This document shows positions 1-64,000 of a stretch of 64,000 bases of DNA, piece by piece. The position numbers were made by a program, and so were the translations under genes. Every line of letters starts with the position of its first letter. Within the stretch, counting starts at the first letter, position 1. The DNA comes from an uncultured Planctomycetaceae bacterium (lineage in GTDB: Bacteria > Planctomycetota > Planctomycetia > Pirellulales > PNKZ01), in NCBI GenBank assembly GCA_964387325.1, contig CAYLYE010000001.1, forward strand, positions 19,453 through 83,452, written 5' to 3'. The notes beneath the pieces are model-generated. The model ran no database searches and was not told the DNA's origin. It worked only from the letters and a program-made list of their open reading frames with translations.

Positions 1-1
1 G

Positions 2-673
2 CCGCAACGCGACGATCAGAGCATGTACGACGTGCTGGTTGGCGAGTTGCCCCTGTCGGCCGTGCGCAAGCAGGTCAGCGAGCGGCTCTGGATCGTGGGA
101 TCGCACATCAATTTGGCCGCCGCCGAGGTCGAGTTGGCCGGCGTCGTCGGCCGCGAACTGATCTTGCGCGATCGGCTCAGCGAGGACGACAGCGAATTCG
201 ATTTCGTGCTGATCGACTGCCCACCGTCGCTCGGCGTGCTGACGATCAACGCCCTGACCGCGGTCGACGAGGTGTTCATCCCCTTGCAACCGCATTTTCT
301 CGCCCTGCACGGGCTCAGCAAGCTGCTCGAGACCATCGATCTGGTGGCGCGACGCTTGAACCCCAAGCTCCGTCTGAGCGGGGTCGTGATGTGCATGTAC
401 GACGGCGGTACGCGACTCGCGGCCGAGGTGTGTCGCGACGTCGAGCAGTTCTTCGAGCAATCGCGCTCGTCGCGTCCCACGTGGTCCAACGCCCAGGCGT
501 TCCACACCCGCATCCGCCGCAACATTCGCTTGGCCGAGGCGCCGAGCTTCGGACAGTCGATCTTCCAGTACGCGCCCGACTCGAACGGGGCGGAAGACTA
601 CCGCCGCTTGGCCAGCGAGATCAGCGCGCTACCTCAGGGCGAGGTTACGACCGGGGCGCGAGCAGCTTCTTGA
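2..673 (+). CDS. ParA/Soj-family partition ATPase, 5'-truncated by the window edge
   Basis: The frame is open from nt 2 (listed ORF 23..673). FDFVLIDCPPSLGVLTINAL and IRRNIRLAEAPSFGQSIFQYAP are typical of ParA/MinD deviant-Walker ATPases. The N-terminal KGGxGKT P-loop would lie off-window. Confidence 0.85.
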   Translation, partial: PQRDDQSMYDVLVGELPLSAVRKQVSERLWIVGSHINLAAAEVELAGVVGRELILRDRLSEDDSEFDFVLIDCPPSLGVLTINALTAVDEVFIPLQPHFLALHGLSKLLETIDLVARRLNPKLRLSGVVMCMYDGGTRLAAEVCRDVEQFFEQSRSSRPTWSNAQAFHTRIRRNIRLAEAPSFGQSIFQYAPDSNGAEDYRRLASEISALPQGEVTTGARAAS

Positions 674-956
674 GCCCCGCAGTGAATTCGCTTTCGATCT
701 TGCCCTTGGCCATCAACGCGGCGAAGGGCAGGTCGAGGTCGATGCGCACTTCACTCTCGGCCACGTGCATGACCCCCTTGATGCTCATGCCTAGCGTGCG
801 AAACGAGAAGTTCAAATCGTCGCCGGCCCACGATTGCTCGACGTCCTTGATCATGTCCTTGAACTTCTCTTGGACATGCGGCATGAACGTGTCGAGCAGT
901 TGCTTGGCTTGCTGCTGACCGAGCGGATTGGGGACCGCGAACGACGACTTGGGCAT
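645..956 (-). CDS. small protein, possibly polyhydroxyalkanoic-acid-system family
   Basis: 103-aa ORF with good coding character and no signal peptide. The family assignment is from memory of TIGR02610-like proteins only. Its 3' end overlaps the convergent parA-like gene by 29 nt. Confidence 0.5.
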   Translation of the reverse strand: MPKSSFAVPNPLGQQQAKQLLDTFMPHVQEKFKDMIKDVEQSWAGDDLNFSFRTLGMSIKGVMHVAESEVRIDLDLPFAALMAKGKIESEFTAGLKKLLAPRS

Positions 957-1032
957 GGCATGGTTCCTTCAATGGGTCAATATTTAGCCCCCGGCGATAG
1001 GACCGCAGGGCCGTACGCCGAGGGGAGAATAA

Positions 1033-1548
1033 TCAACGATGGGGCAACTGCTGAATGATCTCGTTGACAATATCATCGACATTTCGGTCATCGGTGTCGA
1101 CGGCGAAATGCGACACCGAGCGATAAAAGGGCTCGCGGAGGGCCAATAGCTGGCGCACCTCGTCTTCGCCCCCTTGGCGGGTCAGGTTGGGGCGTCGCTC
1201 GGCGGTCGACGCATCGCCGGCCAGACGTGAAAGAATCGTCTCGACGCGCGCGCGGAGCCACACGATCTGCCCAGCCTGTTTGAGTGCCTGCCGATTTTGC
1301 TCGCGCATCACGACCCCGCCGCCGGCCGCGATCACAAGTCGCTCTCGCTGCACCAGATCGGCGATCACCGCCGACTCCAGGTCCCGAAAGGTCGGCTCGC
1401 CACTGTCGCGAAAAATATCGGCGATCGATTGACCCGCCCGTGACTCGAGTTCGACATCGGCGTCGATCCACGACCAGCCCAAACGCTCCGCGAGCACCCG
1501 TGCCACGGTCGTCTTGCCTGTTCCGCGATAGCCGATGAGAACGATCAT
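1033..1548 (-). CDS. aroK: shikimate kinase
   Basis: 171 aa. It has an N-terminal P-loop (LIGYRGTGKTTVARVLAERLG) followed by DAD and GGG(V/A)V motifs typical of AroK. It lies directly downstream of the aroD-aroE fusion. Confidence 0.9.
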   Translation of the reverse strand: MIVLIGYRGTGKTTVARVLAERLGWSWIDADVELESRAGQSIADIFRDSGEPTFRDLESAVIADLVQRERLVIAAGGGVVMREQNRQALKQAGQIVWLRARVETILSRLAGDASTAERRPNLTRQGGEDEVRQLLALREPFYRSVSHFAVDTDDRNVDDIVNEIIQQLPHR

Positions 1549-1554
1549 GGGGAG

Positions 1555-1638
1555 TGATGAATGCGGGATGATGAATGATGAATGTATAGCATGGCGGTGT
1601 CTTTCTTCAATTCATCATTCATCATCCCGCATTCATCA
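1555..1638. repeat. perfect 29-bp inverted repeat (26-nt spacer) in the aroDE-aroK intercistronic gap
   Basis: The arm TGATGAATGCGGGATGATGAATGATGAAT (1555-1583) has its exact reverse complement at 1610-1638. Confidence 0.9.
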
Positions 1639-3108
1639 TTTGCCCAGAGATTTTCTCATGCGATCGGCTGAAATGTCGAAACCGGTGAACAGCCTGAACT
1701 GAGCGAGAGCCTGACGGATGAACATCTCGATGCCGGTCACGGTGACGCAGCTCGCGTCGCGCGCATCGGCGAGCAAGCGTGTGATCTCGGGCGTGTAGAC
1801 GGTGTCGAACACAACGGTGCCCGAGGTCAAGGCCGCGGCGTCATAGGGCGTGGCGTCGATGTGCGGCTCCATGCCGAGCGGCGTGCAGTTGACGATCACC
1901 TGCGGGCGGATCGTGTGTCGCGCGTCCCAATCGAGCACCGCCGCGCCGAACTGCGTGGCCACTTCAGCGGCCCGATCGTGTGTCCGGCTGGCGATGTGGA
2001 CTTCGGCCCCACAACGTCGCAGTCCGTACACGATCGCTTTGGCCGCGCCTCCGGCCCCCAACACAAGGGCCCGGCAATCATTGAGCACGGGGAGCGTGTT
2101 GGCCGTGCGTCCCAAGCCGATCGCGATGGCGTCGATGGCCGCGCGCCAGTCGGTGTTGTAGCCGAGCGTTTGTTCGCCGTTGAACACCAGCGTGTTGCAC
2201 GCGCCAATCTGTCGCACATCGTCGTCGACGTGCGTGAGCGCCGAGAGCACGCCCTCTTTGTGTGGAATCGTGACACTCAGGCCGCGCAAACCGATCTCTC
2301 GGGCGTCGTCGAGAAAGGTTGGCAAATCGCTCGGGGGAACGCGGAACGGGACGTACACACCTGACCATCCGCCCTCACGCAGCGCGGTATTATGCACCAG
2401 CGGACTCTTGCTGTGTCCGATCGGATCGCCGATCACTCCGTACACCGGTGTCTCACGGGTCATCTGTTCGTAGCGATACACATCGAGCATCGCGCGGAAG
2501 CTGATCTGCCCGGGGGCGAGCGGCGCACCGGTCTCGAGTGCCGCGTAGGTGAATGGCGCGCCGCAGCGTGCGCTCAGAATGCGCGACGGTGTGCCGAGTT
2601 CGCCCATGCACAGACCGACGGTCGGAACCTGCGACTGACGCATGACCCGCAGCATCCGCGTGACATCGTGCGTCGAGCGGGCCATCGTGGCGAGCTTGAC
2701 CGCTTCAGCTCCGAGTGAGGCGAGCTGAGCGTGTCGCTGTTCGAGATCGACCGGCGTCTGTTGAAAATCGTGGATGCTGACGATCCGTCGCGTGGAACTG
2801 GTCCGGGGCACATCGGCGATCACGTCAGGCTCGACATCCACGTACTCGACCCCGGCGGCAATAGCCGCGCGGAGCATCTCGCGCCGCGTGCTCTCCTCGC
2901 CACGCCACACGCCTCCGTCGGGCTCGCGTCGCACGGTGAACACGACCGGTCCCGGCCGCTGGGCGAGCAGCGTCGGAACATCGACCGACTCTTGCAAATG
3001 ATCTATCCGCCACTCGACGAGCGAAACGCCAGCCTCGACCAACCGGCGATGCTCGGCCAGCAGCGAGGCCGCCTGAGCGAATCCGAGCGTTACACAAACC
3101 TGAGCCAT
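1636..3108 (-). CDS. aroDE: bifunctional 3-dehydroquinate dehydratase (type I) / shikimate 5-dehydrogenase
   Basis: 490 aa. The N-terminal ~220 aa look like type I DHQase (WRIDHL..., VKLATMA with the Schiff-base Lys context). The C-terminal ~270 aa look like AroE (GVIGDPIGHSKSP, SVTIPHK, NTD, LGAGGAAKA Rossmann motif). Confidence 0.85.
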   Translation of the reverse strand: MAQVCVTLGFAQAASLLAEHRRLVEAGVSLVEWRIDHLQESVDVPTLLAQRPGPVVFTVRREPDGGVWRGEESTRREMLRAAIAAGVEYVDVEPDVIADVPRTSSTRRIVSIHDFQQTPVDLEQRHAQLASLGAEAVKLATMARSTHDVTRMLRVMRQSQVPTVGLCMGELGTPSRILSARCGAPFTYAALETGAPLAPGQISFRAMLDVYRYEQMTRETPVYGVIGDPIGHSKSPLVHNTALREGGWSGVYVPFRVPPSDLPTFLDDAREIGLRGLSVTIPHKEGVLSALTHVDDDVRQIGACNTLVFNGEQTLGYNTDWRAAIDAIAIGLGRTANTLPVLNDCRALVLGAGGAAKAIVYGLRRCGAEVHIASRTHDRAAEVATQFGAAVLDWDARHTIRPQVIVNCTPLGMEPHIDATPYDAAALTSGTVVFDTVYTPEITRLLADARDASCVTVTGIEMFIRQALAQFRLFTGFDISADRMRKSLGK

Positions 3109-3131
3109 GCGAGGGGGACCTGATCGAAAAA

Positions 3132-4991
3132 CTAAATGCGCTTAAATTGTCGATCGAGCTCTTCACGCGTGAAGACCAAAGCCGTCGGGCGACCGTGAGG
3201 GCAGTGATGCGTGTCTTGCGCCAAGTGCCGTTGTTCGAGCAGGGCGTCGATCTCGTCGCTCGTGAGCGGATCGCCCGCCTTGATCGCCGCCTTGCATGAG
3301 ATCATGTGCAGCAATTCATCGAGCAGGTCGCGTCGGTCGGGCTGTTTACCCCCGGCACTCATCTGATCGACCAAGGCTCGCAAGATATCGCCGGGTCGTT
3401 GCTTGTGCAGCATCGCAGGGTAGCCGCGAATGAGCACCGTGTCGCCCCCGAACGGTTCGACCTTGAGCCCGAGGCGTTCGAGTACCTCGCGCTGTTCGAC
3501 GACCAGCGCGACCTCGGCCGCGGCCAGATCGACTGGCTCGGGCACGAGCAGCGCCTGCGACTCGAGCGCCCCGGCGAGCACCTTCTCGCGAATCTGTTCG
3601 TACAAGACCCGTTCGTGCAGTGCGTGCTGATCGATGACCACGAGCCCCTCGGCGCTCTCGGCAATCAAATACCGCTGGTGGAATTGCAGGGCGCGGGCCG
3701 GTGTGCTCGCCGACGACAGGGCCTCGGTCGGGCTCATGGGACGCGCCGGTGGTTCGATCCGATTCACGGTCAGCGGCGCGCGCGTCGTCACCGGTGGCGC
3801 GAAGCTCAAGGGGGCCGGCCGAGCAGCGCTCGCCTCGACCGTCACGTTCTCGCGCGCACTCACCTCGCCCGGCTGAGACCAAGTCGCCATCTGTGATTGG
3901 GCCCACTGCACCAATTCCTGCCGCCGCTGCTGGGCCAACTGGGGGTCGACCGTCGGCGCGGCCTCACCGCGCGGCGCGACGGGTTCCAACCGATGCGTTA
4001 AATCGGTCGAAAGAAATTTTGTCCGCAGCGTGCCTAGTAGCTGACTGTAGAGCCGCGAGCCGTCTTGAAATCGGACCTCCAGTTTGGTCGGGTGGACATT
4101 CACGTCGACCATGTCGGCCGGCATTTCAAAGTGCAAAAACCCAATCGGATACCGGCCGGTCAACAGCAGCCCGCGATACGCTTCTTGCAGCGCGTGTTGC
4201 AACGAACGATCGCGTATGAACCGGCCGTTGAGGAACAGGTACTGCATGCGTGGATGCGAACGGCTTTGGTTCGGTCGGGCCACATAGCCATAGAGCCGCA
4301 CCTGATCGTCGCGGCTCTCAACCTCGATCAGATCGTCGAGCAGATCTTGGCCAAAGAACAGCCCGATGCGCTCCAGCGACGAGTTGTTCGGCGGCAGTTC
4401 ATAGACCGACCGCTCGTTGTGCCGAAGCGTGAAATGGACGTGCGGATAGGCAAGCGCGAGCCGCGTGAAAGCCTCGCTGATGTGTCCCATCTCGGTCTGC
4501 GTGGCCTTGAGGAACTTGCGTCTCACTGGCGTATTGAAGAACAGGTTGCGAACCTCGATCGTCGTACCGACCGGTCCGCTACACGGCATGACGGGCCCCA
4601 TCGAGCCAGCGACCATTTCGAACTCGGCGCCCGCGTCGTGCTCGGCGGTCCGGCTCCGCAAGGTGAACCGGCTCACCTCGGAGATCGACGCCAGGGCTTC
4701 GCCGCGAAAGCCCATCGTGTGGACGCGGAACAAATCGTCGGCGGTGCTCAACTTGCTCGTGGCATGGCTGGCCACGGCGAGCGGCAGTTGGTCGGCCTCG
4801 ATGCCGCAACCGTTGTCGACGATCCGGATCAGCTCGATCCCCCCTTGCTCGATCGAGACGTCGACGCGGGTCGCGCCGGCGTCGAGCGAGTTCTCGACAA
4901 GCTCCTTGACCACGCTCGCGGGCCGCTCGATCACCTCGCCGGCGGCGATTTTGTTGATCACGCTCGGCGATAGTTGGACGATACGCGGCAT
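3132..4991 (-). CDS. mutL: DNA mismatch repair protein MutL
   Basis: 619 aa. The N-terminal GHKL ATPase motifs are present (INKIAAGEVIERPASVVKELVENSLDAGA, DNGCGI, GFRGEAL). The C-terminal dimerisation and endonuclease-type region is present (DQHALHERVLYE, CPHGRP). Confidence 0.95.
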   Translation of the reverse strand: MPRIVQLSPSVINKIAAGEVIERPASVVKELVENSLDAGATRVDVSIEQGGIELIRIVDNGCGIEADQLPLAVASHATSKLSTADDLFRVHTMGFRGEALASISEVSRFTLRSRTAEHDAGAEFEMVAGSMGPVMPCSGPVGTTIEVRNLFFNTPVRRKFLKATQTEMGHISEAFTRLALAYPHVHFTLRHNERSVYELPPNNSSLERIGLFFGQDLLDDLIEVESRDDQVRLYGYVARPNQSRSHPRMQYLFLNGRFIRDRSLQHALQEAYRGLLLTGRYPIGFLHFEMPADMVDVNVHPTKLEVRFQDGSRLYSQLLGTLRTKFLSTDLTHRLEPVAPRGEAAPTVDPQLAQQRRQELVQWAQSQMATWSQPGEVSARENVTVEASAARPAPLSFAPPVTTRAPLTVNRIEPPARPMSPTEALSSASTPARALQFHQRYLIAESAEGLVVIDQHALHERVLYEQIREKVLAGALESQALLVPEPVDLAAAEVALVVEQREVLERLGLKVEPFGGDTVLIRGYPAMLHKQRPGDILRALVDQMSAGGKQPDRRDLLDELLHMISCKAAIKAGDPLTSDEIDALLEQRHLAQDTHHCPHGRPTALVFTREELDRQFKRI

Positions 4992-5002
4992 GAGGGAAAC
5001 AT

Positions 5003-5085
5003 GTTCTCGGTTTTCAGTTTTCGGCTTTCAGTTGAAAAATTTGACCCCATTCTCAACTGAAAACGGAGAACCGAAAACCGAAAAC
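5003..5085. repeat. dispersed 'GTTCTCGGTTTTC(A/G)GTTTTCGG' palindromic element, paired copies
   Basis: The left arm (5003-5035) is gttctcggttttcagttttcggctttcagttga. The right arm (5053-5085) is its imperfect reverse complement. The element lies between the NtrC-type gene stop and the mutL start. Confidence 0.8.
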
Positions 5086-5090
5086 TAATT

Positions 5091-6491
5091 TTACAACTCG
5101 TACTCTTTAATCTTGCGATACAACGTTCGCTCGCCGATGCCGAGCATCGTGGCGGCCTCTTCGCGATTGCCGCCACACATGCGAAGCGTCTCGGCAATGA
5201 CCTGCTTCTCGATTTCCGTGAGCGACTTGCCAACCAGCGCGCCGAGCGTCCCCTCGCCCGTGCCACTCTCGCTGGCCGAGGGAGTAGCCAGCTCCATCGG
5301 CAAATCGTCCAGGTCGAGCACGCCGTCGTAATCGACGACCACCATGCTCTCGACGACGTTGCGCAACTGCCGTACGTTGCCCGGCCAGTCGAACGCCAAC
5401 AATCGCCGTCGCGCCGCGGCCGACATGCTCCGCACCTGCTTGTCGTGCCGCTTGGCCGAGAGCTTGATGAAGTAATCGATCAGCAGCGGGATATCCTGCG
5501 ACCGCTCGACCAACCGCGGTAGCGCGATCGTGACGACCTTGAGTCGATGGTACAAATCGCTGCGAAAGGTCCCCCCGGCGATCTGCTGCTCTAAGTTGCG
5601 GTTAGTTGCCGAGACGATCCGGACATTCACGCGGATCGGTTCGTTCGAGCCGACGCGGGTGATCTCGCCGCTCTCGAGCACGCGCAGCAACTTGATCTGT
5701 GTGGGCATGGGCATATCGCCCACCTCGTCGAGGAACAGCGTGCCGCCGTGGGCATACTCGAACTTGCCGATACGGTCGTTGCGGGCGTCGGTGAATGCGC
5801 CGGCGACATGCCCGAAGAGTTCGCTCTCTAAGATGTTCTCGCTCAACGCCGCGCAGTTGAGCGCGACAAACGGCTTGGCTTTGCGCGGGCTGTTTTGGTG
5901 GATGGCCTGGGCAACAAGCTCTTTGCCGGTGCCGGTCTCCCCTTGAATGAGCACCGTGGCGTTCGTAGGAGCGATCCGCTTGAGGAGCGAGATCAACTCG
6001 ATCATCTTGGAGCTGGTACCGACGACCCCCTCGAAGCCGAAGCGTTCATCGAGTCGTCGGTTCAACTCGGCGTTTTGCAAGCGTAACTGCACATTCAGGG
6101 CGGCTTTCTCGACCACCGCGCGGAGCTGCTTCAGATCGAGTGGCTTGAGCAGGTAGTTGAACGCCCCTTGCTGCATGGCCTGCACGGCCGAGGGGACCGA
6201 GCCGTGACCGGTGACCAGAATCACCTCGGCCTCGGGAAGTTCTTGCTTGGCGCGGGCGAGGATCTGCAGGCCGTCGACATCGTTCATCATCAGGTCGCTG
6301 ATGATGACGTCGAACTCGTCCTGCTCGATCCGTTTGGCCCCTTCGCTGCCGCTCGTGGCGACGGTGCAACGATAGCCGACCCGTTCGAGGGTTTCCGACA
6401 CGGCTTGGGCGTGAGGCGCGTCGTTATCGACGATCAGCACGCGCGTATGGGGCGCGGGGGACTCGGCGGCGGGTGACTTGGTGTCCGACAT
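5091..6491 (-). CDS. sigma-54-dependent response regulator (NtrC family: REC + AAA+ + Fis-type HTH)
   Basis: 466 aa. The receiver domain has VLIVDND...DLMMNDVDG. The AAA+ domain has GETGTGKE Walker A, the [15 protein letters not shown] (GAFTGA-like) loop and LFLDEVG Walker B. The C-terminal HTH reads [16 protein letters not shown]. Confidence 0.9.
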
Positions 6492-6565
6492 GAGGTCGAT
6501 GATATCGCTCGGGGCACCGTCAGAACAGGGGTTGAGGCCTCGACCTATGATCCGAATCGCCTCAA

Positions 6566-8044
6566 CTACGGTTGCGGTTCGGGAGCGGGTTTCTCGGTCG
6601 ACTTGCGGAACCGATCGAGCAATTTGCCCAGCGGCTTCTGGGGCGTCTCGGCCGAGTTACCGGCTGCGTCGCGGGCGGCCTGCCGCTGTCTGCGTAGTTC
6701 GACGAGGGCCTTGGCCGCGTCGCCGATAATTGCCCCGACGTCGACTTGCGGCGCGTTGGGTTCAACGGGATTAGCGACAGGCAGGGTCGGCTGAGTCAAC
6801 TTCTGCAGCAGGTTCTGTAGCAACTGTGGCGCGACTGCCTCGGGTTTGTCCTGTGTCCAATTTTGCAAAACCGACTGCACGAGATTGATCGCGTCGGTTC
6901 CGAGGGCCTTGTCGTCAATCAGGGGCTTCTCAAATGTGCCGGTGATCGGCAAGCGAATCCCCTGCTCGCTGAGGGCCTGCAACACCGGTCGACCGGCCAG
7001 TTGGTTGGCGTCGGCACGAATAAAAATCCGGGCGATCAGATCGAGCGTGTCGTCAAAGCCGATATTGCCACTGGTCTCCATGCGGACCGGTCCGAGCCCA
7101 AACTGAAAGTTCTGGTGATAGATTCGTTGCTGATGCATCTGAAACGGAATGACCGTCTCATGGGCCAACTCGGCTCGCCAATCACCGTTGAGATTAAATC
7201 GCTGCACAACGGATTTAATCGTGGGCCCAGCCGCAAACTGCACGGTGTGCAGTGTCAGCACGCCGCTGAGGTCCCCCAGCTGCATTGCGCCGAGCGGCAG
7301 CTTGGCGTCTGCGATCGAAAGTGAGAACGTACCTTGAGGGCGGGTGACATCGACCATCGGCCAAGCGATATAACGCAACACATCGTGACAAATCGCTTCG
7401 GTCAGTTCGAGTCGATCGAAGAGCACCGTCGGCGGCAGTTGCAACTCGGGGCGACCGTGCGTGGTCTGGTGAGCGGGGACAATCCGGGCATGGATATCGA
7501 TCGGGTTCAATCGCCAGCGTTCGCCGTTCGACCCCAGTTGCCAGATGATATGTGCGGCGTTGATGTTCAATCGAGCCCCGGCGGTCACGAACAGTCCTTT
7601 GGGTTGCTCGGGCTTGCCGGAGCGATCGGTCGACGGTGGCGGCGGGGGGAAGGATTGGCTGAGGTTGGTTCGTCCCCGATCGGCGATGATGAACAGCTCA
7701 AGCCCGTCGACGTCGATCGCGCCGAGATCTTCGCTCGGAAACAGAATTTGCTTGAGCGAGGCGTCAAAGTGCAAACGGGCGATGTTCAGCACCGGCTCGC
7801 CGGCCGGGTTGATGATTTTCAGCCCCGTGATTTCGGTGGGGGTCGTCCAGCCAAAGTTACCGCTCTCGACGAGCACGGTCCCCTCGACCTTGCCGAGGAT
7901 ACGTCGCATGAGCCAGCCGAGCAGCGGTTGGTGCGAGAAGAGGGTCGGCGCGGCAACGATCAGCCCGACGGCCAGCAGCCCCGCCATGAGCAGGTAGCCC
8001 GCCCAGGAGCGTCGTCGCGGAGTCCGTATCGTTTCGGTCATCAC
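6566..8044 (-). CDS. hypothetical membrane-anchored protein
   Basis: 492 aa. It has one N-terminal TM helix ([23 protein letters not shown]), a long beta-rich body and a charged C-terminal tail. It is co-directional with and immediately upstream of the NtrC-type regulator. I did not confidently recognise a family (possibly AsmA-like). Confidence 0.6.
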
Positions 8045-8249
8045 TCTGTCCTCGGTGTGTTGTCTGCTTCAAGTGTCGAGAGCGCCCCCGGCCGGGTCAA
8101 GCGTGGCGGGGTCCAATCAGGAGGAATTCGGCATGTTTCTGGAGCATGATAGCACTCACCGCGCTACGGTGTTGCTTCCAACAATAGCTTGGCGGTAAGC
8201 TACGGCATCTTAAATGGACAGCAAACCGCGAATCACAGGATGAGTCGCG

Positions 8250-9098
8250 GTGGTGAGCATCCGCGAGTTGGTGTTGGCAGTCAACGCTGGCAGTGGTTCG
8301 TGGTCCGCTCGGTTCAAGGCCCTTAGCGCTGGAGTCAACGGAGTGTTTGTCGCCGCCTCGACGGATTGTTTTCCTCAACTGTCTCTGACCGAAGCTTTGC
8401 AGCGGATGGTCGACCTGGAGTACTCCCGAGCCGAGATCGGGCTGCACGAAGGGAGCTCTCAGCTCAAACCTTCGCAGGTACACGCTGACGTGGAAGAGGC
8501 GGTGAAGCTCTGCAAAGGGACCCATCGCCTGACGATCGTCTCGTTCAACATCGAGCTGGACGGTCCTGAGCCAGAAACGTATGCCCAGTTCGCCAGCTGT
8601 TGCAAGCTGGCCAAGGCGCTCAAGGTGGTGCAGATCACGGTCCGTGCCAGCGAGTTGGGCACACCGTTCAACGGCGAGATCGAACGCCTCCGCGAGCTGG
8701 TGCGCATCGCCACGCTCGAAGGAGTTGTGGTGGGCGTTAAGACCGAGGCCGGCCGCATGACCCAGGACCCGTCGACCGCGGCGGTCTTTTGTGACAACGT
8801 CAAGGGGCTGGCCATCACGCTCGACCCGAGCCATTACACGTTCGGTCCCATGGCCGGCGTAAACTATGACAACTTGTTTCGCTATACCTCGCATGTGCAA
8901 CTGCGCGACTCGAACCGTCACAAGCTGCAAACCAAGGTGGGCCAAGGCGAAATCGAATACGGTCGCATCGTCAGCCAGTTGACCAAGTTCAAGTACAAGA
9001 ACGCGCTGTGCGTCAACATCATCGATCAGAACGATCCTGATATCGACCACCAAGGCGAGATGCGCAAAATTCGTTTGTTGCTCGAGAGTCTACTGTGA
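8250..9098 (+). CDS. sugar phosphate isomerase/epimerase (xylose-isomerase-like TIM barrel) family protein
   Basis: 282 aa with the pattern typical of AP-endonuclease-2/xylose-isomerase-like TIM barrels. The stop overlaps the next gene's GTG (GTGA), which suggests an operon. The true start may be an internal GTG near 8343. Confidence 0.65.
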   Translation: MVSIRELVLAVNAGSGSWSARFKALSAGVNGVFVAASTDCFPQLSLTEALQRMVDLEYSRAEIGLHEGSSQLKPSQVHADVEEAVKLCKGTHRLTIVSFNIELDGPEPETYAQFASCCKLAKALKVVQITVRASELGTPFNGEIERLRELVRIATLEGVVVGVKTEAGRMTQDPSTAAVFCDNVKGLAITLDPSHYTFGPMAGVNYDNLFRYTSHVQLRDSNRHKLQTKVGQGEIEYGRIVSQLTKFKYKNALCVNIIDQNDPDIDHQGEMRKIRLLLESLL

Positions 9099-9883
9099 AC
9101 CCGAACGTTTCGTTGCAAGGCAAAGTCGCGCTCGTCACCGGATCGGGACGCGGCATCGGACGAGGGTGCGCTATTGAGTTGGCGCGGGCCGGCGCCGATG
9201 TCGTGATCAACGATCGCCCAGACAGCCCGGACTTGGCCGAGACGCGCCAGGAAATTGTCGCCCTAGGGCGCAAGTGTACCGCGATCGGCGGCGACATTTT
9301 TTCGCGGGCGGGTTGCGAACGGCTGCTGCACGAGACGCTCGCGGCCCACGGACAACTGAACATCTTGGTGAGCAACCCGGCCTACAGCCAGCGAGGCGAG
9401 TTTCTCACGTATGACCCGATCGCGTTCGAGAAGACCCTGCAAGGGACGTTGATCGCCGGGTTCCACATGAGCCAACTGGCGGCGCAGCAGATGGTCAAGC
9501 AAGGCGTCGGCGGCAAAATGGTATTCATTTCGAGCGTGCATGCCGAAATGCCCTACGCACGCAGCTGCGCCTACAATGCGGCCAAGGCGGGTCTCAATCA
9601 TCTCATGCGAACGATCGCGACCGAGTTGACCGCGCATCGCATCAACGTGAACGCCATCGAGCCCGGCTGGATCGACACTCCTGGCGAGCGGATCACGTTT
9701 GGCGAAGCGAAGATGAAAGAGATCAGTCCAACGTTGCCTTGGGGCCGCCTGGGAACGATTCACGACATTGGTCACGCGGCTGCGTTTCTGTGCAGCGACG
9801 CGGCCGACTACGTGACCGGCAGCATCCTGCGTGTCGACGGCGGCTTTGTGCTGAAAGACTGTCGTGCGTCGAGCAATTGCTAG
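9095..9883 (+). CDS. SDR-family oxidoreductase (3-oxoacyl-ACP-reductase-like)
   Basis: 262 aa. It has the TGSGRGIG dinucleotide-binding motif, NPA, and the catalytic S...YxxxK (SSV...YNAAKAG). It is translationally coupled to the upstream isomerase-like gene. Confidence 0.85.
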   Translation: MNPNVSLQGKVALVTGSGRGIGRGCAIELARAGADVVINDRPDSPDLAETRQEIVALGRKCTAIGGDIFSRAGCERLLHETLAAHGQLNILVSNPAYSQRGEFLTYDPIAFEKTLQGTLIAGFHMSQLAAQQMVKQGVGGKMVFISSVHAEMPYARSCAYNAAKAGLNHLMRTIATELTAHRINVNAIEPGWIDTPGERITFGEAKMKEISPTLPWGRLGTIHDIGHAAAFLCSDAADYVTGSILRVDGGFVLKDCRASSNC

Positions 9884-10035
9884 CCGCGGTTTGTCCTTGA
9901 TTCGGCGAGGAATCGTGATTTTCTTGCCCGCAGTTGGTTCAGTCGCTCTAATGGATTGCGTCAAAGTGTCGCACCGCGGTGGGGCGTAGTGCCCCCGACT
10001 GCTTATTTCACCGGAACCGTTCGGAGCATCGCATT

Positions 10036-10761
10036 ATGTCTTGGCGTCTAGGCCCTTTTGTGGTCGCGTCGCTTGTCGGCGTTTTTGTGGTTAGCACTCT
10101 GTGGGCTCAAGTGCCCCAGCAAGGGCAAGGGAACCGAACGACCAGCAACGGCAAAGGGGGCAAGGGAAAGCCCAAGGATGAGGTCAAGCTGGACGACCCC
10201 CGCTTGATCGAAGTTCATAAGCAATTTGTCACTTCGGTGGAAAAGCTGGCCGGCGAATACGAGAAGACCAATCAATTAGAGAAAGCGCGGCAATGCTACG
10301 AGCAGGTGCTGCGACTGATTCCGCAATACAAGCCGGCCGAGGACAAGCTCGGGCAGATCCGTGAACGTGAAGCGACCGCCGAGACGCGACGCGTCGAAGT
10401 TTTCGCCAACAAAGACTGGCAAGACTCGGGGGTCACCGTTGGCGAAGGAAAGCCGTGCAGCATCAAGGCCGCCGGCAAATGGAAGTTCCAGATGCAATAT
10501 GAGTTGACGCCCGATGGGATCGAAATCCCCAAGGAGCTGCGCGACTTTAATATCGGCGCGCTCGTGGGTCGGATCGTCACCGGCAGCGGCGATGACCGTG
10601 ACGGCAAGGTCTTTTTTGTCGGTTCCGGCACGTCGTTCAATGCCCGCGAAGATGGCCGGCTGCAATTGCGGATCTATGATAGCGACGTGACCGACAACAG
10701 CGGCAAGATCCAGGTCGAGATCACCGGCTCGTTCGAGAAAAAGAGCGGAGTCGCTCCCTAA
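10036..10761 (+). CDS. secreted protein with C-terminal PA-IL/LecA-like lectin domain (putative)
   Basis: The preferred start gives a signal-like N-terminus (MSWRLGPFVVASLVGVFVVSTLWAQ), followed by a helical TPR-like segment. The C-terminal ~120 aa (W..SGVTV..G....IKAAGKW...GALVGRI...RIYDSDVTDNSGKIQVEI) resemble the LecA/PA-IL fold pattern from memory. Confidence 0.55.
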   Translation: MSWRLGPFVVASLVGVFVVSTLWAQVPQQGQGNRTTSNGKGGKGKPKDEVKLDDPRLIEVHKQFVTSVEKLAGEYEKTNQLEKARQCYEQVLRLIPQYKPAEDKLGQIREREATAETRRVEVFANKDWQDSGVTVGEGKPCSIKAAGKWKFQMQYELTPDGIEIPKELRDFNIGALVGRIVTGSGDDRDGKVFFVGSGTSFNAREDGRLQLRIYDSDVTDNSGKIQVEITGSFEKKSGVAP

Positions 10762-10783
10762 CGATCGCGCGGAGTCGCACGTC

Positions 10784-11401
10784 ATGACGAAGTTACGTGT
10801 CGTGCAATGGTTGCTGTTAGGCGCGCTCTGTTGCCCGGCGAGCGCGCAGACTCCCAGCGTTGATCGACTGCTCGACGCCGCTCAATCGACCGCCGTGAGC
10901 GGTCCCGCGCCGATGATGACGGCCACGCTCAAGCTGTCGGGCTCGACTTTGCGCGCTGCGGTGCAAGAGGCCTTGCGCAAGGTCGATCAACGGCTCGCTA
11001 AACCGGGCAAGCTCGACGAACCGATCGTGCTCACGCTCGTCGAGTTACACGATTTGCTCAAGCGAGATACGTCGTTGGCGATTGCTGACCGGCAACAGCT
11101 ACGGCAGACGATTCGCGGCCAATTGACCCGGGTGCTCGCTCGACTGCAAATGTCCGGGGGTCCGGTCGCGCTCGGGCAGGTGCTGGGAGGCGTGGCCCCG
11201 CAGGCGAGTCCCTCGAACGCTCCGGCCAGCAACGCCCCTCAGCTGATCGAGCTGCTGCAAGACACGATCGCTCCCGACAGCTGGGACGTTCGCGGCGGAC
11301 AAGGGGTAGTCCGCTATTGGAGCATGTCGCACGCGCTGGTGGTGCGTCAGTCGTCGAACGTACATGAGTCGCTCGAGCGGCTGCTCGACGATCTGCGGTA
11401 G
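10784..11401 (+). CDS. hypothetical secreted protein
   Basis: 205 aa with a signal peptide (LLLGALCCPASAQ). No recognisable family. Confidence 0.6.
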   Translation: MTKLRVVQWLLLGALCCPASAQTPSVDRLLDAAQSTAVSGPAPMMTATLKLSGSTLRAAVQEALRKVDQRLAKPGKLDEPIVLTLVELHDLLKRDTSLAIADRQQLRQTIRGQLTRVLARLQMSGGPVALGQVLGGVAPQASPSNAPASNAPQLIELLQDTIAPDSWDVRGGQGVVRYWSMSHALVVRQSSNVHESLERLLDDLR

Positions 11402-11429
11402 TCGAGTTGTTCACGAGACTCGCGCGGAC

Positions 11430-11494
11430 GCCATGTTCACGGTTCGACGTGGACATGTTCGCGCAAGGCCACTCTGCGCGTGGCCATGACACCC
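11430..11494. repeat. dispersed double-hairpin element (inverted orientation relative to the copy at 48498)
   Basis: The reverse complement aligns with 48498-48565 over about 65 nt: catggccacgcg.ag.gtggcc.tg.gcg..catg.ccacgtcgaaccgtg..catggc. Confidence 0.75.
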
Positions 11495-11554
11495 CACCGA
11501 GGAGCGAAGGTGCGGCAACGACAGCAGAGCCGCCGGCTTGGGAGTGCTCCTGGG

Positions 11555-11989
11555 TCATTTGACCAGTAGCAATTCGTTTCCGTCGGGAAACGTGATGAGC
11601 AGCTTGCGCATGAGCCACGCGTCCTTGAAGAACTGCGACTGAGTGACGACCTGGGCCGAGCCGCGCGGCCCGGTGACCTTGAAGCTGATGTTGGCTTGTC
11701 CGCCGCCTTGGTCAAGGTAGTAGCGCAGTTCACCCAGCGGCAGCGTGCTGGCCGTGATCGGCTCGCCGAGCTGTTCGATGACGGTAGGGTTGTTCGTGAC
11801 TCGTTCGACGGCCTGACGATAGGGCTCCGAATCTCGCACCGAGCGGTAGGCGCTAAAGATGCCGCCGCAGCAAAAGACCCCGATGATCGTGGCGAGTGTG
11901 CCGAGCGCGATGAGCAGCGCGAGCCACGGGTGCCGGGCGATCCATGATCGTCGAGGGTCGGCATCGAAATGGGGCTCGGTCATGGGCAT
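11555..11989 (-). CDS. cytochrome oxidase assembly factor 1 (Coa1)-like small membrane protein
   Basis: 144 aa. It has a single TM helix (WLALLIALGTLATIIGVFCCGGIF) followed by a small domain with the pattern Y..A...V..N..V...LG.PI......G recalled from Coa1/PF08695-type proteins. Confidence 0.5.
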   Translation of the reverse strand: MPMTEPHFDADPRRSWIARHPWLALLIALGTLATIIGVFCCGGIFSAYRSVRDSEPYRQAVERVTNNPTVIEQLGEPITASTLPLGELRYYLDQGGGQANISFKVTGPRGSAQVVTQSQFFKDAWLMRKLLITFPDGNELLLVK

Positions 11990-12089
11990 AGGAACGTTTC
12001 CGGCGACGGAGTTGCTGCATGTTGAGTCTAACTCGGTTATATCAAGCTACATGGCCGTTCGTGATCGGTGTGTCGAAAAAGGTCGATCA

Positions 12090-13076
12090 TCACGCAGCAG
12101 GGGGTTGAGGCAAGACAAGTTGATTACGGATTCGCTGTGAGAAATCGGCGGTCACATCGCCGGCCCCTTCCGCTTCGTGAATCAAGCTCTGGGCGTGTAG
12201 CTTGGCGAAAGGGAGCTGATCGGCGAGAAACCCGAGTCGATACAGCGTGAAGGCCGACAAGCCGTTGAGAAAGATTCCCGGTTTGAGCCACCCGCGGGTT
12301 TGTCGATGGCGGTGATAGAAGAGATTGGTTGTGCAATTGCTGGTCACCGAATTGTACCACTGGGGCACGCTTGCGAGCGACTCGGCTTGCTGCACATAGT
12401 CGACCAAGAGTAGGCGAATGCGTTCCGCCGTTAGTTTAAGTCGATACATGTAGACACGTTCGTGACGGACGCTGGTTCGCAGCCGAACGATATCCCGTTC
12501 ATCGCCGAGCACGTAGATCAACTCATAGGCGCGAAACAGTCCCCACAGCGGCGAGTATATTTGCCAGCGTTGACGACGGGCTTCGACCGAGAGCGCTAAA
12601 TACGACCCATCGTCGAAGCCGAAACTCACGAGCGTATGAGCCATGATCGGCCCCGACCAGTGCGAGAGAAAATAGTCGAGCGAACGCAGTCGAGTCAGGT
12701 CGAAGGTTCGCGTTTCATAACCGGTTGTCGCTTGGCCGGCGGCGTAGTTGAAATTACGAAAATCGTGAATCGTCAACCGATCGCCGTCGAGTTGCACGCT
12801 TGGCATGCGATCCAACCCTGGGGCCCAATCACGGTCGGATCGAGGTTTTCGTGTGGTCCACCAGATCAGCGTCAACAGCAAACTGCTCGACCAGATGACC
12901 AGTGCCCAAGGGTACCGCGGCAACCAAGTGAAACTCCCCAGCACGACGAGCACACTCAGCAAGGACCAAGTCCAGCGGAGCCAGCGTTGCGGGGCGTGAT
13001 AGTGGACCGCCAGCGCCATCCAAGCGGTCGAGATCAGTACAAGCCCGTCGAGTAGTCGAGAGTTGACCCATTCCAT
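12090..13076 (-). CDS. DUF4105 (Lnb N-terminal periplasmic domain)-containing membrane protein
   Basis: 328 aa. Three N-terminal TM helices are followed by a region (LTIHDFRNFNY..., GHTLVSFGF..., YELIYVLGDERD) that matches my memory of DUF4105. Confidence 0.6.
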   Translation of the reverse strand: MEWVNSRLLDGLVLISTAWMALAVHYHAPQRWLRWTWSLLSVLVVLGSFTWLPRYPWALVIWSSSLLLTLIWWTTRKPRSDRDWAPGLDRMPSVQLDGDRLTIHDFRNFNYAAGQATTGYETRTFDLTRLRSLDYFLSHWSGPIMAHTLVSFGFDDGSYLALSVEARRQRWQIYSPLWGLFRAYELIYVLGDERDIVRLRTSVRHERVYMYRLKLTAERIRLLLVDYVQQAESLASVPQWYNSVTSNCTTNLFYHRHRQTRGWLKPGIFLNGLSAFTLYRLGFLADQLPFAKLHAQSLIHEAEGAGDVTADFSQRIRNQLVLPQPPAA

Positions 13077-13088
13077 GTGTTGACGAGC

Positions 13089-14945
13089 TTACTTGTGCGT
13101 AGGGAGTTGGAGCAACCGCTGCTGCATGTCGGCCAGACGCTGTTTAAGTTCAGCCACCTTGCCTTGTGCCGCGGACTCCCCCTCGGCGGCAATCTCCCGT
13201 GTCCGATGGAACTCGGCGAGACCGAACCGGGACGTGTCCGGAGTGATCCAGAAATCGACGGCGCGATTGCGGAGGTTGCCGATATTGTGGGCCTGCGCCT
13301 CAAAGATCCGAAACAGCGTATCGAGTGCGCCGACCGGTTTCATTTTATCGGTCGGTACGTCCGGGCGATTACCGCCGAACTCGTGGCGCACACGGCTCGA
13401 GACATCGACGCCCACGACAAAATCCATTTTCTGATCGGCTAACACGTCGGCTGGCAGATTGTTGAGCACGCCCCCATCGACGAGCACCATGCCGTTGCGC
13501 AGGATCGGGCGCGAGACGACCGGCAAGTTAATGCTCTCCAAAATCGCATGAACAGCGTCCCCTTCATTGCGTACGACGGGGCGGACCTGCACCAAGTCAA
13601 CGGTGACCGACGAAAACGGGATCAGCAATTGTTCGAGCCGCCAGTCATGCAAATAGCGCCGCAACATTCGCTCCCAAGCTAGGCGGCGAAATTGCGACAC
13701 CAAGTAAAAGTTAGGCCACTTGGGGAGCGAGCGAACCCACCGCGACGGCGTCAGGTCGCGCTGAAAGTTCTCCACGGCCGAGACCGGCGACATGCCCGAG
13801 GCATACATGATCCCGGCCATCGCACCGGCGCTCGTGCCCGACATGGCGTCGAACGACAACCCGGCCTCTTCGAGCACACGGAGCACGCCGAGATGGGCCA
13901 TCCCTTTGGCTCCGCCCCCGGCGAGTGCAATGCCGATCGAATACCCACGCAAGGCGCGCACGAGTCGGTCCAGTCCTTGGCTTTCCAGACGAGTGATGCC
14001 AGCGCCGCTGGACTCAACGGGCGCTTTGAGCGACGGAAGCTTCCCATTACCGATGGGAAACAGCGGCGAAATGGGAGACTGTCCGTCGACCAGCCACACG
14101 ATCCGCACCTTGTCGATCAGTTCAGACGTGGCATTCAGTAGGCGACGCAATTGCTGGCTGGCGAAGGCGACGTCGGCGGGTTCGATCAGCCAAAGGATTT
14201 GTTCGCAGCTCAAGAGTCCTTCGTGATCGTGTTCAAGATTCGGTTCCGCGGTCCAGATCATGACACGTCGGTCAATCTCGGCGCGCGGCGGCTCCAAGAG
14301 TGGTTGTTGATCGGCTGCGAGCGACTCGAGTGGCGCCGCTGGGGGCCACTCGCCCGTGTCGCGCAGCGGCGCGGTGTTCTGAGCCCAAGCCAGCACGCGC
14401 TCGCCGGCCGAGAGCAATCGTCCCATGAGTCGGGCGGCCAAGCGCTGGCCATGTGGAGTCTGGGCGACGACACCCAGTCGCCGCCCAGGCATGCTGCGCG
14501 GCGCAACACCGACGACGGTTTTGAACCGCAGGCTAAGCAGTCGGAACAAATTACGCATCAGCGCCGGATAAGCGTCGAGCCAGCCGCGAAACACAGCCGC
14601 CGACGCGACCAGCAAGGTCCCTCGAGTGGAGGCGACAAAGCGAAGCGGGCGAGGTGAGTTCTCCATGATGGCTACTTCGCCCACCGATTCTTCGGCCCGA
14701 ATGACTCCTAAGCGACTTTCCCGACCGCGCGAGTCGGTCAAAAAGGCTTCGATTTCTCCTTCTTGGACAATCCAAAACTCGGTGACGGGCTCGTTGGCGT
14801 CGCCGAGTAGCTCGGCGGCGTCGAACGGCCGGGCCGTCAATTGCCGAGCCATCTCGTGGAGTTGCTCTTTGTGCATTCCCTCGCACAACGCGATCGAACC
14901 CAGAAAAGCTGCGACGCTGTCGATGTTTTGGTTCTCATTCACCAT
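13089..14945 (-). CDS. cyclic-nucleotide-binding domain / patatin-like phospholipase fusion protein
   Basis: 618 aa. The N-terminus has a cNMP-binding beta-barrel pattern (FWIVQEGEIEAF...GEVAIM). The patatin domain has the oxyanion GGGAKG and the nucleophile elbow GTSAG, with DGG(V/L) near the C-terminal part. Confidence 0.85.
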   Translation of the reverse strand: MVNENQNIDSVAAFLGSIALCEGMHKEQLHEMARQLTARPFDAAELLGDANEPVTEFWIVQEGEIEAFLTDSRGRESRLGVIRAEESVGEVAIMENSPRPLRFVASTRGTLLVASAAVFRGWLDAYPALMRNLFRLLSLRFKTVVGVAPRSMPGRRLGVVAQTPHGQRLAARLMGRLLSAGERVLAWAQNTAPLRDTGEWPPAAPLESLAADQQPLLEPPRAEIDRRVMIWTAEPNLEHDHEGLLSCEQILWLIEPADVAFASQQLRRLLNATSELIDKVRIVWLVDGQSPISPLFPIGNGKLPSLKAPVESSGAGITRLESQGLDRLVRALRGYSIGIALAGGGAKGMAHLGVLRVLEEAGLSFDAMSGTSAGAMAGIMYASGMSPVSAVENFQRDLTPSRWVRSLPKWPNFYLVSQFRRLAWERMLRRYLHDWRLEQLLIPFSSVTVDLVQVRPVVRNEGDAVHAILESINLPVVSRPILRNGMVLVDGGVLNNLPADVLADQKMDFVVGVDVSSRVRHEFGGNRPDVPTDKMKPVGALDTLFRIFEAQAHNIGNLRNRAVDFWITPDTSRFGLAEFHRTREIAAEGESAAQGKVAELKQRLADMQQRLLQLPTHK

Positions 14946-15227
14946 GTCGGCTCAGGCTGCCTTTTGATCGATGACTCCTGCGCCGCAGCCCAAAAAATGT
15001 CTTGCGCTACAGCGTCGATGCAGGGCTGGATAGGTCCATCATAATCGCATCCTGACGAAATGGGGCGATCGTGATCCAGGTAATAAAGTCAAGAGGATGC
15101 CCCCCGAGATGTGATTTTCGCTCGCGGGGGCTTGTCGGTACCCCCTGCCTTGTGCCATATTTCACAATCTTTAGTGGACCCCGCTACCGCGGCGCCGTTG
15201 GTCTGTGACTCAGGATGACTTCTGACC

Positions 15228-16451
15228 GTGGCCCAATACCTTACGCAATTCGTACCTGTCTGGCTCGCTTATCTGCTAGCAGCGGCTGTCCATGCTGCGC
15301 TGCTGATGAACGTCGTTGCCGTCGGGGCGCTGTTTTTCATTTGGCTCGAACGCAAAGTGTCGGGCCGAATTCAGGACCGGCTTGGCCCCACGCGGGTCGG
15401 CGGTAAGTTTGGCTGGCTGCAAACGCTAGCCGACGGCTTGAAGCTGATCACGAAAGAAGACCTGATGCCCGCCGGGGCCGACGCGGTGCTCTTCCGCCTC
15501 GCGCCGTATATTAGTATGGCAGCCTCGTTTACGGCCTATATGGCGTTGCCGTTTGCCGACGGCTGGGTGGCCGTGCCACTCAATGTCGGCGTGTTCTTCA
15601 TTCTGGCCGTGATGGGCTTGGAAGTGTTCGGCGTTATTCTCGCCGGCTACTCATCCGCCTCGAAGTGGTCGCTCTTTGGCGCGATGCGCGAGAGCGCCCA
15701 GGTCGTCAGCTACGAAGTGCCGATGGGCATGTGCGTCGTCGTGCCGGTGCTGATCGCGGGCTCGATGGACCTCGTCGAGATTGGCGAGGCGCAGCGCGGT
15801 TGGTTCACCAACTGGCTCGTGCTGCACGATCCGTTCACGTTCATCACCTCCTGGGTCTACTTTACCTGTGCCATGGCCAGCGTGAATCGCGCGCCATTCG
15901 ATCTGGCCGAGGCCGAGAGCGAACTGGTGGCCGGTTTTCATACCGAGTACAGCGGTCTGCGGTGGAGCTTCTTCTTCATGGCCGAGTACGGCTCGATGTT
16001 CGCCGTCAGCGGGCTGATGGCCATTTTGTTCTACGGTGGCTGGAATGGACCGATCCCGATCGCCGACCTGCTGGGGCTCAATAGCTCCAACGGTTTGGTA
16101 TCTACTTATTTGGGTGTCTCCGTGGCTACGTACCTGGGCAACTGTCTCGGGTTGCTCAACTTCCTGCTCAAGAGCGTGGCGGGTGTGACGGTGATGATGT
16201 GGGTGCGCTGGACGCTACCCCGACTGCGTATCGATCAGGTGATGACGACGTGCTTGAAGTACTGCACGCCGATCGCGGCGGTGATGTTCCTGGGGGCCAT
16301 TGCCTGGACCTACTACGGCCTGCCGGGCAGTGCGTGGTTCGACAAGCCCTACGTGTTCCGCACGCATGTTGAGCCCCTGAAGGCGGTCGAGCCAGCCCCT
16401 GTGGTCGCTCCCGCCAAAGTTGCCGCGGCCTCGTCTCAGGGGAGTCACTAA
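15228..16451 (+). CDS. nuoH: NADH-quinone oxidoreductase subunit H
   Basis: 407 aa with a GTG start. It is polytopic and has conserved NuoH/ND1 motifs (ERKVSGRIQDRLGPTRVG, FDLAEAESELVAGFHTEYSG). Confidence 0.95.
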   Translation: MAQYLTQFVPVWLAYLLAAAVHAALLMNVVAVGALFFIWLERKVSGRIQDRLGPTRVGGKFGWLQTLADGLKLITKEDLMPAGADAVLFRLAPYISMAASFTAYMALPFADGWVAVPLNVGVFFILAVMGLEVFGVILAGYSSASKWSLFGAMRESAQVVSYEVPMGMCVVVPVLIAGSMDLVEIGEAQRGWFTNWLVLHDPFTFITSWVYFTCAMASVNRAPFDLAEAESELVAGFHTEYSGLRWSFFFMAEYGSMFAVSGLMAILFYGGWNGPIPIADLLGLNSSNGLVSTYLGVSVATYLGNCLGLLNFLLKSVAGVTVMMWVRWTLPRLRIDQVMTTCLKYCTPIAAVMFLGAIAWTYYGLPGSAWFDKPYVFRTHVEPLKAVEPAPVVAPAKVAAASSQGSH

Positions 16452-16455
16452 GCCG

Positions 16456-17052
16456 ATGGACGCAATCAACTGGCACACGTTCTTCTTCCTGTTCTTTGCC
16501 ATCATCGCGAGCGTGTTCGCCGTGGCGCTGGTCGTCTCGGCCAATATCGTGCGGATGGCGCTCTACCTGATCATTTCGCTCGGCGCGACCTCGGGCTTGT
16601 TCTTCCTGGCCGGGGCCGACTTCGTCGGGGCCATGCAGTTGATGATCTATGTCGGCGGCACGGTCGTGTTGCTCGTGTTCGGCGTCATGCTCACGGCGCA
16701 AGGGCCCTTCGTGTCGCTCAAAACGCGCGGCGGTGATTGGATCGCGGCGCTGCTCTTGAGCGGCTGCTTACTGGCCCTGCTGGTCCCCGCCTCGTTCGCG
16801 CTCCCCGAGTGGCGCGCTCCGGACGACGCGCAGTTGTCGTTCGAGCCTGCCGATCCCACCGCGGCCCGGATCGGCTTGGGCGTGCTGGGCGTGCGCGTCG
16901 ATCAGCTCGACAAGCGGACGCCGGCCAATTTGCGCGACGGCATGTCGAGCTACCTGCTGCCGTTCGAAATCGTCTCGATTCACTTGCTGGTCGTGTTGAT
17001 CGGTGCCGCCTACTTGGCCCGATCGAAGAAGCGTCGTACTTCCGCGAGTTAA
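16456..17052 (+). CDS. nuoJ: NADH-quinone oxidoreductase subunit J
   Basis: I prefer the internal ATG (MDAINWHTFFF...) 4 nt after the nuoH stop. It shows the NuoJ/ND6 hydrophobic pattern, including YVGGTVVLLVFGVML and FEIVSIHLLVVLIGA. Confidence 0.85.
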   Translation: MDAINWHTFFFLFFAIIASVFAVALVVSANIVRMALYLIISLGATSGLFFLAGADFVGAMQLMIYVGGTVVLLVFGVMLTAQGPFVSLKTRGGDWIAALLLSGCLLALLVPASFALPEWRAPDDAQLSFEPADPTAARIGLGVLGVRVDQLDKRTPANLRDGMSSYLLPFEIVSIHLLVVLIGAAYLARSKKRRTSAS

Positions 17053-17058
17053 CCTGCC

Positions 17059-17403
17059 ATGAACTTGTTAAGTCAACCGATTGGCGCTTCGCACATGATG
17101 GTCGTCGGCGCGATCCTGTTCGCCGCTGGTGTCGTCTGCATGGCCACCAAACGAAACGCCCTGGGCGTGCTCATGGGGGTCGAACTGGTCCTGAACGGTG
17201 CCAACGTCAACTTCGTGGCCCTGAGCAGCGATCTGCTGCGGGGCGATGCGGCGTTCCGGCTCGGTCTCGACGGGCAGTTCGCGGCTCTATTTGTAATTGT
17301 GCTGGCGGCGGCCGAAGCAGCCGTCGCCCTGGCCATTACGCTGAACTTTTATAACAACCACGCCACGGTCGACATCGATCGGGCCGATGAACTCAAGGGA
17401 TAA
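17059..17403 (+). CDS. nuoK: NADH-quinone oxidoreductase subunit K
   Basis: 114 aa with three TM helices and the typical GVELVLNGANVNF and AAAEAAVALAI motifs. Confidence 0.9.
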   Translation: MNLLSQPIGASHMMVVGAILFAAGVVCMATKRNALGVLMGVELVLNGANVNFVALSSDLLRGDAAFRLGLDGQFAALFVIVLAAAEAAVALAITLNFYNNHATVDIDRADELKG

Positions 17404-17435
17404 CGCACTCCCCACGGAGCGAGTTAGCACCACAC

Positions 17436-20072
17436 ATGGATCTTGGTCAAACCCTATCGCAGTTGCTCGGCGCGGCATGGCTGGTGCCACTGGCCTCGTT
17501 CGTGCTCATTTTGTTCCTGGGGCCCAAGATGGGCAAAGGGGGCAAATACGCCGCCGGTGTCGCCACGGCCGCCATCTTGACCTCGGCCGCATTGTCGTTC
17601 ACCGCCATGTTCTTCTGGCTGCAAGCGCATGGCGCCTCGGCCCCAGGCGGTCACGACGCTCATGCTCAGGTCGCACCGGCCTCAAACGGCGCGTTCTCGT
17701 TGGTCAGTGCCAAGGAAGCCGACGGTCACGGCAAAGCCGACCCGCATGCGAAAGAGAAACACGACAAGCACGATGCCCATGCCGCGCACGACGATCACGC
17801 CCACCATGCCGTCACGCCTCCCAAGGCCTACAGCGGTGATTGGTACTCGCTGGGCAAATTCGGCAAACTCAACGTCACGATCGGCTACTACATCGATGCC
17901 CTGACGGTGAGCATGTTCTGCATGGTCACCTTCATCGCCTCGTGCATCCATTTCTACGCCAGCGGCTACATGCACGACGAGCTGCATGACATCACCGATC
18001 ACGAAGTCACGCTCAGCAAGCCGCAGCACGGTCACGGTGGCCACGGCCACGACGATCACGCTCACGGCGCACACAGCCACGCTGCGAAACATGACGATCA
18101 CGGTCACGATGCGCACGGTCATGACAGTCATGGTCACGCGGATGGCAACTACCTGACTCGACCGGGCCGTTACTCGCGGTTCTTCCAGTATCTGTCGCTG
18201 TTCTGCTTCAGCATGCTGGGCATCGTCATCGCCGGCAACATCGCGATGGTGTTCGTGTTTTGGGAGTTGGTCGGCGTCTGCTCGTACTTCCTGATCGGTT
18301 TCTACGTTGAACGCAAGAGCGCCTCGACCGCCGCGAACAAGGCGTTTATTGTCAATCGCGTCGGCGACTTTGGGATGATCATTGGCCTGATGGCCCTCTG
18401 GGGCGCGCTCGGCACCTTTAGCTTCGGCGACTACCAAGACGACAGCGGTAAATCACAGAGCGGCATCTTTAGCCAGGTGCGGACACCCGAGAACGACTAC
18501 GCGATTATCACGCCGGATGGCATGGTTCGCGCCGGCCTCGGTCCGATCGTGGCCGAAGAGATTGGCCGATCGGTCGATCCCGTCACGCGATTGAGCGTGA
18601 GCACCGAATATGTCAAGTTTATCGTCGATCAACGCATGAATGACGCCCGCAGCGACGGGGTCGGCTACTGGCTGCTCGTCATCGCCGGGCTGGGCATCTT
18701 CTGTGGCTGCGTTGGCAAGAGCGCGCAGTTCCCGTTGCATGTTTGGTTACCCGACGCGATGGAAGGCCCCACGCCCGTCTCGGCCTTGGTTCACTCGGCG
18801 ACGATGGTCGCGGCCGGTGTGTATCTCGTCGGCCGGTTCTTCCCCGTGTTCACGCCCGAAGTGTTGCTCGTGATCGCTTACATTGGCGCGATCACGTTGT
18901 TCATCGCCGCGACGATCGCCATCACCGCAACCGACATCAAGCGCGTGTTGGCCTACTCGACCGTCAGCCAGCTCGGCTACATGATGCTCGCGCTGGGCGT
19001 TGGCGGTTGGGTCGCCGGTCTGTTCCACCTCATCACCCATGCGTTCTTCAAGAGCTTGCTGTTCATGTGCTCGGGCTCGGTCATTCACGCCTGTCACACG
19101 AACGAAATGCCCAAGATGGGCGGCTTGCGTCATAAGATGCCCTACACCGCCTACACGATGCTCGTTGGCTGCTTGGCGATCATTGGGGCGGGCGTGCCCT
19201 TTGTTCTCGGCTTCAGCGGTTACTACAGCAAAGATGCGATCATCGCTCAGGCGTTGTCGTTCTGGAATCACAACCCCACGCACGGCGCTGTGTTCTTCGT
19301 CGCCGCGGCGGGCGGGGCGTCGATCACGGCGTTCTACATGTTCCGGCTGTGGTACCTGACCTTCGCCGGCGAGCCCCGCGATCAACACATCTTCGATCAC
19401 GCGCACGAGTCGCCGAAGGTCATGTATGTGCCGCTCATCGTGTTGTCGGTGATGGCCATCGGCGTGGGTTGGACAGTCCCGTTCGTCGACCTGAGCGTGA
19501 CCAACCTGCTGGAGCAGGCCCGACCGGCGGTCGGCGCTAGTAGCGGTGTCCTGCTCACCTCGCTGGTTTATCCCAACGAGCATGACAGTCACGCCTCGGC
19601 GATCCACATTACCGCAACCATCGTTGCTTTCTCGACTGCCTTTGCCGGCTTCATGCTTGCCACGGTGTTCTACGGCTGGCGCAAGCTCAATGCGGCCGAC
19701 GTCCGACAGCAGTACGAGCCGCTGTACCGGCTGCTGGTCAACAAGTGGTACTTCGACGAGTTGTATGAAGTCGTATTCATCCGCCCCTGTCATGTGATTG
19801 GCGGCATCATCTCGCGGTTCGACAAGCAAGTGATCGACGTGTTCATCGAGCGGCTGGCGCAAGGTGTCAAGCGCGTCGCCTCGTTCGACGACATGCTCGA
19901 CCGCTATTTCATTGACGGTTTGGTGAACCTCGTCGCGCACTGGACCCGCTCGATCGGCTACGCGTTGCACAACGTGCAGACGGGTCGCTTGCGGCAGTAC
20001 GTGATGTTGATCGTGATTGGTACCGTGGCGTTGACGGTGATCGTGCGTTGGAGCGCGGCCGGCACCCCTTAA
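17436..20072 (+). CDS. nuoL: NADH-quinone oxidoreductase subunit L (expanded, with His-rich loops)
   Basis: 878 aa. It has the antiporter-like core (WELVGVCSYFLIGF, SAQFPLHVWLPDAMEGPTPVSALVHSATMV) and a C-terminal lateral-helix region. It is roughly 200 aa longer than typical NuoL because of insertions. Confidence 0.95.
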   Translation: MDLGQTLSQLLGAAWLVPLASFVLILFLGPKMGKGGKYAAGVATAAILTSAALSFTAMFFWLQAHGASAPGGHDAHAQVAPASNGAFSLVSAKEADGHGKADPHAKEKHDKHDAHAAHDDHAHHAVTPPKAYSGDWYSLGKFGKLNVTIGYYIDALTVSMFCMVTFIASCIHFYASGYMHDELHDITDHEVTLSKPQHGHGGHGHDDHAHGAHSHAAKHDDHGHDAHGHDSHGHADGNYLTRPGRYSRFFQYLSLFCFSMLGIVIAGNIAMVFVFWELVGVCSYFLIGFYVERKSASTAANKAFIVNRVGDFGMIIGLMALWGALGTFSFGDYQDDSGKSQSGIFSQVRTPENDYAIITPDGMVRAGLGPIVAEEIGRSVDPVTRLSVSTEYVKFIVDQRMNDARSDGVGYWLLVIAGLGIFCGCVGKSAQFPLHVWLPDAMEGPTPVSALVHSATMVAAGVYLVGRFFPVFTPEVLLVIAYIGAITLFIAATIAITATDIKRVLAYSTVSQLGYMMLALGVGGWVAGLFHLITHAFFKSLLFMCSGSVIHACHTNEMPKMGGLRHKMPYTAYTMLVGCLAIIGAGVPFVLGFSGYYSKDAIIAQALSFWNHNPTHGAVFFVAAAGGASITAFYMFRLWYLTFAGEPRDQHIFDHAHESPKVMYVPLIVLSVMAIGVGWTVPFVDLSVTNLLEQARPAVGASSGVLLTSLVYPNEHDSHASAIHITATIVAFSTAFAGFMLATVFYGWRKLNAADVRQQYEPLYRLLVNKWYFDELYEVVFIRPCHVIGGIISRFDKQVIDVFIERLAQGVKRVASFDDMLDRYFIDGLVNLVAHWTRSIGYALHNVQTGRLRQYVMLIVIGTVALTVIVRWSAAGTP

Positions 20073-20145
20073 CATACAGATTTGTGGACCCTGAATCGCC
20101 TGGAACGTTTCGCAGCCAGCGAAAGTGAATTGAGAAGCACACACT

Positions 20146-21939
20146 ATGGAATCGAGCTACGCACTCCTGCTCAGCGTTGTGGTCTTTCTGCCGGCGCTCG
20201 CCGCGTTGCTGCTGGCCTTTTTGCCAAAAGACCAGCCCGAGGCGATCAAGGGCGTGAGCTTGGCCGCTACCGTAATCGTGTTTCTCATCACGGCCTGGAT
20301 GGCGATACCGGCCAATAGTGCGACGGGTCAGTTTCAGCTCGGCACGCACGAACTGCAAAACGCCTTCTCGATCTCGTGGGTGCCGTCGTTCAATATCTAC
20401 TACTTCCTCGGCCTCGACGGGATCAGCTTTCCGCTGCTCGTACTGACCTCGTTCTCCTGCATGTTCGCGATGGGGGCCAGCTGGAACATCCAGAAGCACA
20501 TCAAAGCCTACTGCATTCTGTTCCTGCTTCTCGAGACCGGCATGCTCGGCGTCTTTATGGCGCTCGACTTCTTCCTGTTCTACGTGTTCTGGGAAGTCAT
20601 GTTGCTGCCGATGTATTTTCTCATCGGCGTCTGGGGTGGCCCGCGCCGCGAGTACGCCGCGATCAAGTTCTTTCTGTACACGTTGCTCGGCAGCGTGTTC
20701 ATGCTCATCGCCATTTTGATGATCTATTTCAAGAGCGATCTCGTCACACTCGCCACGACCGAAGGCTTCGGCGTCGACGCCCCGGCCTGGAAGCAATTGC
20801 ACCTGCACGACGACGTGACCAAGCAGGTGAAGACAGCGCTCGAGAAGGGGGACAAGACCCCGGTCCATACGTTCAACATCATGGCGCTGGCCAAGATGGG
20901 ACAAAAGACCGCCCTGTTCACTCAGCCTCTGTTCGCCAAGGAATATGCCGAATGGCCCCTGGGTGATAAGAACATCCAATGGTGGGCGTTCCTGCTACTC
21001 TTCATGGGCTTTTTGATCAAGGTGCCCGGCGTGCCGGTGCATACCTGGTTGCCCGACGCGCACGTCGAGGCCCCGACCCCCATCTCGATGCTGCTGGCTG
21101 GTGTGCTTCTGAAGATGGGTGGCTACGGCATCTTGCGTATCTGCTATCCGATCTGTCCTGACGGAGCTTACGATCTGTCGTACTTCGTTTGTTTTATCGG
21201 CGTGTTGAGCATGGTCTACGGCGCCTTCGCCGCCTTGGCTCAAAAAGACTTCAAGCGGCTGGTCGCCTACAGCTCGGTCAGTCACATGGGCTACGTCGTG
21301 CTGGGTATCGGCGTGTGGAGCGCGACCGAAGGCAATCTGTACAACCCCGACTACTGGTCGATGGGCATGAACGGCGCGATGTTCCAAATGCTGGCTCACG
21401 GCATCAGTTCGCCCGGCATGTTCTTTATGGTCGGCGTGATTTACGACCGCGTGCATCATCGCAACCTCGACGAGTTCGGCGGCCTGTTCGGTCGCATGCC
21501 GGTCTATACCGCCTTGGCCTGGGGTATTTTCTTCGCCGGCTTGGGTCTCCCGGGCCTGTGCGGGTTCATCGGTGAAGTGTTTGTCACGCTCAGCGTGTGG
21601 AACTTCAGCAAGACGCTCGCCGTCATCTCAGCCGCCACGGTGATCCTCACCGCCGGCTACATCCTCTGGATGTTGCAGCGTGTCTACCTGGGCCCCGAAT
21701 ACAAGGGCCCGCACGGCGAGCACATCACCCCGATGACGGTGCGCGAGTTTTCGATCGCCGCGCCGTTGCTGGCGTTTGCCATTTTGTTTGGCGTGGCGCC
21801 GAATCTGCTCTTCAAGTACATCACGCCAACCGTGAACCAACTGGCGGTTGACTTGCGCGACTGGACCGAGAACGTCAAGCCGACCATCAACTTGCAGCGG
21901 CACTCGGCCAGCAGCGCCGTGGCCAGCAAGCAACCCTAG
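20146..21939 (+). CDS. nuoM: NADH-quinone oxidoreductase subunit M (expanded)
   Basis: 597 aa. NuoM motifs are present (FYVFWEVMLLPMYFLIGVWGG, HTWLPDAHVEAPTPISMLLAGVLLKMGGYG). It carries a hydrophilic insertion of about 80 aa. Confidence 0.95.
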   Translation: MESSYALLLSVVVFLPALAALLLAFLPKDQPEAIKGVSLAATVIVFLITAWMAIPANSATGQFQLGTHELQNAFSISWVPSFNIYYFLGLDGISFPLLVLTSFSCMFAMGASWNIQKHIKAYCILFLLLETGMLGVFMALDFFLFYVFWEVMLLPMYFLIGVWGGPRREYAAIKFFLYTLLGSVFMLIAILMIYFKSDLVTLATTEGFGVDAPAWKQLHLHDDVTKQVKTALEKGDKTPVHTFNIMALAKMGQKTALFTQPLFAKEYAEWPLGDKNIQWWAFLLLFMGFLIKVPGVPVHTWLPDAHVEAPTPISMLLAGVLLKMGGYGILRICYPICPDGAYDLSYFVCFIGVLSMVYGAFAALAQKDFKRLVAYSSVSHMGYVVLGIGVWSATEGNLYNPDYWSMGMNGAMFQMLAHGISSPGMFFMVGVIYDRVHHRNLDEFGGLFGRMPVYTALAWGIFFAGLGLPGLCGFIGEVFVTLSVWNFSKTLAVISAATVILTAGYILWMLQRVYLGPEYKGPHGEHITPMTVREFSIAAPLLAFAILFGVAPNLLFKYITPTVNQLAVDLRDWTENVKPTINLQRHSASSAVASKQP

Positions 21940-22003
21940 ACTGAGCCCCCGCACAGACGATCGCAACAGTTAAATAGGACGCGAGCCCCGAAAGATCGAC
22001 ACC

Positions 22004-23740
22004 GTGGATCAACTCACCTTTCATCAACTGCTCAGCAACTTCCAGAGCGACACGCTCCGTTCGCTCTGTGGAGCCGATGGGCACAATGGCTTTTTGCCCG
22101 AGTTGATTATCGCGGCCACCATCGTGCTGATGCTCTTGGTGCGGATTCCGTCCTGGGGACGTCGGGTCAACGCCTTTTACGTCGCTTTGCCCGGCTCGCT
22201 CGTGGCCCTGTATCTGGCCGCCCCTTGGTTCTATCTCGCCGCTGATGGCCACCTCACCAGCACGTCGCTCTTCGGCGGCATGCTCGTGCTCGATCCGCTC
22301 ACGGTCTACTTTCGCGGTGTGCTGCTGGTCTTCTTGTCGTTGTTCCTGGTCTTCACGCGGCTCTCAGGCATCCCCGACCGTGAAGACGGCCCCGACATTT
22401 ACACGCTGGTGCTTGGCGCGACGCTGGGCATGCTCGTGATGGCCAGCGCCAATCATCTGTTCATGATCTTCATGGGGGTCGAGATGGCCAGCGTGCCGTC
22501 TTATGCTCTGGCCGGCATCCTCAAGGGGCGCCGCACCAGCAGCGAAGCGGCGCTCAAGTACTCGGTCTACGGCGCTGGTGCCTCGGGTGTCATGCTCTAC
22601 GGCATCAGCTTGCTTGCCGGCGCGCTGGGTACGTTCCACCTCCCCACGATCGTGCAACAACTCGCCACCCTCTCGCCCGAACTGCTCGCCGAGCGGCAAA
22701 CGCTGCTCGTCTCCGGCGGCTTGATGCTCACCGTGGGCTTGGCGTTCAAGCTCTCGGCCGTGCCGTTCCACTTCTGGTGCCCCGACGTGTTCGAAGGGGC
22801 CTCGGCCGAAGTGGACGCGTTCCTTTCGGTGGCCTCGAAGGCAGCCGCCTTGGCGCTGCTCGTGCGCGTCGCGGTCGGTTTCGGCTCGCTCCCGCATCCG
22901 CCCGGTGGTGCTCACATCACCGCGCAAAACGCCTCGTCCGTGGTCCGTGTTTCCTACGCGGCCGACAAACCTGGGGCGGATAAATCGACGCCCGACAAAC
23001 CGGCGGCCAAAACGCCAACCGTCGCAGCACTCGAAACTCCCCCGGGCTTAGCCAAGGCGCGGCATTTCATGGTCGGGGTCATTAGTCTGCTGGCCGCGAT
23101 CACCACCACCTTTGGCAACCTCGCCGCCTATGGTCAGAAAAACATCAAGCGCCTGCTCGCCTATTCGACCATCGCCCATGCGGGCTACATGATGATGCCC
23201 GTCGCGGCCGCCTTGACGGTCGCCGGCACAGATCCGGCCTTGGCCGAGCAGTGTATCTCGGCCGTCTGTTTCTACATCGGCGTCTATCTGTTCATGAATC
23301 TGGGCGTGTTTGCCATCGTGGCCTTTATACGTAATGAGACCCGCAGCGAAACGCTCGACTCGTATGCCGGTCTGATCCACCGCGCCCCGGGCGTGGTCAT
23401 CTGCCTGGGCACCATCATGATCAGCCTGTTGGGCCTCCCGCCGCTCAGCGGATTCATCGCCAAGCTGCAAGTGTTCAACGCGCTGAACTCGGCCGGCTTG
23501 TATCTACTGCTCGTCATCGGCGGCTTGAACACGGTCGTCAGCCTGTTCTACTACTTGGGCGTCGTGAAGGTGATGACGATCGACCCCGAGCCGCAAGACC
23601 CGCTGCCGGTCAATATCTCGATGTGGTCCCCCGCCGGCGTGTTTATGGTCCTGGTTACGCTTCCATCGTTGCTGTTGGGTATTTGGTGGGATCAACTCAA
23701 TCGCTGGGCGCTCGCCGCGACCGGTCATTTATTCTGGTAA
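22004..23740 (+). CDS. nuoN: NADH-quinone oxidoreductase subunit N (expanded)
   Basis: 578 aa with a GTG start. It has the NuoN pattern (GVEMASVPSYALAG, PFHFWCPDVFEGASAEV, KRLLAYSTIAHAGYMM) and a Pro/Ala/Lys-rich insertion of about 70 aa. Confidence 0.9.
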   Translation: MDQLTFHQLLSNFQSDTLRSLCGADGHNGFLPELIIAATIVLMLLVRIPSWGRRVNAFYVALPGSLVALYLAAPWFYLAADGHLTSTSLFGGMLVLDPLTVYFRGVLLVFLSLFLVFTRLSGIPDREDGPDIYTLVLGATLGMLVMASANHLFMIFMGVEMASVPSYALAGILKGRRTSSEAALKYSVYGAGASGVMLYGISLLAGALGTFHLPTIVQQLATLSPELLAERQTLLVSGGLMLTVGLAFKLSAVPFHFWCPDVFEGASAEVDAFLSVASKAAALALLVRVAVGFGSLPHPPGGAHITAQNASSVVRVSYAADKPGADKSTPDKPAAKTPTVAALETPPGLAKARHFMVGVISLLAAITTTFGNLAAYGQKNIKRLLAYSTIAHAGYMMMPVAAALTVAGTDPALAEQCISAVCFYIGVYLFMNLGVFAIVAFIRNETRSETLDSYAGLIHRAPGVVICLGTIMISLLGLPPLSGFIAKLQVFNALNSAGLYLLLVIGGLNTVVSLFYYLGVVKVMTIDPEPQDPLPVNISMWSPAGVFMVLVTLPSLLLGIWWDQLNRWALAATGHLFW

Positions 23741-23762
23741 TGGGCCGCGTGGAGAAACCTCA

Positions 23763-24194
23763 ATGAGCGACACGCGGACGATCGACGTGCTGAACCGGTT
23801 GCTGGCGATTCTCTATCGCTCGTTGCCCATGTACCTGACGGACGCGGTTCCCTGGGTGCATCACGGTGACGAAAAAGCCGCCACCACGCTCAAGCATGTC
23901 GTCTCCGATCAGCGACAGTTCGTGGCTCGTATCATCGCCACGATCCAGGATCGCGGTGGTGGTTTTGATCTCGGCGGCTACCCGATGGACTTCACCGACA
24001 CGCACGGCCTGTCACTCGACTTTATGCTCCGCGACTTGATCCGCTGGCAACGCTTCGACATTCACCGCATCGAGCCGCTGGTCGACGAGCTGGGGGCCGA
24101 TCGCTCGGCCCGCGAACTCGTGCAAGAAGCTCTCGGCTCGGCCCGGGCTCATCTCGAAGCGTTCCAAGAGCTGGCCGCTCAGCCGTCGCTGTAA
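23763..24194 (+). CDS. hypothetical helical protein (ferritin-like/DinB-like four-helix pattern?)
   Basis: 143 aa, starting 22 nt after the nuoN stop on the same strand. It is predicted all-helical. I could not assign a family. Confidence 0.55.
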   Translation: MSDTRTIDVLNRLLAILYRSLPMYLTDAVPWVHHGDEKAATTLKHVVSDQRQFVARIIATIQDRGGGFDLGGYPMDFTDTHGLSLDFMLRDLIRWQRFDIHRIEPLVDELGADRSARELVQEALGSARAHLEAFQELAAQPSL

Positions 24195-24201
24195 AAATAA
24201 T

Positions 24202-24290
24202 CGTTTTCGGTTCAGGGTCGATCGCGCTCACCAAGCGCATGCACCTCATGTCCTCTCCCAACCGAGAACTGAAAACCGAAAACCGAGAAC
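24202..24290. repeat. copy of the GTTTTCGG-family element (partial arm plus full inverted arm)
   Basis: cgttttcggttcag lies at 24202-24215 and ccgagaactgaaaaccgaaaaccgagaac at 24262-24290. The element starts 8 nt after the stop of the upstream gene. Confidence 0.7.
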
Positions 24291-25099
24291 CTCTCATCCT
24301 TCGCCCCTCGTCCCTCGCTCCACTCTTCGACACCCATTGCCATCTCGACCAAGACGGCTTCGACACCGATCGCGACGAGGTGATCGCTCGTGCCGCAGAG
24401 GCGGGGGTCGTCGCGGCGGTCACGATCGGCGTCACGGCCGCGAGCAGCGCTCGCAACGTGGAACTGGCCGCGCAGTACGAACTATTGTACGCCGCGGTCG
24501 GTATTCAACCGAACTACACGGCTCAAGTCGAGCCCGGCGACTGGGAGCGGATCGTCGCATTGGCTCGCTCACCGCGTGTCGTCGCGATCGGTGAGACCGG
24601 CTTGGACCGCTACTGGAACGACAGTCCACTCGCGGTGCAGCAAGATTACTTCGATCGCCATTTGCGGCTCTCCCAACAAATGCAGTTGCCGTTCATCGTT
24701 CATACCCGTCAAAGCGATACCGAAGTGCTCGACATGCTCCGTGAAGCACGGCGCCGCGGACCGCTCTGCGGCGTGATGCACTCGTTCACCGGCTCGCTCG
24801 ACACGGCGGCCGAGTGCGTCGAGCTGGGAATGCACATCAGCTTTGCCGGGATGGTGTCGTACAAAAAGAACGACGAACTGCGGCAGGTCGCCGCGGCGGT
24901 GCGTGCTGATCGCCTACTCATCGAGACCGACAGCCCTTATCTATCTCCCCAGGCTGTGCGTGGCCGGCGAAACGAGCCCGCCCATGTTGTCTATACCGCC
25001 GAGTGCTTGGCCCAGGTGCGCGGCGTCTCGCTCGCTGAACTCGCCGCTCAAACCACGCTCAACGCCCGGCTACTCTTCGGCCTCGCCGCGTCGGTCTGA
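24239..25099 (+). CDS. tatD: TatD-family metal-dependent hydrolase
   Basis: 286 aa with the FDTHCHLD metal-binding motif, then GETGLD, HTR, HSF and ETDSPYL. The first ~30 codons include a copy of a dispersed repeat, and no other in-frame ATG/GTG/TTG lies upstream of HCH. Confidence 0.9.
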   Translation: MHLMSSPNRELKTENREPLILRPSSLAPLFDTHCHLDQDGFDTDRDEVIARAAEAGVVAAVTIGVTAASSARNVELAAQYELLYAAVGIQPNYTAQVEPGDWERIVALARSPRVVAIGETGLDRYWNDSPLAVQQDYFDRHLRLSQQMQLPFIVHTRQSDTEVLDMLREARRRGPLCGVMHSFTGSLDTAAECVELGMHISFAGMVSYKKNDELRQVAAAVRADRLLIETDSPYLSPQAVRGRRNEPAHVVYTAECLAQVRGVSLAELAAQTTLNARLLFGLAASV

Positions 25100-25175
25100 A
25101 TGTTCCGATTGGACTCGCTCCGGTACACTAAATAGCGGAGCGAGACATGGCACAGCCGGTTGGATCGTTATCGTG

Positions 25176-27356
25176 ATGGAATTCTTGAATCCGAGTTTGC
25201 TACTAGGGGCGGGCTTCGTCAGCGTCCCGGTGGTGCTGCACCTGATCATGCGACAGCGCCCACGGCAGCTCGAGTTTCCGGCGCTCCGATTTGTCCGCCA
25301 AGCACAAGAACTCAACCGCCGCACGATGCGGTTGCGACACTGGCTGCTGCTGCTGTTACGCATGGCGGCCATCGGCCTGCTGGCGCTCGCGCTGGCGCGA
25401 CCGAGTATGCAGACCGGCCCGGGCGCGTCGTTGGCGTTCTTCGCCGATCGTGAATCGCCTGTCGCGGCCGCCCTGATCATCGACACCATGCCGCACATGC
25501 TCTACCGGCACGACAACCTCACGCGGCTCGAAGCGGCTCAGGAGATGTCGGCCTGGCTGCTAGGTCAGCTCCCCTCCGACAGTCAGGTGAGCATCGTCGA
25601 CGGCGACACGAGCGAGGCCGTGTTCCAGGTCGACCTCGGTGCGGCGCGGCAACGTATCTCGCGGCTCGAGAGCAGCGCCACGGCACGGAGCGTCGCCCAG
25701 CTGCTGAGCGCCGCGGTCGAGTTGCTCCGCTCGAGCGCCTTGCGACGCGAGCTGTACGTGTTCACCGATCTGAGCCGAGCCAGTTGGCCCGCCGACACGC
25801 AGTCCGTCGTCGAGCGGCTCCGCGCCGATTTGTCGAGCATCGGTGTCTACGTGATCGACGTGGGGGTGACTGAGCCGCAGAATTTTTCGCTCGGCGAGTT
25901 GCGGCTCTCCGGTCAGGTGCTCTCCCGCAACAGTCCGTTGAGCGTCACGGTCGATGTGTCGAGCGTTGGAGTGGCGGGGCGCAAAACGATCGAGTCGTTC
26001 ATCCTGGGACGTGCCACGGACCAGGGCGCGGATCTGCCGCCGCTCGAAAAACGGGCCGTCGAAACGGTCGACGTGGGACCCAACAGCGCGCAGCTCGTCG
26101 AACTCAAGATCGGCGCCTTGGAGCCAGGCACGCGACAAGGGGTCGTCCGTATCGCCGGCGGAGATGGCCTGCCGACCGATAATGAGCGGTACTTCACCAT
26201 CGAGGTGCGGCAGGCTTGGCGCATCTTGGTCGCCGCGCCCCCGCCTGCTGATCGGCAAGCGTATTTTTACACGCAGGCCGTGGCTCCGGCGCTGTTCCGC
26301 CAGAACGGCCAGGCCCGGTTCGATTGTCACCTCGTCGAGTTCGCCGCGCTCGCCGCGCAGCCGCTCGACGAGTTCGCCGCCGTCGTACTGCTCAACCCAC
26401 CGCCACTGGCGAATGATGTGTGGAACAAACTCACGACCTTCGCGCTCGGTGGCGGTGGCGTAGCCGTGTGTCTGGGAGAGAACGCCACACAGCGCGAGAG
26501 CTTCAATCAAAGTGCGGCACAAGAGCTGCTGCCCGGCCCTCTCGACGCGATCGCCCGCTTCCCGCTGGGTGATGTGCATCTACAGACCGACGATCGCCCA
26601 CACCCGTTGTTGAGCAAGTTCCGACCTCTGCGTGACGCCATTCCTTGGGAAGACTTTCCCGTGTATCGCTATTGGCGTTTTGCCGAGTTGACCCCTGGCA
26701 GCGACGTGGCCTGCGCGTACAGCAACGATAAGCCGGCGATCATCGAGCGGACCGTAGGACAAGGTCGCTCGCTGGTCGTGACGACGCCGCTCAGCGAGCC
26801 GCCGCAACTACGCGATCGGGACCGGTGGAATTTGCTCCCCAGCGGACTCGAGCCTTGGCCGTTTGTGATGTTGGCCAACGAGTTGACCTTGTACCTGGTG
26901 GGGAGCCGCGACGAGCAGTTGAACTATCTGCCCGCCCAGACCGCCGTGTTACGTTTAGAGCCGGGGGAGCGTCTCAGCACGTACAATCTTTTCACGCCCC
27001 GGGGCGATAGCCTGCGCCGTAATTTGCCGCCGCAGCAGACGAGTATCATCGAGTCGACCACCACGCAGGTGGGCAACTATCGCCTCGAAGCCGGCGGCGC
27101 GCAGGGGGGCGTGCGCCGCGGGTTCTCGGTGAATCTGCCGACCGACGCGACCCGGCTCGATCGTGTCTCTCGGGATGATTTGAAGGCTTACTTTGGTTCG
27201 TTGAGCGTGCGCGTCGCCACGACCCGTGAGCAAATCGAGCGCGATGTGAGCACGCAGCGAGTGGGACACGAGTTGTTCGGGCTGCTCATCGGCGTCGTGG
27301 CCATCGTGCTGGGCTGCGAACATGTGCTCGCCAACCGTTTTTATCGACAGGGGTGA
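25176..27356 (+). CDS. BatA-type (N-terminal double-TM 'aerotolerance' domain) membrane protein
   Basis: I prefer the ATG at 25176 (MEFLNPSLLLGAGFVSVPVVLHLIMRQRPRQLEFPALRF). This is the characteristic BatA/TIGR02226-type N-terminus. The listed ORF start at 24843 overlaps tatD. There is also a C-terminal TM helix. Confidence 0.8.
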   Translation: MEFLNPSLLLGAGFVSVPVVLHLIMRQRPRQLEFPALRFVRQAQELNRRTMRLRHWLLLLLRMAAIGLLALALARPSMQTGPGASLAFFADRESPVAAALIIDTMPHMLYRHDNLTRLEAAQEMSAWLLGQLPSDSQVSIVDGDTSEAVFQVDLGAARQRISRLESSATARSVAQLLSAAVELLRSSALRRELYVFTDLSRASWPADTQSVVERLRADLSSIGVYVIDVGVTEPQNFSLGELRLSGQVLSRNSPLSVTVDVSSVGVAGRKTIESFILGRATDQGADLPPLEKRAVETVDVGPNSAQLVELKIGALEPGTRQGVVRIAGGDGLPTDNERYFTIEVRQAWRILVAAPPPADRQAYFYTQAVAPALFRQNGQARFDCHLVEFAALAAQPLDEFAAVVLLNPPPLANDVWNKLTTFALGGGGVAVCLGENATQRESFNQSAAQELLPGPLDAIARFPLGDVHLQTDDRPHPLLSKFRPLRDAIPWEDFPVYRYWRFAELTPGSDVACAYSNDKPAIIERTVGQGRSLVVTTPLSEPPQLRDRDRWNLLPSGLEPWPFVMLANELTLYLVGSRDEQLNYLPAQTAVLRLEPGERLSTYNLFTPRGDSLRRNLPPQQTSIIESTTTQVGNYRLEAGGAQGGVRRGFSVNLPTDATRLDRVSRDDLKAYFGSLSVRVATTREQIERDVSTQRVGHELFGLLIGVVAIVLGCEHVLANRFYRQG

Positions 27357-27359
27357 TCG

Positions 27360-29606
27360 GTGACGAACCTGTCGTGGAATCCGGTCGGGAGTTACTCGCT
27401 GGTCGCGATCATGACCGGCATTTTACTTGTATTGCTGTGGCTGGGACCGCTGCGCGACAAGGTCACTCGAGCGCGTCGTGCGACTCTGGTCGCGCTGCGA
27501 TTGGCGATCATCGCGCTCGTGGCTCTGGCGATGCTCCGCCCAGCGTTGGTTTATTCTCGCATCATGAAACAGCCCTCGACGCTGATCATGTTGCTCGACG
27601 GCTCGCGGAGCATGCAAGTAGCCGACACGGCGGGCAACCGGTCGCGCTACGAAGCCATGCAGCAAGCGGTACAAGACGCCTGGCCGCGGCTCCGGTCGTT
27701 GTCGCAAGACATGCAAGTCAAGCTGTTCACCTTCGCCGACGAAGCGACTCCGCTCGCGCTCGACGAACAGCCACAGTGGGACGATCCGCCGCGCGGCGAG
27801 CAAACGGCCATCGGCGCGGTGCTCGAAGATCTGCTTCGCCGCGAGGCCGGTCAACGCCTGGCAGGTATCGTGCTGGTGGGGGACGGTGCGCAGCAAGCTC
27901 GACCTCCGCGCGACATTGCCCCGCAGATCGCGGCCCGACGCTTGGCCGACATGGGCTATCGGTTTTTTGCCGTCCCGTTGGGACAAGATCGTTCGTTGGG
28001 CCAAACGCGCGATGTGGCCATCGAGCAACTGCGGAGCGACACCGAAGTGTTCGTCAAAAATCGTCTGGCGATCGACGCCCAAGGACGATTCGATGGCTTT
28101 ACGAACCAAAAAGTCGGCGTGCAACTGCTCTTCGAGAAGACCCCGGGCAAGATGGAGGTCGTCGACGCGCAGCAGCTTCAACCCACGGTCGAGGGACAGC
28201 GTGTGCCGCTGCATTTTGAGCTGACGCCTGACACGCCCGGCGAGTTCAAGGTCACGTTGCTCGCGGTGCCGCTAGAGGGCGAGCTGGTCACGACCAACAA
28301 TCAGATGAGCACATTCATCACGGTGCGGGCCGGCGGCCTGAACGTGCTCTATCTGGAAGGGGTTGCTCGCGTGGAGCAAAAATTTCTCCGCCGAGCGCTC
28401 GATTATTCGCCCGACATTCGCGTCGACTATGTGCGTATCGATCCGCGTAATAAGTCGACGCGCCCCAGCGATTTGCTCGAACGATTTCAGCCAGGCAAAT
28501 ACAACGTGATCCTGCTCGGCGACCTGGATGCGCGTGCGTTCACCAGCGAGGAAATGCAGGCGCTCGCCGTCATGGTCGAACGGGGCGCGGGTCTGATGCT
28601 GCTCGGCGGCTTGCACAGCTATGGTCCTGGCGGCTACGCGCCCACGCCGCTCGCGCCACTCGTGCCGATCATTATGGATCCGCTCGAGCGGCAGAACTTC
28701 GACGAGCCGATTCGTCGCGACGTGCATCTGACCGTGCCGACGCGCTTGACGCCGACCCGCGTGGGAGCGTCGCAAGGATTTCTCCGTCTGGAGAGCAAAG
28801 CCGATCCGGCCACCATGTGGTCGCGGCTCCCGCCGCTCGACGGCGCGAATCGGTTCAAGTCATTGAAGCCCAGGGCGCTCGCGTTGCTGGAGAGCGAGCA
28901 GGGGGACCCGTTGTTGGTGGCCAAAGATTATGGCTTGGGGCGTGTATTGGCCTTCGCCGGAGACTCGACTTGGCATTGGCCGATGGCCGGCTACGCTGAC
29001 CCTCACCGGCGATTTTGGCGGCAGGTGGTCTTGTGGCTGGCGCGGAAAGACCAGACCCACGAGGGACGGGTGTGGATCTCGCTCGATCAGCGACGATTCT
29101 CGCCGGGCGCGCGGGTCGAGTTCGATCTGGGCGCGCAGGCTCCCGAGGGGGACCCGATCACCGATGCCACCTTCACCATCGAGGTCGTCACTCCCGACGG
29201 TCGCAAGCTCAGCGGTCGCGTGCAACGACAGAATGATCAGCAGCGAGGCGTGTTCCTCGAATCGCTCACGAGCGGCGACTACACGATCCGCGTGGCAGCG
29301 ACGCGCGGCAACTCCCCCTTGGGCGTGGCGCAGGCTCGGTTTTTGGTTTACGACCAAGATTTGGAACTCGAAAACCCGGCCGCCGATCGCGGCACACTCG
29401 ACGCCCTAGCCAAAATGACCGGCGGTAAACTGGTCGCCCCTGAACAACTGGGAGAACTGCTCGATGAAATTCGCGATTCGCTCCGCCAATGGGAGGTGAC
29501 CATCGAGGACAAGCGGACCCTCTGGGACACCTGGCCTTTTTTCAGCGCGCTGATCGCGCTACTGAGCGGCGAATGGTTCTTGCGCAAGCGTTGGGGACTC
29601 GTGTAG
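27360..29606 (+). CDS. membrane protein with vWA-like and glutamine-amidotransferase-like domains
   Basis: 748 aa with a GTG start 4 nt after the previous stop. It has N-terminal TM helices, the MIDAS-like LIMLLDGSRSM motif, and a C-terminal TM helix (WPFFSALIALLSGEWFL). This is the usual partner of BatA-type proteins in planctomycetes. Confidence 0.75.
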   Translation: MTNLSWNPVGSYSLVAIMTGILLVLLWLGPLRDKVTRARRATLVALRLAIIALVALAMLRPALVYSRIMKQPSTLIMLLDGSRSMQVADTAGNRSRYEAMQQAVQDAWPRLRSLSQDMQVKLFTFADEATPLALDEQPQWDDPPRGEQTAIGAVLEDLLRREAGQRLAGIVLVGDGAQQARPPRDIAPQIAARRLADMGYRFFAVPLGQDRSLGQTRDVAIEQLRSDTEVFVKNRLAIDAQGRFDGFTNQKVGVQLLFEKTPGKMEVVDAQQLQPTVEGQRVPLHFELTPDTPGEFKVTLLAVPLEGELVTTNNQMSTFITVRAGGLNVLYLEGVARVEQKFLRRALDYSPDIRVDYVRIDPRNKSTRPSDLLERFQPGKYNVILLGDLDARAFTSEEMQALAVMVERGAGLMLLGGLHSYGPGGYAPTPLAPLVPIIMDPLERQNFDEPIRRDVHLTVPTRLTPTRVGASQGFLRLESKADPATMWSRLPPLDGANRFKSLKPRALALLESEQGDPLLVAKDYGLGRVLAFAGDSTWHWPMAGYADPHRRFWRQVVLWLARKDQTHEGRVWISLDQRRFSPGARVEFDLGAQAPEGDPITDATFTIEVVTPDGRKLSGRVQRQNDQQRGVFLESLTSGDYTIRVAATRGNSPLGVAQARFLVYDQDLELENPAADRGTLDALAKMTGGKLVAPEQLGELLDEIRDSLRQWEVTIEDKRTLWDTWPFFSALIALLSGEWFLRKRWGLV

Positions 29607-29829
29607 AGCACTTCGCAGGGCTCATTAACCGGCACGGAAGTTATTTACCTAAGTTTATTCGTATAAATCATTTGCGAACAAACACTGCCTCCTGATGACG
29701 GCATTTGATTCAGTAAAATTCGCTCGACATGGCTAATGAGCCGATGTATAAGGTAGTTCTGATACCTCGCCTGCCATCCCACCCTCAGCTAGCATCCCTC
29801 CCGAGTGACTCGCTAGGAGCGCCCCTGCC

Positions 29830-30135
29830 ATGGAACAGAAGTACGAAGGCACCCCGCACGCCGAAATTCGTCTCGAAGGTCGTCGCATGGTGCGCGGTGA
29901 TGTGACCAACGATTGGGGCTTGCGTCTGCAATGGGTCGTCAGCCGCGACGGCAAAGTCGTGGGGACGGCCAATGCTCGCCCCGACTCGAGTTACGAACAC
30001 GCCGACACAACCCCCGGCCAGTACGAAGTTGTGTTGCAGATGTGGAAGTACGTCGACTATCGCAAGACGCCCGACGGTCAGTTCGTGAACAGCAAGTACG
30101 TCGACGTGTCGAACAAGGTCAGCTACACGATTTAA
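29830..30135 (+). CDS. hypothetical small protein
   Basis: 101 aa. It follows an AT-rich, promoter-like intergenic region and is followed within 10 nt by a dispersed repeat. No family recognised. Confidence 0.5.
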   Translation: MEQKYEGTPHAEIRLEGRRMVRGDVTNDWGLRLQWVVSRDGKVVGTANARPDSSYEHADTTPGQYEVVLQMWKYVDYRKTPDGQFVNSKYVDVSNKVSYTI

Positions 30136-30144
30136 GTTGTGTGA

Positions 30145-30177
30145 GTTCTCGGTCTTCCGTTTTCGGTTTTCGGTTGA
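30145..30177. repeat. copy of the GTTTTCGG-family element
   Basis: The sequence gttctcggtcttccgttttcggttttcggttga begins 10 nt after the stop codon at 30135. Confidence 0.75.
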
Positions 30178-30248
30178 ACGGAATACCACGAGCAACTCGG
30201 TCACCCAAATCAATTGTCATTCCATCGAGCCAATCGAGGCCCCCTATC

Positions 30249-31634
30249 ATGTTGCACGTCGGAGACGAGCGAGTTCCGGTTTGCGGCGGTCACGGACTGT
30301 CGCGACGCAGCTTTATTCAGGCGGGCTCAGCCGGCTTGGTCGGTCTGTCGCTCCCGGCGACGATGAGTCTCGACGCCGCCGGCGCGATCGACGAGAGCCG
30401 CGCCAAGATTCGCAACTGCATCACCATCTTCCTCGTCGGCTCGCCCGGCCAAGTCGACACCTGGGACATGAAACCCGATGCGCCGGCCGAAGTGCGGGGC
30501 AAGTTCAACCCGATCGATACGAACGTGAGCGGCATTCAGATCTGCGAGCATTTTCCGCTCATGTCGCGGATGATGGACAAGGTCGCGCTGATTCGCTCGC
30601 TGCACCACAAGACCGGCGCCACGCACGAGAATGGCCAGCGCTGGATGATGACCGGCCACGACTTCAATGCCGACAGCATGAAGCCCTACACGGGTTCGGT
30701 CGTGTCGCGCGTCTTTGGCCAAAAGAGCGAAATGCCCTCGAGCGTCATTCTGCCCGGCCCGATCGGAAACACCGGCGCGGGCAACCTGCACGGCCAGACC
30801 GCGGCCTACCTGGGTAGCGCTCACGAGCCGTTCTTCCTCAACTCGGATCCTGCTCGAAGCGACTTCAAAGTTTCGGACCTCGAAGCTCCGGCCGGGCTCA
30901 GCGAGTTCCGCGTCGACGCACGCAAGAAACTGCTCTCGCAGATCGATCAACTCCAGCGTCGCAGCGAATCGCGCAGCACGCAAATGCACGACAACTCCTA
31001 CGAACGCGCCTTCCGACTGCTCACCTCGCCGCGTGCGAAAGAAACCTTCGACCTGGGCAAAGAGCCCGACAGCGTCCGCGATCGGTACGGTCGCAACACG
31101 TTCGGATCGAGTTGCTTGCTGGCCCGTCGCATGATCGAAGGGGGCGTCCGTTACGTGACGGTCAATCACTTCGATACGGTCTTTAATCAGACCTGCTGGG
31201 ACATGCACGCCGACGGTGGCGGTCTCAACAACACCTACGCCGACTACGAGAACCACCTGTGCCCGCAGTTCGATTGGGCCTTCACGGCATTGATTAGCGA
31301 CCTGGAGCAGCGTGGCCTGCTCGAAAGTACCGTCGTGGCGGTACTCAGCGAGTTCGGCCGCACACCGCGACTGAACGCCAAGGGTGGCCGCGACCACTAT
31401 CCGGCCGCGTGGACCAATTTCCTCTGCGGCGGGAATATCCGCGGCGGACAAGTCATCGGCTCGACCGACAAGATCGGTTCGCGACCGGCGAGCAACCCGA
31501 TCGAGCCGCCGCAAGTGCTGGCGTCGATCTATCACGGCATGGGGATCAACCTCGAGACGACGATGATGCCCGGCCCGGGCGAGCGTCCGGTTCGACTGAT
31601 CGAAGCCGAACCGATTCGTCAGCTGTTCTCTTAA
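30249..31634 (+). CDS. DUF1501 domain-containing protein (sulfatase-fold, Tat-signal)
   Basis: I prefer the ATG at 30249 (MLHVGDERVPVCGGHGLSRRSFIQAGSAGLVGLSL), which is twin-arginine-like. Typical DUF1501 blocks are present (CITIFLVGSPGQVDTWDMKP, LSEFGRTPRLNAKGGRDHYP). Confidence 0.85.
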   Translation: MLHVGDERVPVCGGHGLSRRSFIQAGSAGLVGLSLPATMSLDAAGAIDESRAKIRNCITIFLVGSPGQVDTWDMKPDAPAEVRGKFNPIDTNVSGIQICEHFPLMSRMMDKVALIRSLHHKTGATHENGQRWMMTGHDFNADSMKPYTGSVVSRVFGQKSEMPSSVILPGPIGNTGAGNLHGQTAAYLGSAHEPFFLNSDPARSDFKVSDLEAPAGLSEFRVDARKKLLSQIDQLQRRSESRSTQMHDNSYERAFRLLTSPRAKETFDLGKEPDSVRDRYGRNTFGSSCLLARRMIEGGVRYVTVNHFDTVFNQTCWDMHADGGGLNNTYADYENHLCPQFDWAFTALISDLEQRGLLESTVVAVLSEFGRTPRLNAKGGRDHYPAAWTNFLCGGNIRGGQVIGSTDKIGSRPASNPIEPPQVLASIYHGMGINLETTMMPGPGERPVRLIEAEPIRQLFS

Positions 31635-31656
31635 ATCATGCGGTGAGGCGGAAACC

Positions 31657-33993
31657 ATGCGACACACAACTTGGGCATGCATTCCGCTCCGCTGTGCGAC
31701 GGTCCTCGCGATCGCCTGCGCCCTTTCCGTGCAACTATTGGCCGCCGAACCCACGCTCACGAACGTCAATCTCCGCGGCCTGCAAAGCGGCGGCACGACG
31801 ACACTGGTCATCGATGGCACCGAGCTCGGCCCGGATACTCAAGCGCTGCTCCCTTGGAAGGTCGAACAGACCTTAGAGAAGGGAGCAACCGCCACCCGCG
31901 CGACGATCACGATCAAAACGCCGGCCAATACACCCAGCGGAGTTTATCCGTTGCGTGTCAGTACGCCCGGCGGGGTCAGCTTGCCCGTGCTCGTTGCGGT
32001 CGAACCGATCGTTCAACTGCCGATCGTCGGCAGCAAGATCGAGCAGCTCCCCGTCGCGTTGCACGGCGTGGTCGCTGGTAGCGCCGTGCTCGAGACGCAA
32101 CTGACACTTAAGGCGAACGAGACGTTGCACCTCGACGTCGAAGCGGCCCGCTTGGGCAGCAAGCTGCGGCCGGTCGTGCATGTTTATGATGAGCATCGCC
32201 GACAATTGGCTTGGGCCTGGTCGACGCCGACCCTCTGGGGTGACGTGCAGTTGAGTGTGCAGGCCCCGAAAGATGGTCCCTACACGATCGCCATTCACGA
32301 TCTGGAATATGCGGCCGCGGCGCCGAGTTATTTTCGTCTCAAGCTCGGCAACTGGTCGAGTGTTGCTCAAGTCTTTCCGCCGGTCGTGTCCATGGGTCAA
32401 TCGACGAATGTCGAGTTGATCACGAGCGCGGGGGTGAAAAAGGTCGACGTGAAGCCTGACGCCGCGACCCCGTTTGTCACGTTGAACTGGCCGGGCTCGG
32501 CCAGCTGGAGCGGCTTGCGTCCGTGGGTGCAGGTGAGTTCCTATCCGGAGTTGATCGCGCGTGGAGCCGAGAGCGCCCCGCAGGATTTGCCCGCTGGGCC
32601 GGTGGCCGTGAGTGGTCGCTTGAAGAGTCCGCAACAAGAAGACCGCTTTCGCCTACCGGTCGAGCCGCTCAGCAAGCTCCGCTTGGAAGTGTTCGCCGAG
32701 CGTTATGCTTCGCCGCTCGATGTGGCGCTCGTGGTTCGCAACGACAAGGGAGATCAACTGGTCCGTGGCGAAGATAGTCCCGGCACGCTTGACCCTGTGT
32801 TGGAATATACCGTACCCTCCGGTGTGCAAAGCGTGATCGTCGGCGTCGTCGATGCCCAAGGTCGCGGCGGTCCGTTAGGCATTTATCGACTCGTGATCGA
32901 ACCGCAGACCAGCACGCTGTCGACGGCCGACTATCGGCTCTCGACGACCGCGGCGCGGCTCACTCTGTTACCCGATGGCCGCGCGGTGTTACCCATTCTG
33001 GCCGAGCGACGCGGTTATGCGGGTCCCATTGAACTCACGGCCGATGGTTTACCGGCGCACATCAAGCTGAGCCATGCCACGATCCCTGCCGGAGCCGATG
33101 GCGCGCTGGTCACCTTGCAACGGACAACAAAAGACTCGGCCGCGCTCATCAGCGCGTGGCGTGGCGGGTCGGCCGTGGGTGCGCGCCCCGTGCTGCTTAA
33201 AAATCATCCGCTGGAAACCATTCAGCCGTGGCTCGCCACGGAGGTGTCGGTCGCGCTCTCTAGCGAGGTCAAGTCGACGCTGCAAGTTGACTGGCGAAAT
33301 CTGTCGGACGACGTCGCGCTGGTGTTGGGCGAGAAACTCAATCTGCCGCTGAAACTAACTCGCAACGACGAAAATACCGCCGTGCGGCTCACGTTGCTGA
33401 CCAGTCAAGTTGTGTCACTCGTGAACAATCAGCCCGACCCGCTCAAAACACTGCGTGCCGAAAAGGCCGTCGAGGTGGGTGCCAAGACTGCCGAGGGGGA
33501 ACAACCGCTGATCGTGCCGGTCGAACTCACGAGCAGCGTTTATGACCTGACCATTCAAGGCGAGTTGCTCACGGCCGACAAAAAGACTGTGCTCGCCACA
33601 GCGTTCGCGCCCGTGCGACGGATGAAGGTCGTCAACCCGCTCGCGATCGAGTTGGCCGAGGGACCGACCTATACGGCGACCACGGACGGCAAGACGGCAG
33701 TGACTCTGAAAGTGACTGGCAAGGTATCGCGACGCGCTCCGCTGGCCGGCGATGTCTCGCTGGCGATTACGGGTCTGCCCACGGGAGCAACCAGTCCGGC
33801 CGTCACGATCAAAGCCGATCAAAGCGACTTCACGGCGAACATTGCGATACCCGCGACACTCGCTCCCAGCGAGTATAAGGGGTTGAAACTGCAAGCCTCG
33901 ATTGTGCCGGACAGTAAGTTGCCCAATCAACGAATCAAGAGTGAGCGCGACTTGACGCTCGTCGTCAAGCGCACCGAGAACGAGAAGAAGTAA
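31657..33993 (+). CDS. hypothetical secreted multi-domain beta-rich protein
   Basis: 778 aa with a signal peptide (VLAIACALSVQLLAAEP). It has repeated beta-sandwich-like segments and lies between the DUF1501 and DUF1549/DUF1553 genes. Confidence 0.65.
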   Translation: MRHTTWACIPLRCATVLAIACALSVQLLAAEPTLTNVNLRGLQSGGTTTLVIDGTELGPDTQALLPWKVEQTLEKGATATRATITIKTPANTPSGVYPLRVSTPGGVSLPVLVAVEPIVQLPIVGSKIEQLPVALHGVVAGSAVLETQLTLKANETLHLDVEAARLGSKLRPVVHVYDEHRRQLAWAWSTPTLWGDVQLSVQAPKDGPYTIAIHDLEYAAAAPSYFRLKLGNWSSVAQVFPPVVSMGQSTNVELITSAGVKKVDVKPDAATPFVTLNWPGSASWSGLRPWVQVSSYPELIARGAESAPQDLPAGPVAVSGRLKSPQQEDRFRLPVEPLSKLRLEVFAERYASPLDVALVVRNDKGDQLVRGEDSPGTLDPVLEYTVPSGVQSVIVGVVDAQGRGGPLGIYRLVIEPQTSTLSTADYRLSTTAARLTLLPDGRAVLPILAERRGYAGPIELTADGLPAHIKLSHATIPAGADGALVTLQRTTKDSAALISAWRGGSAVGARPVLLKNHPLETIQPWLATEVSVALSSEVKSTLQVDWRNLSDDVALVLGEKLNLPLKLTRNDENTAVRLTLLTSQVVSLVNNQPDPLKTLRAEKAVEVGAKTAEGEQPLIVPVELTSSVYDLTIQGELLTADKKTVLATAFAPVRRMKVVNPLAIELAEGPTYTATTDGKTAVTLKVTGKVSRRAPLAGDVSLAITGLPTGATSPAVTIKADQSDFTANIAIPATLAPSEYKGLKLQASIVPDSKLPNQRIKSERDLTLVVKRTENEKK

Positions 33994-33994
33994 G

Positions 33995-36484
33995 GTGAAC
34001 GCAATGCAAAGCATGAATAAATGGTGGTGGTTGGCGGTGGCCCTGATCGTGACAGGCATCTGCGGCGGAGCCGTGAGCCACGCGGCCGACGCGCCGCCGA
34101 CCGGGTACAAGAGTCTGAGCGTGTCGCCGAGCGAAATCGTGTTGCGTCATGCTCGTCAGCCGCAGAGCATTCAGGTGCTGGCGACCACGGCCGACGATTT
34201 CTCGGCCGATTTAAGGAGCAGCACGAAGTTCACGGTCGCCGACAGCAAAATCGTTCGCATCGACTCTCAAGGCTGGGCCTGGCCGCTGAGCAACGGTCAA
34301 ACGACCATCACCGCGGCCGTGATGGGCCAGTCGCTCACGTTGAACGTCCGCGTCGAATTGAGCCCCACCGAGCCGCCGTACAGTTTCCGTCACGAGGTCA
34401 TGCCGGTGTTGACCAAGGCCGGCTGCAATATGGGCGCGTGTCATGGTTACTCGTTGGGCAAAAACGGTTTCAAGTTGTCGCTCCGCGGGCAGGATGCCGA
34501 CGCCGACTACATGTCCATCACCAAAGAAGTATTTGGCCGACGGCTCGACTATCAACGGCCGATCGCGAGCATTTTCGTCTCGAAGCCGCGCGGCGACGTC
34601 GCTCACGAAGGCGGTGTGCGCTACCAGCGCGACAGTCTCTGCGATCAGATTTTGCAGCGATGGGTCGAGCAAGGCGCGCCAAGCGACCTGACCGACACGG
34701 CTCAAGTGACCGGCGTGCGGATGATTCCTGACAAGCTCGTGTTGCGGCCAGGTATCAAACACCGCGTGCAATTGCTGGCCGACTACAGCAATGGCGCCTC
34801 GCGCGACGTGACCCGGCTCGGTGTGTTTGTCGCCAACAACACTCAATTCGCCACGGTCGATGAAGAAGGGCTGGTCGAGTCGGGCGATCCGGGTGAGACC
34901 GTGATCGTTGGCCGCTTTGAGCGCAAGTTCGCTTCGACCGGCGTGATCGTGTTGAAGCCCACGAGCAACTTTCAAAGCACGCCTGTGCCGACCGATCATC
35001 TCGTCGATCAGCACGTGATCGAAAAGCTCAATCGGCTCAAGATCGAGCCGTCACCCATCTCGGGCGACGAAGAGTTTCTCCGCCGCGTGTATCTCGACCT
35101 GATCGGCGTACAGCCGAAGCCTGAAGAGATTCGTGCCTTTGTGGCCAGCAGCGACGTCAACAAGCGCCAGCAAGTCATTGATGGGCTGTTCGACCGCAGC
35201 GAGTTTGTCGACCACTGGTCGCTCAAATGGGGCGATCTGCTACAAAACTCGCGCAACTCGGTGAGTTCGCCGAGCGTGTATCTGTTCCGCGAGTTCATTC
35301 GCTCGGCGGTGGCGTCGAACATGCCGCTCGATGAGTTCGCCCGGCGGCTCGTGACCGCGCGCGGTGGTTCGGTCGACGACCCGGCCAGTGTGTACTTCGC
35401 GATCAGCAAGGACACGAACGACTCGGTCGAGCGCGTCACGCAGGTGTTTTGTGGCGTGCGGATGCTCTGTGCCCGCTGCCATGCTCACCCGCTCGAAAAC
35501 TGGACGCAGGCCGACTACTACGGGCTGGCCAGCTTCTTCAATCAGGTGAGCACCCGGCCCGACACTCGATTCAACGCGCAGCGCACGCCGAATGCGAAAT
35601 ATGTGCAAGTGAATTTGCAAGCGGGCCTCTCGACCAACCCGCGCACGAATCAACAGCAACCGCCCCGGTTCTTAGGCGGGGACGAACCCAAGCTCGCCCC
35701 GGGCGTTGATCGCCGCGAGGCCTATGCCCAATGGCTGACCGATGCGAAGAATCCGTTGTTTGCTCGTGGATTGGTCAACCGGCTGTGGAGCTATTTCTTT
35801 CATCGTGGGATTGTCGAGCCGGTCGATGACGTGCGGAGCACGAACCCGCCGATCAACCCCGCCTTGCTCGACGCGCTGACGGCCGACTTCGTGCAGCACA
35901 AATTTGACACGCGGCATTTGATGCGGCAGATCGTCACCTCGCGGACCTATCAACGAACTAGCGTGGAAAATGCCTCGAACGCGCACGATGAGCAGAACTT
36001 CTCACATGCCGTGCCGCGACGCATCCCGGCCGAGGCACTGCTCGATTCGCTCGTGCAGGGGACCGGGGTACCGGAGAACATCGGTGGCGCTCCGGCTGGG
36101 TTCCGCGCCGCGCAGCTGCCCGACGCCAACGTGACGAGCCCGTTTCTGAGCCTGTTTGGTAAGCCGCAGCGGATGGAAGCCTGCGAGTGCGAACGAGATA
36201 ACGGCTCGAACATGCTCCAGGCGCTGCACATGATCAACGGCAATAGCATCCTCGCACGGGTCAGTAACCCCAACGGCCGACCGGCTCAGTTGCTGAAACA
36301 AAAGCTGACCGATGAAGAGCGGATCAACGAACTCTATCTGTGGACGCTCGCTCGCAGTGCATCGACCGATGAGCGAAGCGTGGGGGTCGGCTTCCTCGCC
36401 AGCTACGGTGACAAGCAACTCGAAGCGCTGCAAGACATGATGTGGGCGTTGCTCAACAGCAAAGACTTCCTGCTGGTGCATTAA
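33995..36484 (+). CDS. DUF1549/DUF1553 domain-containing protein with N-terminal Ig-like (Big_2-type) domain
   Basis: 829 aa, with the start at GTG 33995 or ATG 34004/34013. The signal peptide is followed by KAGCNMGACHG and CARCHAHPLENW (DUF1549 signatures). The C-terminal region has MEACECERDNGSNMLQALHMING (DUF1553 signature). Confidence 0.85.
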   Translation: MNAMQSMNKWWWLAVALIVTGICGGAVSHAADAPPTGYKSLSVSPSEIVLRHARQPQSIQVLATTADDFSADLRSSTKFTVADSKIVRIDSQGWAWPLSNGQTTITAAVMGQSLTLNVRVELSPTEPPYSFRHEVMPVLTKAGCNMGACHGYSLGKNGFKLSLRGQDADADYMSITKEVFGRRLDYQRPIASIFVSKPRGDVAHEGGVRYQRDSLCDQILQRWVEQGAPSDLTDTAQVTGVRMIPDKLVLRPGIKHRVQLLADYSNGASRDVTRLGVFVANNTQFATVDEEGLVESGDPGETVIVGRFERKFASTGVIVLKPTSNFQSTPVPTDHLVDQHVIEKLNRLKIEPSPISGDEEFLRRVYLDLIGVQPKPEEIRAFVASSDVNKRQQVIDGLFDRSEFVDHWSLKWGDLLQNSRNSVSSPSVYLFREFIRSAVASNMPLDEFARRLVTARGGSVDDPASVYFAISKDTNDSVERVTQVFCGVRMLCARCHAHPLENWTQADYYGLASFFNQVSTRPDTRFNAQRTPNAKYVQVNLQAGLSTNPRTNQQQPPRFLGGDEPKLAPGVDRREAYAQWLTDAKNPLFARGLVNRLWSYFFHRGIVEPVDDVRSTNPPINPALLDALTADFVQHKFDTRHLMRQIVTSRTYQRTSVENASNAHDEQNFSHAVPRRIPAEALLDSLVQGTGVPENIGGAPAGFRAAQLPDANVTSPFLSLFGKPQRMEACECERDNGSNMLQALHMINGNSILARVSNPNGRPAQLLKQKLTDEERINELYLWTLARSASTDERSVGVGFLASYGDKQLEALQDMMWALLNSKDFLLVH

Positions 36485-36586
36485 GCTGCATTGCGAGCGG
36501 CCATCAGGACGTGGCTCTGTTCAGTAAGCATGGCACCCTTACGCAACGCGGCAGAGCCACCGGCTTGGGTGATGGCAACGTTCGCG

Positions 36587-37447
36587 CTAGCGGTCGAACA
36601 GCTTCTTGATCGCGTAGACGGTCGCGGCACGCCCGGCACGGGCAATCGAGGTCGTGAGCGGAATCCGCTTGGGGCAGACCGCCACGCAGTTCTGGGCATT
36701 GCCGCACATCTGCAAGCCCCCCTCGGCCGTGAGTGCTTCGAGCCGCTCCTCGGCTTGCAGCTTGCCTGTCGGATGCGTATTGAACAACATCGCTTGGCTG
36801 ATCGCGTGCGGGCCAATGAAATTTTCGTCGTAGGCAGCTTGCTTACGGGCAGCGAACTGCGCGTCGCTCTCGTCATCGCGCTTGGCCAACTCGACCTTGT
36901 TGTACTGCGGACACGCCTCGACACAGCATCCGCAGCTCATGCACTCGGAGAGCGGGTAGGCAACGCCCTGTTCGGCCGGCGCGACGCGCGGGCCAGCACC
37001 CATGTCGTAGTAGCCATCGACCGGAATCCAAGCTTTGACCTTCTGCAAGGCGCGAAACAATCGGGAGCGATCGACCATCAGATCGCGGACGACGGGGAAC
37101 TTGCCCATCGGCCGAAGCTCAATTTCGTCCGGTTGCTCGGCGAGCAGACGATCGACGAGCGCGGAACAAGCTTGTCGCACCCGGCCATTGACGACCATCG
37201 TGCAGGCGCCACACACCTCTTCGAGGCAGTTACAGTCCCAGGCCACGGGCGCGACGGCTTGACCCTCGGCCGTTTTGGCCTGCGCGGCAATGCGTTGCAA
37301 GACGCTAATGACGTTCATGTCGCTCTCGCGTTCGATGACATGCCGTTCCCAGTAGCTTGCTTCGCCGGGGGCGTCTTGCCGCAGCACGCGGACCGTAAAG
37401 GTCTTGGCATGACCGTGCTGAGCGTGGTCGTTGTGTTCGTGGTCCAT
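36587..37447 (-). CDS. sdhB: succinate dehydrogenase/fumarate reductase iron-sulfur subunit
   Basis: 286 aa with three Cys clusters (CLEEVCGACTMVVNG; CMSCGCCVEACP; CGNAQNCVAVCP). Confidence 0.9.
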   Translation of the reverse strand: MDHEHNDHAQHGHAKTFTVRVLRQDAPGEASYWERHVIERESDMNVISVLQRIAAQAKTAEGQAVAPVAWDCNCLEEVCGACTMVVNGRVRQACSALVDRLLAEQPDEIELRPMGKFPVVRDLMVDRSRLFRALQKVKAWIPVDGYYDMGAGPRVAPAEQGVAYPLSECMSCGCCVEACPQYNKVELAKRDDESDAQFAARKQAAYDENFIGPHAISQAMLFNTHPTGKLQAEERLEALTAEGGLQMCGNAQNCVAVCPKRIPLTTSIARAGRAATVYAIKKLFDR

Positions 37448-37488
37448 GATGGTTTACCGTTTCCTGATTGAACGCTCGAAACGTGGAA

Positions 37489-39513
37489 CTAGCGGGGGGC
37501 GGCAACCGCCGTGCCCGAGGCCTTCGCCCCATGACCCTGATGATTCGCGGCAGCGGCCTTGGCGGCGCTGCGCTGCTTCCAGACTTCCTCGATCACCTCG
37601 GCTCCGACCAAGCCATAGAGCCGTGGGCGGGGCGGGATCAACGAGGTGTCGACATCCTCGTAACTCAACTGGACGTCGCCGCTCGCGTCGAGTGTCGTGA
37701 TCGAACTCTTGAGCCAACGCGCCGTGCTCTCCTCGAATCGATCGCACCATTGTTCGGCTTCGCGAAGACGTTCGGCCGGTTCGGTGGCTTTGAGCCCCGG
37801 GAGCGAGAAGTTTGGCTTGTAGTGTGCGCCGCGGCTTTCATCGCGCGCCAGTGCGCCTTTGAGAATCGCCTCGGCGATCGGCAGCATGTCGTTGAGCGCC
37901 TTGGTGAACACGACGTTCTGGTTGGTCCAATGACCCGAGTCGCTGAGCGAGCAGCGCTTGACCCGCTCCTTGAGATCGGCCATTTTGCCGACCGCCTCGC
38001 TGAGCTGGTCGTTCTGTCGCACGACCGTGGCGACGCGGGTCATCATATTGCCCAGCTCTTGATGCAGCAGGTACGGGTTCTCGCCGCCACCGCTGCGCTT
38101 GAGCAGCTTGTCGTGCGTACTCTGGTGCTGCTTGCGAGCTTGCTCGAAGAACGACGAGGGCTGATCGGCTGCCGCGCCGCCGCTCACTCCCTTGAGCCAA
38201 GTTTGTAAGCTCGGAGCAACAATCAAGCCGCTGAAGATGCAACTGAGCAGCGAATTAGCTCCCAGTCGATTCGCGCCGTGGTATTGGTAATCGCATTCGC
38301 CCAAGGCATAGAGGCCCGGGATATTGGTGGCCTGATTCTTTGGATGGCCGATCTGCAATCCACCCTTGGCGCACTTCTCGTAGTCGACCCAAAGGCCACC
38401 CATCGAGTAATGCACGGCGGGGAAAATCTTCATCGGCACTTCGCGCGGGTCGACCCCTTGGAACTTCTCGTAGATTTCCAAGATGCCGCCAAGTTTGCGG
38501 TTGAGCATTTCGCGCGGCAGATGCGTGAGGTCGAGGTAGACGGCGAGCCGATCGCTCTCGACGCTCAGCCCCTCGTTCGTGCAGACGTTGAAAATCTCGC
38601 GCGTGGCAATGTCGCGGGGGACGAGATTGCCGTACTTCGGGTAACGCTTTTCGAGGAAGTAATACCGCTCGTTCTCGGGAATTTGGCGTGGCTCGCGGGG
38701 GTCCTGTGGTTTGACCGGCACCCAGACGCGGCCCCCTTCGCCGCGGGCGCTCTCGCTCATCAGCCGCAGCTTGTCAGCGCCGGGAATGGCGGTGGGATGG
38801 ACTTGGATGAACTCACCGTTACCGTACTTGGCGCCGGCCTGAAAGGCGCGGCTGACCGCGCTGCCGGTGCAGGCCATCGACATCGTCGAGCGACCGAAGA
38901 TCAGTCCGCACCCGCCCGTGGCAAGCACGACGGCGTCGGCCGCGAAGGAGCGAATCTCCATCGTGACCATATCCTGAGCGACGCAGCCGCGACACACGCC
39001 TTGCTCGTCGAGGATCGGGCCCAGAAAATCCCAGAACTCGTATTTCTTGATATTCCCTTCGCTCTCCCAGCGGCGCACTTGTTCGTCGAGGGCGTAGAGC
39101 AACTGCTGGCCGGTAGTCGCGCCGGCGAAGGCGGTCCGTTTGAAGAGCGTGCCGCCGAAGCGACGTTGATCGCGGAATCCTTCGGGCGTGCGGTTGAAAG
39201 GGACACCGAGGCGATCCATGAGGTCGATGATCTTAGGTCCCCAGTCGCACATTTCCTTGACCGGGGGCTGATGCTGGAGGAAGTCGCCGCCGTAGACCGT
39301 GTCGTCAAAGTGCAGCCCCTCGTTATCGCCTTGTTGGCGTGTGAGGTCGTTGACGCTGTTGATCCCGCCTTGGGCGCAGACGCTGTGCGAGCGCTTGACT
39401 GGCGTGAGGCTCATCAGGTCGACGTCGATGCCCAACTCGGCGAGTTTCATGGCGGCGGCCAGACCGGCTAGTCCACCACCAACGATCATCACGCGTTGCT
39501 TTGCCATGTTCAT
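37489..39513 (-). CDS. sdhA: succinate dehydrogenase/fumarate reductase flavoprotein subunit
   Basis: I prefer the start at 39513 or 39507 (MNMAKQRVMIVGGGLAGLAAAMKLAE), which gives the FAD Rossmann motif. RSHSVCAQGGIN contains the covalent-FAD His. The longer listed ORF (to 39630) would overlap sdhC. Confidence 0.95.
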   Translation of the reverse strand: MNMAKQRVMIVGGGLAGLAAAMKLAELGIDVDLMSLTPVKRSHSVCAQGGINSVNDLTRQQGDNEGLHFDDTVYGGDFLQHQPPVKEMCDWGPKIIDLMDRLGVPFNRTPEGFRDQRRFGGTLFKRTAFAGATTGQQLLYALDEQVRRWESEGNIKKYEFWDFLGPILDEQGVCRGCVAQDMVTMEIRSFAADAVVLATGGCGLIFGRSTMSMACTGSAVSRAFQAGAKYGNGEFIQVHPTAIPGADKLRLMSESARGEGGRVWVPVKPQDPREPRQIPENERYYFLEKRYPKYGNLVPRDIATREIFNVCTNEGLSVESDRLAVYLDLTHLPREMLNRKLGGILEIYEKFQGVDPREVPMKIFPAVHYSMGGLWVDYEKCAKGGLQIGHPKNQATNIPGLYALGECDYQYHGANRLGANSLLSCIFSGLIVAPSLQTWLKGVSGGAAADQPSSFFEQARKQHQSTHDKLLKRSGGGENPYLLHQELGNMMTRVATVVRQNDQLSEAVGKMADLKERVKRCSLSDSGHWTNQNVVFTKALNDMLPIAEAILKGALARDESRGAHYKPNFSLPGLKATEPAERLREAEQWCDRFEESTARWLKSSITTLDASGDVQLSYEDVDTSLIPPRPRLYGLVGAEVIEEVWKQRSAAKAAAANHQGHGAKASGTAVAAPR

Positions 39514-39568
39514 GACTTTCTCGGAAAAATTGCTCGCCAACGGCGCGCGGCTTTGAACGATTCGGAGA

Positions 39569-40384
39569 TTAAGGAGCGGTGACCGTGGCCGCTTTGCCGT
39601 CGGTCTGCTGGGCCTGCTTGGCCTTGTCAACGTGCGCCTTGACGGAGTGCTGCTGATCGAGGCGAGCCTGTTCGATGAGTTTGGCTTCGTCGACGTTCAC
39701 ACGGCTCATGCCCGTGAGCGCGCCGAGTCCGACGGCGGCCAGTGCCAAGCCGAAGATGGCACACGCCACGGTGGCGCGTCGCTGCGCGGCGGGCGAAGTC
39801 CAGATACCCCAGGTAATGCCCATCGTCCACAGGCCGTTGGCCAAGTGATACACGCACGACAGGACACCGATCGCGTAGACGATTTTTGTGAGGGTCGAAC
39901 TCAGCGCGGCCGCGGCGCTCGACGAGGCATGATGCGGATCAAACTTCCAGCCGCCTAGGTTGTCGGTCACGCTCTTCCACCAGTCGGCATGTATCCAGCC
40001 GTGCATGTGAAAGACGTGATAGAAAATGAAGAACAGGGCAATCCAGGCGGTCACGCGTTGCAGCGTGTAGCGGAAATTGCCCTTGTAGGGATAGTTGGCC
40101 GTGTTCGAGATACCCGTGCGGATGATCGCCACGCCCACGACGGCATGGAAGATGATCGGCAGGAAGATGCCGCCCCACTCGACCAGCGGCAGGGCGGGGC
40201 CCAACGAGTGGATCTGGTCGACCGCGTTCTGAAACACGTCGGGACCGGAGAGCACGCTGGCGTTGGTCACCAAGTGGACGCACATGTACGCCCCCACGGG
40301 CAGTAGTCCGCTGAGCGAGTGTAACCTGAGGATGAGAAACTGGTTACGCTTGAAGAACGACGACGTCGAGGGTTGGGTTTCCAA
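39569..40384 (-). CDS. sdhC: succinate dehydrogenase cytochrome b (b558, Bacillus-type) subunit
   Basis: It has five TM helices with heme-ligand His residues, and its N-terminal part (FFKRNQFLILRLHSLSGLLPVGAYMCVHL) is typical of this subunit. I prefer the in-frame TTG at 40384, preceded by GAAGGAAAG. The listed ATG at 40492 would add 36 Arg-rich residues. Confidence 0.8.
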   Translation of the reverse strand: METQPSTSSFFKRNQFLILRLHSLSGLLPVGAYMCVHLVTNASVLSGPDVFQNAVDQIHSLGPALPLVEWGGIFLPIIFHAVVGVAIIRTGISNTANYPYKGNFRYTLQRVTAWIALFFIFYHVFHMHGWIHADWWKSVTDNLGGWKFDPHHASSSAAAALSSTLTKIVYAIGVLSCVYHLANGLWTMGITWGIWTSPAAQRRATVACAIFGLALAAVGLGALTGMSRVNVDEAKLIEQARLDQQHSVKAHVDKAKQAQQTDGKAATVTAP

Positions 40385-40756
40385 GGCGGCTTTCCTTCGC
40401 GCGGCGGAACAATAAGGTCGCAACTCACGGTAGTATAAGGGTGGACCGTCTCCTCGCAAGCGGCCTAAGGCTGAGGAATTGCTCGCTTTCAAGTCGAGCC
40501 TGATTCTCTGGCAGGCCGCGCCTCGCTTGGCAGCCAGGACTCTGCGACGGACGCCCTAACTCGGCTTTCTTGTTTTCGATGAATGATCTATAAATTCCAC
40601 CTGGATATGGTGTTGCGGCAAGATCGTCACCCTCGGCCGCGATTACTTGCCGCGCGGTACCGAACTTGCAGCTATGTTTGTCCAGCGGTGTCCGACTGTC
40701 CGTTTTGGCAGTTGGGTGTCGTGGAGCTTGTTCTCACCAACGTCCCAGCGACTTGT

Positions 40757-41176
40757 GTGGAGAGTGTTGTGGTTCTCGTGACCTCACCCGCCATTTTGAT
40801 CACCGACGATGATTCGTCGTTGCGTGCCACGCTCAGCAGCGTGTTCGAGCCGCGCGGGTTCCGCACCCTGCAAGCGAGCGATGGGCAAGAGGCACTCGAT
40901 ATTCTGCGCAACGAAGAAGTTCACATCGCGCTGTTCGACATGCACATGCCTCGCCTCACGGGGCTCGAAACCCTGCGGCTGGCCAAGCAGTTCAAAGCCG
41001 ATTTGCCCTGCATCCTGATGTCGGCCGAGGCCGACGAGCAGATGATCAAAGAGGCCCTATCCTGGAACGCCTTCGCCGTGCTCCGCAAGCCGGTCACACG
41101 CAGCCACGTCATGGACCGCGTCCGCGAAGCGCTCATGCGCTGTTATCAGTGGTACGACGCCAGCAAGCTCGTGTAA
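40757..41176 (+). CDS. single-domain response regulator (CheY-like receiver)
   Basis: Receiver motifs are present (ILITDDD, ALFDMHMPRLTG, ILMSA, K in LRKP). The start is uncertain: in-frame GTGs lie at 40757, 40769 and 40778. The listed ORF start at 40583 adds an implausible N-terminal extension. Confidence 0.8.
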   Translation: MESVVVLVTSPAILITDDDSSLRATLSSVFEPRGFRTLQASDGQEALDILRNEEVHIALFDMHMPRLTGLETLRLAKQFKADLPCILMSAEADEQMIKEALSWNAFAVLRKPVTRSHVMDRVREALMRCYQWYDASKLV

Positions 41177-41188
41177 CACGATTGATTC

Positions 41189-41223
41189 CGTTAGCCGCGA
41201 CGCACAGCGGAGCGCGGCTAACG
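41189..41223. terminator. hairpin built from the 'GTTAGCCGCGACGC' element (11-bp stem) between convergent genes
   Basis: CGTTAGCCGCG (41189-41199) pairs with CGCGGCTAACG (41213-41223) across a 13-nt loop. It starts 13 nt after the response-regulator stop. There is no T-tract. Confidence 0.5.
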
Positions 41224-41234
41224 AATCGGCTCAC

Positions 41235-43274
41235 TCACTCGTTACTCGCCTTGTCCAACGCGCGGATCAAGGGGCGATAGCGCTGATGATCCAACTCGGC
41301 GATCAACCCCCGGTCGCTCGTGTCGCGGGCAGCCTCGCTCAGGGCATTGCCGGCGTTGTACAGCGCCTCGACCGCCTTTTCGAGTTGCTCGATGTGCGCC
41401 GCGGCTTGCTTTCCCTCGCGGGCTTCGCCAGCTGCGGCCAGGGCAACGAGCGCGCCCAGGTAATGCAACGAGAACTCGCCCCGCTTGGCATGATACCAGA
41501 ACAGCGGCCGGGCCTCGCCCGGAGCATTGCCGTGTGCCCGTAGCACCTCATTATACGACTTTGTGAACAGCCCCAGCGCGTTCTTGAGCACGTCGGCCTG
41601 CTCGGCCGGATGCTGATACACGAGGTCCGTCGTCAGCGGCTCGACGGCTGAGTAATGTTCTCCCAGCGCGTGATTGGCCTGTTCGAGCAGTTGCAGTGCG
41701 AGCAGCATCCGCTCGGCTACGTCGCGTCGACCGGCGATGGGGGTGTAAAGTTGCAGCACGATGTCATCGGCCGACAGCTTGCTGAACGCCGCGCGCCCCA
41801 ACGCATACAGGGGAACCGTGGCTTCGCCGATCAGCGCGGTCGGTTGCAGCACCAGCCCGCGCCAGCCGTGGCTCTTGGCCAAGTCAATGTCGTGCAGCAC
41901 GGCAGCTTGGTCGGCCAAGGGCAAAGGGCCGAGTCCCGAAAGGGCTGCGTGCAGTTCGCCGACGATCGGCGAGGCTTTCTTCCGCAACATGGCGAGTGAT
42001 TCGTGGGGCGGTTCTTCATGCAACATTTCGACCCCCAACGAGAACACAACCGAGCGCGGCAGGCTCTTCGCCAGATCGGCCTCGCGCACGAACGAGCCGT
42101 CGACGAACAACGGTGTCGCGTGCTGCTTGAGGTCCTCGGGCAACAGCGTGTGCAGCCCTTCGTAGTCGAGATGATCGCCAAACCAAGCCGACGTTTCAGG
42201 ATAAGCCTGATGCAGTGCCTGCCACTGGGCATGGGTCGCTTCGCGCACCCCTGACGAATCGCCCGTGTGGGGCGCGCCGGGCAACCAAGTCAACACGGGA
42301 CCAGCGACGGCGGCGGGCTCGCGAGCCGGCGCGCCCAAAGATTTCCTTAGCTGCTCGATGGCGTCGGGGAGCTTGCCTCGCAGCTCGCGAGGAAAGGCCG
42401 TCGGTGCGACACGCAGTGCGCCGCCGATCCCCAGCTGCGCACAACGACGCATGAGCCGATGGACGAGCGTCTGCGCGGCGCTCAACTGCTCGGCCGGGGT
42501 CGAGCGGCCCGCGAACTCGGCGGCGGTGAACAACTTATTCTCGCCAAAGGCGCGTCGCCCCGGCGTGTCGGGAGTCACGTCGAACGTTTGACCCAAGTCG
42601 AACAAGCGGCTGCCCTGCACGCGCTGACCTTGCACGGAGTACTCGACAAACGGCTGTTCGGTGCCCAGTTCGAAGACAATCAAATTGATTTTATTTTTGA
42701 CCAACTGGCCGATCAGCGCCTCGAGGTCGGCCGCGCTCCAAGCGAAGGTCGACGAGAGCGCGTTGCCAAACATCCGCCAGCCACGCACGCTCAACTCCGT
42801 GTCCAACACCAGATCGAGATCGTCGAGCTTAAATGTGGCGCCGGCCGTGGGGAGCATGTCGCCGTGAGGCAACGAACGGATGCCAAAATGATGACCGAGT
42901 TCGTACACGGCCCAGAGCGTGGCCAAGTCGCTGCCGCCGCCGACGATCACGGTCGGCACCTTGCTGCCGGCGAGTGTACGGACAACGTGCCCTTGCTCGC
43001 TGAGCTTGGGCCAACGATCGCCGGCGGCTTGAGCCAGCGCGGCGTTGGTCTCAGGCCGACCGAGCAAGACCACGTGCGCGGCGTCGGCGGCGGGGGTGGC
43101 GCTCACTCGCACCTCGGCCTCGAACAGCTTGGTGAGTTGCGTCGATAATTCATCTGCCGCAAAGCGCACCAGCGGCGAGGGATTGTCGCCCGTCACCACC
43201 GTGACCTTCGGACCGGCAACAACCCACGACGCCATGCACAACCATGCGCAGGCCACAAACATCCGGCAGAACAT
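41235..43274 (-). CDS. hypothetical secreted protein (possibly glycoside-hydrolase-like)
   Basis: I prefer the ATG at 43274, which gives a signal peptide (MFCRMFVACAWLCMASWVVAG) and leaves a 14-nt gap to the upstream gene. The N-terminal pattern loosely recalls DUF4838/alpha-glucuronidase-type N-domains, at low confidence. Confidence 0.6.
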   Translation of the reverse strand: MFCRMFVACAWLCMASWVVAGPKVTVVTGDNPSPLVRFAADELSTQLTKLFEAEVRVSATPAADAAHVVLLGRPETNAALAQAAGDRWPKLSEQGHVVRTLAGSKVPTVIVGGGSDLATLWAVYELGHHFGIRSLPHGDMLPTAGATFKLDDLDLVLDTELSVRGWRMFGNALSSTFAWSAADLEALIGQLVKNKINLIVFELGTEQPFVEYSVQGQRVQGSRLFDLGQTFDVTPDTPGRRAFGENKLFTAAEFAGRSTPAEQLSAAQTLVHRLMRRCAQLGIGGALRVAPTAFPRELRGKLPDAIEQLRKSLGAPAREPAAVAGPVLTWLPGAPHTGDSSGVREATHAQWQALHQAYPETSAWFGDHLDYEGLHTLLPEDLKQHATPLFVDGSFVREADLAKSLPRSVVFSLGVEMLHEEPPHESLAMLRKKASPIVGELHAALSGLGPLPLADQAAVLHDIDLAKSHGWRGLVLQPTALIGEATVPLYALGRAAFSKLSADDIVLQLYTPIAGRRDVAERMLLALQLLEQANHALGEHYSAVEPLTTDLVYQHPAEQADVLKNALGLFTKSYNEVLRAHGNAPGEARPLFWYHAKRGEFSLHYLGALVALAAAGEAREGKQAAAHIEQLEKAVEALYNAGNALSEAARDTSDRGLIAELDHQRYRPLIRALDKASNE

Positions 43275-43288
43275 ACGCCACTCCGTGA

Positions 43289-44194
43289 TTATTTTTCTTG
43301 CCAACGTTGCCAATTCAAACCCGGTCGATCGACCCGAAACGACACCAGCCGCTGCTGGGTCACTTCGGTCACGTAGACCGTCCGACCGTCGGGACCACCG
43401 AAGCACAGATTGCTCGGGCTTTTGCCGAGCACGTCGACCTCGTGCAGGATTTCGCCCTGCGGAGACATTTTGACAACGGTCCCTTTGCCGTAGCGGGTAA
43501 TATACAAGTTGCCGTCGACATCGCAGCGCATGCCATCGAAGCCGTGATCGGGAAATTGCTTGACGAGCTTGCGCTCGCCGAGACCTTGTGCTGTGATCGG
43601 AAATGCCCACACGCCGCGCTGCACACTCTCGTTCGTGTACAGGGTCTTGCCGTCGGGACTGACCTCGATGCCGTTGGTGGTCCCCTGCCCGTCAGCCACG
43701 AGCGTCACAGTCCCGCGCGGGTCGATGCGCCAGATTTGTCCTGTGCTTTTGCCCCAATTCGGGTCGCTGGCGTAGAGCGTGCCATCGGGCGCGATCGCCA
43801 GATCGTTCGGCTGACTCATCTTCGACTCATGCGCGAAGACGCTCACGGCTTTGGTGCGTGGATCCACTCGCAGCACGTTGTGGTTCACATAGTCGGCGAC
43901 ATAAAAATTCCCGCTCCGATCGAAGACGATGCCGTTACCCACGCTCTTGTTGGCGAACTCGACAAAGACTTCACCTTTGCCCTCGGGGGTCACTTTGCCG
44001 ACGGTCCCTTGCTTGGCAAAGTTGACCACAAAGACATTGCCGAGCGCGTCGCAGTTGGGGCCTTCAATGCCCGGCGTGAACGAGCCCTTTTCAGTAAACG
44101 CCGTGGCGACCCACGGCTTGTCGTCGGCCCCCCAGGTCGGCGCCGTCAAGCAGCACAACATCACAAGACCCCACATCATCCGCTGGTTTAACAT
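43289..44194 (-). CDS. SMP-30/gluconolactonase/LRE-family beta-propeller protein
   Basis: 301 aa with a signal peptide. It has repeated propeller blades with GPNCD, NGIVFD, PNDLAIAPDG, NGIEVSPDG and DGMRCDVDGNLY. Confidence 0.85.
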   Translation of the reverse strand: MLNQRMMWGLVMLCCLTAPTWGADDKPWVATAFTEKGSFTPGIEGPNCDALGNVFVVNFAKQGTVGKVTPEGKGEVFVEFANKSVGNGIVFDRSGNFYVADYVNHNVLRVDPRTKAVSVFAHESKMSQPNDLAIAPDGTLYASDPNWGKSTGQIWRIDPRGTVTLVADGQGTTNGIEVSPDGKTLYTNESVQRGVWAFPITAQGLGERKLVKQFPDHGFDGMRCDVDGNLYITRYGKGTVVKMSPQGEILHEVDVLGKSPSNLCFGGPDGRTVYVTEVTQQRLVSFRVDRPGLNWQRWQEK

Positions 44195-44209
44195 CGATAC
44201 GTTTCCTGT

Positions 44210-45784
44210 TCAGATTTTTTGTAGACCGGGCTGACCCGACTCGACGGCGAACTTAACGGGCGTTTGCAGCGGCGCCCCCGGCCGGGTCACATAGTCGAGC
44301 GTATGATAATGCGAGCGCCAAGTACGCGGCGTCACCTCGCATGAGATGTACCCGCGTTGCGTGCTGTGGTACTTCACAAACGGGTTCTCGCTCAAGACGG
44401 GCGAGGGTTTTTCTCCCGGCAGAGTGCCGTTGCCGCCCGAGCTGATCGAGGTACCCACGAATTCGCTGGCCACGACCTTGTCCTGCGGGTCGGCACTGTT
44501 CACCTGCAAGTTATTGGCCCAATGGGTGTGAATATCGCCCGTGAGCACGATGGGGTTCAGCTTGGGTCGCGCGGCAAAGTACTTGAGCACGCGCTGCCGG
44601 TTGACCTCGTAGCCGGGCCACTGATCCATGCTGTAAGCCACCCCTTCGCCCATCAGTCGATCGGCGCGAGCCATCATCACCTGCTGCGCGAGTACGTTCC
44701 ACTGTGCGGGTGTGGCGTCGAGCGTCTTGGTAAGCCATTGTTCTTGAGCATCGCCGAGTAAGGTCGCTTGCGGCGAATACGTCTCGTCGCAAGGAGGCTT
44801 GTTATTATCGCCACAGGGCTGATCGCTCCGATACTGCCGCGTGTCGAGCACCGCGAAGCGGGCGAGCCGACCGCAGTCGACGTGGCGGTACAATTGCATG
44901 TGCGGGCCGCGTGGGATTTGCGCCCTGCGGAGCGGCATGTGCTCATAATACGCCTGATAGGCGCGGGCGCGACGTTCGAGGAACGGACCGGGCTCGACCC
45001 CTGTTTGCTCGCTGATGTCGCTGGCACAGTTGTTGTCGAACTCGTGATCGTCCCAGGTGACGATCCAAGGACACGCGGCATGCGCGCCTTGCAAATACTC
45101 GTCGGTTTTGTACTGGGCATGTCGGGTGCGGTAGCCTTCGAGTGTTTCGCATTCGAGGCCGACGTGCTTGCGGACCAGATTGTCCTTGGCGGCCCCTTCG
45201 TAGATATAATCGCCCAGATGCACGATCAGATCGAGCTCGGATCGCATCATGTGTGCGTAGGCGGTGAAGAGCCCGTGCTCGTAGTGCTGACACGACGCGA
45301 AGGCGAAACGGAGCCGGTCGGGGAGCGCGTCGGCGGCGGGCATGGTCCGCGCCCGACCCACGCTGCTCGTCTCTCCCACGGCCTGGAACTGATAAAAGTA
45401 CCACCGCTGCGGCTCGAGCCCGGCCACCTCGACATGCACCGAGTGGGCCAGCTCGGGCGTGGCGACGCTCGTGCCCGAGGCGACGACCTGGGTCATCTTT
45501 TCATCGCGCGCGACCTGCCAACGAACCTCGATGTTCTCGTGCGGCATTCCGCCACCGTCGAGCGGTTCGGGAGCCAGTCGCGTCCAGATCACAAAGCCGT
45601 CGGCGGTCGGATCGCCCGAGGCGACTCCTAGCTGAAAGGGGTGCGACTTGAGCGCGACATTTTTACGGACCGTCGCGGAAAGCGGCGGCGAGAGTAACGG
45701 CCAAGCGACCAGCGCCGCGGAGCCGAGGAGAAAATCGCGGCGCCCCCAAGAACTGCCGACGTGCTGCTGATGACGGTAGGGCAT
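44210..45784 (-). CDS. alkaline phosphatase D (PhoD)-family phosphodiesterase
   Basis: I prefer the ATG at 45784, which gives a Tat-like signal (SSWGRRDFLLGSAALVAW). It has the PhoD N-domain (FQLGVASGDPTADGFVIWTRL) and a metallophosphatase core (HLGDYIYE, WDDHEFDNN, LTGDIH). Confidence 0.85.
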   Translation of the reverse strand: MPYRHQQHVGSSWGRRDFLLGSAALVAWPLLSPPLSATVRKNVALKSHPFQLGVASGDPTADGFVIWTRLAPEPLDGGGMPHENIEVRWQVARDEKMTQVVASGTSVATPELAHSVHVEVAGLEPQRWYFYQFQAVGETSSVGRARTMPAADALPDRLRFAFASCQHYEHGLFTAYAHMMRSELDLIVHLGDYIYEGAAKDNLVRKHVGLECETLEGYRTRHAQYKTDEYLQGAHAACPWIVTWDDHEFDNNCASDISEQTGVEPGPFLERRARAYQAYYEHMPLRRAQIPRGPHMQLYRHVDCGRLARFAVLDTRQYRSDQPCGDNNKPPCDETYSPQATLLGDAQEQWLTKTLDATPAQWNVLAQQVMMARADRLMGEGVAYSMDQWPGYEVNRQRVLKYFAARPKLNPIVLTGDIHTHWANNLQVNSADPQDKVVASEFVGTSISSGGNGTLPGEKPSPVLSENPFVKYHSTQRGYISCEVTPRTWRSHYHTLDYVTRPGAPLQTPVKFAVESGQPGLQKI

Positions 45785-45894
45785 TGCTGTACGACCTCGG
45801 AAGTGCGGAGCGTGGAAAGTGATGCCAGGCGAGTGACAGGGCGAACCACCCTCACCCGGCCTGTCGGCCACCCGCTCCCGACGGGAGAGGGGAA

Positions 45895-47334
45895 CTACTT
45901 CGAGTCTTGCTTGGCTTTCTGCTTGGCTGTTTTCTTGGCGTTGTTCTCGCCGGTTTTTTTCTCGCCCGGCGAGACGTTCTCGGTCGGCAGGTGTTTAGCC
46001 AACTCGGCTTTGACGGCCGCGTACTGCGTATCGAGCGCGAGATTTTTCCATTCGAGCGGGTCGGCGACTTCGTCATACAACTCTTCATCGCCATTAGCGT
46101 AGCGGATGTAACGCCACTTTTCACTCCGCACCGCGTGGTTTTGGTAGCCGTGCGTGGTCAAGGCGGGGCGATCCCAGACCGCAGCCGGATTGGAGAGCAA
46201 CGACCGGATCGACACTCCTTGCACGTGCGACGGCGTCGTCAGGCCACACAACTCGCAGAGGGTCGGGTAGATGCTCATGAAATCGACAGTGCGCGCACAC
46301 GTTGAGTTCGGCTTCGTCACGCCCGGCGCGACGAAAAACAACGGCGCCCGGGTCGCTTCCTCCCAGAGGGCAAACTTGCGCCAGTGTTGTTTCTCGCCCA
46401 GGTGCCAACCGTGATCCCCCCAGAACACAATGATCGTGTTGTCTTTGTTCGGGCATTGATCGAAACCTCGCATCAGCTTGCCGATCATGGCGTCGCAGTA
46501 CGCTCCGGCGGCCAGATAACCGCGCACCGCCTCTTTCCAGCGGCCCGACTTGAGCATCGCGGCGTGATCTCCCTGCGGGTTGGCCATCTTCTGGCCAGCG
46601 CTCGGCACATCGTCGAGGTCATGCTCGTTGACGATGGGGAGCTGAATTGATTCGAGCGGGAAGAGGTCGTAGTACTTGCGTGGTACGTTCCAGGCCATGT
46701 GCGGCTTGTGCAATCCACACGCCAGGAAGAAGGGCCGGTCGTGCTTTTTGTTCAACTGCTCGAGGCAATACTCGACGGTGTGAAAGTCGTGCGTGTCTTC
46801 GTCCTGGCCGTCGGCCGGTGCGAAGCGGATGCCACCGACTCCGTCGTTCTCGCCCTTGCCTGGGGGCAAATCTCCACCTCGGATGTTGGCGTACTCGTCC
46901 CACTTACCCCATTGGTCACTGTCGCCGTGATAGATCTTGCCCGCGGCGAGGGTCCGATAGCCCTGGTCATGCATCCAGGAGTTGAGCGCCACGACGTCGG
47001 CACAACGGGTCGTGCGGCGATTCACATCGTTGCCGTAGACGCCGCTCGACGAGCTGCGCAGGCCGGTCATGAGCGCCGTGCGCGAGGGATTGCAGACCGG
47101 CGAGGCACAGTAGGCGCGGGTGAAGTTGACGCCCCGAGCCGCGAGGGCGTCGATGTTGGGTGTCTTGGCCTGGGGGTGCCCGCCGAGGCAGCCGATCCAG
47201 TCGTTCAAATCGTCGACAGCGATGAACAGCACGTTGGGTTTCTCGGCCGCCGCGATCGAGCCGGTGACGAACAGCACCGCAGAGGGCGTCATAAGGAGCG
47301 CGAGCATTTGGAGCGCAAAACGGGCCAATGACAT
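45895..47334 (-). CDS. sulfatase (arylsulfatase-family, formylglycine-dependent)
   Basis: I prefer the ATG at 47334, which gives a signal peptide (MSLARFALQMLALLMTP). PNVLFIAVDDLND and the CASPVCNPSRTALMTG motif (C-x-P-x-R FGly site) are present. Confidence 0.9.
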   Translation of the reverse strand: MSLARFALQMLALLMTPSAVLFVTGSIAAAEKPNVLFIAVDDLNDWIGCLGGHPQAKTPNIDALAARGVNFTRAYCASPVCNPSRTALMTGLRSSSSGVYGNDVNRRTTRCADVVALNSWMHDQGYRTLAAGKIYHGDSDQWGKWDEYANIRGGDLPPGKGENDGVGGIRFAPADGQDEDTHDFHTVEYCLEQLNKKHDRPFFLACGLHKPHMAWNVPRKYYDLFPLESIQLPIVNEHDLDDVPSAGQKMANPQGDHAAMLKSGRWKEAVRGYLAAGAYCDAMIGKLMRGFDQCPNKDNTIIVFWGDHGWHLGEKQHWRKFALWEEATRAPLFFVAPGVTKPNSTCARTVDFMSIYPTLCELCGLTTPSHVQGVSIRSLLSNPAAVWDRPALTTHGYQNHAVRSEKWRYIRYANGDEELYDEVADPLEWKNLALDTQYAAVKAELAKHLPTENVSPGEKKTGENNAKKTAKQKAKQDSK

Positions 47335-47542
47335 AACGCGGTTCCTGGAACGAAGGCGTGTGAAGACCGGGGGGAGACAACAACCTCGTGCAACGTCTGA
47401 CGCGAATCGCCGGTATTTTATTTGATCGGCGGCCATGCGTCGCCTGAATTCTGATGGCTGCCGTACAAATGCTCCTGCGGTGGACAGAACCGCGGCGAGT
47501 CGATAGCGTGCTCTCGAATGGAACTCCGTTGGGTCCTCGGTC

Positions 47543-48466
47543 TTGAGTGGTGTCGTTGTGAGTCGTGCGCGGCAATATCTGACGTATCTCGTGGTGCGTG
47601 TGGCGGTCTGCCTATTGCAGATGTTGCGCGGCGAGACCTTTGAGTCGTTCGCACCTGTGTTCGGGTACCTGTGTGACGAGGTGCTGCGTTTGCGCCGCGA
47701 CGTGGTCGATGAGAGCCTGGCGATCGCTCTGAGCGAGAGCGACGAGCCGACGCGCCGCAAGGTAGCCCGGCAAATGTGGGAGCACCTCTTTTTACTCATC
47801 GGCGAAGTGGCTCTGCTCGATCGCAAGGTGCATCCGACCAACTGGCGACGGTACCTGAATCTTTGCAACGGACAGCAGACACTCGGCTATTTTATGAGCG
47901 GCCGGCCGATGGTGATCGTGTCCGGGCATTTTGGCAATTTCGAGTTGGGTAACTACGCGCTCGGCTTGTTGGGGGTGCCTACGCTGGCCGTGGCTCGCGA
48001 GTTGGACAACGAGTTTCTCGATGCGTGGCTGCGTCGCTTTCGCGGACGCACGGGTCAGCGGATGGTCGACAAGATCGGTGGCTACGATGAGATTGTCGCC
48101 ACGCTCGAGCGCGGCGAGGCCGTGACGCTGCTGGGAGATCAATACGCGGGAAGCCGTGGTTGTTGGGTCGACTTTTTTAGACGCCCCGCATCAACGCACA
48201 AGGCCGTGGCGCTCTTCGCGCTGCAATACGACGCACCGCTGATCGTAGCCTACGCGCGGCGAACGGGCGGCCTATTGCACTACGACGTCGGCATCCACAG
48301 CCTCGTCGATCCACGCGATCAGGCCGACGCGACCTCGGGAGTGAAGCCGCTCACGCAGTGGTTCACGAGTCAGTTGGAAGCGATTGTCCGCGCAGCACCC
48401 GAGCAGTACTGGTGGGTGCATCGACGTTGGAAAGATCATCGCAACGGAGCGCACACTGCGCGGTAG
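47543..48466 (+). CDS. lysophospholipid/lipid A (LpxL/HtrB-like) acyltransferase family protein
   Basis: 307 aa with the HX4(D/E) acyltransferase motif in SGHFGNFELG. The overall pattern is that of lauroyl/myristoyl acyltransferases. The exact start (TTG or GTG) is uncertain. Confidence 0.7.
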   Translation: MSGVVVSRARQYLTYLVVRVAVCLLQMLRGETFESFAPVFGYLCDEVLRLRRDVVDESLAIALSESDEPTRRKVARQMWEHLFLLIGEVALLDRKVHPTNWRRYLNLCNGQQTLGYFMSGRPMVIVSGHFGNFELGNYALGLLGVPTLAVARELDNEFLDAWLRRFRGRTGQRMVDKIGGYDEIVATLERGEAVTLLGDQYAGSRGCWVDFFRRPASTHKAVALFALQYDAPLIVAYARRTGGLLHYDVGIHSLVDPRDQADATSGVKPLTQWFTSQLEAIVRAAPEQYWWVHRRWKDHRNGAHTAR

Positions 48467-48497
48467 AGCTTTTCAAATGATTGCAGTTTGTATTGGA

Positions 48498-48565
48498 GTG
48501 CCATGGCCACGCGAAGGGTGGCCATGTGCGCGCATGCCCACGTCGAACCGTGGGCATGGCACCCG
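48498..48565. repeat. dispersed double-hairpin element
   Basis: It contains two adjacent palindromes, CATGGCCAC-gcgaagg-GTGGCCATG and CATGCCCACG-tcgaac-CGTGGGCATG. It lies between the convergent acyltransferase and TPR genes. Confidence 0.8.
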
Positions 48566-48587
48566 CTAGAGACTCATGAACAATGGC

Positions 48588-49727
48588 TCAACTGCCCGAG
48601 TACGGGTTTGCCGCTGGGGCGGGAGCCATGACGGGCGGCGCGATTTGCGAGTTGCCATAGGGAGTCGCCCCCTGGGGGATGCCGTTGCTGAATTGCATCG
48701 GTGTGCCCATCGGGCCTGAGTAGGGCGCGGTGGTCGAACCCACCGAAGGTGCCGTGCCGTTGTAGGCCGGCATCGCCGAGTTATAGGTGACGGGTTGTAC
48801 GCCGCCCGTTTGAGTCGGGGTCGGCGCGGTCTGTGGCGCGGCGGCTTGCGGGCCATTCCAGCTCACGGTGCCGGCCGGGGGTTGCGGATTCGCGGCGACT
48901 TTCGTCTCGGACACCGGGAGTTGATTCCAACCGGCTTGCATCGGTTGCGCGGGCGGCAAACTTGCCGCCACCTGTTGCGGTGGTAGCAACGGGTTGCTCG
49001 GCGCGGCCGGTTGTCGCGGCTGATAATTGCCCGTCAGATAGAGCAGCCCGTTGGCAGCCGGACGCAGGTTCGGATCATGCGACAGCGCTTGATTGAAGTG
49101 AAACTTGGCTTCGTCGATACGGGCAATCTGCGTGAGTACATAACCCAGGCTGCAATGTGCTTGCGCTTCGCTATTGACACGCAGGAAGCATTGCAGCGCT
49201 TCGTCGCTGCGACCTTGTTGGCCGAGTACCAAGCCCAGGTTGTTATTGGCCGTCGGGTGCTTGGGCTCGATCGCCAGCGCCTCGCGATACATTTTTTCAG
49301 CGTCCGGGAGGCGGTTTTCGAGGAACAGACGGTAGCCCATGTCGCTCAGCAGTTGTGGCGACTTGGGGCCGATCTCGTAGGCTTGAAAAAAGTGTTCGTC
49401 AGCCTCGGTGTACTTGCCATTCTTGGCCGCCATGACCCCCAGGCGATGATGGGCCAGCTGATGCTTGGGGTTCTTCTTGATGAGCTCTTCGTAGATGTGC
49501 TTGGCGTCGGCGTCTTGGCCGCGTTGTTCAGCGAGCTGCGCCAGCGAGATCGTTTGCTTCTCTTTGCGGGCCAGATTTTCTGCCGTGGGCAGTTCAGGCA
49601 GCGTGCTCGTGAGCGCGCAGCCGGAGAGGGCAACGAACAACAAGCAGGCGCAATGTCCCACGCGCAAACTCAAGGGACGGCCGAAGGGAGTGACCAGAGA
49701 CATGACGTAACCTCGCAGGATAAACAA
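48588..49727 (-). CDS. TPR-repeat lipoprotein (TadD-like) with P/Q-rich C-terminal tail
   Basis: 379 aa with a lipobox (LFVALSGC). It has about five TPR units (AKHIYEELIKKNP..., AEKMYREALAIEP..., ALQCFLRV...), then about 140 aa of Pro/Gln/Ala-rich low complexity. Confidence 0.75.
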   Translation of the reverse strand: MFILRGYVMSLVTPFGRPLSLRVGHCACLLFVALSGCALTSTLPELPTAENLARKEKQTISLAQLAEQRGQDADAKHIYEELIKKNPKHQLAHHRLGVMAAKNGKYTEADEHFFQAYEIGPKSPQLLSDMGYRLFLENRLPDAEKMYREALAIEPKHPTANNNLGLVLGQQGRSDEALQCFLRVNSEAQAHCSLGYVLTQIARIDEAKFHFNQALSHDPNLRPAANGLLYLTGNYQPRQPAAPSNPLLPPQQVAASLPPAQPMQAGWNQLPVSETKVAANPQPPAGTVSWNGPQAAAPQTAPTPTQTGGVQPVTYNSAMPAYNGTAPSVGSTTAPYSGPMGTPMQFSNGIPQGATPYGNSQIAPPVMAPAPAANPYSGS

Positions 49728-49898
49728 CGACAGACGCCACGCCGCGGAGTGTTCGCTGTTCGAGGAGCGATTCGGCGCCGCGCCGAGGACATCGTGTTTG
49801 GATCGTATTTGTGGGTCGGTGCTCGGGCGATGGGTCGTCGTCCGGGCGGGTCGTTGCGGGAAGTTACTCGAGTTGAGATGTGTGTGATGGGTGATTGC

Positions 49899-50513
49899 TT
49901 AGAACATACCTCCGCCGCCCGCACCGCCGCCCATGCCGCCACCGCCGAAGCCTCCCAGCCCGCCACCAAAACCGCCGAAGCCCACTCCCGCGCCGCGGAA
50001 CATGTTGTAGTAGGCCCGTTCGGATTCGTACTCGTGGAAGCCGCGCGTGATGGCTGACGAAATGACGACGCGCTGCTGGGCGTCAGGCACGCCCATCATG
50101 CTCAGGGCTTGTACGACGATCTCGCGGCGGCGGGCGTCAAGTTCGGGGTTGGTGTGAATCGGGTAACGGAACTCGGACGTGTCGCGGACGCTCGAATTGC
50201 TACGTTCGATGATGACCGCAAAGTTCTGGCCGGCATTGATGCGAGCCGCGACTTGTTTCAGGTGATCTTCACCATAGGTGTTGAGCCGAGTGGTGTTTTG
50301 CAACCACTCGTGCTGGTAGACGACGAACTTGCTGGGCTCGGCGTTGTCTTCCTGGGTTTGCCAGAGCGGATCGGTAAGCGTGCCTTGGGGCGGATAGCCG
50401 CTGGGAGCGTTGAAGTAGCCGCCTCCCCAGCGGAGCGAGCAGCCGCTCATGACGTTCATGCCCAGCGCCAAGGCGGCCAAGGCGGTGCGCCATTCTCGCA
50501 GGGGTCGTCGCAT
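49899..50513 (-). CDS. lipoprotein with Gly-rich C-terminal tail (CpaD-position protein)
   Basis: It has a lipobox (GMNVMSGC) and a folded ~150-aa domain. It ends in GAGVGFGGFGGGLGGFGGGGMGGGAGGGGMF. It lies between the secretin and the TPR lipoprotein on the same strand. Confidence 0.65.
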   Translation of the reverse strand: MRRPLREWRTALAALALGMNVMSGCSLRWGGGYFNAPSGYPPQGTLTDPLWQTQEDNAEPSKFVVYQHEWLQNTTRLNTYGEDHLKQVAARINAGQNFAVIIERSNSSVRDTSEFRYPIHTNPELDARRREIVVQALSMMGVPDAQQRVVISSAITRGFHEYESERAYYNMFRGAGVGFGGFGGGLGGFGGGGMGGGAGGGGMF

Positions 50514-50583
50514 GATTCGATTTCCTTGACTCACGTCATCCGCTCCAGGGCCCTGTCGCAGGCCGCTGGCTGGTTAGGTGCTG

Positions 50584-52845
50584 TTAGTTCGAGAAGCCGC
50601 TGGCTCCGCCCGTGTAATAGCGCTCCGTGCGCCCGTACCCATTCGCGCCTCGCGCGTCGCGCACCGCACGGTTGCGGGCGTCGTACGTGTCCCAGCGGTA
50701 CTCGGGGTAGACGGTGCTGCGATGCTGCAAGTTCGGGTTACCCGTGTACGCGCCACGAATAAAGAACCGCGCGTCATCCGGCTCGGTCACTTCCATGCCC
50801 GGCAGGATTTGCGGAACCTGATCGGCTTCCATCGGATGGATCAACTCGGGGCTCACCAGGATGATCACCTCGGTCTCGTCGCGGGTCACCTTGCGATGCG
50901 AGAACAGGGCACCGACGAACGGGATATCGCCGAGCCACGGGACCCGCGCGCTCTCGCCCACTTGCTGATCTTGAATCAACCCGGCAATCGCCAGCCATTG
51001 ACCTTCACGCAAGTCGACGTTGGTCGAAGCACTGCGGGTCTGTAGGCCGGGAATACCGTTCACGCCGCTGGTCGAGTCGAGCCGGCTCACGGTCGGCGTG
51101 ACTTGCAAGCGGATGTGGTCCTTGTCGATCATCGTCGGCGTAAAGAAGATCTGAGTACCAAAGCCTTGGAAGCCCGTGGTCGCCGCGGCGGCTCCACCCA
51201 CGCCGACCACCGTCGGCACGGGGAATTGACCACCGGCGATGAAGCTGGCCGGGTAACCGTTGAGGGTCACGAGGTTCGGCTCGGCCAGGACCTTGGACAT
51301 GCGGTTGCTGCTCACGGCGCTCAGGGTCAACTGCACCTGTTGCGAGGTGAGGATGGCCGAGGCCGCGCCGGTGGCATTGAGCACTGAGCTGAAGCTGAAG
51401 TCGCCGGCCTGGGCGGCAAAGTTGGCCCCCATCTCGCGGAGCGCGGTGCGAGTCAGTTCGGCGACTCGCACTTTGAGCATGATCTGCTGTTCGCCCGGCA
51501 CGTCGAGCATGCTGATGACCTGCGTGGCGGGCATGTCACTGGCCGATCGGCCACGACCCAAGCGGTTCGTGCCATAGGCGACGCCGTTGTAACCACCGTT
51601 GCCGAAGCCACCGTAACCGGCCCAGCTCACAGGTCCCGCCCCAGGAATGCCGCCGCCCCAACCGGTCATACCCGGTCCGAGCGTGTTGCCGAACTGGTCG
51701 GTCATCTGGCCACGCAACACTTGCATGATCTGCGAGGCTTCGCGGGCATCGCGGGCCTGGCCGCGCACAATGAGCTTATCGAGCACCGCGATCAGCTGAA
51801 TGTGGCTGTTCGGGAACATCTCATTGAGCCGACGCTGCAGCTTGCCGTATTCGACGCCCGGTACATCTTCGGCGTCTTCGGTTGGCAGCACCTTGATGAG
51901 ATAGCGGATGAACGGTTGTTGGCCTTTGTCGTTTTGGCCGGGGAACCAGAGCGTGAGGGTCGTTTCCCCCACGGCGCGACCGACGAGCTCGAACTCATCG
52001 GGTCGATACTGGATGATCTCGACCACCGAAGGGTCGGTGATCGCCACGCGTGCCACATTCGACTTGAGTCGGATGAGCTCGCCTTTGCCGCTACGCAAGT
52101 TCATGCGCACTTCGGGGCCAATGATGTCGGCCACGTAGGCGTCGACCTTGTGTTGAATGGGGACCGGCGCGTCTTCCTTGAGTGGGATTTTGTCTCCCTG
52201 CGAGGCCGGTGTGACCGGCGCGGGGCCGCCGCTCGACGGGAGCTGGAACTGGCCGCCAGGACCGTTCGGCGCGCCCCCTTGGAATCCTTGCTGCGGCGCG
52301 CCACCGTTGGGAGCGACACCCTGATTCGCGGGCATCGGGCCGTTGTAGCCACCCGAGGGCGCGAACTGACCGTACGCTTGCGGGCCATAGACCGGCTGCG
52401 GAAACGCGACCTGTTGAGCGTAGCCCGACTGCGGAGCATAACCCTGTTGCGGCGCGTAGCCCTGCGGCGGAGGGTAACCTTGCTGCGGAGCGTAGCCTTG
52501 CGAATAGCCGGTTGGTTGCGGGAACGAGGCTTGTTGAGTGTAGTTCGTCGGCCGCACGCTCGAAGGCGGATAACCACCAGGCTGGTTGCCGTAGTTGTTC
52601 GGCATGCTGGTCGGAGTCGTATAGGCTGTCGGCTGCACCGACCCGCCATTCCAGCCTCCATAGGGGGCCCCATTGACCTGGGGTGGCACATAGTTCGTGC
52701 CAGGTCCGCCTGCACCGTAGGGTACCTGAGCCGACAGTGGGAGCGGTGTGGCAGCGAGGCTCACCGTGGCCACGGCACAAACTCGTCGCACTCGCGCCCA
52801 CAGAGGGCGTCGCAGGTTGGCTGTGCTAATGGTGGCTCTTGTCAT
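50584..52845 (-). CDS. CpaC/RcpA-type secretin (type II/III secretion system family) with long P/Q/G/Y-rich N-terminal region
   Basis: I prefer the ATG at 52845, which gives a signal peptide ending LPLSAQ. About 190 aa of PQGY-rich low complexity follow. Next is a pilus-formation N-terminal (BON-like) segment (RLKSNVARVAITDPSVVEII), and then the C-terminal secretin domain (GIPGLQTR..., VPWLGDIPFVGALF, EVIILVSPELI). Confidence 0.85.
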   Translation of the reverse strand: MTRATISTANLRRPLWARVRRVCAVATVSLAATPLPLSAQVPYGAGGPGTNYVPPQVNGAPYGGWNGGSVQPTAYTTPTSMPNNYGNQPGGYPPSSVRPTNYTQQASFPQPTGYSQGYAPQQGYPPPQGYAPQQGYAPQSGYAQQVAFPQPVYGPQAYGQFAPSGGYNGPMPANQGVAPNGGAPQQGFQGGAPNGPGGQFQLPSSGGPAPVTPASQGDKIPLKEDAPVPIQHKVDAYVADIIGPEVRMNLRSGKGELIRLKSNVARVAITDPSVVEIIQYRPDEFELVGRAVGETTLTLWFPGQNDKGQQPFIRYLIKVLPTEDAEDVPGVEYGKLQRRLNEMFPNSHIQLIAVLDKLIVRGQARDAREASQIMQVLRGQMTDQFGNTLGPGMTGWGGGIPGAGPVSWAGYGGFGNGGYNGVAYGTNRLGRGRSASDMPATQVISMLDVPGEQQIMLKVRVAELTRTALREMGANFAAQAGDFSFSSVLNATGAASAILTSQQVQLTLSAVSSNRMSKVLAEPNLVTLNGYPASFIAGGQFPVPTVVGVGGAAAATTGFQGFGTQIFFTPTMIDKDHIRLQVTPTVSRLDSTSGVNGIPGLQTRSASTNVDLREGQWLAIAGLIQDQQVGESARVPWLGDIPFVGALFSHRKVTRDETEVIILVSPELIHPMEADQVPQILPGMEVTEPDDARFFIRGAYTGNPNLQHRSTVYPEYRWDTYDARNRAVRDARGANGYGRTERYYTGGASGFSN

Positions 52846-53231
52846 GGTTGTATTCGGCGTCTCAACGTTGGGCGATGGCTCGTCGACCATACCGGGGTCA
52901 AGGCGGACGACGGACTGTCCCCTTCTCAAGGGGCCCAACCCGCTATCGCTGCTGCTGCCAGCAAGGAACTCGGTCGAAAACAACCAAGCCCCCCAGGCAG
53001 CAACTCTCCAGCGGGTACTCCAATCTTCGGACAAGATCGCTTGGTGAGTTGAATAACAGTTGCGCGGGAGGTGCAGATTATTCGCAATAGTCTGCTACCG
53101 CCGCTTGTAGTAGCAATGGTGCATGTAGCGGTGGTTATGAGACCCCAGCCAGCGAACCCAGCAGATGCACACCGGCGAGCGTTACGTTATCCTGATCGCT
53201 CCTGGACGCACCCCAACGGATGAGGAGCTGA

Positions 53232-54554
53232 ATGATGCCCCGCGATGGCTTGATGAAATGGATCGGCCTGTTTGTCAGCCTGATCGTCAATACCGCCGGG
53301 GCCGACGACTGGCCCCAATGGCAAGGCCCCACGCGCGATAGCGTCTGGCACGAAACACGTATCACCGACTCGCTCGAGGGCAAACTCGATGTCCGCTGGC
53401 GGGCCAAAGTCTCCGGCGGCTACTCGGGCCCCGCCGTGGCCGCGGGTCGGGTCTATATAACTGACTACGTCCGCACAGCGGGCGAACCCAAGAACGATCC
53501 CAGTGGCCGACCCCAACTCCAGGGGCAGGAGCGCATCCTCTGCCTCGACGCTGCTAGCGGCCAAGTACTCTGGAAGCACGCCTACGATCGTTCCTACGAG
53601 ATCAGCTATCCGGCCGGCCCACGCGCCACCCCCGCCGTCGATGGTGACCGGGTTTATACCCTCGGCGCCGAAGGGAACCTGCTCTGCCTGCATGCCGTGA
53701 CCGGCGAAGTCGTCTGGCACGTCGATCTCAAAGAGCGATACCAAGCCCCCACGCCCATCTGGGGCTTCTGTAGTCATCCGCTCATCGAGGGGGATAAACT
53801 CTTCGTCCTAGCCGGTGGCGCGGGGAGTGTGGCCGTCGCGCTCGACAAGCGGACCGGCAAGGAATTGTGGCGTGCCCTCAGCGCCCCCGACGCCGGTTAC
53901 TGCCCACCCACCCTCATCCACACCGCCCAAGGCAAGCAGCTCGTGATCTGGTCGCCGCAGGCCGTCAACGGTCTGCGGAGCGACACGGGCGAGGTCCTGT
54001 GGAGCGTCAAGCTCGAACCCAACTACGGCATGTCGATCAACCCGCCCTGCCAGATCGGCGAGCACTTGTTTGTCGCCGGCATCGTCAATCAAGGGGTGCT
54101 GCTTAAGCTCGCGCAGGACAAGCCCACGGTGAGCGAGCTGTGGCGCGTCTCATCGAAACTGGGCTTCGCCCCCGTGCATAGCCCGGTCGTCCCGATGAAC
54201 AACACGCTCTACGGGGTCGATCGCATGGGTGAACTCGCCGCGATCGAAATACCCTCGGGCAAAAAACTGTGGGAAACCTATCAGGCGATCTCCGCCGAGC
54301 GGCGTACCAACTCGGGCACCGCCTTCCTCGTCCGCAACGGTGAGCGGTTCTTCATTTTTAACGAACGGGGCGACCTCATCATCGCCAAGCTCTCGCCCAA
54401 GGGTTACGAGGAACTCTCCCGTGCTCATCTGCTCGAACCGACCCATGAGGCCTTCGGCCGCAGTGTGGTCTGGAGCCATCCGGCCTACGCGAATCGTTGT
54501 ATCTTCGCGCGGAACGATCAGGAGTTGATTTGCGTCAGCCTGGAGAGCCAATAG
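53232..54554 (+). CDS. PQQ-like beta-propeller repeat protein (BamB-like fold)
   Basis: 440 aa with a signal peptide. DDWPQWQGPTRDSVW is followed by repeated 'G.V.W' blades (GQVLWKH, GEVVWHV, GKELWRA, GEVLWSV, GKKLWET). Confidence 0.8.
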   Translation: MMPRDGLMKWIGLFVSLIVNTAGADDWPQWQGPTRDSVWHETRITDSLEGKLDVRWRAKVSGGYSGPAVAAGRVYITDYVRTAGEPKNDPSGRPQLQGQERILCLDAASGQVLWKHAYDRSYEISYPAGPRATPAVDGDRVYTLGAEGNLLCLHAVTGEVVWHVDLKERYQAPTPIWGFCSHPLIEGDKLFVLAGGAGSVAVALDKRTGKELWRALSAPDAGYCPPTLIHTAQGKQLVIWSPQAVNGLRSDTGEVLWSVKLEPNYGMSINPPCQIGEHLFVAGIVNQGVLLKLAQDKPTVSELWRVSSKLGFAPVHSPVVPMNNTLYGVDRMGELAAIEIPSGKKLWETYQAISAERRTNSGTAFLVRNGERFFIFNERGDLIIAKLSPKGYEELSRAHLLEPTHEAFGRSVVWSHPAYANRCIFARNDQELICVSLESQ

Positions 54555-54591
54555 TCGCGATCACAACTGGACCCCAGGTGAACACACTCCC

Positions 54592-54665
54592 AGCCGGGGA
54601 CGTAAATCCCCGGATATATTTGCCCTGTTATACGCCACGCTATCCGGGGACTTACGTCCCCGGCT
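54592..54665. repeat. 25-bp inverted repeat with nested palindromes
   Basis: AGCCGGGGACGTAAATCCCCGGATA (54592-54616) matches the reverse complement of 54641-54665 with one mismatch. Each arm is itself palindromic (CCGGGGA...TCCCCGG). Confidence 0.85.
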
Positions 54666-54699
54666 CGGATCTATCGATTCAAGCTGCACAGGACCCCAC

Positions 54700-55758
54700 A
54701 TGACCATCGATCTCCCGACGTTCGAGAACCGCCGCCACTTTGCCAGCGACAACTATGCAGGTATCTGTCCCGAGGCTTGGGCTGCGCTCGAGCAAGCCAA
54801 CCGCGGTCATGTGCCCGCCTACGGCGACGATCCCTGGACACAAAAAGCCAGCGACCTGCTTCGCGAGCTGTTCGAGATCGACTGCGAAGTGTTCTTCTGC
54901 TTCAACGGTACGGCAGCCAATGCGATGGCCATTGCCCACCTCTGTCAGTCATATCACAGCGTGATCTGTCATCAGCTCGCGCATGTCGAAACCGACGAGT
55001 GTGGCGGGCCCGAGTTTTTCTCGAACGGCACCAAGCTGCTCGTGGTCGACGGGCCCGAGGGAAAAATTCTGCCACAGAGCGTGCATGAAATGGTCACGCG
55101 CCGTTGCGACATTCATTATCCCAAGCCGCGTGTGTTGTCGCTCACTCAGGCAACCGAGATGGGAACGGTGTACAGCGTGGCCGAGCTGGACGCGCTGGGC
55201 GAGATGGCCCGGCGGCATCATTTACGCATTCACATGGACGGTGCCCGGTTCGCCAATGCGATCGCCACGCTCGGTGTGAAGCCGAAGGAAATCACCTGGA
55301 AGCTCGGCGTCGACGTGCTCTGCTTCGGCGGCACGAAAAATGGCCTGCCGGTGGGCGAGGCCGTCATCTTCTTTAATCGCGAATTGGCCAAGGAGTTCGA
55401 TTACCGTTGCAAACAAGCCGGGCAACTTGCCTCGAAAATGCGATTTATCTCGGCCCCCTGGGTTGGCATGCTCCAGAGTAACGCCTGGGTCGAACGCGCA
55501 CGCTACGCCAATCAGCGTGCTCAGCAACTGGCAGCGGCCCTGGCCTCGATCCCCCAGCTGCGGCTGCTTGCCACACCGCAGGCCAACAGCGTGTTCGTCG
55601 AAATGCCCATCCCCTGGGCCAAAGCCCTCCGCGAGCAAGGTTGGCGTTTTTACACGTTTATCGCCGCCGGTGGCGCACGGCTGATGTGCTCTTGGGACAC
55701 CCGCGACGACGACATCACCGCGCTCTGTACCGCGCTGCGGAAGTTAGCCACCGACTGA
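54700..55758 (+). CDS. ltaE: low-specificity L-threonine aldolase (beta-eliminating lyase family, PLP-dependent)
   Basis: 352 aa with FASDNY...YGDD at the N-terminus, FNGTAANAMA, and GGTKNG containing the PLP Lys. Confidence 0.8.
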   Translation: MTIDLPTFENRRHFASDNYAGICPEAWAALEQANRGHVPAYGDDPWTQKASDLLRELFEIDCEVFFCFNGTAANAMAIAHLCQSYHSVICHQLAHVETDECGGPEFFSNGTKLLVVDGPEGKILPQSVHEMVTRRCDIHYPKPRVLSLTQATEMGTVYSVAELDALGEMARRHHLRIHMDGARFANAIATLGVKPKEITWKLGVDVLCFGGTKNGLPVGEAVIFFNRELAKEFDYRCKQAGQLASKMRFISAPWVGMLQSNAWVERARYANQRAQQLAAALASIPQLRLLATPQANSVFVEMPIPWAKALREQGWRFYTFIAAGGARLMCSWDTRDDDITALCTALRKLATD

Positions 55759-55770
55759 ATATCAAATTCC

Positions 55771-55798
55771 CGTTAGCCGCGACGCGCAGCGGAGCGCG
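55771..55798. repeat. single copy of the 'CGTTAGCCGCGACGCGCAGCGGAGCGCG' element
   Basis: It is near-identical to 59393-59419 and starts 13 nt after the threonine aldolase stop. Confidence 0.8.
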
Positions 55799-55826
55799 TC
55801 ATGAGGCCGAGGGGCTGGGGAGCAGA

Positions 55827-55869
55827 GGGGTGGAGGAGTAGCGCTAACGCGACAGCGCCACTCCTCCAC
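55827..55869. terminator. stem-loop between convergent genes
   Basis: GTGGAGGAGTAGCGC pairs with GCGCCACTCCTCCAC (14 bp with one A-C mismatch, 10-nt loop). There is no T-tract. Confidence 0.45.
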
Positions 55870-55897
55870 TCCTCCACTCCTCCACTCCTGCACTCCT
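55858..55897. repeat. 8-bp tandem repeat CCACTCCT x5
   Basis: The sequence reads ccactcct ccactcct ccactcct ccactcct gcactcct. The period is not a multiple of 3. The repeat abuts the dehydrogenase stop codon. Confidence 0.9.
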
Positions 55898-56841
55898 CAC
55901 CCCACCCGATACGCGAGCGGCTTCCCCTCCAGCCCAAGCAACAAATTCTCGACCGACATCTCGGCCATCTTCCGCCTCGTTTCGTTCGTGGCGCTTCCCA
56001 AGTGCGGCGCGATCACGACGTTGTCGAGCTTGAGCAGCGGATGATTTCTCGGCAACGGCTCAGGGTCGGTCACGTCGAGTCCCGCCGCGGCAATGCGTCG
56101 CACGGCCAGAGCGTCGGTCAGTGCCTGCGTATCGACCACGCCGCCGCGGGCGATGTTAATCAATGTGCCACTGCGTTTCATCTTGGCGAGCGCCGCGGCA
56201 TCGATCAGCCCGCGCGTGTCGGCCGTGAGCGGACAGCAGAGCATCACGTAGTCGCTTGTTGCGAGCAGATCATCGAACTCGGCGTAGCGCACGCCCAGGC
56301 TGGCTTCCAGGTCCTCGCGGCGACGGCGATTGTGATACAGCACGTTCATATCAAAGCCGCGAGCCCGCTTGGCCACCTGAGCCCCAATGCGTCCCAACCC
56401 CACGATGCCGAGCGTACTGCTGTGGACTTCGCTCCCCAGCATGTAGCCCGGATCGTAAACGGTGAACTGCGGCGACCGGGCGTAACGATCCCCTTCGACC
56501 AGTCGCCGCGCCGTGGCCAGCAGCAGCGTAAAGCCCATGTCGGCCGTCGCGCCGTCGAGAATGCCCGGCGTATTACCCACCGGCACGCCATGTGTCTTGG
56601 CAGCCGCGAGGTCGATATGATCCACGCCGACACCGTAATTGCTAATCACCCGCAACTTGGGCAGCTGCTTGAGCAGCGCGTCGCCGACGTGCGGATGTCC
56701 GTAGGTATACAGCGCCACGATCTCCTCGTTAGGCGCGTTCAAGGTCGCTTGCCACGGCCGCCACGCGACCCGGCCGGCCGTGAGTTGTTCGATAATCGGT
56801 GCCAGCGGCCCATCGGCCATCACGCAAGGGATTTTAGTCAT
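55897..56841 (-). CDS. D-isomer-specific 2-hydroxyacid dehydrogenase (glyoxylate/hydroxypyruvate reductase-like)
   Basis: 314 aa with the NAD-binding GIVGLGRIGAQVAKRA motif and the catalytic R...E...H pattern (INIARGGVVD..., APHLGSAT). Confidence 0.85.
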   Translation of the reverse strand: MTKIPCVMADGPLAPIIEQLTAGRVAWRPWQATLNAPNEEIVALYTYGHPHVGDALLKQLPKLRVISNYGVGVDHIDLAAAKTHGVPVGNTPGILDGATADMGFTLLLATARRLVEGDRYARSPQFTVYDPGYMLGSEVHSSTLGIVGLGRIGAQVAKRARGFDMNVLYHNRRRREDLEASLGVRYAEFDDLLATSDYVMLCCPLTADTRGLIDAAALAKMKRSGTLINIARGGVVDTQALTDALAVRRIAAAGLDVTDPEPLPRNHPLLKLDNVVIAPHLGSATNETRRKMAEMSVENLLLGLEGKPLAYRVG

Positions 56842-57036
56842 GGATGGTTAAGTCTTCGTTGAATAATGAATAAACGTGCGATTTAAAGAGTTTCGTCAAA
56901 AGTACCTCATTCTCCAAATCTGGCAGTGAGTGCTCAACCTGCGATTTCTAAACGTGACCTTCCATAATTGCCGTCAAGTAAACCTGGGCATATATTAGCC
57001 AGATCGGTTCTCGGAATTTGGTTGGAGGGCAATCTC

Positions 57037-57939
57037 ATGAGTCGATTTATTGCACGACTTCGAGCATTGGGGAATCTCATTTTTTCGGGAAAAGGAGTGT
57101 CACAAGAAATAAAATCCATTCCAGCTTCCTTCGTTCCACCGAATATTGAACCGCTAACGAAAATTGACGCCGCTGAAATACACTACGAGACGACACCTGT
57201 ATTAATTCACGGCATAGTTTCGCCAAGCAATCAAGGTGGTTGGCCGGGACAAAACGACGGTTATCAAATACATTGTTTCTCGTTTGCTGCGTGGAAAATA
57301 GTGAATGCGCCAATCGTAAATCGAGAGTTGATAGTTATTCGGCCGGTCCCCCCAAACGCAAATTACTTCGATGATTTTCCGGAACTCACCCTCCCGTGCC
57401 TCTCTGTATTCCTTTCGACGGACCATACTCGGGCTGTGTTTGAAAACGCTTTGCCAACGGACTCGACGGATGACGAGCTATTGGCTATCGCAAGTGAACT
57501 GAGAAAACCGGTGGTCGTCACGACAGAACAATTCGGAGATTTTATTTTAGACCGTCGAATCGGCTGGTTTAGCGGTCATGCTGAATGGAATGGCACTCGA
57601 GTCCGCATGCAATTTTTACCCGACGAGAATAAATCGATAGAGGCATCGATACGTACGGCAGAAGCACTGTGGGCTGATTCCTTGGCATGGAAACAGCGAA
57701 TCGATGCTTACGCCGCCGAAAAGCTTCTCAAAACAAAAAATGAATATTGGCTAAGCGATGGGGAACCGGAACTCAGCGAAAACGACTTCATTTCAAGGAT
57801 GAAGCTTGTAGATATCGGAGTTTCTTCGGGTGGTCGCTTCGAGTTCTGGCACGACGATGGGGAGATGTTTTGCGGCCATTCCATCCAGATTCGTGGAGAT
57901 ATCGTAAACGGTCCCAGCGATGCAGATATTCCAGGTTAG
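57037..57939 (+). CDS. hypothetical protein on a low-GC islet; C-terminal half DUF2262-like (immunity-protein-like)
   Basis: The ATG at 57037 is preceded by GGAGG (57024-57028, 8-nt spacing). The C-terminal half (FGDFILDRRIGWFSGHAEWNGTRVRMQF ... GGRFEFWHDDGEMFCGHSIQIRGD...DADIPG) matches my memory of the DUF2262 pattern. The listed ORF start is 56968. Confidence 0.6.
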   Translation: MSRFIARLRALGNLIFSGKGVSQEIKSIPASFVPPNIEPLTKIDAAEIHYETTPVLIHGIVSPSNQGGWPGQNDGYQIHCFSFAAWKIVNAPIVNRELIVIRPVPPNANYFDDFPELTLPCLSVFLSTDHTRAVFENALPTDSTDDELLAIASELRKPVVVTTEQFGDFILDRRIGWFSGHAEWNGTRVRMQFLPDENKSIEASIRTAEALWADSLAWKQRIDAYAAEKLLKTKNEYWLSDGEPELSENDFISRMKLVDIGVSSGGRFEFWHDDGEMFCGHSIQIRGDIVNGPSDADIPG

Positions 57940-58021
57940 ATGCCGTGGCCTTGGCTCGGCTCGACTCATCTGACATACTTGATGCGTCGAATTGGAACAG
58001 ATTGCTGGCGGAGTTCAACTC

Positions 58022-59380
58022 ATGCTACGGATCATCGGCGACCGCGCGGACAATTGCCAGGGGGTGACGCGAAGGAGCTTCGTGCAGGCCGGTACGCTCG
58101 GGCTCGGTGGCTTCGGTTTGAGCGACTGGTTCCGACTCCGCGAGGTCCAAGGGGCCGTCGACAAGCGGCGCGACACGAGCGTGATCCTGTTTTGGCTCAG
58201 CGGCGGCCCTGGGCACATGGAGACCTATGATCCCAAACCGGAAGCAGTCGATCAGTATCGTGGACCGTTCGGTGCCGTAAGTTCGGCCGTCAACGGTCTG
58301 CAAATGAGCGAGATGATTCCCGAGCAGGCCAAGATCATGGATCGGCTCGCCGTGTTGCGGACGGTCAATCATGGCAGCGGCGACCATACCAAAGGGAACC
58401 ACTGGATGCTCACGGGCTTTGAAGGCCCGAGCTTCAACGCGATCGATTTCAATGTGCAACGCCGGCCGTCGATGGGCTCGGTCGTCGCTAAACTCAAGGG
58501 GATGCAGTCGAGTGGCATGCCCCCGTATGTCGCGGTTCCTAATCTTCGCGGCGGCACCGATAACTTCTTCCACTACGCGGCCTACCTGGGAGCCGGTGCC
58601 AATCCGTTCAACGTCGAGAGCGATCCGAACACCAGCGAGTTCGCCGTCAAAAATCTGACACTGCAACCCGAGCTGTCGTTCGATCGCTTGGCCGACCGCC
58701 GTCGTGTGCTCGAAACGCTCGATCAGTTCCGCCGCGACAGCGAACGCTCGTTCGCCGATCGCGAGCAGCAATATCAACGGGCGTTCGACTTGCTCACCAG
58801 TCGCCAGGTGGCCGGCGCGTTCGATATCAACGCCGAGAGCGCCGCGACACGCGATCGTTACGGCCGGCACACGTTTGGTCAAAGCGCACTCCTGGCTCGC
58901 CGCATGGTCGAGGCCGGCGTCCCGTTTGTCACCGTCAACTGTGTCCCTTGGGATCATCACGGCACGGCGGGGCGACTGCGGACCGAAGAAGGCGCCAAGC
59001 TGCTCATTCCGCCGCTTGATCGAGCCATCGCGGCCTTGGTGACCGACCTGATCGATCGCGGGCTCTACGAGAAGACGCTCGTCGTGGCGATGGGGGAATT
59101 TGGTCGCACGCCGAAGATGAACGCCGAAGGGGGCCGTGACCACTGGGGACACACGTTCAGCGTGCTGATGGGCTGCGGCAGTATGCGCATGGGTCAGGCC
59201 ATCGGTCGTAGCGACGAGCGGGGCGAGTATGTGGCCGACCGACCGATCATGCCGCAGGACGTGACCTCGACCGTGTTCCATCACTTGGGCATTCGCGCCG
59301 AGCAGGTCTCGTTTGTCGATCGCGTCGGCCGCGCCCTGCCGCTCGTCGACCACGGCGCGCCGATCGCCGAGTTGCTATAG
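58022..59380 (+). CDS. DUF1501 domain-containing protein (second copy)
   Basis: I prefer the ATG at 58022, which gives MLRIIGDRADNCQGVTRRSFVQAGTLGLGGFGL (Tat-like). Signature blocks are SVILFWLSGGPGHMETYDPKP and MGEFGRTPKMNAEGGRDHW. Confidence 0.85.
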   Translation: MLRIIGDRADNCQGVTRRSFVQAGTLGLGGFGLSDWFRLREVQGAVDKRRDTSVILFWLSGGPGHMETYDPKPEAVDQYRGPFGAVSSAVNGLQMSEMIPEQAKIMDRLAVLRTVNHGSGDHTKGNHWMLTGFEGPSFNAIDFNVQRRPSMGSVVAKLKGMQSSGMPPYVAVPNLRGGTDNFFHYAAYLGAGANPFNVESDPNTSEFAVKNLTLQPELSFDRLADRRRVLETLDQFRRDSERSFADREQQYQRAFDLLTSRQVAGAFDINAESAATRDRYGRHTFGQSALLARRMVEAGVPFVTVNCVPWDHHGTAGRLRTEEGAKLLIPPLDRAIAALVTDLIDRGLYEKTLVVAMGEFGRTPKMNAEGGRDHWGHTFSVLMGCGSMRMGQAIGRSDERGEYVADRPIMPQDVTSTVFHHLGIRAEQVSFVDRVGRALPLVDHGAPIAELL

Positions 59381-59392
59381 CGCGCGTTTCCA

Positions 59393-59481
59393 GTTAGCCG
59401 CGACGCGCAGCGGAGCGCGTGACCGTCGCGGACCATACCGACTCGCCCTGTGAACGCGCTCCGCTGTGCGTCGCGGCTAAC
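59393..59481. repeat. inverted pair of the 'GTTAGCCGCGACGCGCAGCGGAGCGCG' element (27-bp arms, 35-nt spacer)
   Basis: The arms are at 59393-59419 and 59455-59481 (reverse complement, one mismatch). The pair starts 13 nt after the DUF1501 stop. Confidence 0.85.
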
Positions 59482-59873
59482 GAACGTGAGTTTAGCGCGT
59501 CGTCATACGCCAACGGACGTGTACACCTTCGTCCCGCCGCGTGCCGTTGCCTGTTCGCCACGTCGCTACGCTCTGCCTGTTTACCCTAGGCGGCATGATG
59601 CGAAAAGTCACCGCAGTTCGGACTCCCGTGTCGGTTGCTGGCACGCTAAAACTTGAATTTTTTTGATTCGCCGCAAGTGGCCGCTCGGCAATCACTTGAG
59701 CCGGTTTCTCGCAAGGTCTCCGCGGATTTTCGTTTGCACAAGGCCCGTTGTTCAGACACATTTGCAGTAGGTGCTGTTGCGCGCATTTTCTGCGCTCAAC
59801 GTGCCTTTTCAGTGTGGGCTTCCCGAACTGGGTCGGCGAAGCGCGTGGACCCGAGAGCTGTGGAGTCACCTCG

Positions 59874-61259
59874 ATGCGGACAACTTTGCTGGCCACCTTG
59901 ATTTTGCTTGGCGGAGGCGCGGCCTCGGCCTGGGCTCAAGTCCCCTGCGCCTCGTGCGTGCAGGCTTATCGATTAAAGTGCGAAACCGTTTATGAAGAAC
60001 GGCAAGTCAACGCCTTCCGCGTCGACTACGAGACCGTCTACGACGAACGGCAGGTCACCACCTACCGACCCGTCTGGGAGACCGAGGTCCGTGAGCGCCG
60101 CTATCAAGTTGCTCGGCCGGTCTACGAGACCAGCGAGCGTGAAGAACGCTACACCGTACAAAAGCCGGTCTACGAGACCGTCGTCGAAGATCGCAGCTAT
60201 AACGTCGTGCGAAACGTCTACGAGACCAGCGAGCGCGAAGAGCGCTACACCGTACAAAAGCCGGTCTACGAGACCTATCAACAAGATCGTTCGTACACGG
60301 TTCGCCGCCCGGTCTATGAGACCAGCGAGCGTGAAGAGCACTGCACGGTCATGCAACCGGTGACCAGCTATCGACCCGTCCAGGTCGATCAAGGCAACTA
60401 CGTCGATCAGGTCGTCTGTCGGCCGGGCGCGGTCCATAACCGGCTCGCTTGGCAGCCCGCGGCTTGTGTGGTCGATCCGGCCACCGGAGTCACCGCGTAC
60501 AAGCCGGGCGGTTTGGCTTGGATGCCCGTGCAAGCTCCGCCCGTCACGCAGGTTTATCGTGCGTGGCAGCCGAATGTCGTTACGTACAACGTGCCGCAGG
60601 TCAGCTATGTGCCTCAGACGCAGGTTCGCAAGGTGCCGGTGCAAACCGTCCGCTGGGTCGATGAGCGCGTCGTGCAACAGGTCCCCGTGACCGTCTGCCG
60701 AATGGTTGCCGAAGAGCAGGTCCGCAAGGTGCCCGTGACTGTGTGTCGTCAGGTGGTCGAGCGGGTCGAGAACAAGGTCCCCGTCGAGGTTTGCAAGTAC
60801 GTGACCGAAGAGCAGGTCCGCAAGGTTCCGGTGACCGTGTGCCGCATGGTCTACGAAGAGAAGGTCGAGCAGACGCCTTATCGCGTCTGCAAGCAGGTGG
60901 CCGAGGTGCAGACGGTCAAGACGCCGCGCAGTGTCGAGAAGCGGACCCCCGTGACCTACACTTACAAAGTGCCACGGACGATCGTGTATCGCGTACCGGT
61001 CGACCCCTGTGGGAACGAGATTCCGGCGGCCGCAACGAGCCCGGCTCCGGCGGCGAGCACCACAGCCTCGCCCACTCCGGCGACGTCGAGCGCGCCGAGC
61101 GTCGGTGCCCCAACGACTCAACCGAGTTTGCCGACAGGTCCGACTGCGACCACCACGCAAAAGCCGGCCGAGTTGCCCGGGCCGGCCGCGCCGACTCCGG
61201 CCGCTCCAGTTCCTCCGGCCGCTCCCAAGGACGGCGCCGCCGAGAAGGCCAAGAGCTAG
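59874..61259 (+). CDS. YTV-repeat secreted protein with Pro/Ala/Thr-rich C-terminus
   Basis: I prefer the ATG at 59874, which gives a signal peptide (MRTTLLATLILLGGGAASAWAQ). It has repeated modules (VYETSEREERYTVQKPVYET...) and (EEQVRKVPVTVCRMV...), which correspond to the planctomycete 'YTV' repeat family as I recall it. Confidence 0.8.
   Translation: MRTTLLATLILLGGGAASAWAQVPCASCVQAYRLKCETVYEERQVNAFRVDYETVYDERQVTTYRPVWETEVRERRYQVARPVYETSEREERYTVQKPVYETVVEDRSYNVVRNVYETSEREERYTVQKPVYETYQQDRSYTVRRPVYETSEREEHCTVMQPVTSYRPVQVDQGNYVDQVVCRPGAVHNRLAWQPAACVVDPATGVTAYKPGGLAWMPVQAPPVTQVYRAWQPNVVTYNVPQVSYVPQTQVRKVPVQTVRWVDERVVQQVPVTVCRMVAEEQVRKVPVTVCRQVVERVENKVPVEVCKYVTEEQVRKVPVTVCRMVYEEKVEQTPYRVCKQVAEVQTVKTPRSVEKRTPVTYTYKVPRTIVYRVPVDPCGNEIPAAATSPAPAASTTASPTPATSSAPSVGAPTTQPSLPTGPTATTTQKPAELPGPAAPTPAAPVPPAAPKDGAAEKAKS
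60120..60407. repeat. three 96-bp in-frame tandem repeats inside the YTV gene
   Basis: Units start at 60120, 60216 and 60312 (gtctacgagaccagcgagcg.gaaga.c...). A second 96-bp periodicity links 60711 and 60807 (gaagagcaggtccgcaaggt.cc.gtgac.gtgtg). Confidence 0.85.
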
Positions 61260-61290
61260 TCCGCTCGTCACGAGTAGGTCAAAGGGGTGC

Positions 61291-61314
61291 CATGCTCACG
61301 TCTGCGTGAGCATG
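61291..61314. terminator. perfect 10-bp stem hairpin downstream of the YTV gene
   Basis: The sequence is CATGCTCACG-tctg-CGTGAGCATG, located 32 nt after the stop at 61259. The motif is related to the CATG...CATG hairpins of the double-hairpin element. Confidence 0.5.
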
Positions 61315-61461
61315 CGGTTGAGCCAGCGCCGCGGGGTTCGGTTCGCACGTCTTGTGAGCCGGACCCCGCTTGGTTTCCTCCCCAAGTCGTCGACTTGGCA
61401 TTAGAATGGAACGCAAGTACGGCTCGTTCGAGCCGCTTTGCTCTCTCCGGAGTCGGACACG

Positions 61462-61683
61462 ATGCGCGATGGGGACCTGAGCCTGGTCAGCAGCTCGTTG
61501 CAGTACGCCTACAAAGTGCTGCGGCAGCGTTGGGACGACACCGAAGAGGTCTGGCGCGACGTGGTCCGCAAGCGGTTCGACGAACAGCACATCGAACCCA
61601 TCGAGCCCACGGTGCTCAACACACTCAAGGCGATCAACCGACTCTCGTCGGTCTTGGAACGTGCCCGCGAGGAGTGCTCGTGA
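61462..61683 (+). CDS. small (73-aa) all-helical protein, possible WXG100-like helical hairpin
   Basis: The ATG at 61462 has GGAG 9 nt upstream (the listed ORF uses TTG 61438). It has two predicted helices separated by PIEP. Its stop codon (TGA) overlaps the GTG of the downstream long ORF (GTGA). Confidence 0.6.
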   Translation: MRDGDLSLVSSSLQYAYKVLRQRWDDTEEVWRDVVRKRFDEQHIEPIEPTVLNTLKAINRLSSVLERAREECS

Positions 61684-64000
61684 AAGTCGACGGCCAGAGT
61701 GAACATCCGGTCCGCGCGCAAGAAGCGCTGCTGGAGCGGCTGACGCAGGCGGCGCAGACACGTGCGGCGGTGATCGCCAGCATCGACGGCGAACTGCAAG
61801 AGGCCAAGGTCGCGGCCCGCGACGCGCTGCAAGCGGCCACCGAGCGTGCCGAGGGGGCGCGACAACACGATCTGGCCGAGGCTCAACAATCGCGGCAACA
61901 ACGATTGCACCGGCTCCAGCAGCGTTACGAAGGGGACTACCGTGTCATGCAGCAGCGTTGGGGCGAGCGCCGCGACAAGATCAACGCCCGCGTCAATGCG
62001 ATCCGCGGCAAGGCCAAGCGCGACCTCAAGGAGAGCAGCCTCGACATCCAGAATGTGTTCGACGCCACCAAGCACCGCCCGCGACGCGAGTTTCAGGAGG
62101 CGCAGAAGCAAGTCGATCAGCGTGCCGCGCGGCTCGAAGCGATGGCCGAGGAAGCCAAGCATTTTCTGTTCGACTGTCGGCTGTTCCGTCCACCGCACGT
62201 CGACCCTGAAGTGCCTCGCCCCGCGAGCGAAGACGAGGCGCTGCAAACCTTTCTCGCCCGGCTCGCCGAGTCGGAAGCGAAGCTGGCCGAGCTGACGGCA
62301 CTCAAGTTGCCCCGGTTTTTTGCCGGCGGCACGCCCATCTGGGCCTACCTTGCCTTGTGGCTACTGCTCGCCTATCCGGCGGGTCATTTGCACGATTGGG
62401 ACTACGCCTACTTGGCCAGCAGCGGTGGCGCGGCGGTGGCGCTGGGGACGCTGCTGTGTGTCTGGCTCTACGCGATCGCCCGCCGCCACACGAGCGCGCG
62501 CTACGACACGCTCTGCCAGCAGTTGCTCGAAGCCGAACAGGCCAAGGCCCGCTGGCTCGAACTGGCCGTGCAGCGCTGTCAGCGTGAGACGACCGCGATC
62601 ATGCAGAAGTATCAGGCCGACATGGCCTCGGCCAAGTCACGATACGAGACAACCAAGACCGCCGCGATTGCCGAGCGCGATCAGCAATTGGCTGCGGCCG
62701 AGAATGAGTTCGGTCCGCCCGTCTCGCAGTTCGAGATGTACCACTCGCAGGAGTCGGTCGAGTTGGAAGAGGCGTTGCACGCCGCCGAGCGTCAGGCCGA
62801 CGAGGTCATGCAGCAAGCGTTGAGGTTGGCCCAACGGCAGCACGACGAGGCGCTCGCCGCCGCGAACGAAGCCGCGCGTCACAAGCACGCCGCCGCCGAC
62901 CAGGTCTGGCAACAAGCGTGGCAAGCCAGCCAGCAGTCGTCGGTCGCGATCGCCGAGCAGTGTCGGCAATGGTTCCCACCGTGGAAAGCCGAGTCCTGGC
63001 AGCAGTGGCCTCCGCCCAAGGACATTGCCCCAGTCATTCGCTTTGGTCAATTCGCGATCCGCAGCGAGCACGTAGCCGAGGATCTGCCCAAGCTCGACGA
63101 CAAGTCGCGGATCGTGCTGCCCGCGCTGCTCGAGTTCCCCGATCGTTGCTCGCTGATGATCCGCGCCGGCGGTGCGGGACGCGTTCACGCCGTCGATTTG
63201 CTCCAAGCCGTGATGATGCGGTTCCTCACGTCGATCCCGCCGGGCAAGGTGCGGTACACGATCGTCGATCCCGTCGGACTCGGCCAGAATTTCGCTGGCT
63301 TCATGCATCTGGCCGACTACGACGAACTGCTCGTGACGCACAAGATCTGGACCGAGCCGCAGCAAATCGAACAACGGCTCGCCGAGCTGTCGAGCCACAT
63401 GGCGAACGTGATTCAGAAGTATCTGCGTAATGAGTTCGAGACGATCGACGAGTACAATGTGCACGCAGGCGAGGTGGCCGAACCGTATCGCGTCGTGGTC
63501 GTGGCGAACTTCCCTTTTAACTTTACCGAGGCCGCGACGCGCCATCTGGTCAGCATCGCGACGACCGGCGCTCGCTGCGGCGTCTACACGCTGATTAGCA
63601 TCGACCCCAAGCTCCCTTTGCCGCACGGATTTCGTCCCTCGGACCTGGAACAAAGCTGCATCAAGCTCGTGTGGCGCGAGAACGGCTTTGCCCGCAAGGA
63701 CGACACGTTCGAGCGTTTTCCGTTGCTCGTCGATGGTCCGCCCGAGGGAGAGCTCTTCTCACAAATCGTGCACCAAGTGGGCGAGGCGGCCAAGGACGCC
63801 AACCGAGTCGAAGTGCCGTTCGAGTTCATCGCTCCGGCCGAGGCCCGCTGGTGGACGCACGACAGCCGCGGCGGGGTCGACATTCCGCTCGGCCGCGCCG
63901 GCGCCACCAAGCGACAGCACTTACAGCTAGGACGCGGCACCAGCCAGCACGTGCTCATCGCCGGCAAGACGGGCTCGGGCAAGTCGACCTTGCTGCACGC
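61680..64000 (+). CDS. FtsK/SpoIIIE-family multi-domain membrane ATPase (EssC/EccC-like architecture), 3'-truncated by the window edge; absent from the supplied ORF track
   Basis: My hand translation shows the frame with codon starts at positions divisible by 3 is open from 61278 to the window end. I verified codon boundaries at lines 62041, 62581, 63061, 63421, 63901 and 63961. Candidate starts are GTG 61680 and GTG 61674. Two TM helices lie at about 62334-62480. The canonical Walker A, GKTGSGKST, is at 63963-63989 in the context LGRGTSQHVLIAGKTGSGKSTLLH. Confidence 0.85.
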   Translation, partial: MKVDGQSEHPVRAQEALLERLTQAAQTRAAVIASIDGELQEAKVAARDALQAATERAEGARQHDLAEAQQSRQQRLHRLQQRYEGDYRVMQQRWGERRDKINARVNAIRGKAKRDLKESSLDIQNVFDATKHRPRREFQEAQKQVDQRAARLEAMAEEAKHFLFDCRLFRPPHVDPEVPRPASEDEALQTFLARLAESEAKLAELTALKLPRFFAGGTPIWAYLALWLLLAYPAGHLHDWDYAYLASSGGAAVALGTLLCVWLYAIARRHTSARYDTLCQQLLEAEQAKARWLELAVQRCQRETTAIMQKYQADMASAKSRYETTKTAAIAERDQQLAAAENEFGPPVSQFEMYHSQESVELEEALHAAERQADEVMQQALRLAQRQHDEALAAANEAARHKHAAADQVWQQAWQASQQSSVAIAEQCRQWFPPWKAESWQQWPPPKDIAPVIRFGQFAIRSEHVAEDLPKLDDKSRIVLPALLEFPDRCSLMIRAGGAGRVHAVDLLQAVMMRFLTSIPPGKVRYTIVDPVGLGQNFAGFMHLADYDELLVTHKIWTEPQQIEQRLAELSSHMANVIQKYLRNEFETIDEYNVHAGEVAEPYRVVVVANFPFNFTEAATRHLVSIATTGARCGVYTLISIDPKLPLPHGFRPSDLEQSCIKLVWRENGFARKDDTFERFPLLVDGPPEGELFSQIVHQVGEAAKDANRVEVPFEFIAPAEARWWTHDSRGGVDIPLGRAGATKRQHLQLGRGTSQHVLIAGKTGSGKSTLLH

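Follow-up and report, generated by a model that had tools for sequence, protein, structure and literature searches.

We suggest that two adjoining genes at the end of a 64,000-nucleotide stretch of DNA from an uncultured Planctomycetaceae bacterium (hereafter the window) represent the planctomycete version of a stand-alone module of WXG100 proteins and an EssC-like ATPase, probably a minimal export system of the type VII (T7SS) kind. The components of this reading differ in strength: of the assignment to the WXG100/EssC-like ATPase family we are highly confident, and export is the function that we lean towards for the module.

The first gene (61462..61683, forward strand), supported by its translation, alignments, an AF2 model, Foldseek matches and dN/dS, encodes a 73-aa protein and begins with an ATG 9 nt downstream of a GGAG ribosome-binding site (61449..61452, forward strand). 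Its TGA stop overlaps the GTG start of the ATPase gene (GTGA at 61680-61683), and the ribosome-binding site of the ATPase gene (GAGGAG, 61669..61674, forward strand) sits 5 nt upstream of this GTG, within the Glu-Glu codons of the small ORF. Because of this overlap and of the ribosome-binding site placed within the small ORF, the two genes are, as judged from the sequence, translationally coupled, which would favour co-ordinated production of the small protein and the ATPase. The junction, GAGGA(G/A)TGCTCGTGA, is common to the window, to a 94%-identical relative (L001) and to a second locus (L002) whose ATPase shares 52% protein identity. The ATPase gene (61680..64000, forward strand) leaves the window after the first 773 codons of a protein of about 1300 aa; its frame has no stop from 61680 to base 63998, where it ends in ...IAGKTGSGKSTLLH. 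The sequence-only reading had given this small ORF, its ribosome-binding site, the overlap and a frame open for at least 773 codons up to an FtsK/SpoIIIE P-loop, and all of these were confirmed (the P-loop reads GKTGSGKST), as was its explanation that the long frame was unlisted for lack of a stop in the window: the ORF list leaves out frames that run off an end. The list does hold a 338-aa antisense ORF (62637..63653, reverse strand), which shadows the ATPase gene and which we reject as a gene of its own; shadow ORFs over the ATPase recur in related loci only as by-products.

Upstream of the pair lies a gene for a YTV-repeat protein with a signal peptide (PF07639, 1.3e-38). The region between it and the small ORF has a folding z of -4.8 and contains two structures, both on the forward strand: a hairpin with a 10-bp stem 3' of the YTV gene, seen in sequence and fold (61292..61315), in which one compensatory A-T to C-G change separates the window from L001, and a terminator-like hairpin of 17 pairs with a T-rich tail (61331..61379), with a compensatory C-G to T-A change in the same comparison. 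The earlier placement of the pair behind a YTV-repeat gene and its terminator hairpin agrees with these results.

The 73-aa protein appears, on the combined sequence comparisons and structure prediction, to be a diverged hairpin of the WXG100 fold. The AF2 model (pLDDT 89) places helices at residues 3-29 and 33-72, and with this model as the query the top 20 PDB matches in Foldseek were all Esx/WXG100 proteins (EsxB with a TM of 0.84 and an rmsd of 1.4 Å). A word-index search with the single sequence returned only the protein itself; an alignment query yielded the relatives, a family of 279, a few of which had been named 'YukE' by JGI. In the family alignments (A2 and A4), W31 and D33 of the W31-x-D33 turn are invariant and C72 is nearly so. 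The best PDB match of the family profile is S. aureus EsxA, with W-x-D aligned to W-x-G; 9 of 33 family members weakly match the Pfam WXG100 model, an annotated WXG100 protein from Caballeronia gets 25.8 bits from the family HMM, and hhalign of the family against the WXG100 family of related cassettes gives P 0.0055, which is suggestive only. Each of these sequence tests is weak by itself (E 0.005-0.05), and the likeness to WXG100 proteins is convincing only because the tests agree with one another and with the fold match.

For the ATPase, the nearest named relatives in sequence comparisons are the T7SS motors EssC and EccC and not FtsK. The window-cut end of the protein matches Pfam FtsK_SpoIIIE at 4.4e-9; the best PDB matches are EccC (4nh0, 5e-31), EccC5 and YukB, against only about 1e-6 for FtsK, and among NCBIfam models EssC (4e-31), EccCa (4.5e-28) and EccCb (1.8e-25) stand far before FtsK (2e-3). 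These three T7SS models score the protein at 89-108 bits, below their cut-offs of 347-778 bits (107 vs 778 for the best). Matches returned by PADLOC (SspH, mad8, mad3, ZorA) come from a general likeness to FtsK/HerA proteins or to coiled coils, and imply no membership in those systems. Homologues are abundant: the collection of species-representative genomes holds 568 confirmed stretches, all named organisms among the best 80 of the 568 are Planctomycetota, and at 50% identity the proteins of the planctomycete clade form more than 1000 clusters. They match essentially the whole profile, unless cut by a contig end or, at one locus, apparently frameshifted. Looking up the small ORF exactly (as the 73-aa and 81-aa versions and as P0006) led to no contig, the metagenome collection lacked an exact match to a 41-mer taken at the end of the window, and protein-guided genome scans gave no relative above 57-61% identity. 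The contig of the 94% relative stops at the ATPase stop codon.

Full-length homologues of about 1300 aa, among them one of 1298 aa that is 94% identical to the window's ATPase (P0001), begin with a helical N-terminus, followed by two transmembrane helices, another helical stretch and three FtsK-like domains. The parts that the window reaches are all encoded on its forward strand. An N-terminal, putatively cytoplasmic helical and coiled-coil-like region (aa 1-212, 61680..62315), assigned on composition, is followed by two hydrophobic helices at about aa 213-235 and 245-268 (62316..62489), which on hydropathy form a putative transmembrane hairpin, and by a second helical region with a linker (aa 271-469, 62490..63087; alignment A1 and composition). 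A/E/Q/R/K/L make up 64% of residues 1-212 and 271-430, where Pro and Gly are few, a purely compositional signal that fits helix-rich regions. Of 69 full-length homologues from planctomycetes, 57 have two hydrophobic segments at the equivalent position, and every one has at least one.

The first FtsK-like domain (domain I, aa 470-722, 63088..63845), delimited by alignment A1, the EssC model and hhalign, is degenerate, with RAGGAGR at the Walker A position and VVVANF at the Walker B position. Walker motifs are confined to domain II, where both the GKTGSGKST (63963..63989) and the LLVDEFQE are invariant in alignment A1. Domain I alone and the Walker A of domain II lie within the window; domain III is deduced from P0001. 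By hhalign, domain III matches domain II with 96.6% probability (E 6e-10) and domain I matches domain III with 83% (E 9e-6). A direct comparison of domains I and II was not significant, and the homology of domain I is accepted because of its match to domain III and to the EssC model (4e-6); searches with this domain reach 2310 clusters at 50% identity. An AF2 model of the three domains (P0001 aa 432-1298, 5 sequences) reached a pLDDT of 48, was unusable and was not taken to a fold search. From the motifs, domain II alone is predicted to hydrolyse ATP, with domains I and III catalytically dead. The multi-P-loop ATPase of the sequence-only reading therefore needs correction in the catalytic sense: of three FtsK-like domains, only one has kept Walker A and B.

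The genomic context places this pair in a larger unit. At 95 of 129 informative planctomycete loci the order is WXG100 gene, a gene for a helical protein of 190-220 aa (mid), small gene and ATPase gene, in which the canonical WXG100 gene matches PF06013 at 8.7e-10; the small gene is conserved directly upstream of the ATPase gene at 111 of the 129, and no other component is as tightly linked to the ATPase as the 73-aa protein. For the mid protein no credible family emerged from Pfam or PDB, nor was a nuclease domain seen; a tape-measure match (1.3e-4) was rejected as compositional between coiled-coil-like regions. Its HMM picks up the proteins Rho_314, Dei_326 and Cab_436 around a common 'P-x-C..E' turn. 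The window holds the last two genes, the 3'-proximal half, of this four-gene cassette, and neither the canonical WXG100 gene nor the mid gene was found in its 64 kb. The small and ATPase genes occur without the other two at 5 of the 129 loci, including the window and its 94% relative. Two metagenome-assembled genomes carry two loci each, namely GFS_7813 (full cassette L017 and WXG-less cassette L033) and SMAG_U5888 (full cassette L015 and ATPase fragment L065, its upstream region cut off), and therefore cassette partners can be encoded elsewhere. As both genes are missing from the window, its copy may work differently or need distant genes; presumably they lie elsewhere in this genome or can be dispensed with.

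Beyond the four genes, clustering of the ORFs of at least 100 aa at 85 loci revealed no conserved neighbour. The next commonest family is DUF1501, at 11 of the 85, and the flanks vary by locus with unrelated, mostly housekeeping Pfam content. The same clustering found no conserved partner resembling EccB/EccD/EccE/MycP or EssA/EssB/EsaA/EsaB-YukD beside the cassettes, so that the EssB-, EccB-, EccD- or mycosin-like genes that the sequence-only reading proposed to look for nearby were not found.

We propose a mechanism by analogy with EccC and EssC. The ATPase, with its helical N-terminus, two-helix membrane hairpin, helical stalk and three FtsK-like domains, would probably form a hexamer at the cytoplasmic membrane. 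The small protein would probably form dimers, either of itself alone or together with the 90-aa WXG100 protein of most related cassettes, and probably dock on a degenerate ATPase domain, serving there as substrate or activating co-factor, after which ATP hydrolysis by domain II could drive helical proteins across the inner membrane. Several points speak against export: near the cassettes there are no accessory membrane proteins of T7SSa or T7SSb to build a channel, cargo of a diderm planctomycete would have an outer membrane to pass as well, and the window copy lacks the WXG100 and mid genes. A bolder version, which we advance tentatively and would not yet favour, is that the membrane-anchored planctomycete clade constitutes a functional minimal T7SS that dispenses with EssB/EccB-E-type partners, comprises a TM-anchored EssC-like ATPase and two or three small helical proteins, and is widespread in a diderm phylum, with the W-x-D hairpin and not a canonical WXG100 protein as the obligatory motor-gating partner.

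The alternative that survives best, unlikely in our view, is an intracellular conflict or defence module and no exporter, in which an EssC-like hexamer and WXG100-like proteins would, for example, remodel or sense protein or nucleic-acid complexes, a role already suggested for TM-less homologues within TerY-P/CoCoNuT restriction loci. Homologous four-component modules occur on a Caballeronia plasmid, within a vWA/PP2C/kinase/CARF locus, and on a Rhodococcus plasmid, beside Ter genes; the active domain is also similar to FtsK-like domains found in SspH and mad8, two defence proteins, and channel-forming partners are not conserved near the cassettes. Bell et al. (2024; PMC11090510) describe CoCoNuT-linked homologues without transmembrane domains, and consider that such CoCoNuT/TerY-P-linked forms probably use 'a different mechanism'. 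However, the planctomycete ATPases have the conserved two-helix membrane hairpin that these defence-linked homologues lack, their cassettes stand alone with no conserved vWA, kinase or nuclease neighbour, the mid protein is free of a nuclease domain, and the closest characterised relatives of the ATPase are secretion motors.

The rarity of the two-gene state (5 of 129 loci) and the absence of the missing genes from 64 kb could also suggest a decaying remnant, non-functional after the loss of the WXG100 and mid genes. We consider this highly improbable, given the selection on both genes: relative to L001, the small ORF has a dN/dS of 0.06 (9 synonymous and 2 non-synonymous changes) and the ATPase one of 0.09, which falls to 0.009 in domain I (55 synonymous and 2 non-synonymous changes). 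The frame is intact over 773 codons with all motifs present, L001 and L002 retain both the ribosome-binding site and the GTGA overlap, and partners can sit elsewhere in the genome, as in GFS_7813 and SMAG_U5888. The small ORF and the ATPase gene are real genes under strong purifying selection, in a lineage without the WXG100 and mid genes. Lastly, a DNA pump, be it a chromosome-segregation FtsK or a conjugative TraB/TcpA-like translocase, is hardly credible: Pfam does put the active domain in FtsK_SpoIIIE, but FtsK scores only about 1e-6 (PDB) and 2e-3 (NCBIfam) vs about 1e-31 for EccC/EssC, only one of the three domains is catalytically intact, the full-length homologues stop directly after the third ATPase-like domain and so have no gamma (KOPS-binding) domain, the context holds no dif/Xer, relaxase or conjugation genes, and linkage to WXG100 genes is tight; the weak FtsK scores, the three tandem domains and the lack of a gamma domain refute a housekeeping FtsK in particular.

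To our knowledge, protein secretion in planctomycetes is little studied, and the export module favoured here would offer a new candidate route to the periplasm or beyond. A T7SS-like relative with 568 stretches in Planctomycetota would widen the range in which T7SS-like export is sought. If it does export, the cassette would be the smallest working set of the T7SS type, with one active P-loop domain between two dead ones, and as it has no EssB/EccB-E-type partners it would bear on the question of what forms the T7SS channel. Four genes in varied genomic contexts provide a minimal test case.

Set against known systems, the module is farthest from the FtsK chromosome translocase, which has a single motor (alpha/beta) and a C-terminal gamma (KOPS-binding) domain in place of three tandem domains and no gamma. 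With canonical T7SS it shares a gene for a membrane-anchored multi-domain FtsK-like ATPase that adjoins genes for WXG100-fold hairpins, and a succession of N-terminal cytoplasmic domain, two TM helices, stalk and ATPase domains, which agrees with the first suggestion that the locus could be T7SS-like: the matches to EccC/EssC/YukB at about 1e-31, the lack of a gamma domain and a probable WXG100-fold partner all point this way and away from the housekeeping FtsK. It differs in having three and not four ATPase-like domains, one of them active, so that it departs from the D0-D3 architecture; in a helical N-terminus instead of FHA domains; in scores far below the NCBIfam equivalog cut-offs; in loci without an EccB/D/E/MycP or EssA/EssB/EsaA/YukD-like partner; and in its host, a diderm phylum, whereas the survey by Garrett et al. 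(2024; PMC11217815) places T7SS subtypes (c-j included) in no phyla but Bacillota and Actinomycetota.

A closer parallel is Helicobacter pylori, where HP0062 and the FtsK-like HP0066 have been termed a minimal T7SS gene set (PMC4978471). HP0062 (PDB 3FX7/2GTS) is the best PDB match of the 90-aa WXG100 protein of the cassettes (full length, 5e-6), and has WRD in place of WXG (PMC3397514), a replacement of the kind also seen in the small protein of the window and in the WXG100 proteins of the cassettes. On a Helicobacter plasmid successive genes encode a WXG100 protein, an HNH toxin, a SUKH immunity protein, a 77-aa protein and an FtsK-like ATPase; this set differs from the planctomycete cassettes in the nuclease toxin and immunity gene at the cargo position and in an ATPase of about 820 aa that lacks the N-terminal helical region and the TM hairpin.

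The nearest kin is the operon of WXG100 and FtsK-like (EssC/YueA-like) genes that Zhang et al. (2012; PMC3482391, Table 1 footnote 6) listed as mobile or stand-alone in diderm and other phyla, with planctomycetes among the lineages credited with an ATPase of this type and with solo WXG genes. A detailed account, including an N-terminal coiled coil in ATPase homologues, came from Bell et al. (2024; PMC11090510, Type III-A CoCoNuT extensions), who cite Anantharaman et al. (2012) as the source for the stand-alone form. The operon type has thus been described computationally since 2012, and the suggestion of a novel or otherwise undescribed system is not supported; both PMC3482391 and PMC11090510 deduced secretion from the WXG100 genes, and our literature searches found no experimental study of the module in any phylum. 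Common to that operon and the planctomycete cassettes are three FtsK/HerA domains with the middle one active, a long N-terminal region that in the planctomycete proteins is putatively helical or coiled-coil-like, two small proteins of the WXG100 fold and a coiled-coil mid protein. The planctomycete cassettes differ in being chromosomal and outside TerY-P/CoCoNuT loci, in a mid protein without the restriction-endonuclease/HNH domain to which the coiled-coil partner is often fused there, and, in the window, in the absence of the WXG100 and mid genes. Their ATPases carry the two-helix membrane hairpin, in contrast to Caballeronia and Helicobacter homologues; this is a difference within the kind and not a ground for exclusion, and Zhang et al. 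(2012) set no such criterion. To these accounts our analysis adds a census of the planctomycete clade, its conserved membrane hairpin, the 73-aa protein as the tightest partner of the ATPase, and purifying selection on this pair even where the WXG100 and mid genes are missing.

The 73-residue ORF and the ATPase frame that follows it are, as comparison with relatives shows, two real genes that are translated in a coupled manner. Re-reading of the sequence recovered each element of the arrangement as the sequence-only reading had described it: on the forward strand, a GGAG ribosome-binding site (61449-61452) lies nine bases 5' of the ATG at 61462, the small ORF (61462-61683) ends in a TGA that overlaps a GTG (GTGA, 61680-61683), and this GTG opens 773 stop-free codons that run from 61680 to the window edge, ending ...IAGKTGSGKSTLLH. 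The ATPase gene has a Shine-Dalgarno-like GAGGAG of its own (61669-61674, forward strand), five bases 5' of the GTG, which coincides with the two Glu codons in the conserved C-terminal 'REECS' of the small protein. The long frame is missing from the ORF listing because the listing passes over ORFs running off the source sequence. The 338-aa ORF listed on the reverse strand (62637..63653) was rejected as a gene; it is a shadow of the ATPase gene, and such ORFs in related loci are only by-products of the conserved sense gene. Long antisense or off-frame ORFs of 338, 245, 170 and 167 aa lie over the ATPase gene (61680-64000) and recur in related high-GC genomes, where their apparent conservation on clustering only reflects that of the sense gene.

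A full-length homologue of 1298 aa, 94% identical to the ATPase (P0001), is encoded on an ENA metagenome contig (locus L001), where it is likewise preceded by the 73-aa ORF and by the YTV and DUF1501 genes. Roughly 525 codons of the ATPase gene are expected beyond the window edge. Against this locus, dN/dS is 0.06 for the small ORF (9 synonymous and 2 non-synonymous changes) and 0.09 for the 773 codons of the ATPase (152.5 and 56.5), a pattern that indicates purifying selection on the pair; a decaying remnant was rejected. L001 (4010-4024) has an identical stop/start junction, GAGGA(G/A)TGCTCGTGA, which is kept also in L002 (9990-10004), a locus whose ATPase is only 52% identical at the protein level; translational coupling is therefore a conserved trait of this sub-clade. 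Among relatives further away, tens of bases usually separate the two genes.

The pair was also correctly placed downstream of a YTV-repeat protein gene (59874-61259; Pfam 1.3e-38) and a terminator-like hairpin of 17 pairs (61331-61369). The protein encoded directly upstream carries a signal peptide, at least six repeats and a Pro/Ala/Thr-rich C-terminal tail, and the same gene stands 5' of the pair in L001. The intergenic region of about 200 nt (61260-61461) carries an unusual amount of structure (MFE -101.9 kcal/mol, z = -4.8, four hairpins). Compared with L001, compensatory changes are seen in the 61292-61315 stem (A-T to C-G) and in the 61331-61369 stem (C-G to T-A), and the hairpins are therefore under selection, as a terminator; in addition they may act as a 5' leader or a regulatory element for the small-ORF/ATPase unit.

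A word-index search retrieved five homologues of the ATPase, all of 1298-1313 aa, and their alignment together with hydropathy analysis defines the architecture of the protein: about 212 helix-rich N-terminal residues, two hydrophobic helices (approximately aa 213-268), some 170 further helix-rich residues, and a C-terminal part made of three tandem alpha/beta domains (I, II and III). The hydrophobic hairpin that separates the two helical regions is a general feature of the planctomycete ATPases, with two segments in 57/69 and at least one in 69/69. The sequence-only reading had expected a multi-P-loop ATPase, an expectation that did not hold in the catalytic sense, as Walker motifs (GKTGSGKST and LLVDEFQE) are confined to the middle domain in the alignment of homologues. 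The matching positions read RAGGAGR and VVVANF in domain I, and IGQQSEAAL and LFIYDIQRF in domain III. Profile-profile comparison over 69 planctomycete sequences identifies domain III as homologous to domain II (96.6%, E 6e-10) and domain I as homologous to domain III (83%, E 9e-6), and domain I matches the EssC model directly. Modelling of the three domains with AF2 from five sequences only reached a pLDDT of 48, too low for the model to be of use.

The catalytically dead domain I (63088-63845, aa 470-722) is the most constrained part of the ATPase, with a dN/dS of 0.009 against L001 (55 synonymous and 2 non-synonymous changes); it probably serves as a key surface for binding or assembly. Used alone in a full HMMER scan, this domain returned 2310 clusters at 50% identity, 1002 of them at E ≤ 1e-30; among the 150 matches listed it sits at about residues 440-740 in apparently full-length proteins of about 1300 aa.

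The closest named relatives of the ATPase are the motors of type VII secretion. In the PDB its matches are T. curvata EccC (5e-31), EccC5 (1.4e-21) and YukB (1.7e-21), and in NCBIfam EssC (4e-31), EccCa (4.5e-28) and EccCb (1.8e-25). All scores lie far under the curated equivalog cut-offs, and we therefore call the protein EssC-like and not a true EssC. The chromosome-segregation FtsK against which the sequence-only reading had been set can be dismissed: FtsK scores (only about 1e-6 in the PDB and 2e-3 in NCBIfam) are far weaker than those of EccC/EssC, and no FtsK gamma domain was found, since the protein stops directly after domain III. A DNA pump was rejected on the same body of evidence.

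The type VII reading gains further from the small protein, the predicted structure of which is a WXG100-type hairpin. An AF2 model from 62 sequences (pLDDT 89) gives a two-helix hairpin (residues 3-29 and 33-72) with W31 in the turn, and the 20 best Foldseek matches in the PDB are without exception Esx/WXG100 proteins, among them B. anthracis EsxB (TM 0.84, rmsd 1.4 Å), H. pylori HP0062, CFP-10/ESAT-6, T. curvata EsxA/B and M. abscessus EsxE/F; the E-values, about 0.1, are at the level expected for a 73-residue hairpin. With an alignment as query, 279 relatives (70-85 aa) were found, and JGI labels a few as 'YukE'; in this family W31 and D33 are invariant and L13, F39 and C72 nearly so. Its profile has S. 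aureus EsxA as best PDB match (E 0.042, W-x-D falling on W-x-G), WXG100 is the Pfam family matched by the largest number of members (9/33), and an NCBI-annotated WXG100 protein encoded on a Caballeronia plasmid reaches 25.8 bits with the family HMM. The small ORF is matched by the cassette WXG100 proteins of related loci at E 0.02-0.08 (tblastn), and hhalign aligns the two families locally across the turn (P 0.0055). Each of these sequence-level links is weak alone, and all point in the same direction.

Four more distant homologues found first all lie in the same compact cassette, with unrelated flanks every time, consisting of genes for a WXG100 protein (90 aa, PF06013 8.7e-10), a helical protein of 190-217 aa that matched no known family (here termed mid), the small protein (70-75 aa) and the ATPase. 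A one-genome-per-species scan yielded at least 568 confirmed stretches, and the named organisms among the best 80 of these are all Planctomycetota (Pirellulales, Gemmatales, Isosphaerales, Planctomycetales, Phycisphaerae, Kuenenia); a metagenome scan added a further 80 loci. One full cassette (L011) belongs to a culturable species, Singulisphaera sp. Ch08 (NZ_CP155447.1, around 5.08-5.10 Mb). HMM scans of all six-frame ORFs, informative for 129 loci, demonstrate the gene linkage: WXG100-mid-small-ATPase in 95, mid-small-ATPase in 11, small-ATPase in five (the window and its close relative included) and ATPase alone in 18. The proposed co-conservation of the small ORF with the ATPase is thus borne out, the small gene being the partner most faithfully linked to it, as adjacent gene in 111/129 loci. 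Clustering of all larger ORFs from 85 loci revealed no further conserved neighbour; EssB-, EccB-, EccD- or mycosin-like genes, which had been envisaged nearby, were not found there.

The window thus carries a minority arrangement, and WXG100 and mid genes are absent throughout its 64 kb. The YTV-repeat gene fills the place that these two genes take in other genomes and is unrelated to either. The ATPase-alone loci (about 14% of those informative) encode a full-length ATPase with no WXG100, mid or small gene within 10 kb (L027, L029, L034, L041, L049, L057, L074, L083 and ten metagenome loci, e.g., L095, L096, L098); some stand behind a polyketide synthase or GNAT-like gene, and one is in a Kuenenia MAG. 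Two genomes hold two ATPase copies: the Isosphaeraceae MAG GFS_7813 has a full and a WXG-less cassette (L017 and L033), and the MAG SMAG_U5888 has a full cassette (L015) plus a second ATPase fragment cut by the contig end (L065), which suggests paralogous systems that may share substrates.

Searches of plasmids (tblastn) found homologues spanning two or all three ATPase domains outside the Planctomycetota. A Rhodococcus plasmid has, adjoining Ter genes, the ATPase, a mid-like gene, a 73-aa protein with 'DLWRDVVFKRIED' and WXG100, in that order. On a Caballeronia plasmid, genes for WXG100, a coiled-coil protein, 113-aa and 76-aa proteins and the ATPase lie within a vWA/CARF/PP2C/kinase locus. 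The Deinococcus actinosclerus plasmid (L092, 5345-8625) encodes a 142-aa helical protein with a C-terminal TM anchor directly 5' of a TM-less three-domain ATPase, followed by two WXG100-like genes (88 and 94 aa), a mid-like gene and a 144-aa small-like gene; the 142-aa protein resembles the N-terminal region of the planctomycete ATPase in split-off form. On the plasmid of Helicobacter sp. NHP19-012 (L090, 3761-8163), the order is WXG100, HNH toxin, SUKH immunity, a 77-aa gene and the ATPase, so that the planctomycete mid position is taken by an HNH endonuclease, the N-terminal region of which is helical, together with a SUKH (SMI1/KNR4) immunity gene; this is the layout of a polymorphic toxin that the system would export. 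A conserved 'P-S-C' at the helix turn marks the mid proteins of L002-L088 and the mid-like proteins of Rhodococcus, Deinococcus and Caballeronia, and the near-invariant Cys72 of the small protein (61675-61677) lies two residues from its C-terminus; together they hint at a metal site or disulfide.

By analogy with EccC/EssC, export is the most likely mechanism. The ATPase would form a hexamer at the cytoplasmic membrane, and the small W-x-D hairpin would form homodimers or pair with the 90-aa WXG100 protein. The dimer would dock on a degenerate domain, and domain I is a candidate for this in view of its constraint, the strongest in the ATPase; ATP turnover in domain II would then export the helical proteins over the inner membrane. 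An intracellular role in conflict, which has been put forward for TM-less, defence-linked homologues, is the chief rival. Against it stand the membrane hairpin of the planctomycete ATPases and the non-defence context of their cassettes, which, unlike those of the defence-linked homologues, are chromosomal and lie among ordinary genes. For the planctomycete module an intracellular role is the less probable reading.

That the module is an undescribed system, as had been considered, is not supported. The operon type was already treated by Zhang et al. (2012; PMC3482391) and again by Bell et al. (2024; PMC11090510), in whose account the EssC-like ATPase is active in the central domain only and has at its N-terminus a coiled coil longer than 200 aa, the operon includes two WXG100 proteins (one without the WxG motif) and a coiled-coil-nuclease fusion, and the copies studied are without transmembrane helices. 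A 2024 survey of T7SS subtypes covers Bacillota and Actinomycetota only (PMC11217815), and we found no experimental work on the WXG100/EssC-like module in the literature. The module belongs to a stand-alone WXG100/EssC-like kind that is known computationally and experimentally untouched, and its central idea was published as early as 2012. For the planctomycete 90-aa WXG100 protein, the PDB gives H. pylori HP0062 as best match; HP0062 has WRD in place of WXG and is encoded near the FtsK-like HP0066 (PMC3397514; PMC4978471). The planctomycete mid protein, which ends in a Pro/Ala-rich tail, corresponds to the helical part alone of the coiled-coil-nuclease fusion of Bell et al., with no nuclease domain. 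The two-helix hydrophobic hairpin is conserved in the planctomycete ATPases and missing in the Caballeronia and Helicobacter homologues, and the window locus belongs to a large planctomycete clade set apart by this membrane anchor.

What the first reader, a model, noticed from the sequence alone, without database searches (positions are those of the whole stretch)
61680..63989. Unusual domain architecture of the FtsK-like protein: coiled coil, TM hairpin, coiled coil, degenerate P-loop domain, then canonical P-loop domain
These are my hand-translated segments. Residues ~1-215 are Q/R/E/A-rich heptad-like sequence (e.g. RQHDLAEAQQSRQQRLHRLQQRYEGDY). Two hydrophobic helices follow: PIWAYLALWLLLAYPAG (about 62334-62390) and SSGGAAVALGTLLCVWLYAIA (about 62418-62480). 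A second ~170-aa coiled-coil-like stretch comes next. Then there is a domain with an FtsK-like layout whose Walker A position reads RAGGAGRV (63160-63183) and whose Walker B-like strand reads YRVVVVANFP (63486-63515), so it appears catalytically degenerate. Finally comes LGRGTSQHVLIAGKTGSGKSTLLH (Walker A at 63963-63989). A degenerate ATPase-like domain preceding active ones is known from EccC/EssC, but the coiled-coil N-terminus, in place of FHA domains or a simple TM pair, is not something I recognise.
Basis: partly seen in the sequence, partly recalled or inferred. Interest (0 to 1): 0.7.

Follow-up and report, generated by a model that had tools for sequence, protein, structure and literature searches.

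The report
Membrane-anchored EssC-like secretion ATPase, planctomycete type
This is the first 773 codons of a roughly 1,300-residue membrane-anchored ATPase related to the motor of type VII protein secretion; the family is very common in Planctomycetes and its main features are already in the literature, so it is an uncharacterised but not a new kind of gene.

Summary
ORF 61680 to the window end (773 codons, no stop) encodes a helical arm (residues 1-212), two hydrophobic helices (213-268), a 163-residue helix continuous with TM2, a degenerate P-loop domain D0 (446-725) and the start of a canonical FtsK/EssC domain D1.

Three corrections:
- The helices have 11/3 (hendecad) periodicity, not heptads.
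- RAGGAGRV lies at 63162-63185.
- Full-length homologues (~1,300 aa) have only one active domain, followed by a second degenerate one.

The architecture is not rare. There are 1,156 clusters at E<1e-30 and at least 569 genome loci; the 80 best are almost all labelled Planctomycetota. In 56 of 71 informative loci the gene ends a four-gene cassette: WXG100, a ~200-aa helical protein, a ~73-aa WXG100-like hairpin, then the ATPase.

The window keeps only the 73-aa gene (61462-61683), which overlaps the ATPase start.

The literature already describes this family: three domains with only the middle one active, a WXG partner, planctomycetes listed (Zhang 2012), and an N-terminal coiled coil over 200 aa in soluble relatives (Bell 2024).

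What I did not find described is the TM hairpin embedded in the stalk and the strictly conserved stalk length. The function, probably T7SS-like export, is inferred.

The parts
61331..61369 (+). Terminator-like hairpin (17-bp stem, then a T-rich tail) between the upstream YTV-repeat gene and the small gene. It marks the likely start of a separate two-gene operon.
61462..61683 (+). 73-aa WXG100-like helical hairpin protein, with W31-x-D33 at the turn in place of WxG. Its TGA stop overlaps the GTG start of the ATPase (GTGA).
   Evidence: Conserved directly upstream of the ATPase in related loci. hhalign to the loci's own WXG100 family: 85.6%, E 5.6e-6. Profile against PDB: best hit S. aureus EsxA, E 0.002. 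AF2 pLDDT 92.6, helices 3-30, 34-44 and 47-72. The top 24 Foldseek hits are all WXG100-type proteins (EsxB TM 0.81, HP0062), though E-values are only 0.3-1.3. No Pfam hit.
61680..64000 (+). 5' 773 codons of the EssC/EccC-like three-domain ATPase gene; it runs off the window end. GTG start, with GAGGAG five bases upstream.
61680..62315 (+). N-terminal cytoplasmic helical arm, residues 1-212, rich in A/R/E/Q with 11-residue periodicity. AF2 helices 10-130, 133-165 and 184-206. The break at 131-132 lies at the partly conserved VFDATKxRP motif.
62316..62483 (+). Transmembrane hairpin, residues 213-268. TM1 is ~218-238 and TM2 ~244-268, joined by a very short outside loop (~5 residues between the AF2 helices, within the 12-residue HLHDWDYAYLAS stretch between the hydrophobic cores). 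Positive residues lie on both cytoplasmic flanks.
62484..62972 (+). Stalk helix, residues 269-431, continuous with TM2 in the model, hendecad periodicity. Its length is 163 aa in 54 of 105 homologues. A possible kink lies at the F-G-P-P of residues 344-347.
62973..63017 (+). W/P-rich linker FPPWKAESWQQWPPP, residues 432-446. F432, P433, W435, W443 and P446 are invariant among the six closest sequences.
63015..63854 (+). D0, a degenerate FtsK/EssC-type P-loop domain, residues 446-725. The Walker-A-like RAGGAGRV is at 63162-63185 and the Walker-B-like YRVVVVANFP at 63486-63515. It is much better conserved than the helical arms (0.60 mean column conservation against about 0.27).
63855..63998 (+). 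Start of D1, the only canonical ATPase domain, residues 726-773. Walker A GKTGSGKST is at 63963-63989. The rest of D1 (Walker B VDEF) and the degenerate D2 lie beyond the window.

Best explanation
The ORF is the 5' 60% of a ~1,300-aa inner-membrane-anchored ATPase. [quoted passage not shown] That sub-family travels with WXG100-type hairpin proteins.

Shown here:
- Both termini of the TM hairpin face the same side of the membrane. That side must be the cytoplasm, because the ATPase domains follow it.
- A ~210-aa helical arm precedes the hairpin, and a 163-aa helix continuous with TM2 follows it. Both have 11-residue periodicity.
- D0 has the FtsK fold but lacks the Walker Lys and the acidic residues.
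- D1 is canonical and D2 is degenerate.
- A WXG100-like 73-aa gene overlaps the ATPase start by four bases (GTGA), so the two may be translationally coupled.

Inferred:
- The protein forms a ring, as FtsK/EssC relatives do, driven by ATP hydrolysis in D1 alone.
- D0 and D2 act as scaffold, regulator or substrate-receptor modules, as DUF and D3 do in EccC.
- The arm and the stalk pair antiparallel into a rigid spacer of roughly 20-25 nm with a fixed length.
- The machine exports the WXG100-type hairpins, and perhaps the ~200-aa helical partner, across the cytoplasmic membrane. It would then be a minimal stand-alone T7SS-like module.

In this genome the canonical WXG100 gene and the ~200-aa gene are not found anywhere in the 61.4 kb of window upstream of the small gene (downstream was not readable), and a YTV-repeat gene lies where they sit in related loci.
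For: - Identity: Pfam FtsK_SpoIIIE above threshold. NCBIfam EssC/EccCa/EccCb at 1e-25 to 1e-32, far better than FtsK. PDB hits are EccC, EccC5 and YukB.
- D0 fold: Foldseek to EccC/EssC/FtsK/TcpA, probability 1.00; hhalign D0~D2 E 3.5e-9 and D2~D1 E 2.8e-11.
- Motif status in 105 homologues.
- TM hairpin conserved in all 105. AF2 pLDDT 84.
- Cassette WXG100-mid-small-ATPase in 56 of 71 informative loci, with unrelated flanks.
- The small protein is WXG100-like.
- The ATPase is the only cassette protein with a hydrophobic segment.
- Literature describes the same family (PMC3482391; PMC11090510).
Against: - No secretion has been shown for any member.
- Planctomycetes are diderm, and the cassette carries no other membrane or outer-membrane component. 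No EccB/D/E or EsaA/EssA/EssB homologue is visible in the called genes.
- Soluble relatives have the same D0-D1-D2 and a WXG100 partner but no TM segment. They sit next to CARF, vWA, PP2C and kinase genes (Caballeronia plasmid) or a TerD gene (Rhodococcus plasmid), so the core module does not need a membrane (PMC11090510).
- NCBIfam EssC/EccC scores are far below the curated cut-offs (107 against 778 bits).
- The window's own copy may be interrupted just past the window.
Confidence: 0.6

Rival explanations
1. A membrane-tethered NTPase of a conflict, defence or stress module rather than a secretion pump. In this reading the WXG100-type hairpins and the ~200-aa helical protein are cytoplasmic partners, adaptors or effectors that the ring remodels or releases. 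The long coiled coil would be an interaction platform, as proposed for the CoCoNuT-associated homologues.
For: - Plasmid relatives match the family HMM over D0, D1 and D2 (E 1e-105 and 1e-150). They have no hydrophobic segment.
- One (Caballeronia) lies between vWA genes, next to CARF, PP2C and Ser/Thr kinase genes; the other (Rhodococcus) lies near a TerD gene.
- PMC11090510 describes exactly this arrangement and notes the lack of TM helices.
- No outer-membrane conduit or accessory membrane protein is present in the planctomycete cassette.
Against: - In planctomycetes the cassette is flanked by unrelated housekeeping-type genes, not defence genes.
- The TM hairpin is conserved in all 105 homologues. 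This argues that membrane insertion is part of the function.
- PADLOC gives only generic FtsK/HerA-domain hits on D1.
Confidence: 0.27
2. A DNA translocase of the FtsK/SpoIIIE type, acting in chromosome segregation at division or in conjugative DNA transfer.
For: - A Pfam FtsK_SpoIIIE hit.
- FtsK motor domains are among the Foldseek hits.
- The usual database name is 'FtsK/SpoIIIE domain-containing protein'.
Against: - The NCBIfam FtsK equivalog scores only E 2e-3, against 1e-31 for EssC.
- There are three tandem domains with one active, as in T7SS-type ATPases.
- There are two TM helices, not the four typical of FtsK (my own knowledge).
- The gene is tightly linked to WXG100 genes.
- No match to a C-terminal DNA-recognition (gamma) domain in Pfam.
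Confidence: 0.04
3. In this particular genome the gene is a decaying remnant or an assembly-broken copy, interrupted shortly after the window end, in a locus that has already lost the WXG100 and ~200-aa partner genes.
For: - The 144-kb source contig that carries the window's own 73-aa protein also has on record a 408-aa product. It starts at the internal Met that equals residue 891 of the 1,298-aa homologue.
- No full-length or N-terminal product of the window's own gene is in the protein collection; the best hit is 94% identical.
- WXG100 and mid genes are absent from the whole window.
Against: - 773 codons are open, with all conserved motifs intact.
- The 94%-identical relatives with the same reduced locus carry an intact 1,298-aa gene.
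- The 408-aa record could reflect a gap or a single sequencing error.
- This reading does not conflict with the family-level explanation.
Confidence: 0.25

Closest known systems
Three-domain YueA/EssC-like ATPase with solo WXG100 ('mobile version of T7SS'; Zhang et al. 2012, Biol Direct 7:18, Table 1 footnote 6, PMC3482391)
   Same: Three FtsK/HerA domains with only the middle one active. Adjacent stand-alone WXG100 genes. Planctomycetes are explicitly listed as carriers.
   Different: The footnote gives no N-terminal architecture. The TM hairpin, the two ~160-210-aa hendecad helices and the fixed stalk length are not mentioned there.
EssC-like ATPase of Type III-A CoCoNuT extensions (Bell et al. 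2024, eLife, PMC11090510)
   Same: Three ATPase domains with only the central one active. [quoted passage not shown] Two WXG100 proteins, one without WxG. A coiled-coil partner protein. The Caballeronia plasmid relative found here has that context.
   Different: Those proteins lack TM helices and sit between vWA genes in defence loci, and their coiled-coil partner carries a D-ExK nuclease domain. The planctomycete form has a TM hairpin inside the helical region, a short partner (~190-217 aa in the four aligned loci) of helices plus a Pro/Ala-rich tail in which no nuclease domain was detected, and unrelated flanks.
EccC (T7SSa) and EssC/YukB (T7SSb) secretion ATPases
   Same: Membrane anchor of two TM helices. 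A helical stalk leading into a degenerate membrane-proximal P-loop domain (DUF), then an active D1. Linkage to WXG100 substrates. They are the best sequence and structure matches.
   Different: EccC/EssC have DUF plus three further domains, with nucleotide-binding D2/D3. EssC has N-terminal FHA domains. Both need accessory membrane proteins (EccB/D/E or EsaA/EssA/EssB), which are absent here. The stalk here is about 160 residues long and is preceded by a second helical arm. Scores fall far below the NCBIfam cut-offs.
FtsK/SpoIIIE DNA translocases
   Same: RecA-type motor fold of D1. Pfam PF01580.
   Different: FtsK has a single motor domain, a gamma DNA-recognition domain and no WXG partners. 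Similarity is much weaker.

Membership tests
FtsK/SpoIIIE P-loop domain (Pfam PF01580) | Match to the family HMM above Pfam's gathering score | tested here: met
   Window fragment: 36.6 bits against a cut-off of 24, on residues 727-773. Full-length homologues: 116-124 bits.
FtsK/SpoIIIE P-loop domain (Pfam PF01580) | Canonical Walker A GxxGxGK[ST] and Walker B hhhhDE | tested here: met
   D1 has GKTGSGKST (in the window) and VDEF (in homologues), conserved in at least 90% of 105 sequences at nearly every motif position. D0 and D2 do not meet this.
T7SS ATPase EssC/EccC | Score above the NCBIfam equivalog cut-offs (TIGR03928, TIGR03924, TIGR03925) | tested here: not met
   107.5 against 778.4 bits, 98.4 against 509, and 89.3 against 347.
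T7SS ATPase EssC/EccC | N-terminal TM anchor followed by a degenerate membrane-proximal P-loop (DUF) domain, then an active D1 | tested here: met
   TM hairpin. D0 degenerate with the FtsK fold. D1 canonical.
T7SS ATPase EssC/EccC | Four P-loop-type domains (DUF, D1, D2, D3) | tested here: not met
   Only three domains in the ~1,300-aa homologues: D0, D1 and D2.
T7SS ATPase EssC/EccC | Genomic linkage to WXG100 substrates | tested here: met
   56 of 71 related loci have a Pfam/NCBIfam-type WXG100 gene upstream. The window itself has only the divergent WXG100-like 73-aa gene.
T7SS ATPase EssC/EccC | Accessory core membrane components (EccB/D/E/MycP or EsaA/EssA/EssB) in the locus | tested here: not met
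   None among the called genes of four cassettes. The other three cassette proteins have no hydrophobic segment.
T7SS ATPase EssC/EccC | ATP-dependent export of WXG100 proteins | not testable with these tools
   Needs genetics and a secretome analysis.
Three-domain, middle-active YueA/EssC-like ATPase with solo WXG (Zhang 2012; Bell 2024) | Three FtsK/HerA domains, only the central one with intact Walker motifs | tested here: met
Three-domain, middle-active YueA/EssC-like ATPase with solo WXG (Zhang 2012; Bell 2024) | Operon with two WXG100-type proteins, one lacking WxG, and a coiled-coil partner | tested here: met
   Met in related loci. In the window only the non-canonical hairpin gene is present.
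Three-domain, middle-active YueA/EssC-like ATPase with solo WXG (Zhang 2012; Bell 2024) | Long N-terminal coiled coil (over 200 aa) and no TM helices, as in the CoCoNuT-associated form | tested here: inconclusive
   A long helical N-terminus is present. A TM hairpin is also present, unlike the described soluble form.

The most novel reading that the evidence does not exclude
The planctomycete form may be a distinct, phylum-wide, single-membrane-component T7SS-like machine. A two-helix hendecad stalk of essentially invariant length (163 residues in half of the homologues despite ~28% sequence conservation) would act as a rigid spacer or ruler. It would hold the ATPase ring some 20 nm from the cytoplasmic membrane, or couple it to a specific envelope structure of these diderm bacteria. 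That arrangement is not described for any T7SS.
Probability: 0.25. Interest if true: 0.7.

Novelty: new member of a known kind. Interest (0 to 1): 0.35.

Why it matters
The family is large: 1,156 clusters at 50% identity below E 1e-30, and at least 569 loci among species-representative genomes, the 80 best almost all labelled Planctomycetota. It is completely uncharacterised experimentally.

It pairs a T7SS-type motor with WXG100-type hairpins in diderm bacteria, which are not normally credited with type VII secretion. It has no visible accessory membrane proteins.

If it exports proteins, it would be the simplest T7SS-like device known and a tractable model for how the EssC/EccC motor works on its own. 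If it does not, it shows that the WXG100 and three-domain ATPase module has a non-secretory role, as its soluble defence-island relatives suggest.

For this window specifically, the result is mainly a better annotation of an 'FtsK/SpoIIIE domain-containing protein' and of a 73-aa hypothetical gene.

Tried and rejected
- Heptad coiled coil: Fourier power at period 3.5 is not above shuffles. Replaced by the hendecad periodicity.
- Direct D0 against D1 profile comparison: not significant (E 0.14), although it aligns in the correct Walker-B register. Homology was established only through D2.
- Single-sequence search of D0 against PDB: nothing meaningful.
- First homologue search with the whole fragment: only 5 hits, because low-complexity words filled the candidate list. 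The D0-only search returned only short fragments.
- Covariation of arm and stalk lengths, as a test of pairing: uninformative, because both lengths hardly vary.
- Look-ups of the window's own products to read beyond the window end found no record.
- PADLOC: only generic FtsK/HerA-domain hits (SspH, mad8) on D1; no defence-system assignment.
- The mid protein has no Pfam or PDB relative. Its similarity to the Caballeronia coiled-coil-nuclease protein is only suggestive (E 0.001, probability 21%).
- The small protein shows no similarity to the Caballeronia 76-aa protein.
- Anantharaman et al. 2012 (PMC4104200) could not be read.
Full report
**1. What is in the sequence**

From GTG 61680 the + frame is open to the end of the window: 773 codons with no stop. 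The start has GAGGAG five bases upstream. It overlaps by four bases (GTGA) the stop of a 73-codon gene at 61462-61683.

A 17-bp-stem, terminator-like hairpin at 61331-61369 separates this pair from the preceding gene. That gene is a YTV-repeat protein (59748-61259). Upstream of it lies a DUF1501 protein (57992-59380). I take both to be planctomycete hallmarks (from my own knowledge), and the 94%-identical relative has the same neighbours.

Only RAGGAGRV is displaced, by 2 nt, to 63162-63185.

**2. Anatomy**

- *Composition.* Residues 1-212 and 273-445 are rich in Ala, Arg, Glu and Gln.
- *Hydrophobic segments.* Two stand out: 213-231 (KD 1.58) and 249-267 (KD 1.87). They are joined by a short loop and flanked by basic residues on both sides. 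Because the ATPase domains must be cytoplasmic, both ends of the hairpin are cytoplasmic and only a short loop faces outward.
- *Conservation of the hairpin.* All 105 full-length homologues have a hydrophobic block at the same position, ~55-60 aa in most, usually much more hydrophobic (up to 3.3).
- *AlphaFold2.* With a 57-sequence alignment, mean pLDDT is 84 and pTM 0.59. Helices are 10-130, 133-165, 184-206 and 218-238 (TM1). One uninterrupted helix runs 244-431 (TM2 plus the whole second helical region), followed by an alpha/beta domain.
- *Periodicity.* The helical parts are not heptad repeats. Hydrophobicity power at 3.5 residues is at shuffle level. The 11/3 period is significant in the window protein (p=0.004 for the arm and 0.0004 for the stalk, 5,000 shuffles). 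It dominates the family-averaged spectrum at 6.3-6.7 times shuffle, with smaller peaks at 11/5 in both regions and at 11/4 in the stalk.
- *Stalk length.* The stalk is 163 residues in 54 of 105 homologues (IQR 163-165), although mean column conservation there is only 0.28.
- *Inference, not shown.* The arm helices 10-165 and the stalk 269-431 have nearly equal length.

**3. The degenerate domain**

- *Pfam.* It sees only the canonical domain: residues 727-773 in the window, and roughly 725-925 in homologues.
- *NCBIfam.* It gives a weak EssC match on residues 507-641.
- *Foldseek.* The model aligns about 290-370 columns to EccC ATPases 2/3, EssC D2-D3, the EccC cytoplasmic domain, FtsK motor domains, the ESX-3 core-complex chain 6sgx_F, the B. 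subtilis YukB chain of the 'core unit + DUF' entry 9qks, and TcpA. Probability is 1.00 and E is 1.6e-7 to about 1e-3.
- *Profile comparison.* The family's own domains give D2~D1 97% (E 2.8e-11) and D0~D2 96% (E 3.5e-9), with the Walker-A positions in register. D0~D1 directly is not significant.
- *Motifs across 105 homologues.* The D0 'Walker A' is L-L-h-x-A-x-[GD]-x-G-R. R is present in 90 sequences and K in only 5, and no Ser/Thr follows. The 'Walker B' is hhhhA[N/D]FP, without a catalytic Glu.
- *Conservation.* D0 is nevertheless well conserved (0.60 against 0.27 for the arms). It is therefore functional but not catalytic.

**4. What lies beyond the window**

Homologues are single ORFs of 1,298-1,313 aa. 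D1 carries GKTGSGKST and VDEF in essentially all members. The third domain reads GQQxEAALG and LFIY[G/D] and is degenerate. The layout is therefore degenerate, active, degenerate. It is not 'degenerate then active ones'.

**5. How common is it**

- A full HMMER scan with the 773-aa fragment of 1.84 billion cluster representatives gives 2,847 hits below 1e-3 and 1,156 below 1e-30. Most of the top 150 align over most of residues ~15-773 at 32-46% identity, and most have lengths near 1,300.
- A scan of species-representative genomes found at least 569 loci. The best 80 are, with three exceptions (two MAGs labelled Alcaligenaceae, one unclassified), labelled Planctomycetota: Pirellulales, Gemmataceae, Isosphaeraceae, Thermoguttaceae, Planctomycetaceae, Phycisphaerae and Kuenenia. 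Singulisphaera has two copies.
- The architecture is the norm for a large family, not a peculiarity of this window.

**6. Genomic context**

- In four distant loci the gene ends a four-gene cassette: WXG100 (90 aa; Pfam PF06013), a ~190-217-aa helical protein, a ~70-75-aa protein, then the ATPase. Flanks are unrelated from locus to locus.
- Using HMMs of the three small proteins on 88 loci, 71 had a complete N-terminus and at least 1.5 kb upstream. Of these, 56 have the full cassette, 10 have none of the three genes, 4 have only the small gene (including the window and its 94% relative), and 1 has mid plus small.
- The window contains no WXG100 or mid gene anywhere.
- The ATPase is the only cassette protein with a hydrophobic segment.

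**7. The 73-aa protein**

It has no Pfam hit. Four lines of evidence point to a divergent WXG100-type hairpin:

- Its family profile matches the loci's own WXG100 family (hhalign 85.6%, E 5.6e-6).
- Its best PDB profile hit is S. aureus EsxA (E 0.002, full length).
- AF2 gives a confident helix-turn-helix (pLDDT 92.6).
- The top 24 Foldseek hits are all WXG100-type proteins: HP0062, EsxB (TM 0.81, rmsd 1.7), EsxA/B, EsxEF and CFP-10/ESAT-6. E-values are only 0.3-1.3, as usual for short hairpins.

The turn motif is W-x-D (W31 and D33 invariant). The 90-aa WXG100 proteins of these loci have the same motif (SWRDQE). I conclude that it is a divergent WXG100 paralogue, plausibly the heterodimer partner of the 90-aa protein.

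**8. Comparison with the known**

- *Sequence.* The protein is closest to T7SS ATPases: EssC 4e-31, EccCa 5e-28, EccCb 2e-25, against FtsK 2e-3. It is far below the curated equivalog cut-offs.
- *Differences from EssC/EccC.* It has three rather than four P-loop-type domains, one active site, no FHA domains, no accessory membrane proteins, and a very long bipartite helical region.
- *Zhang et al. 2012* (PMC3482391, Table 1 footnote 6). [quoted passage not shown] - *Bell et al. 2024* (PMC11090510). [quoted passage not shown] They note that these lack TM helices. They cite Anantharaman et al. [quoted passage not shown]
- *Soluble relatives found here.* One is on a Caballeronia plasmid: vWA, WXG100, 436 aa, 113 aa, 76 aa, ATPase of 927 aa, CARF, vWA, PP2C, kinase. 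Another is on a Rhodococcus plasmid. Both match the family HMM across D0, D1 and D2 but have no hydrophobic segment.
I did not find described the TM hairpin embedded in the helical region, or the invariant stalk length, of the planctomycete stand-alone form. The T7SS-variant survey of Gram-positives does not cover it, and literature searches for T7SS with Planctomycetes returned nothing further.

**9. Mechanism**

The best-supported reading is an inner-membrane-anchored, ring-forming ATPase powered by D1 alone. D0 and D2 would serve as scaffold, regulator or substrate-receptor modules. The machine would handle WXG100-type hairpins, most likely exporting them across the cytoplasmic membrane.

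- *Shown.* The domain folds and motif states, the conserved hairpin, the operon linkage, and the four-base GTGA start/stop overlap that would allow translational coupling.
- *Inferred from family knowledge.* Oligomerisation, the substrate role of the WXG proteins, export, and arm-stalk pairing.
- *Main rival.* The module is not a secretion device but a membrane-tethered version of a conflict or stress NTPase. Support comes from the soluble relatives in defence-type loci and from the lack of any other membrane or outer-membrane component in a diderm host.
- *DNA translocase.* This reading is unlikely.

**10. Caveat on this copy**

The 144-kb source contig that carries the window's own 73-aa protein also has a 408-aa product on record. 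It begins at the internal Met that equals residue 891 of the homologue. No full-length or N-terminal product of the window's gene is in the collection. The gene may therefore be interrupted within about 350 nt after the window end, by a frameshift, a stop, a gap or a sequencing error. I could not read that DNA. Close relatives with the same reduced locus have an intact gene.

**11. Verdict**

The interpretation as an EssC/EccC-like protein with a degenerate membrane-proximal domain is right. The claim of an unusual architecture is not: this is a typical member of a very large, already noted but experimentally untouched family. Interest is moderate to low for the window itself. It is somewhat higher for the family, because of the hendecad stalk of fixed length and the open question of what a one-component T7SS-like module does in diderm bacteria.

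Noticed in passing
beyond window end (source contig); The 144,094-nt source contig has a 408-aa product on record that starts at the internal Met equal to residue 891 of the 1,298-aa homologue. No full-length product of the window's own gene is in the protein collection. The gene may be interrupted just past position 64000.
   Followed up: partly
window 59748-61259 (+): A 503-codon ORF with five YTV repeats (Pfam PF07639, 1.9e-38), a hydrophobic N-terminal stretch and a Pro/Ala/Thr-rich C-terminus. It occupies the place where related loci carry the WXG100 and ~200-aa genes. The real start is probably downstream of TTG 59748.
   Followed up: partly
window 56001-58000: GC drops to 0.54 against about 0.62 elsewhere. 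The dip covers a DUF2262-containing ORF (56968-57939) and lies next to a 353-aa ORF with no family match (55801-56862). This may be an acquired segment.
   Followed up: no
L004, L089, L090 (94% relatives): In three independent assemblies the contig ends 5-168 nt after the stop of the ATPase gene. This suggests a repeat or a hard-to-assemble element immediately downstream.
   Followed up: no
L001, L005, L007, L008 WXG100 genes; L091, L092: The C-terminus of the 90-aa WXG100 proteins is nearly invariant (PFLLRKAERIEEYLxQR). A similar [DE]xYL tail recurs in the Caballeronia (LRDYLQS) and Rhodococcus (LDQYLGR) partners, so it is a candidate recognition signal. The small proteins mostly end in [DE]C[SEG]. 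The mid proteins carry a conserved Cys pair (CQL...P.CS).
   Followed up: partly
one search hits P0057, P0058, P0073, P0077: Some metagenomic fragments with the D0-like domain carry WD40/beta-propeller Pfam hits. Others are labelled Chloroflexi or Anaerolineae. The D0-D1-D2 core may therefore be fused to other N-terminal modules outside Planctomycetes.
   Followed up: no
L041, L052, L054, L056, L057, L060, L062, L064 (Kuenenia and Planctomycetaceae MAGs): A subgroup of ~1,385-1,440-aa homologues aligns by tblastn only from residue ~135-200 onward. Where enough upstream sequence is available (L041, L054, L056, L062), none of the three small genes is detectable. This may be a divergent N-terminus with different or missing partners.
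   Followed up: partly
L011 and L087 (Singulisphaera sp. Ch08 chromosome): Two paralogous copies of the ATPase lie in one complete genome. One has the full cassette; the other has only the mid and small genes.
   Followed up: no
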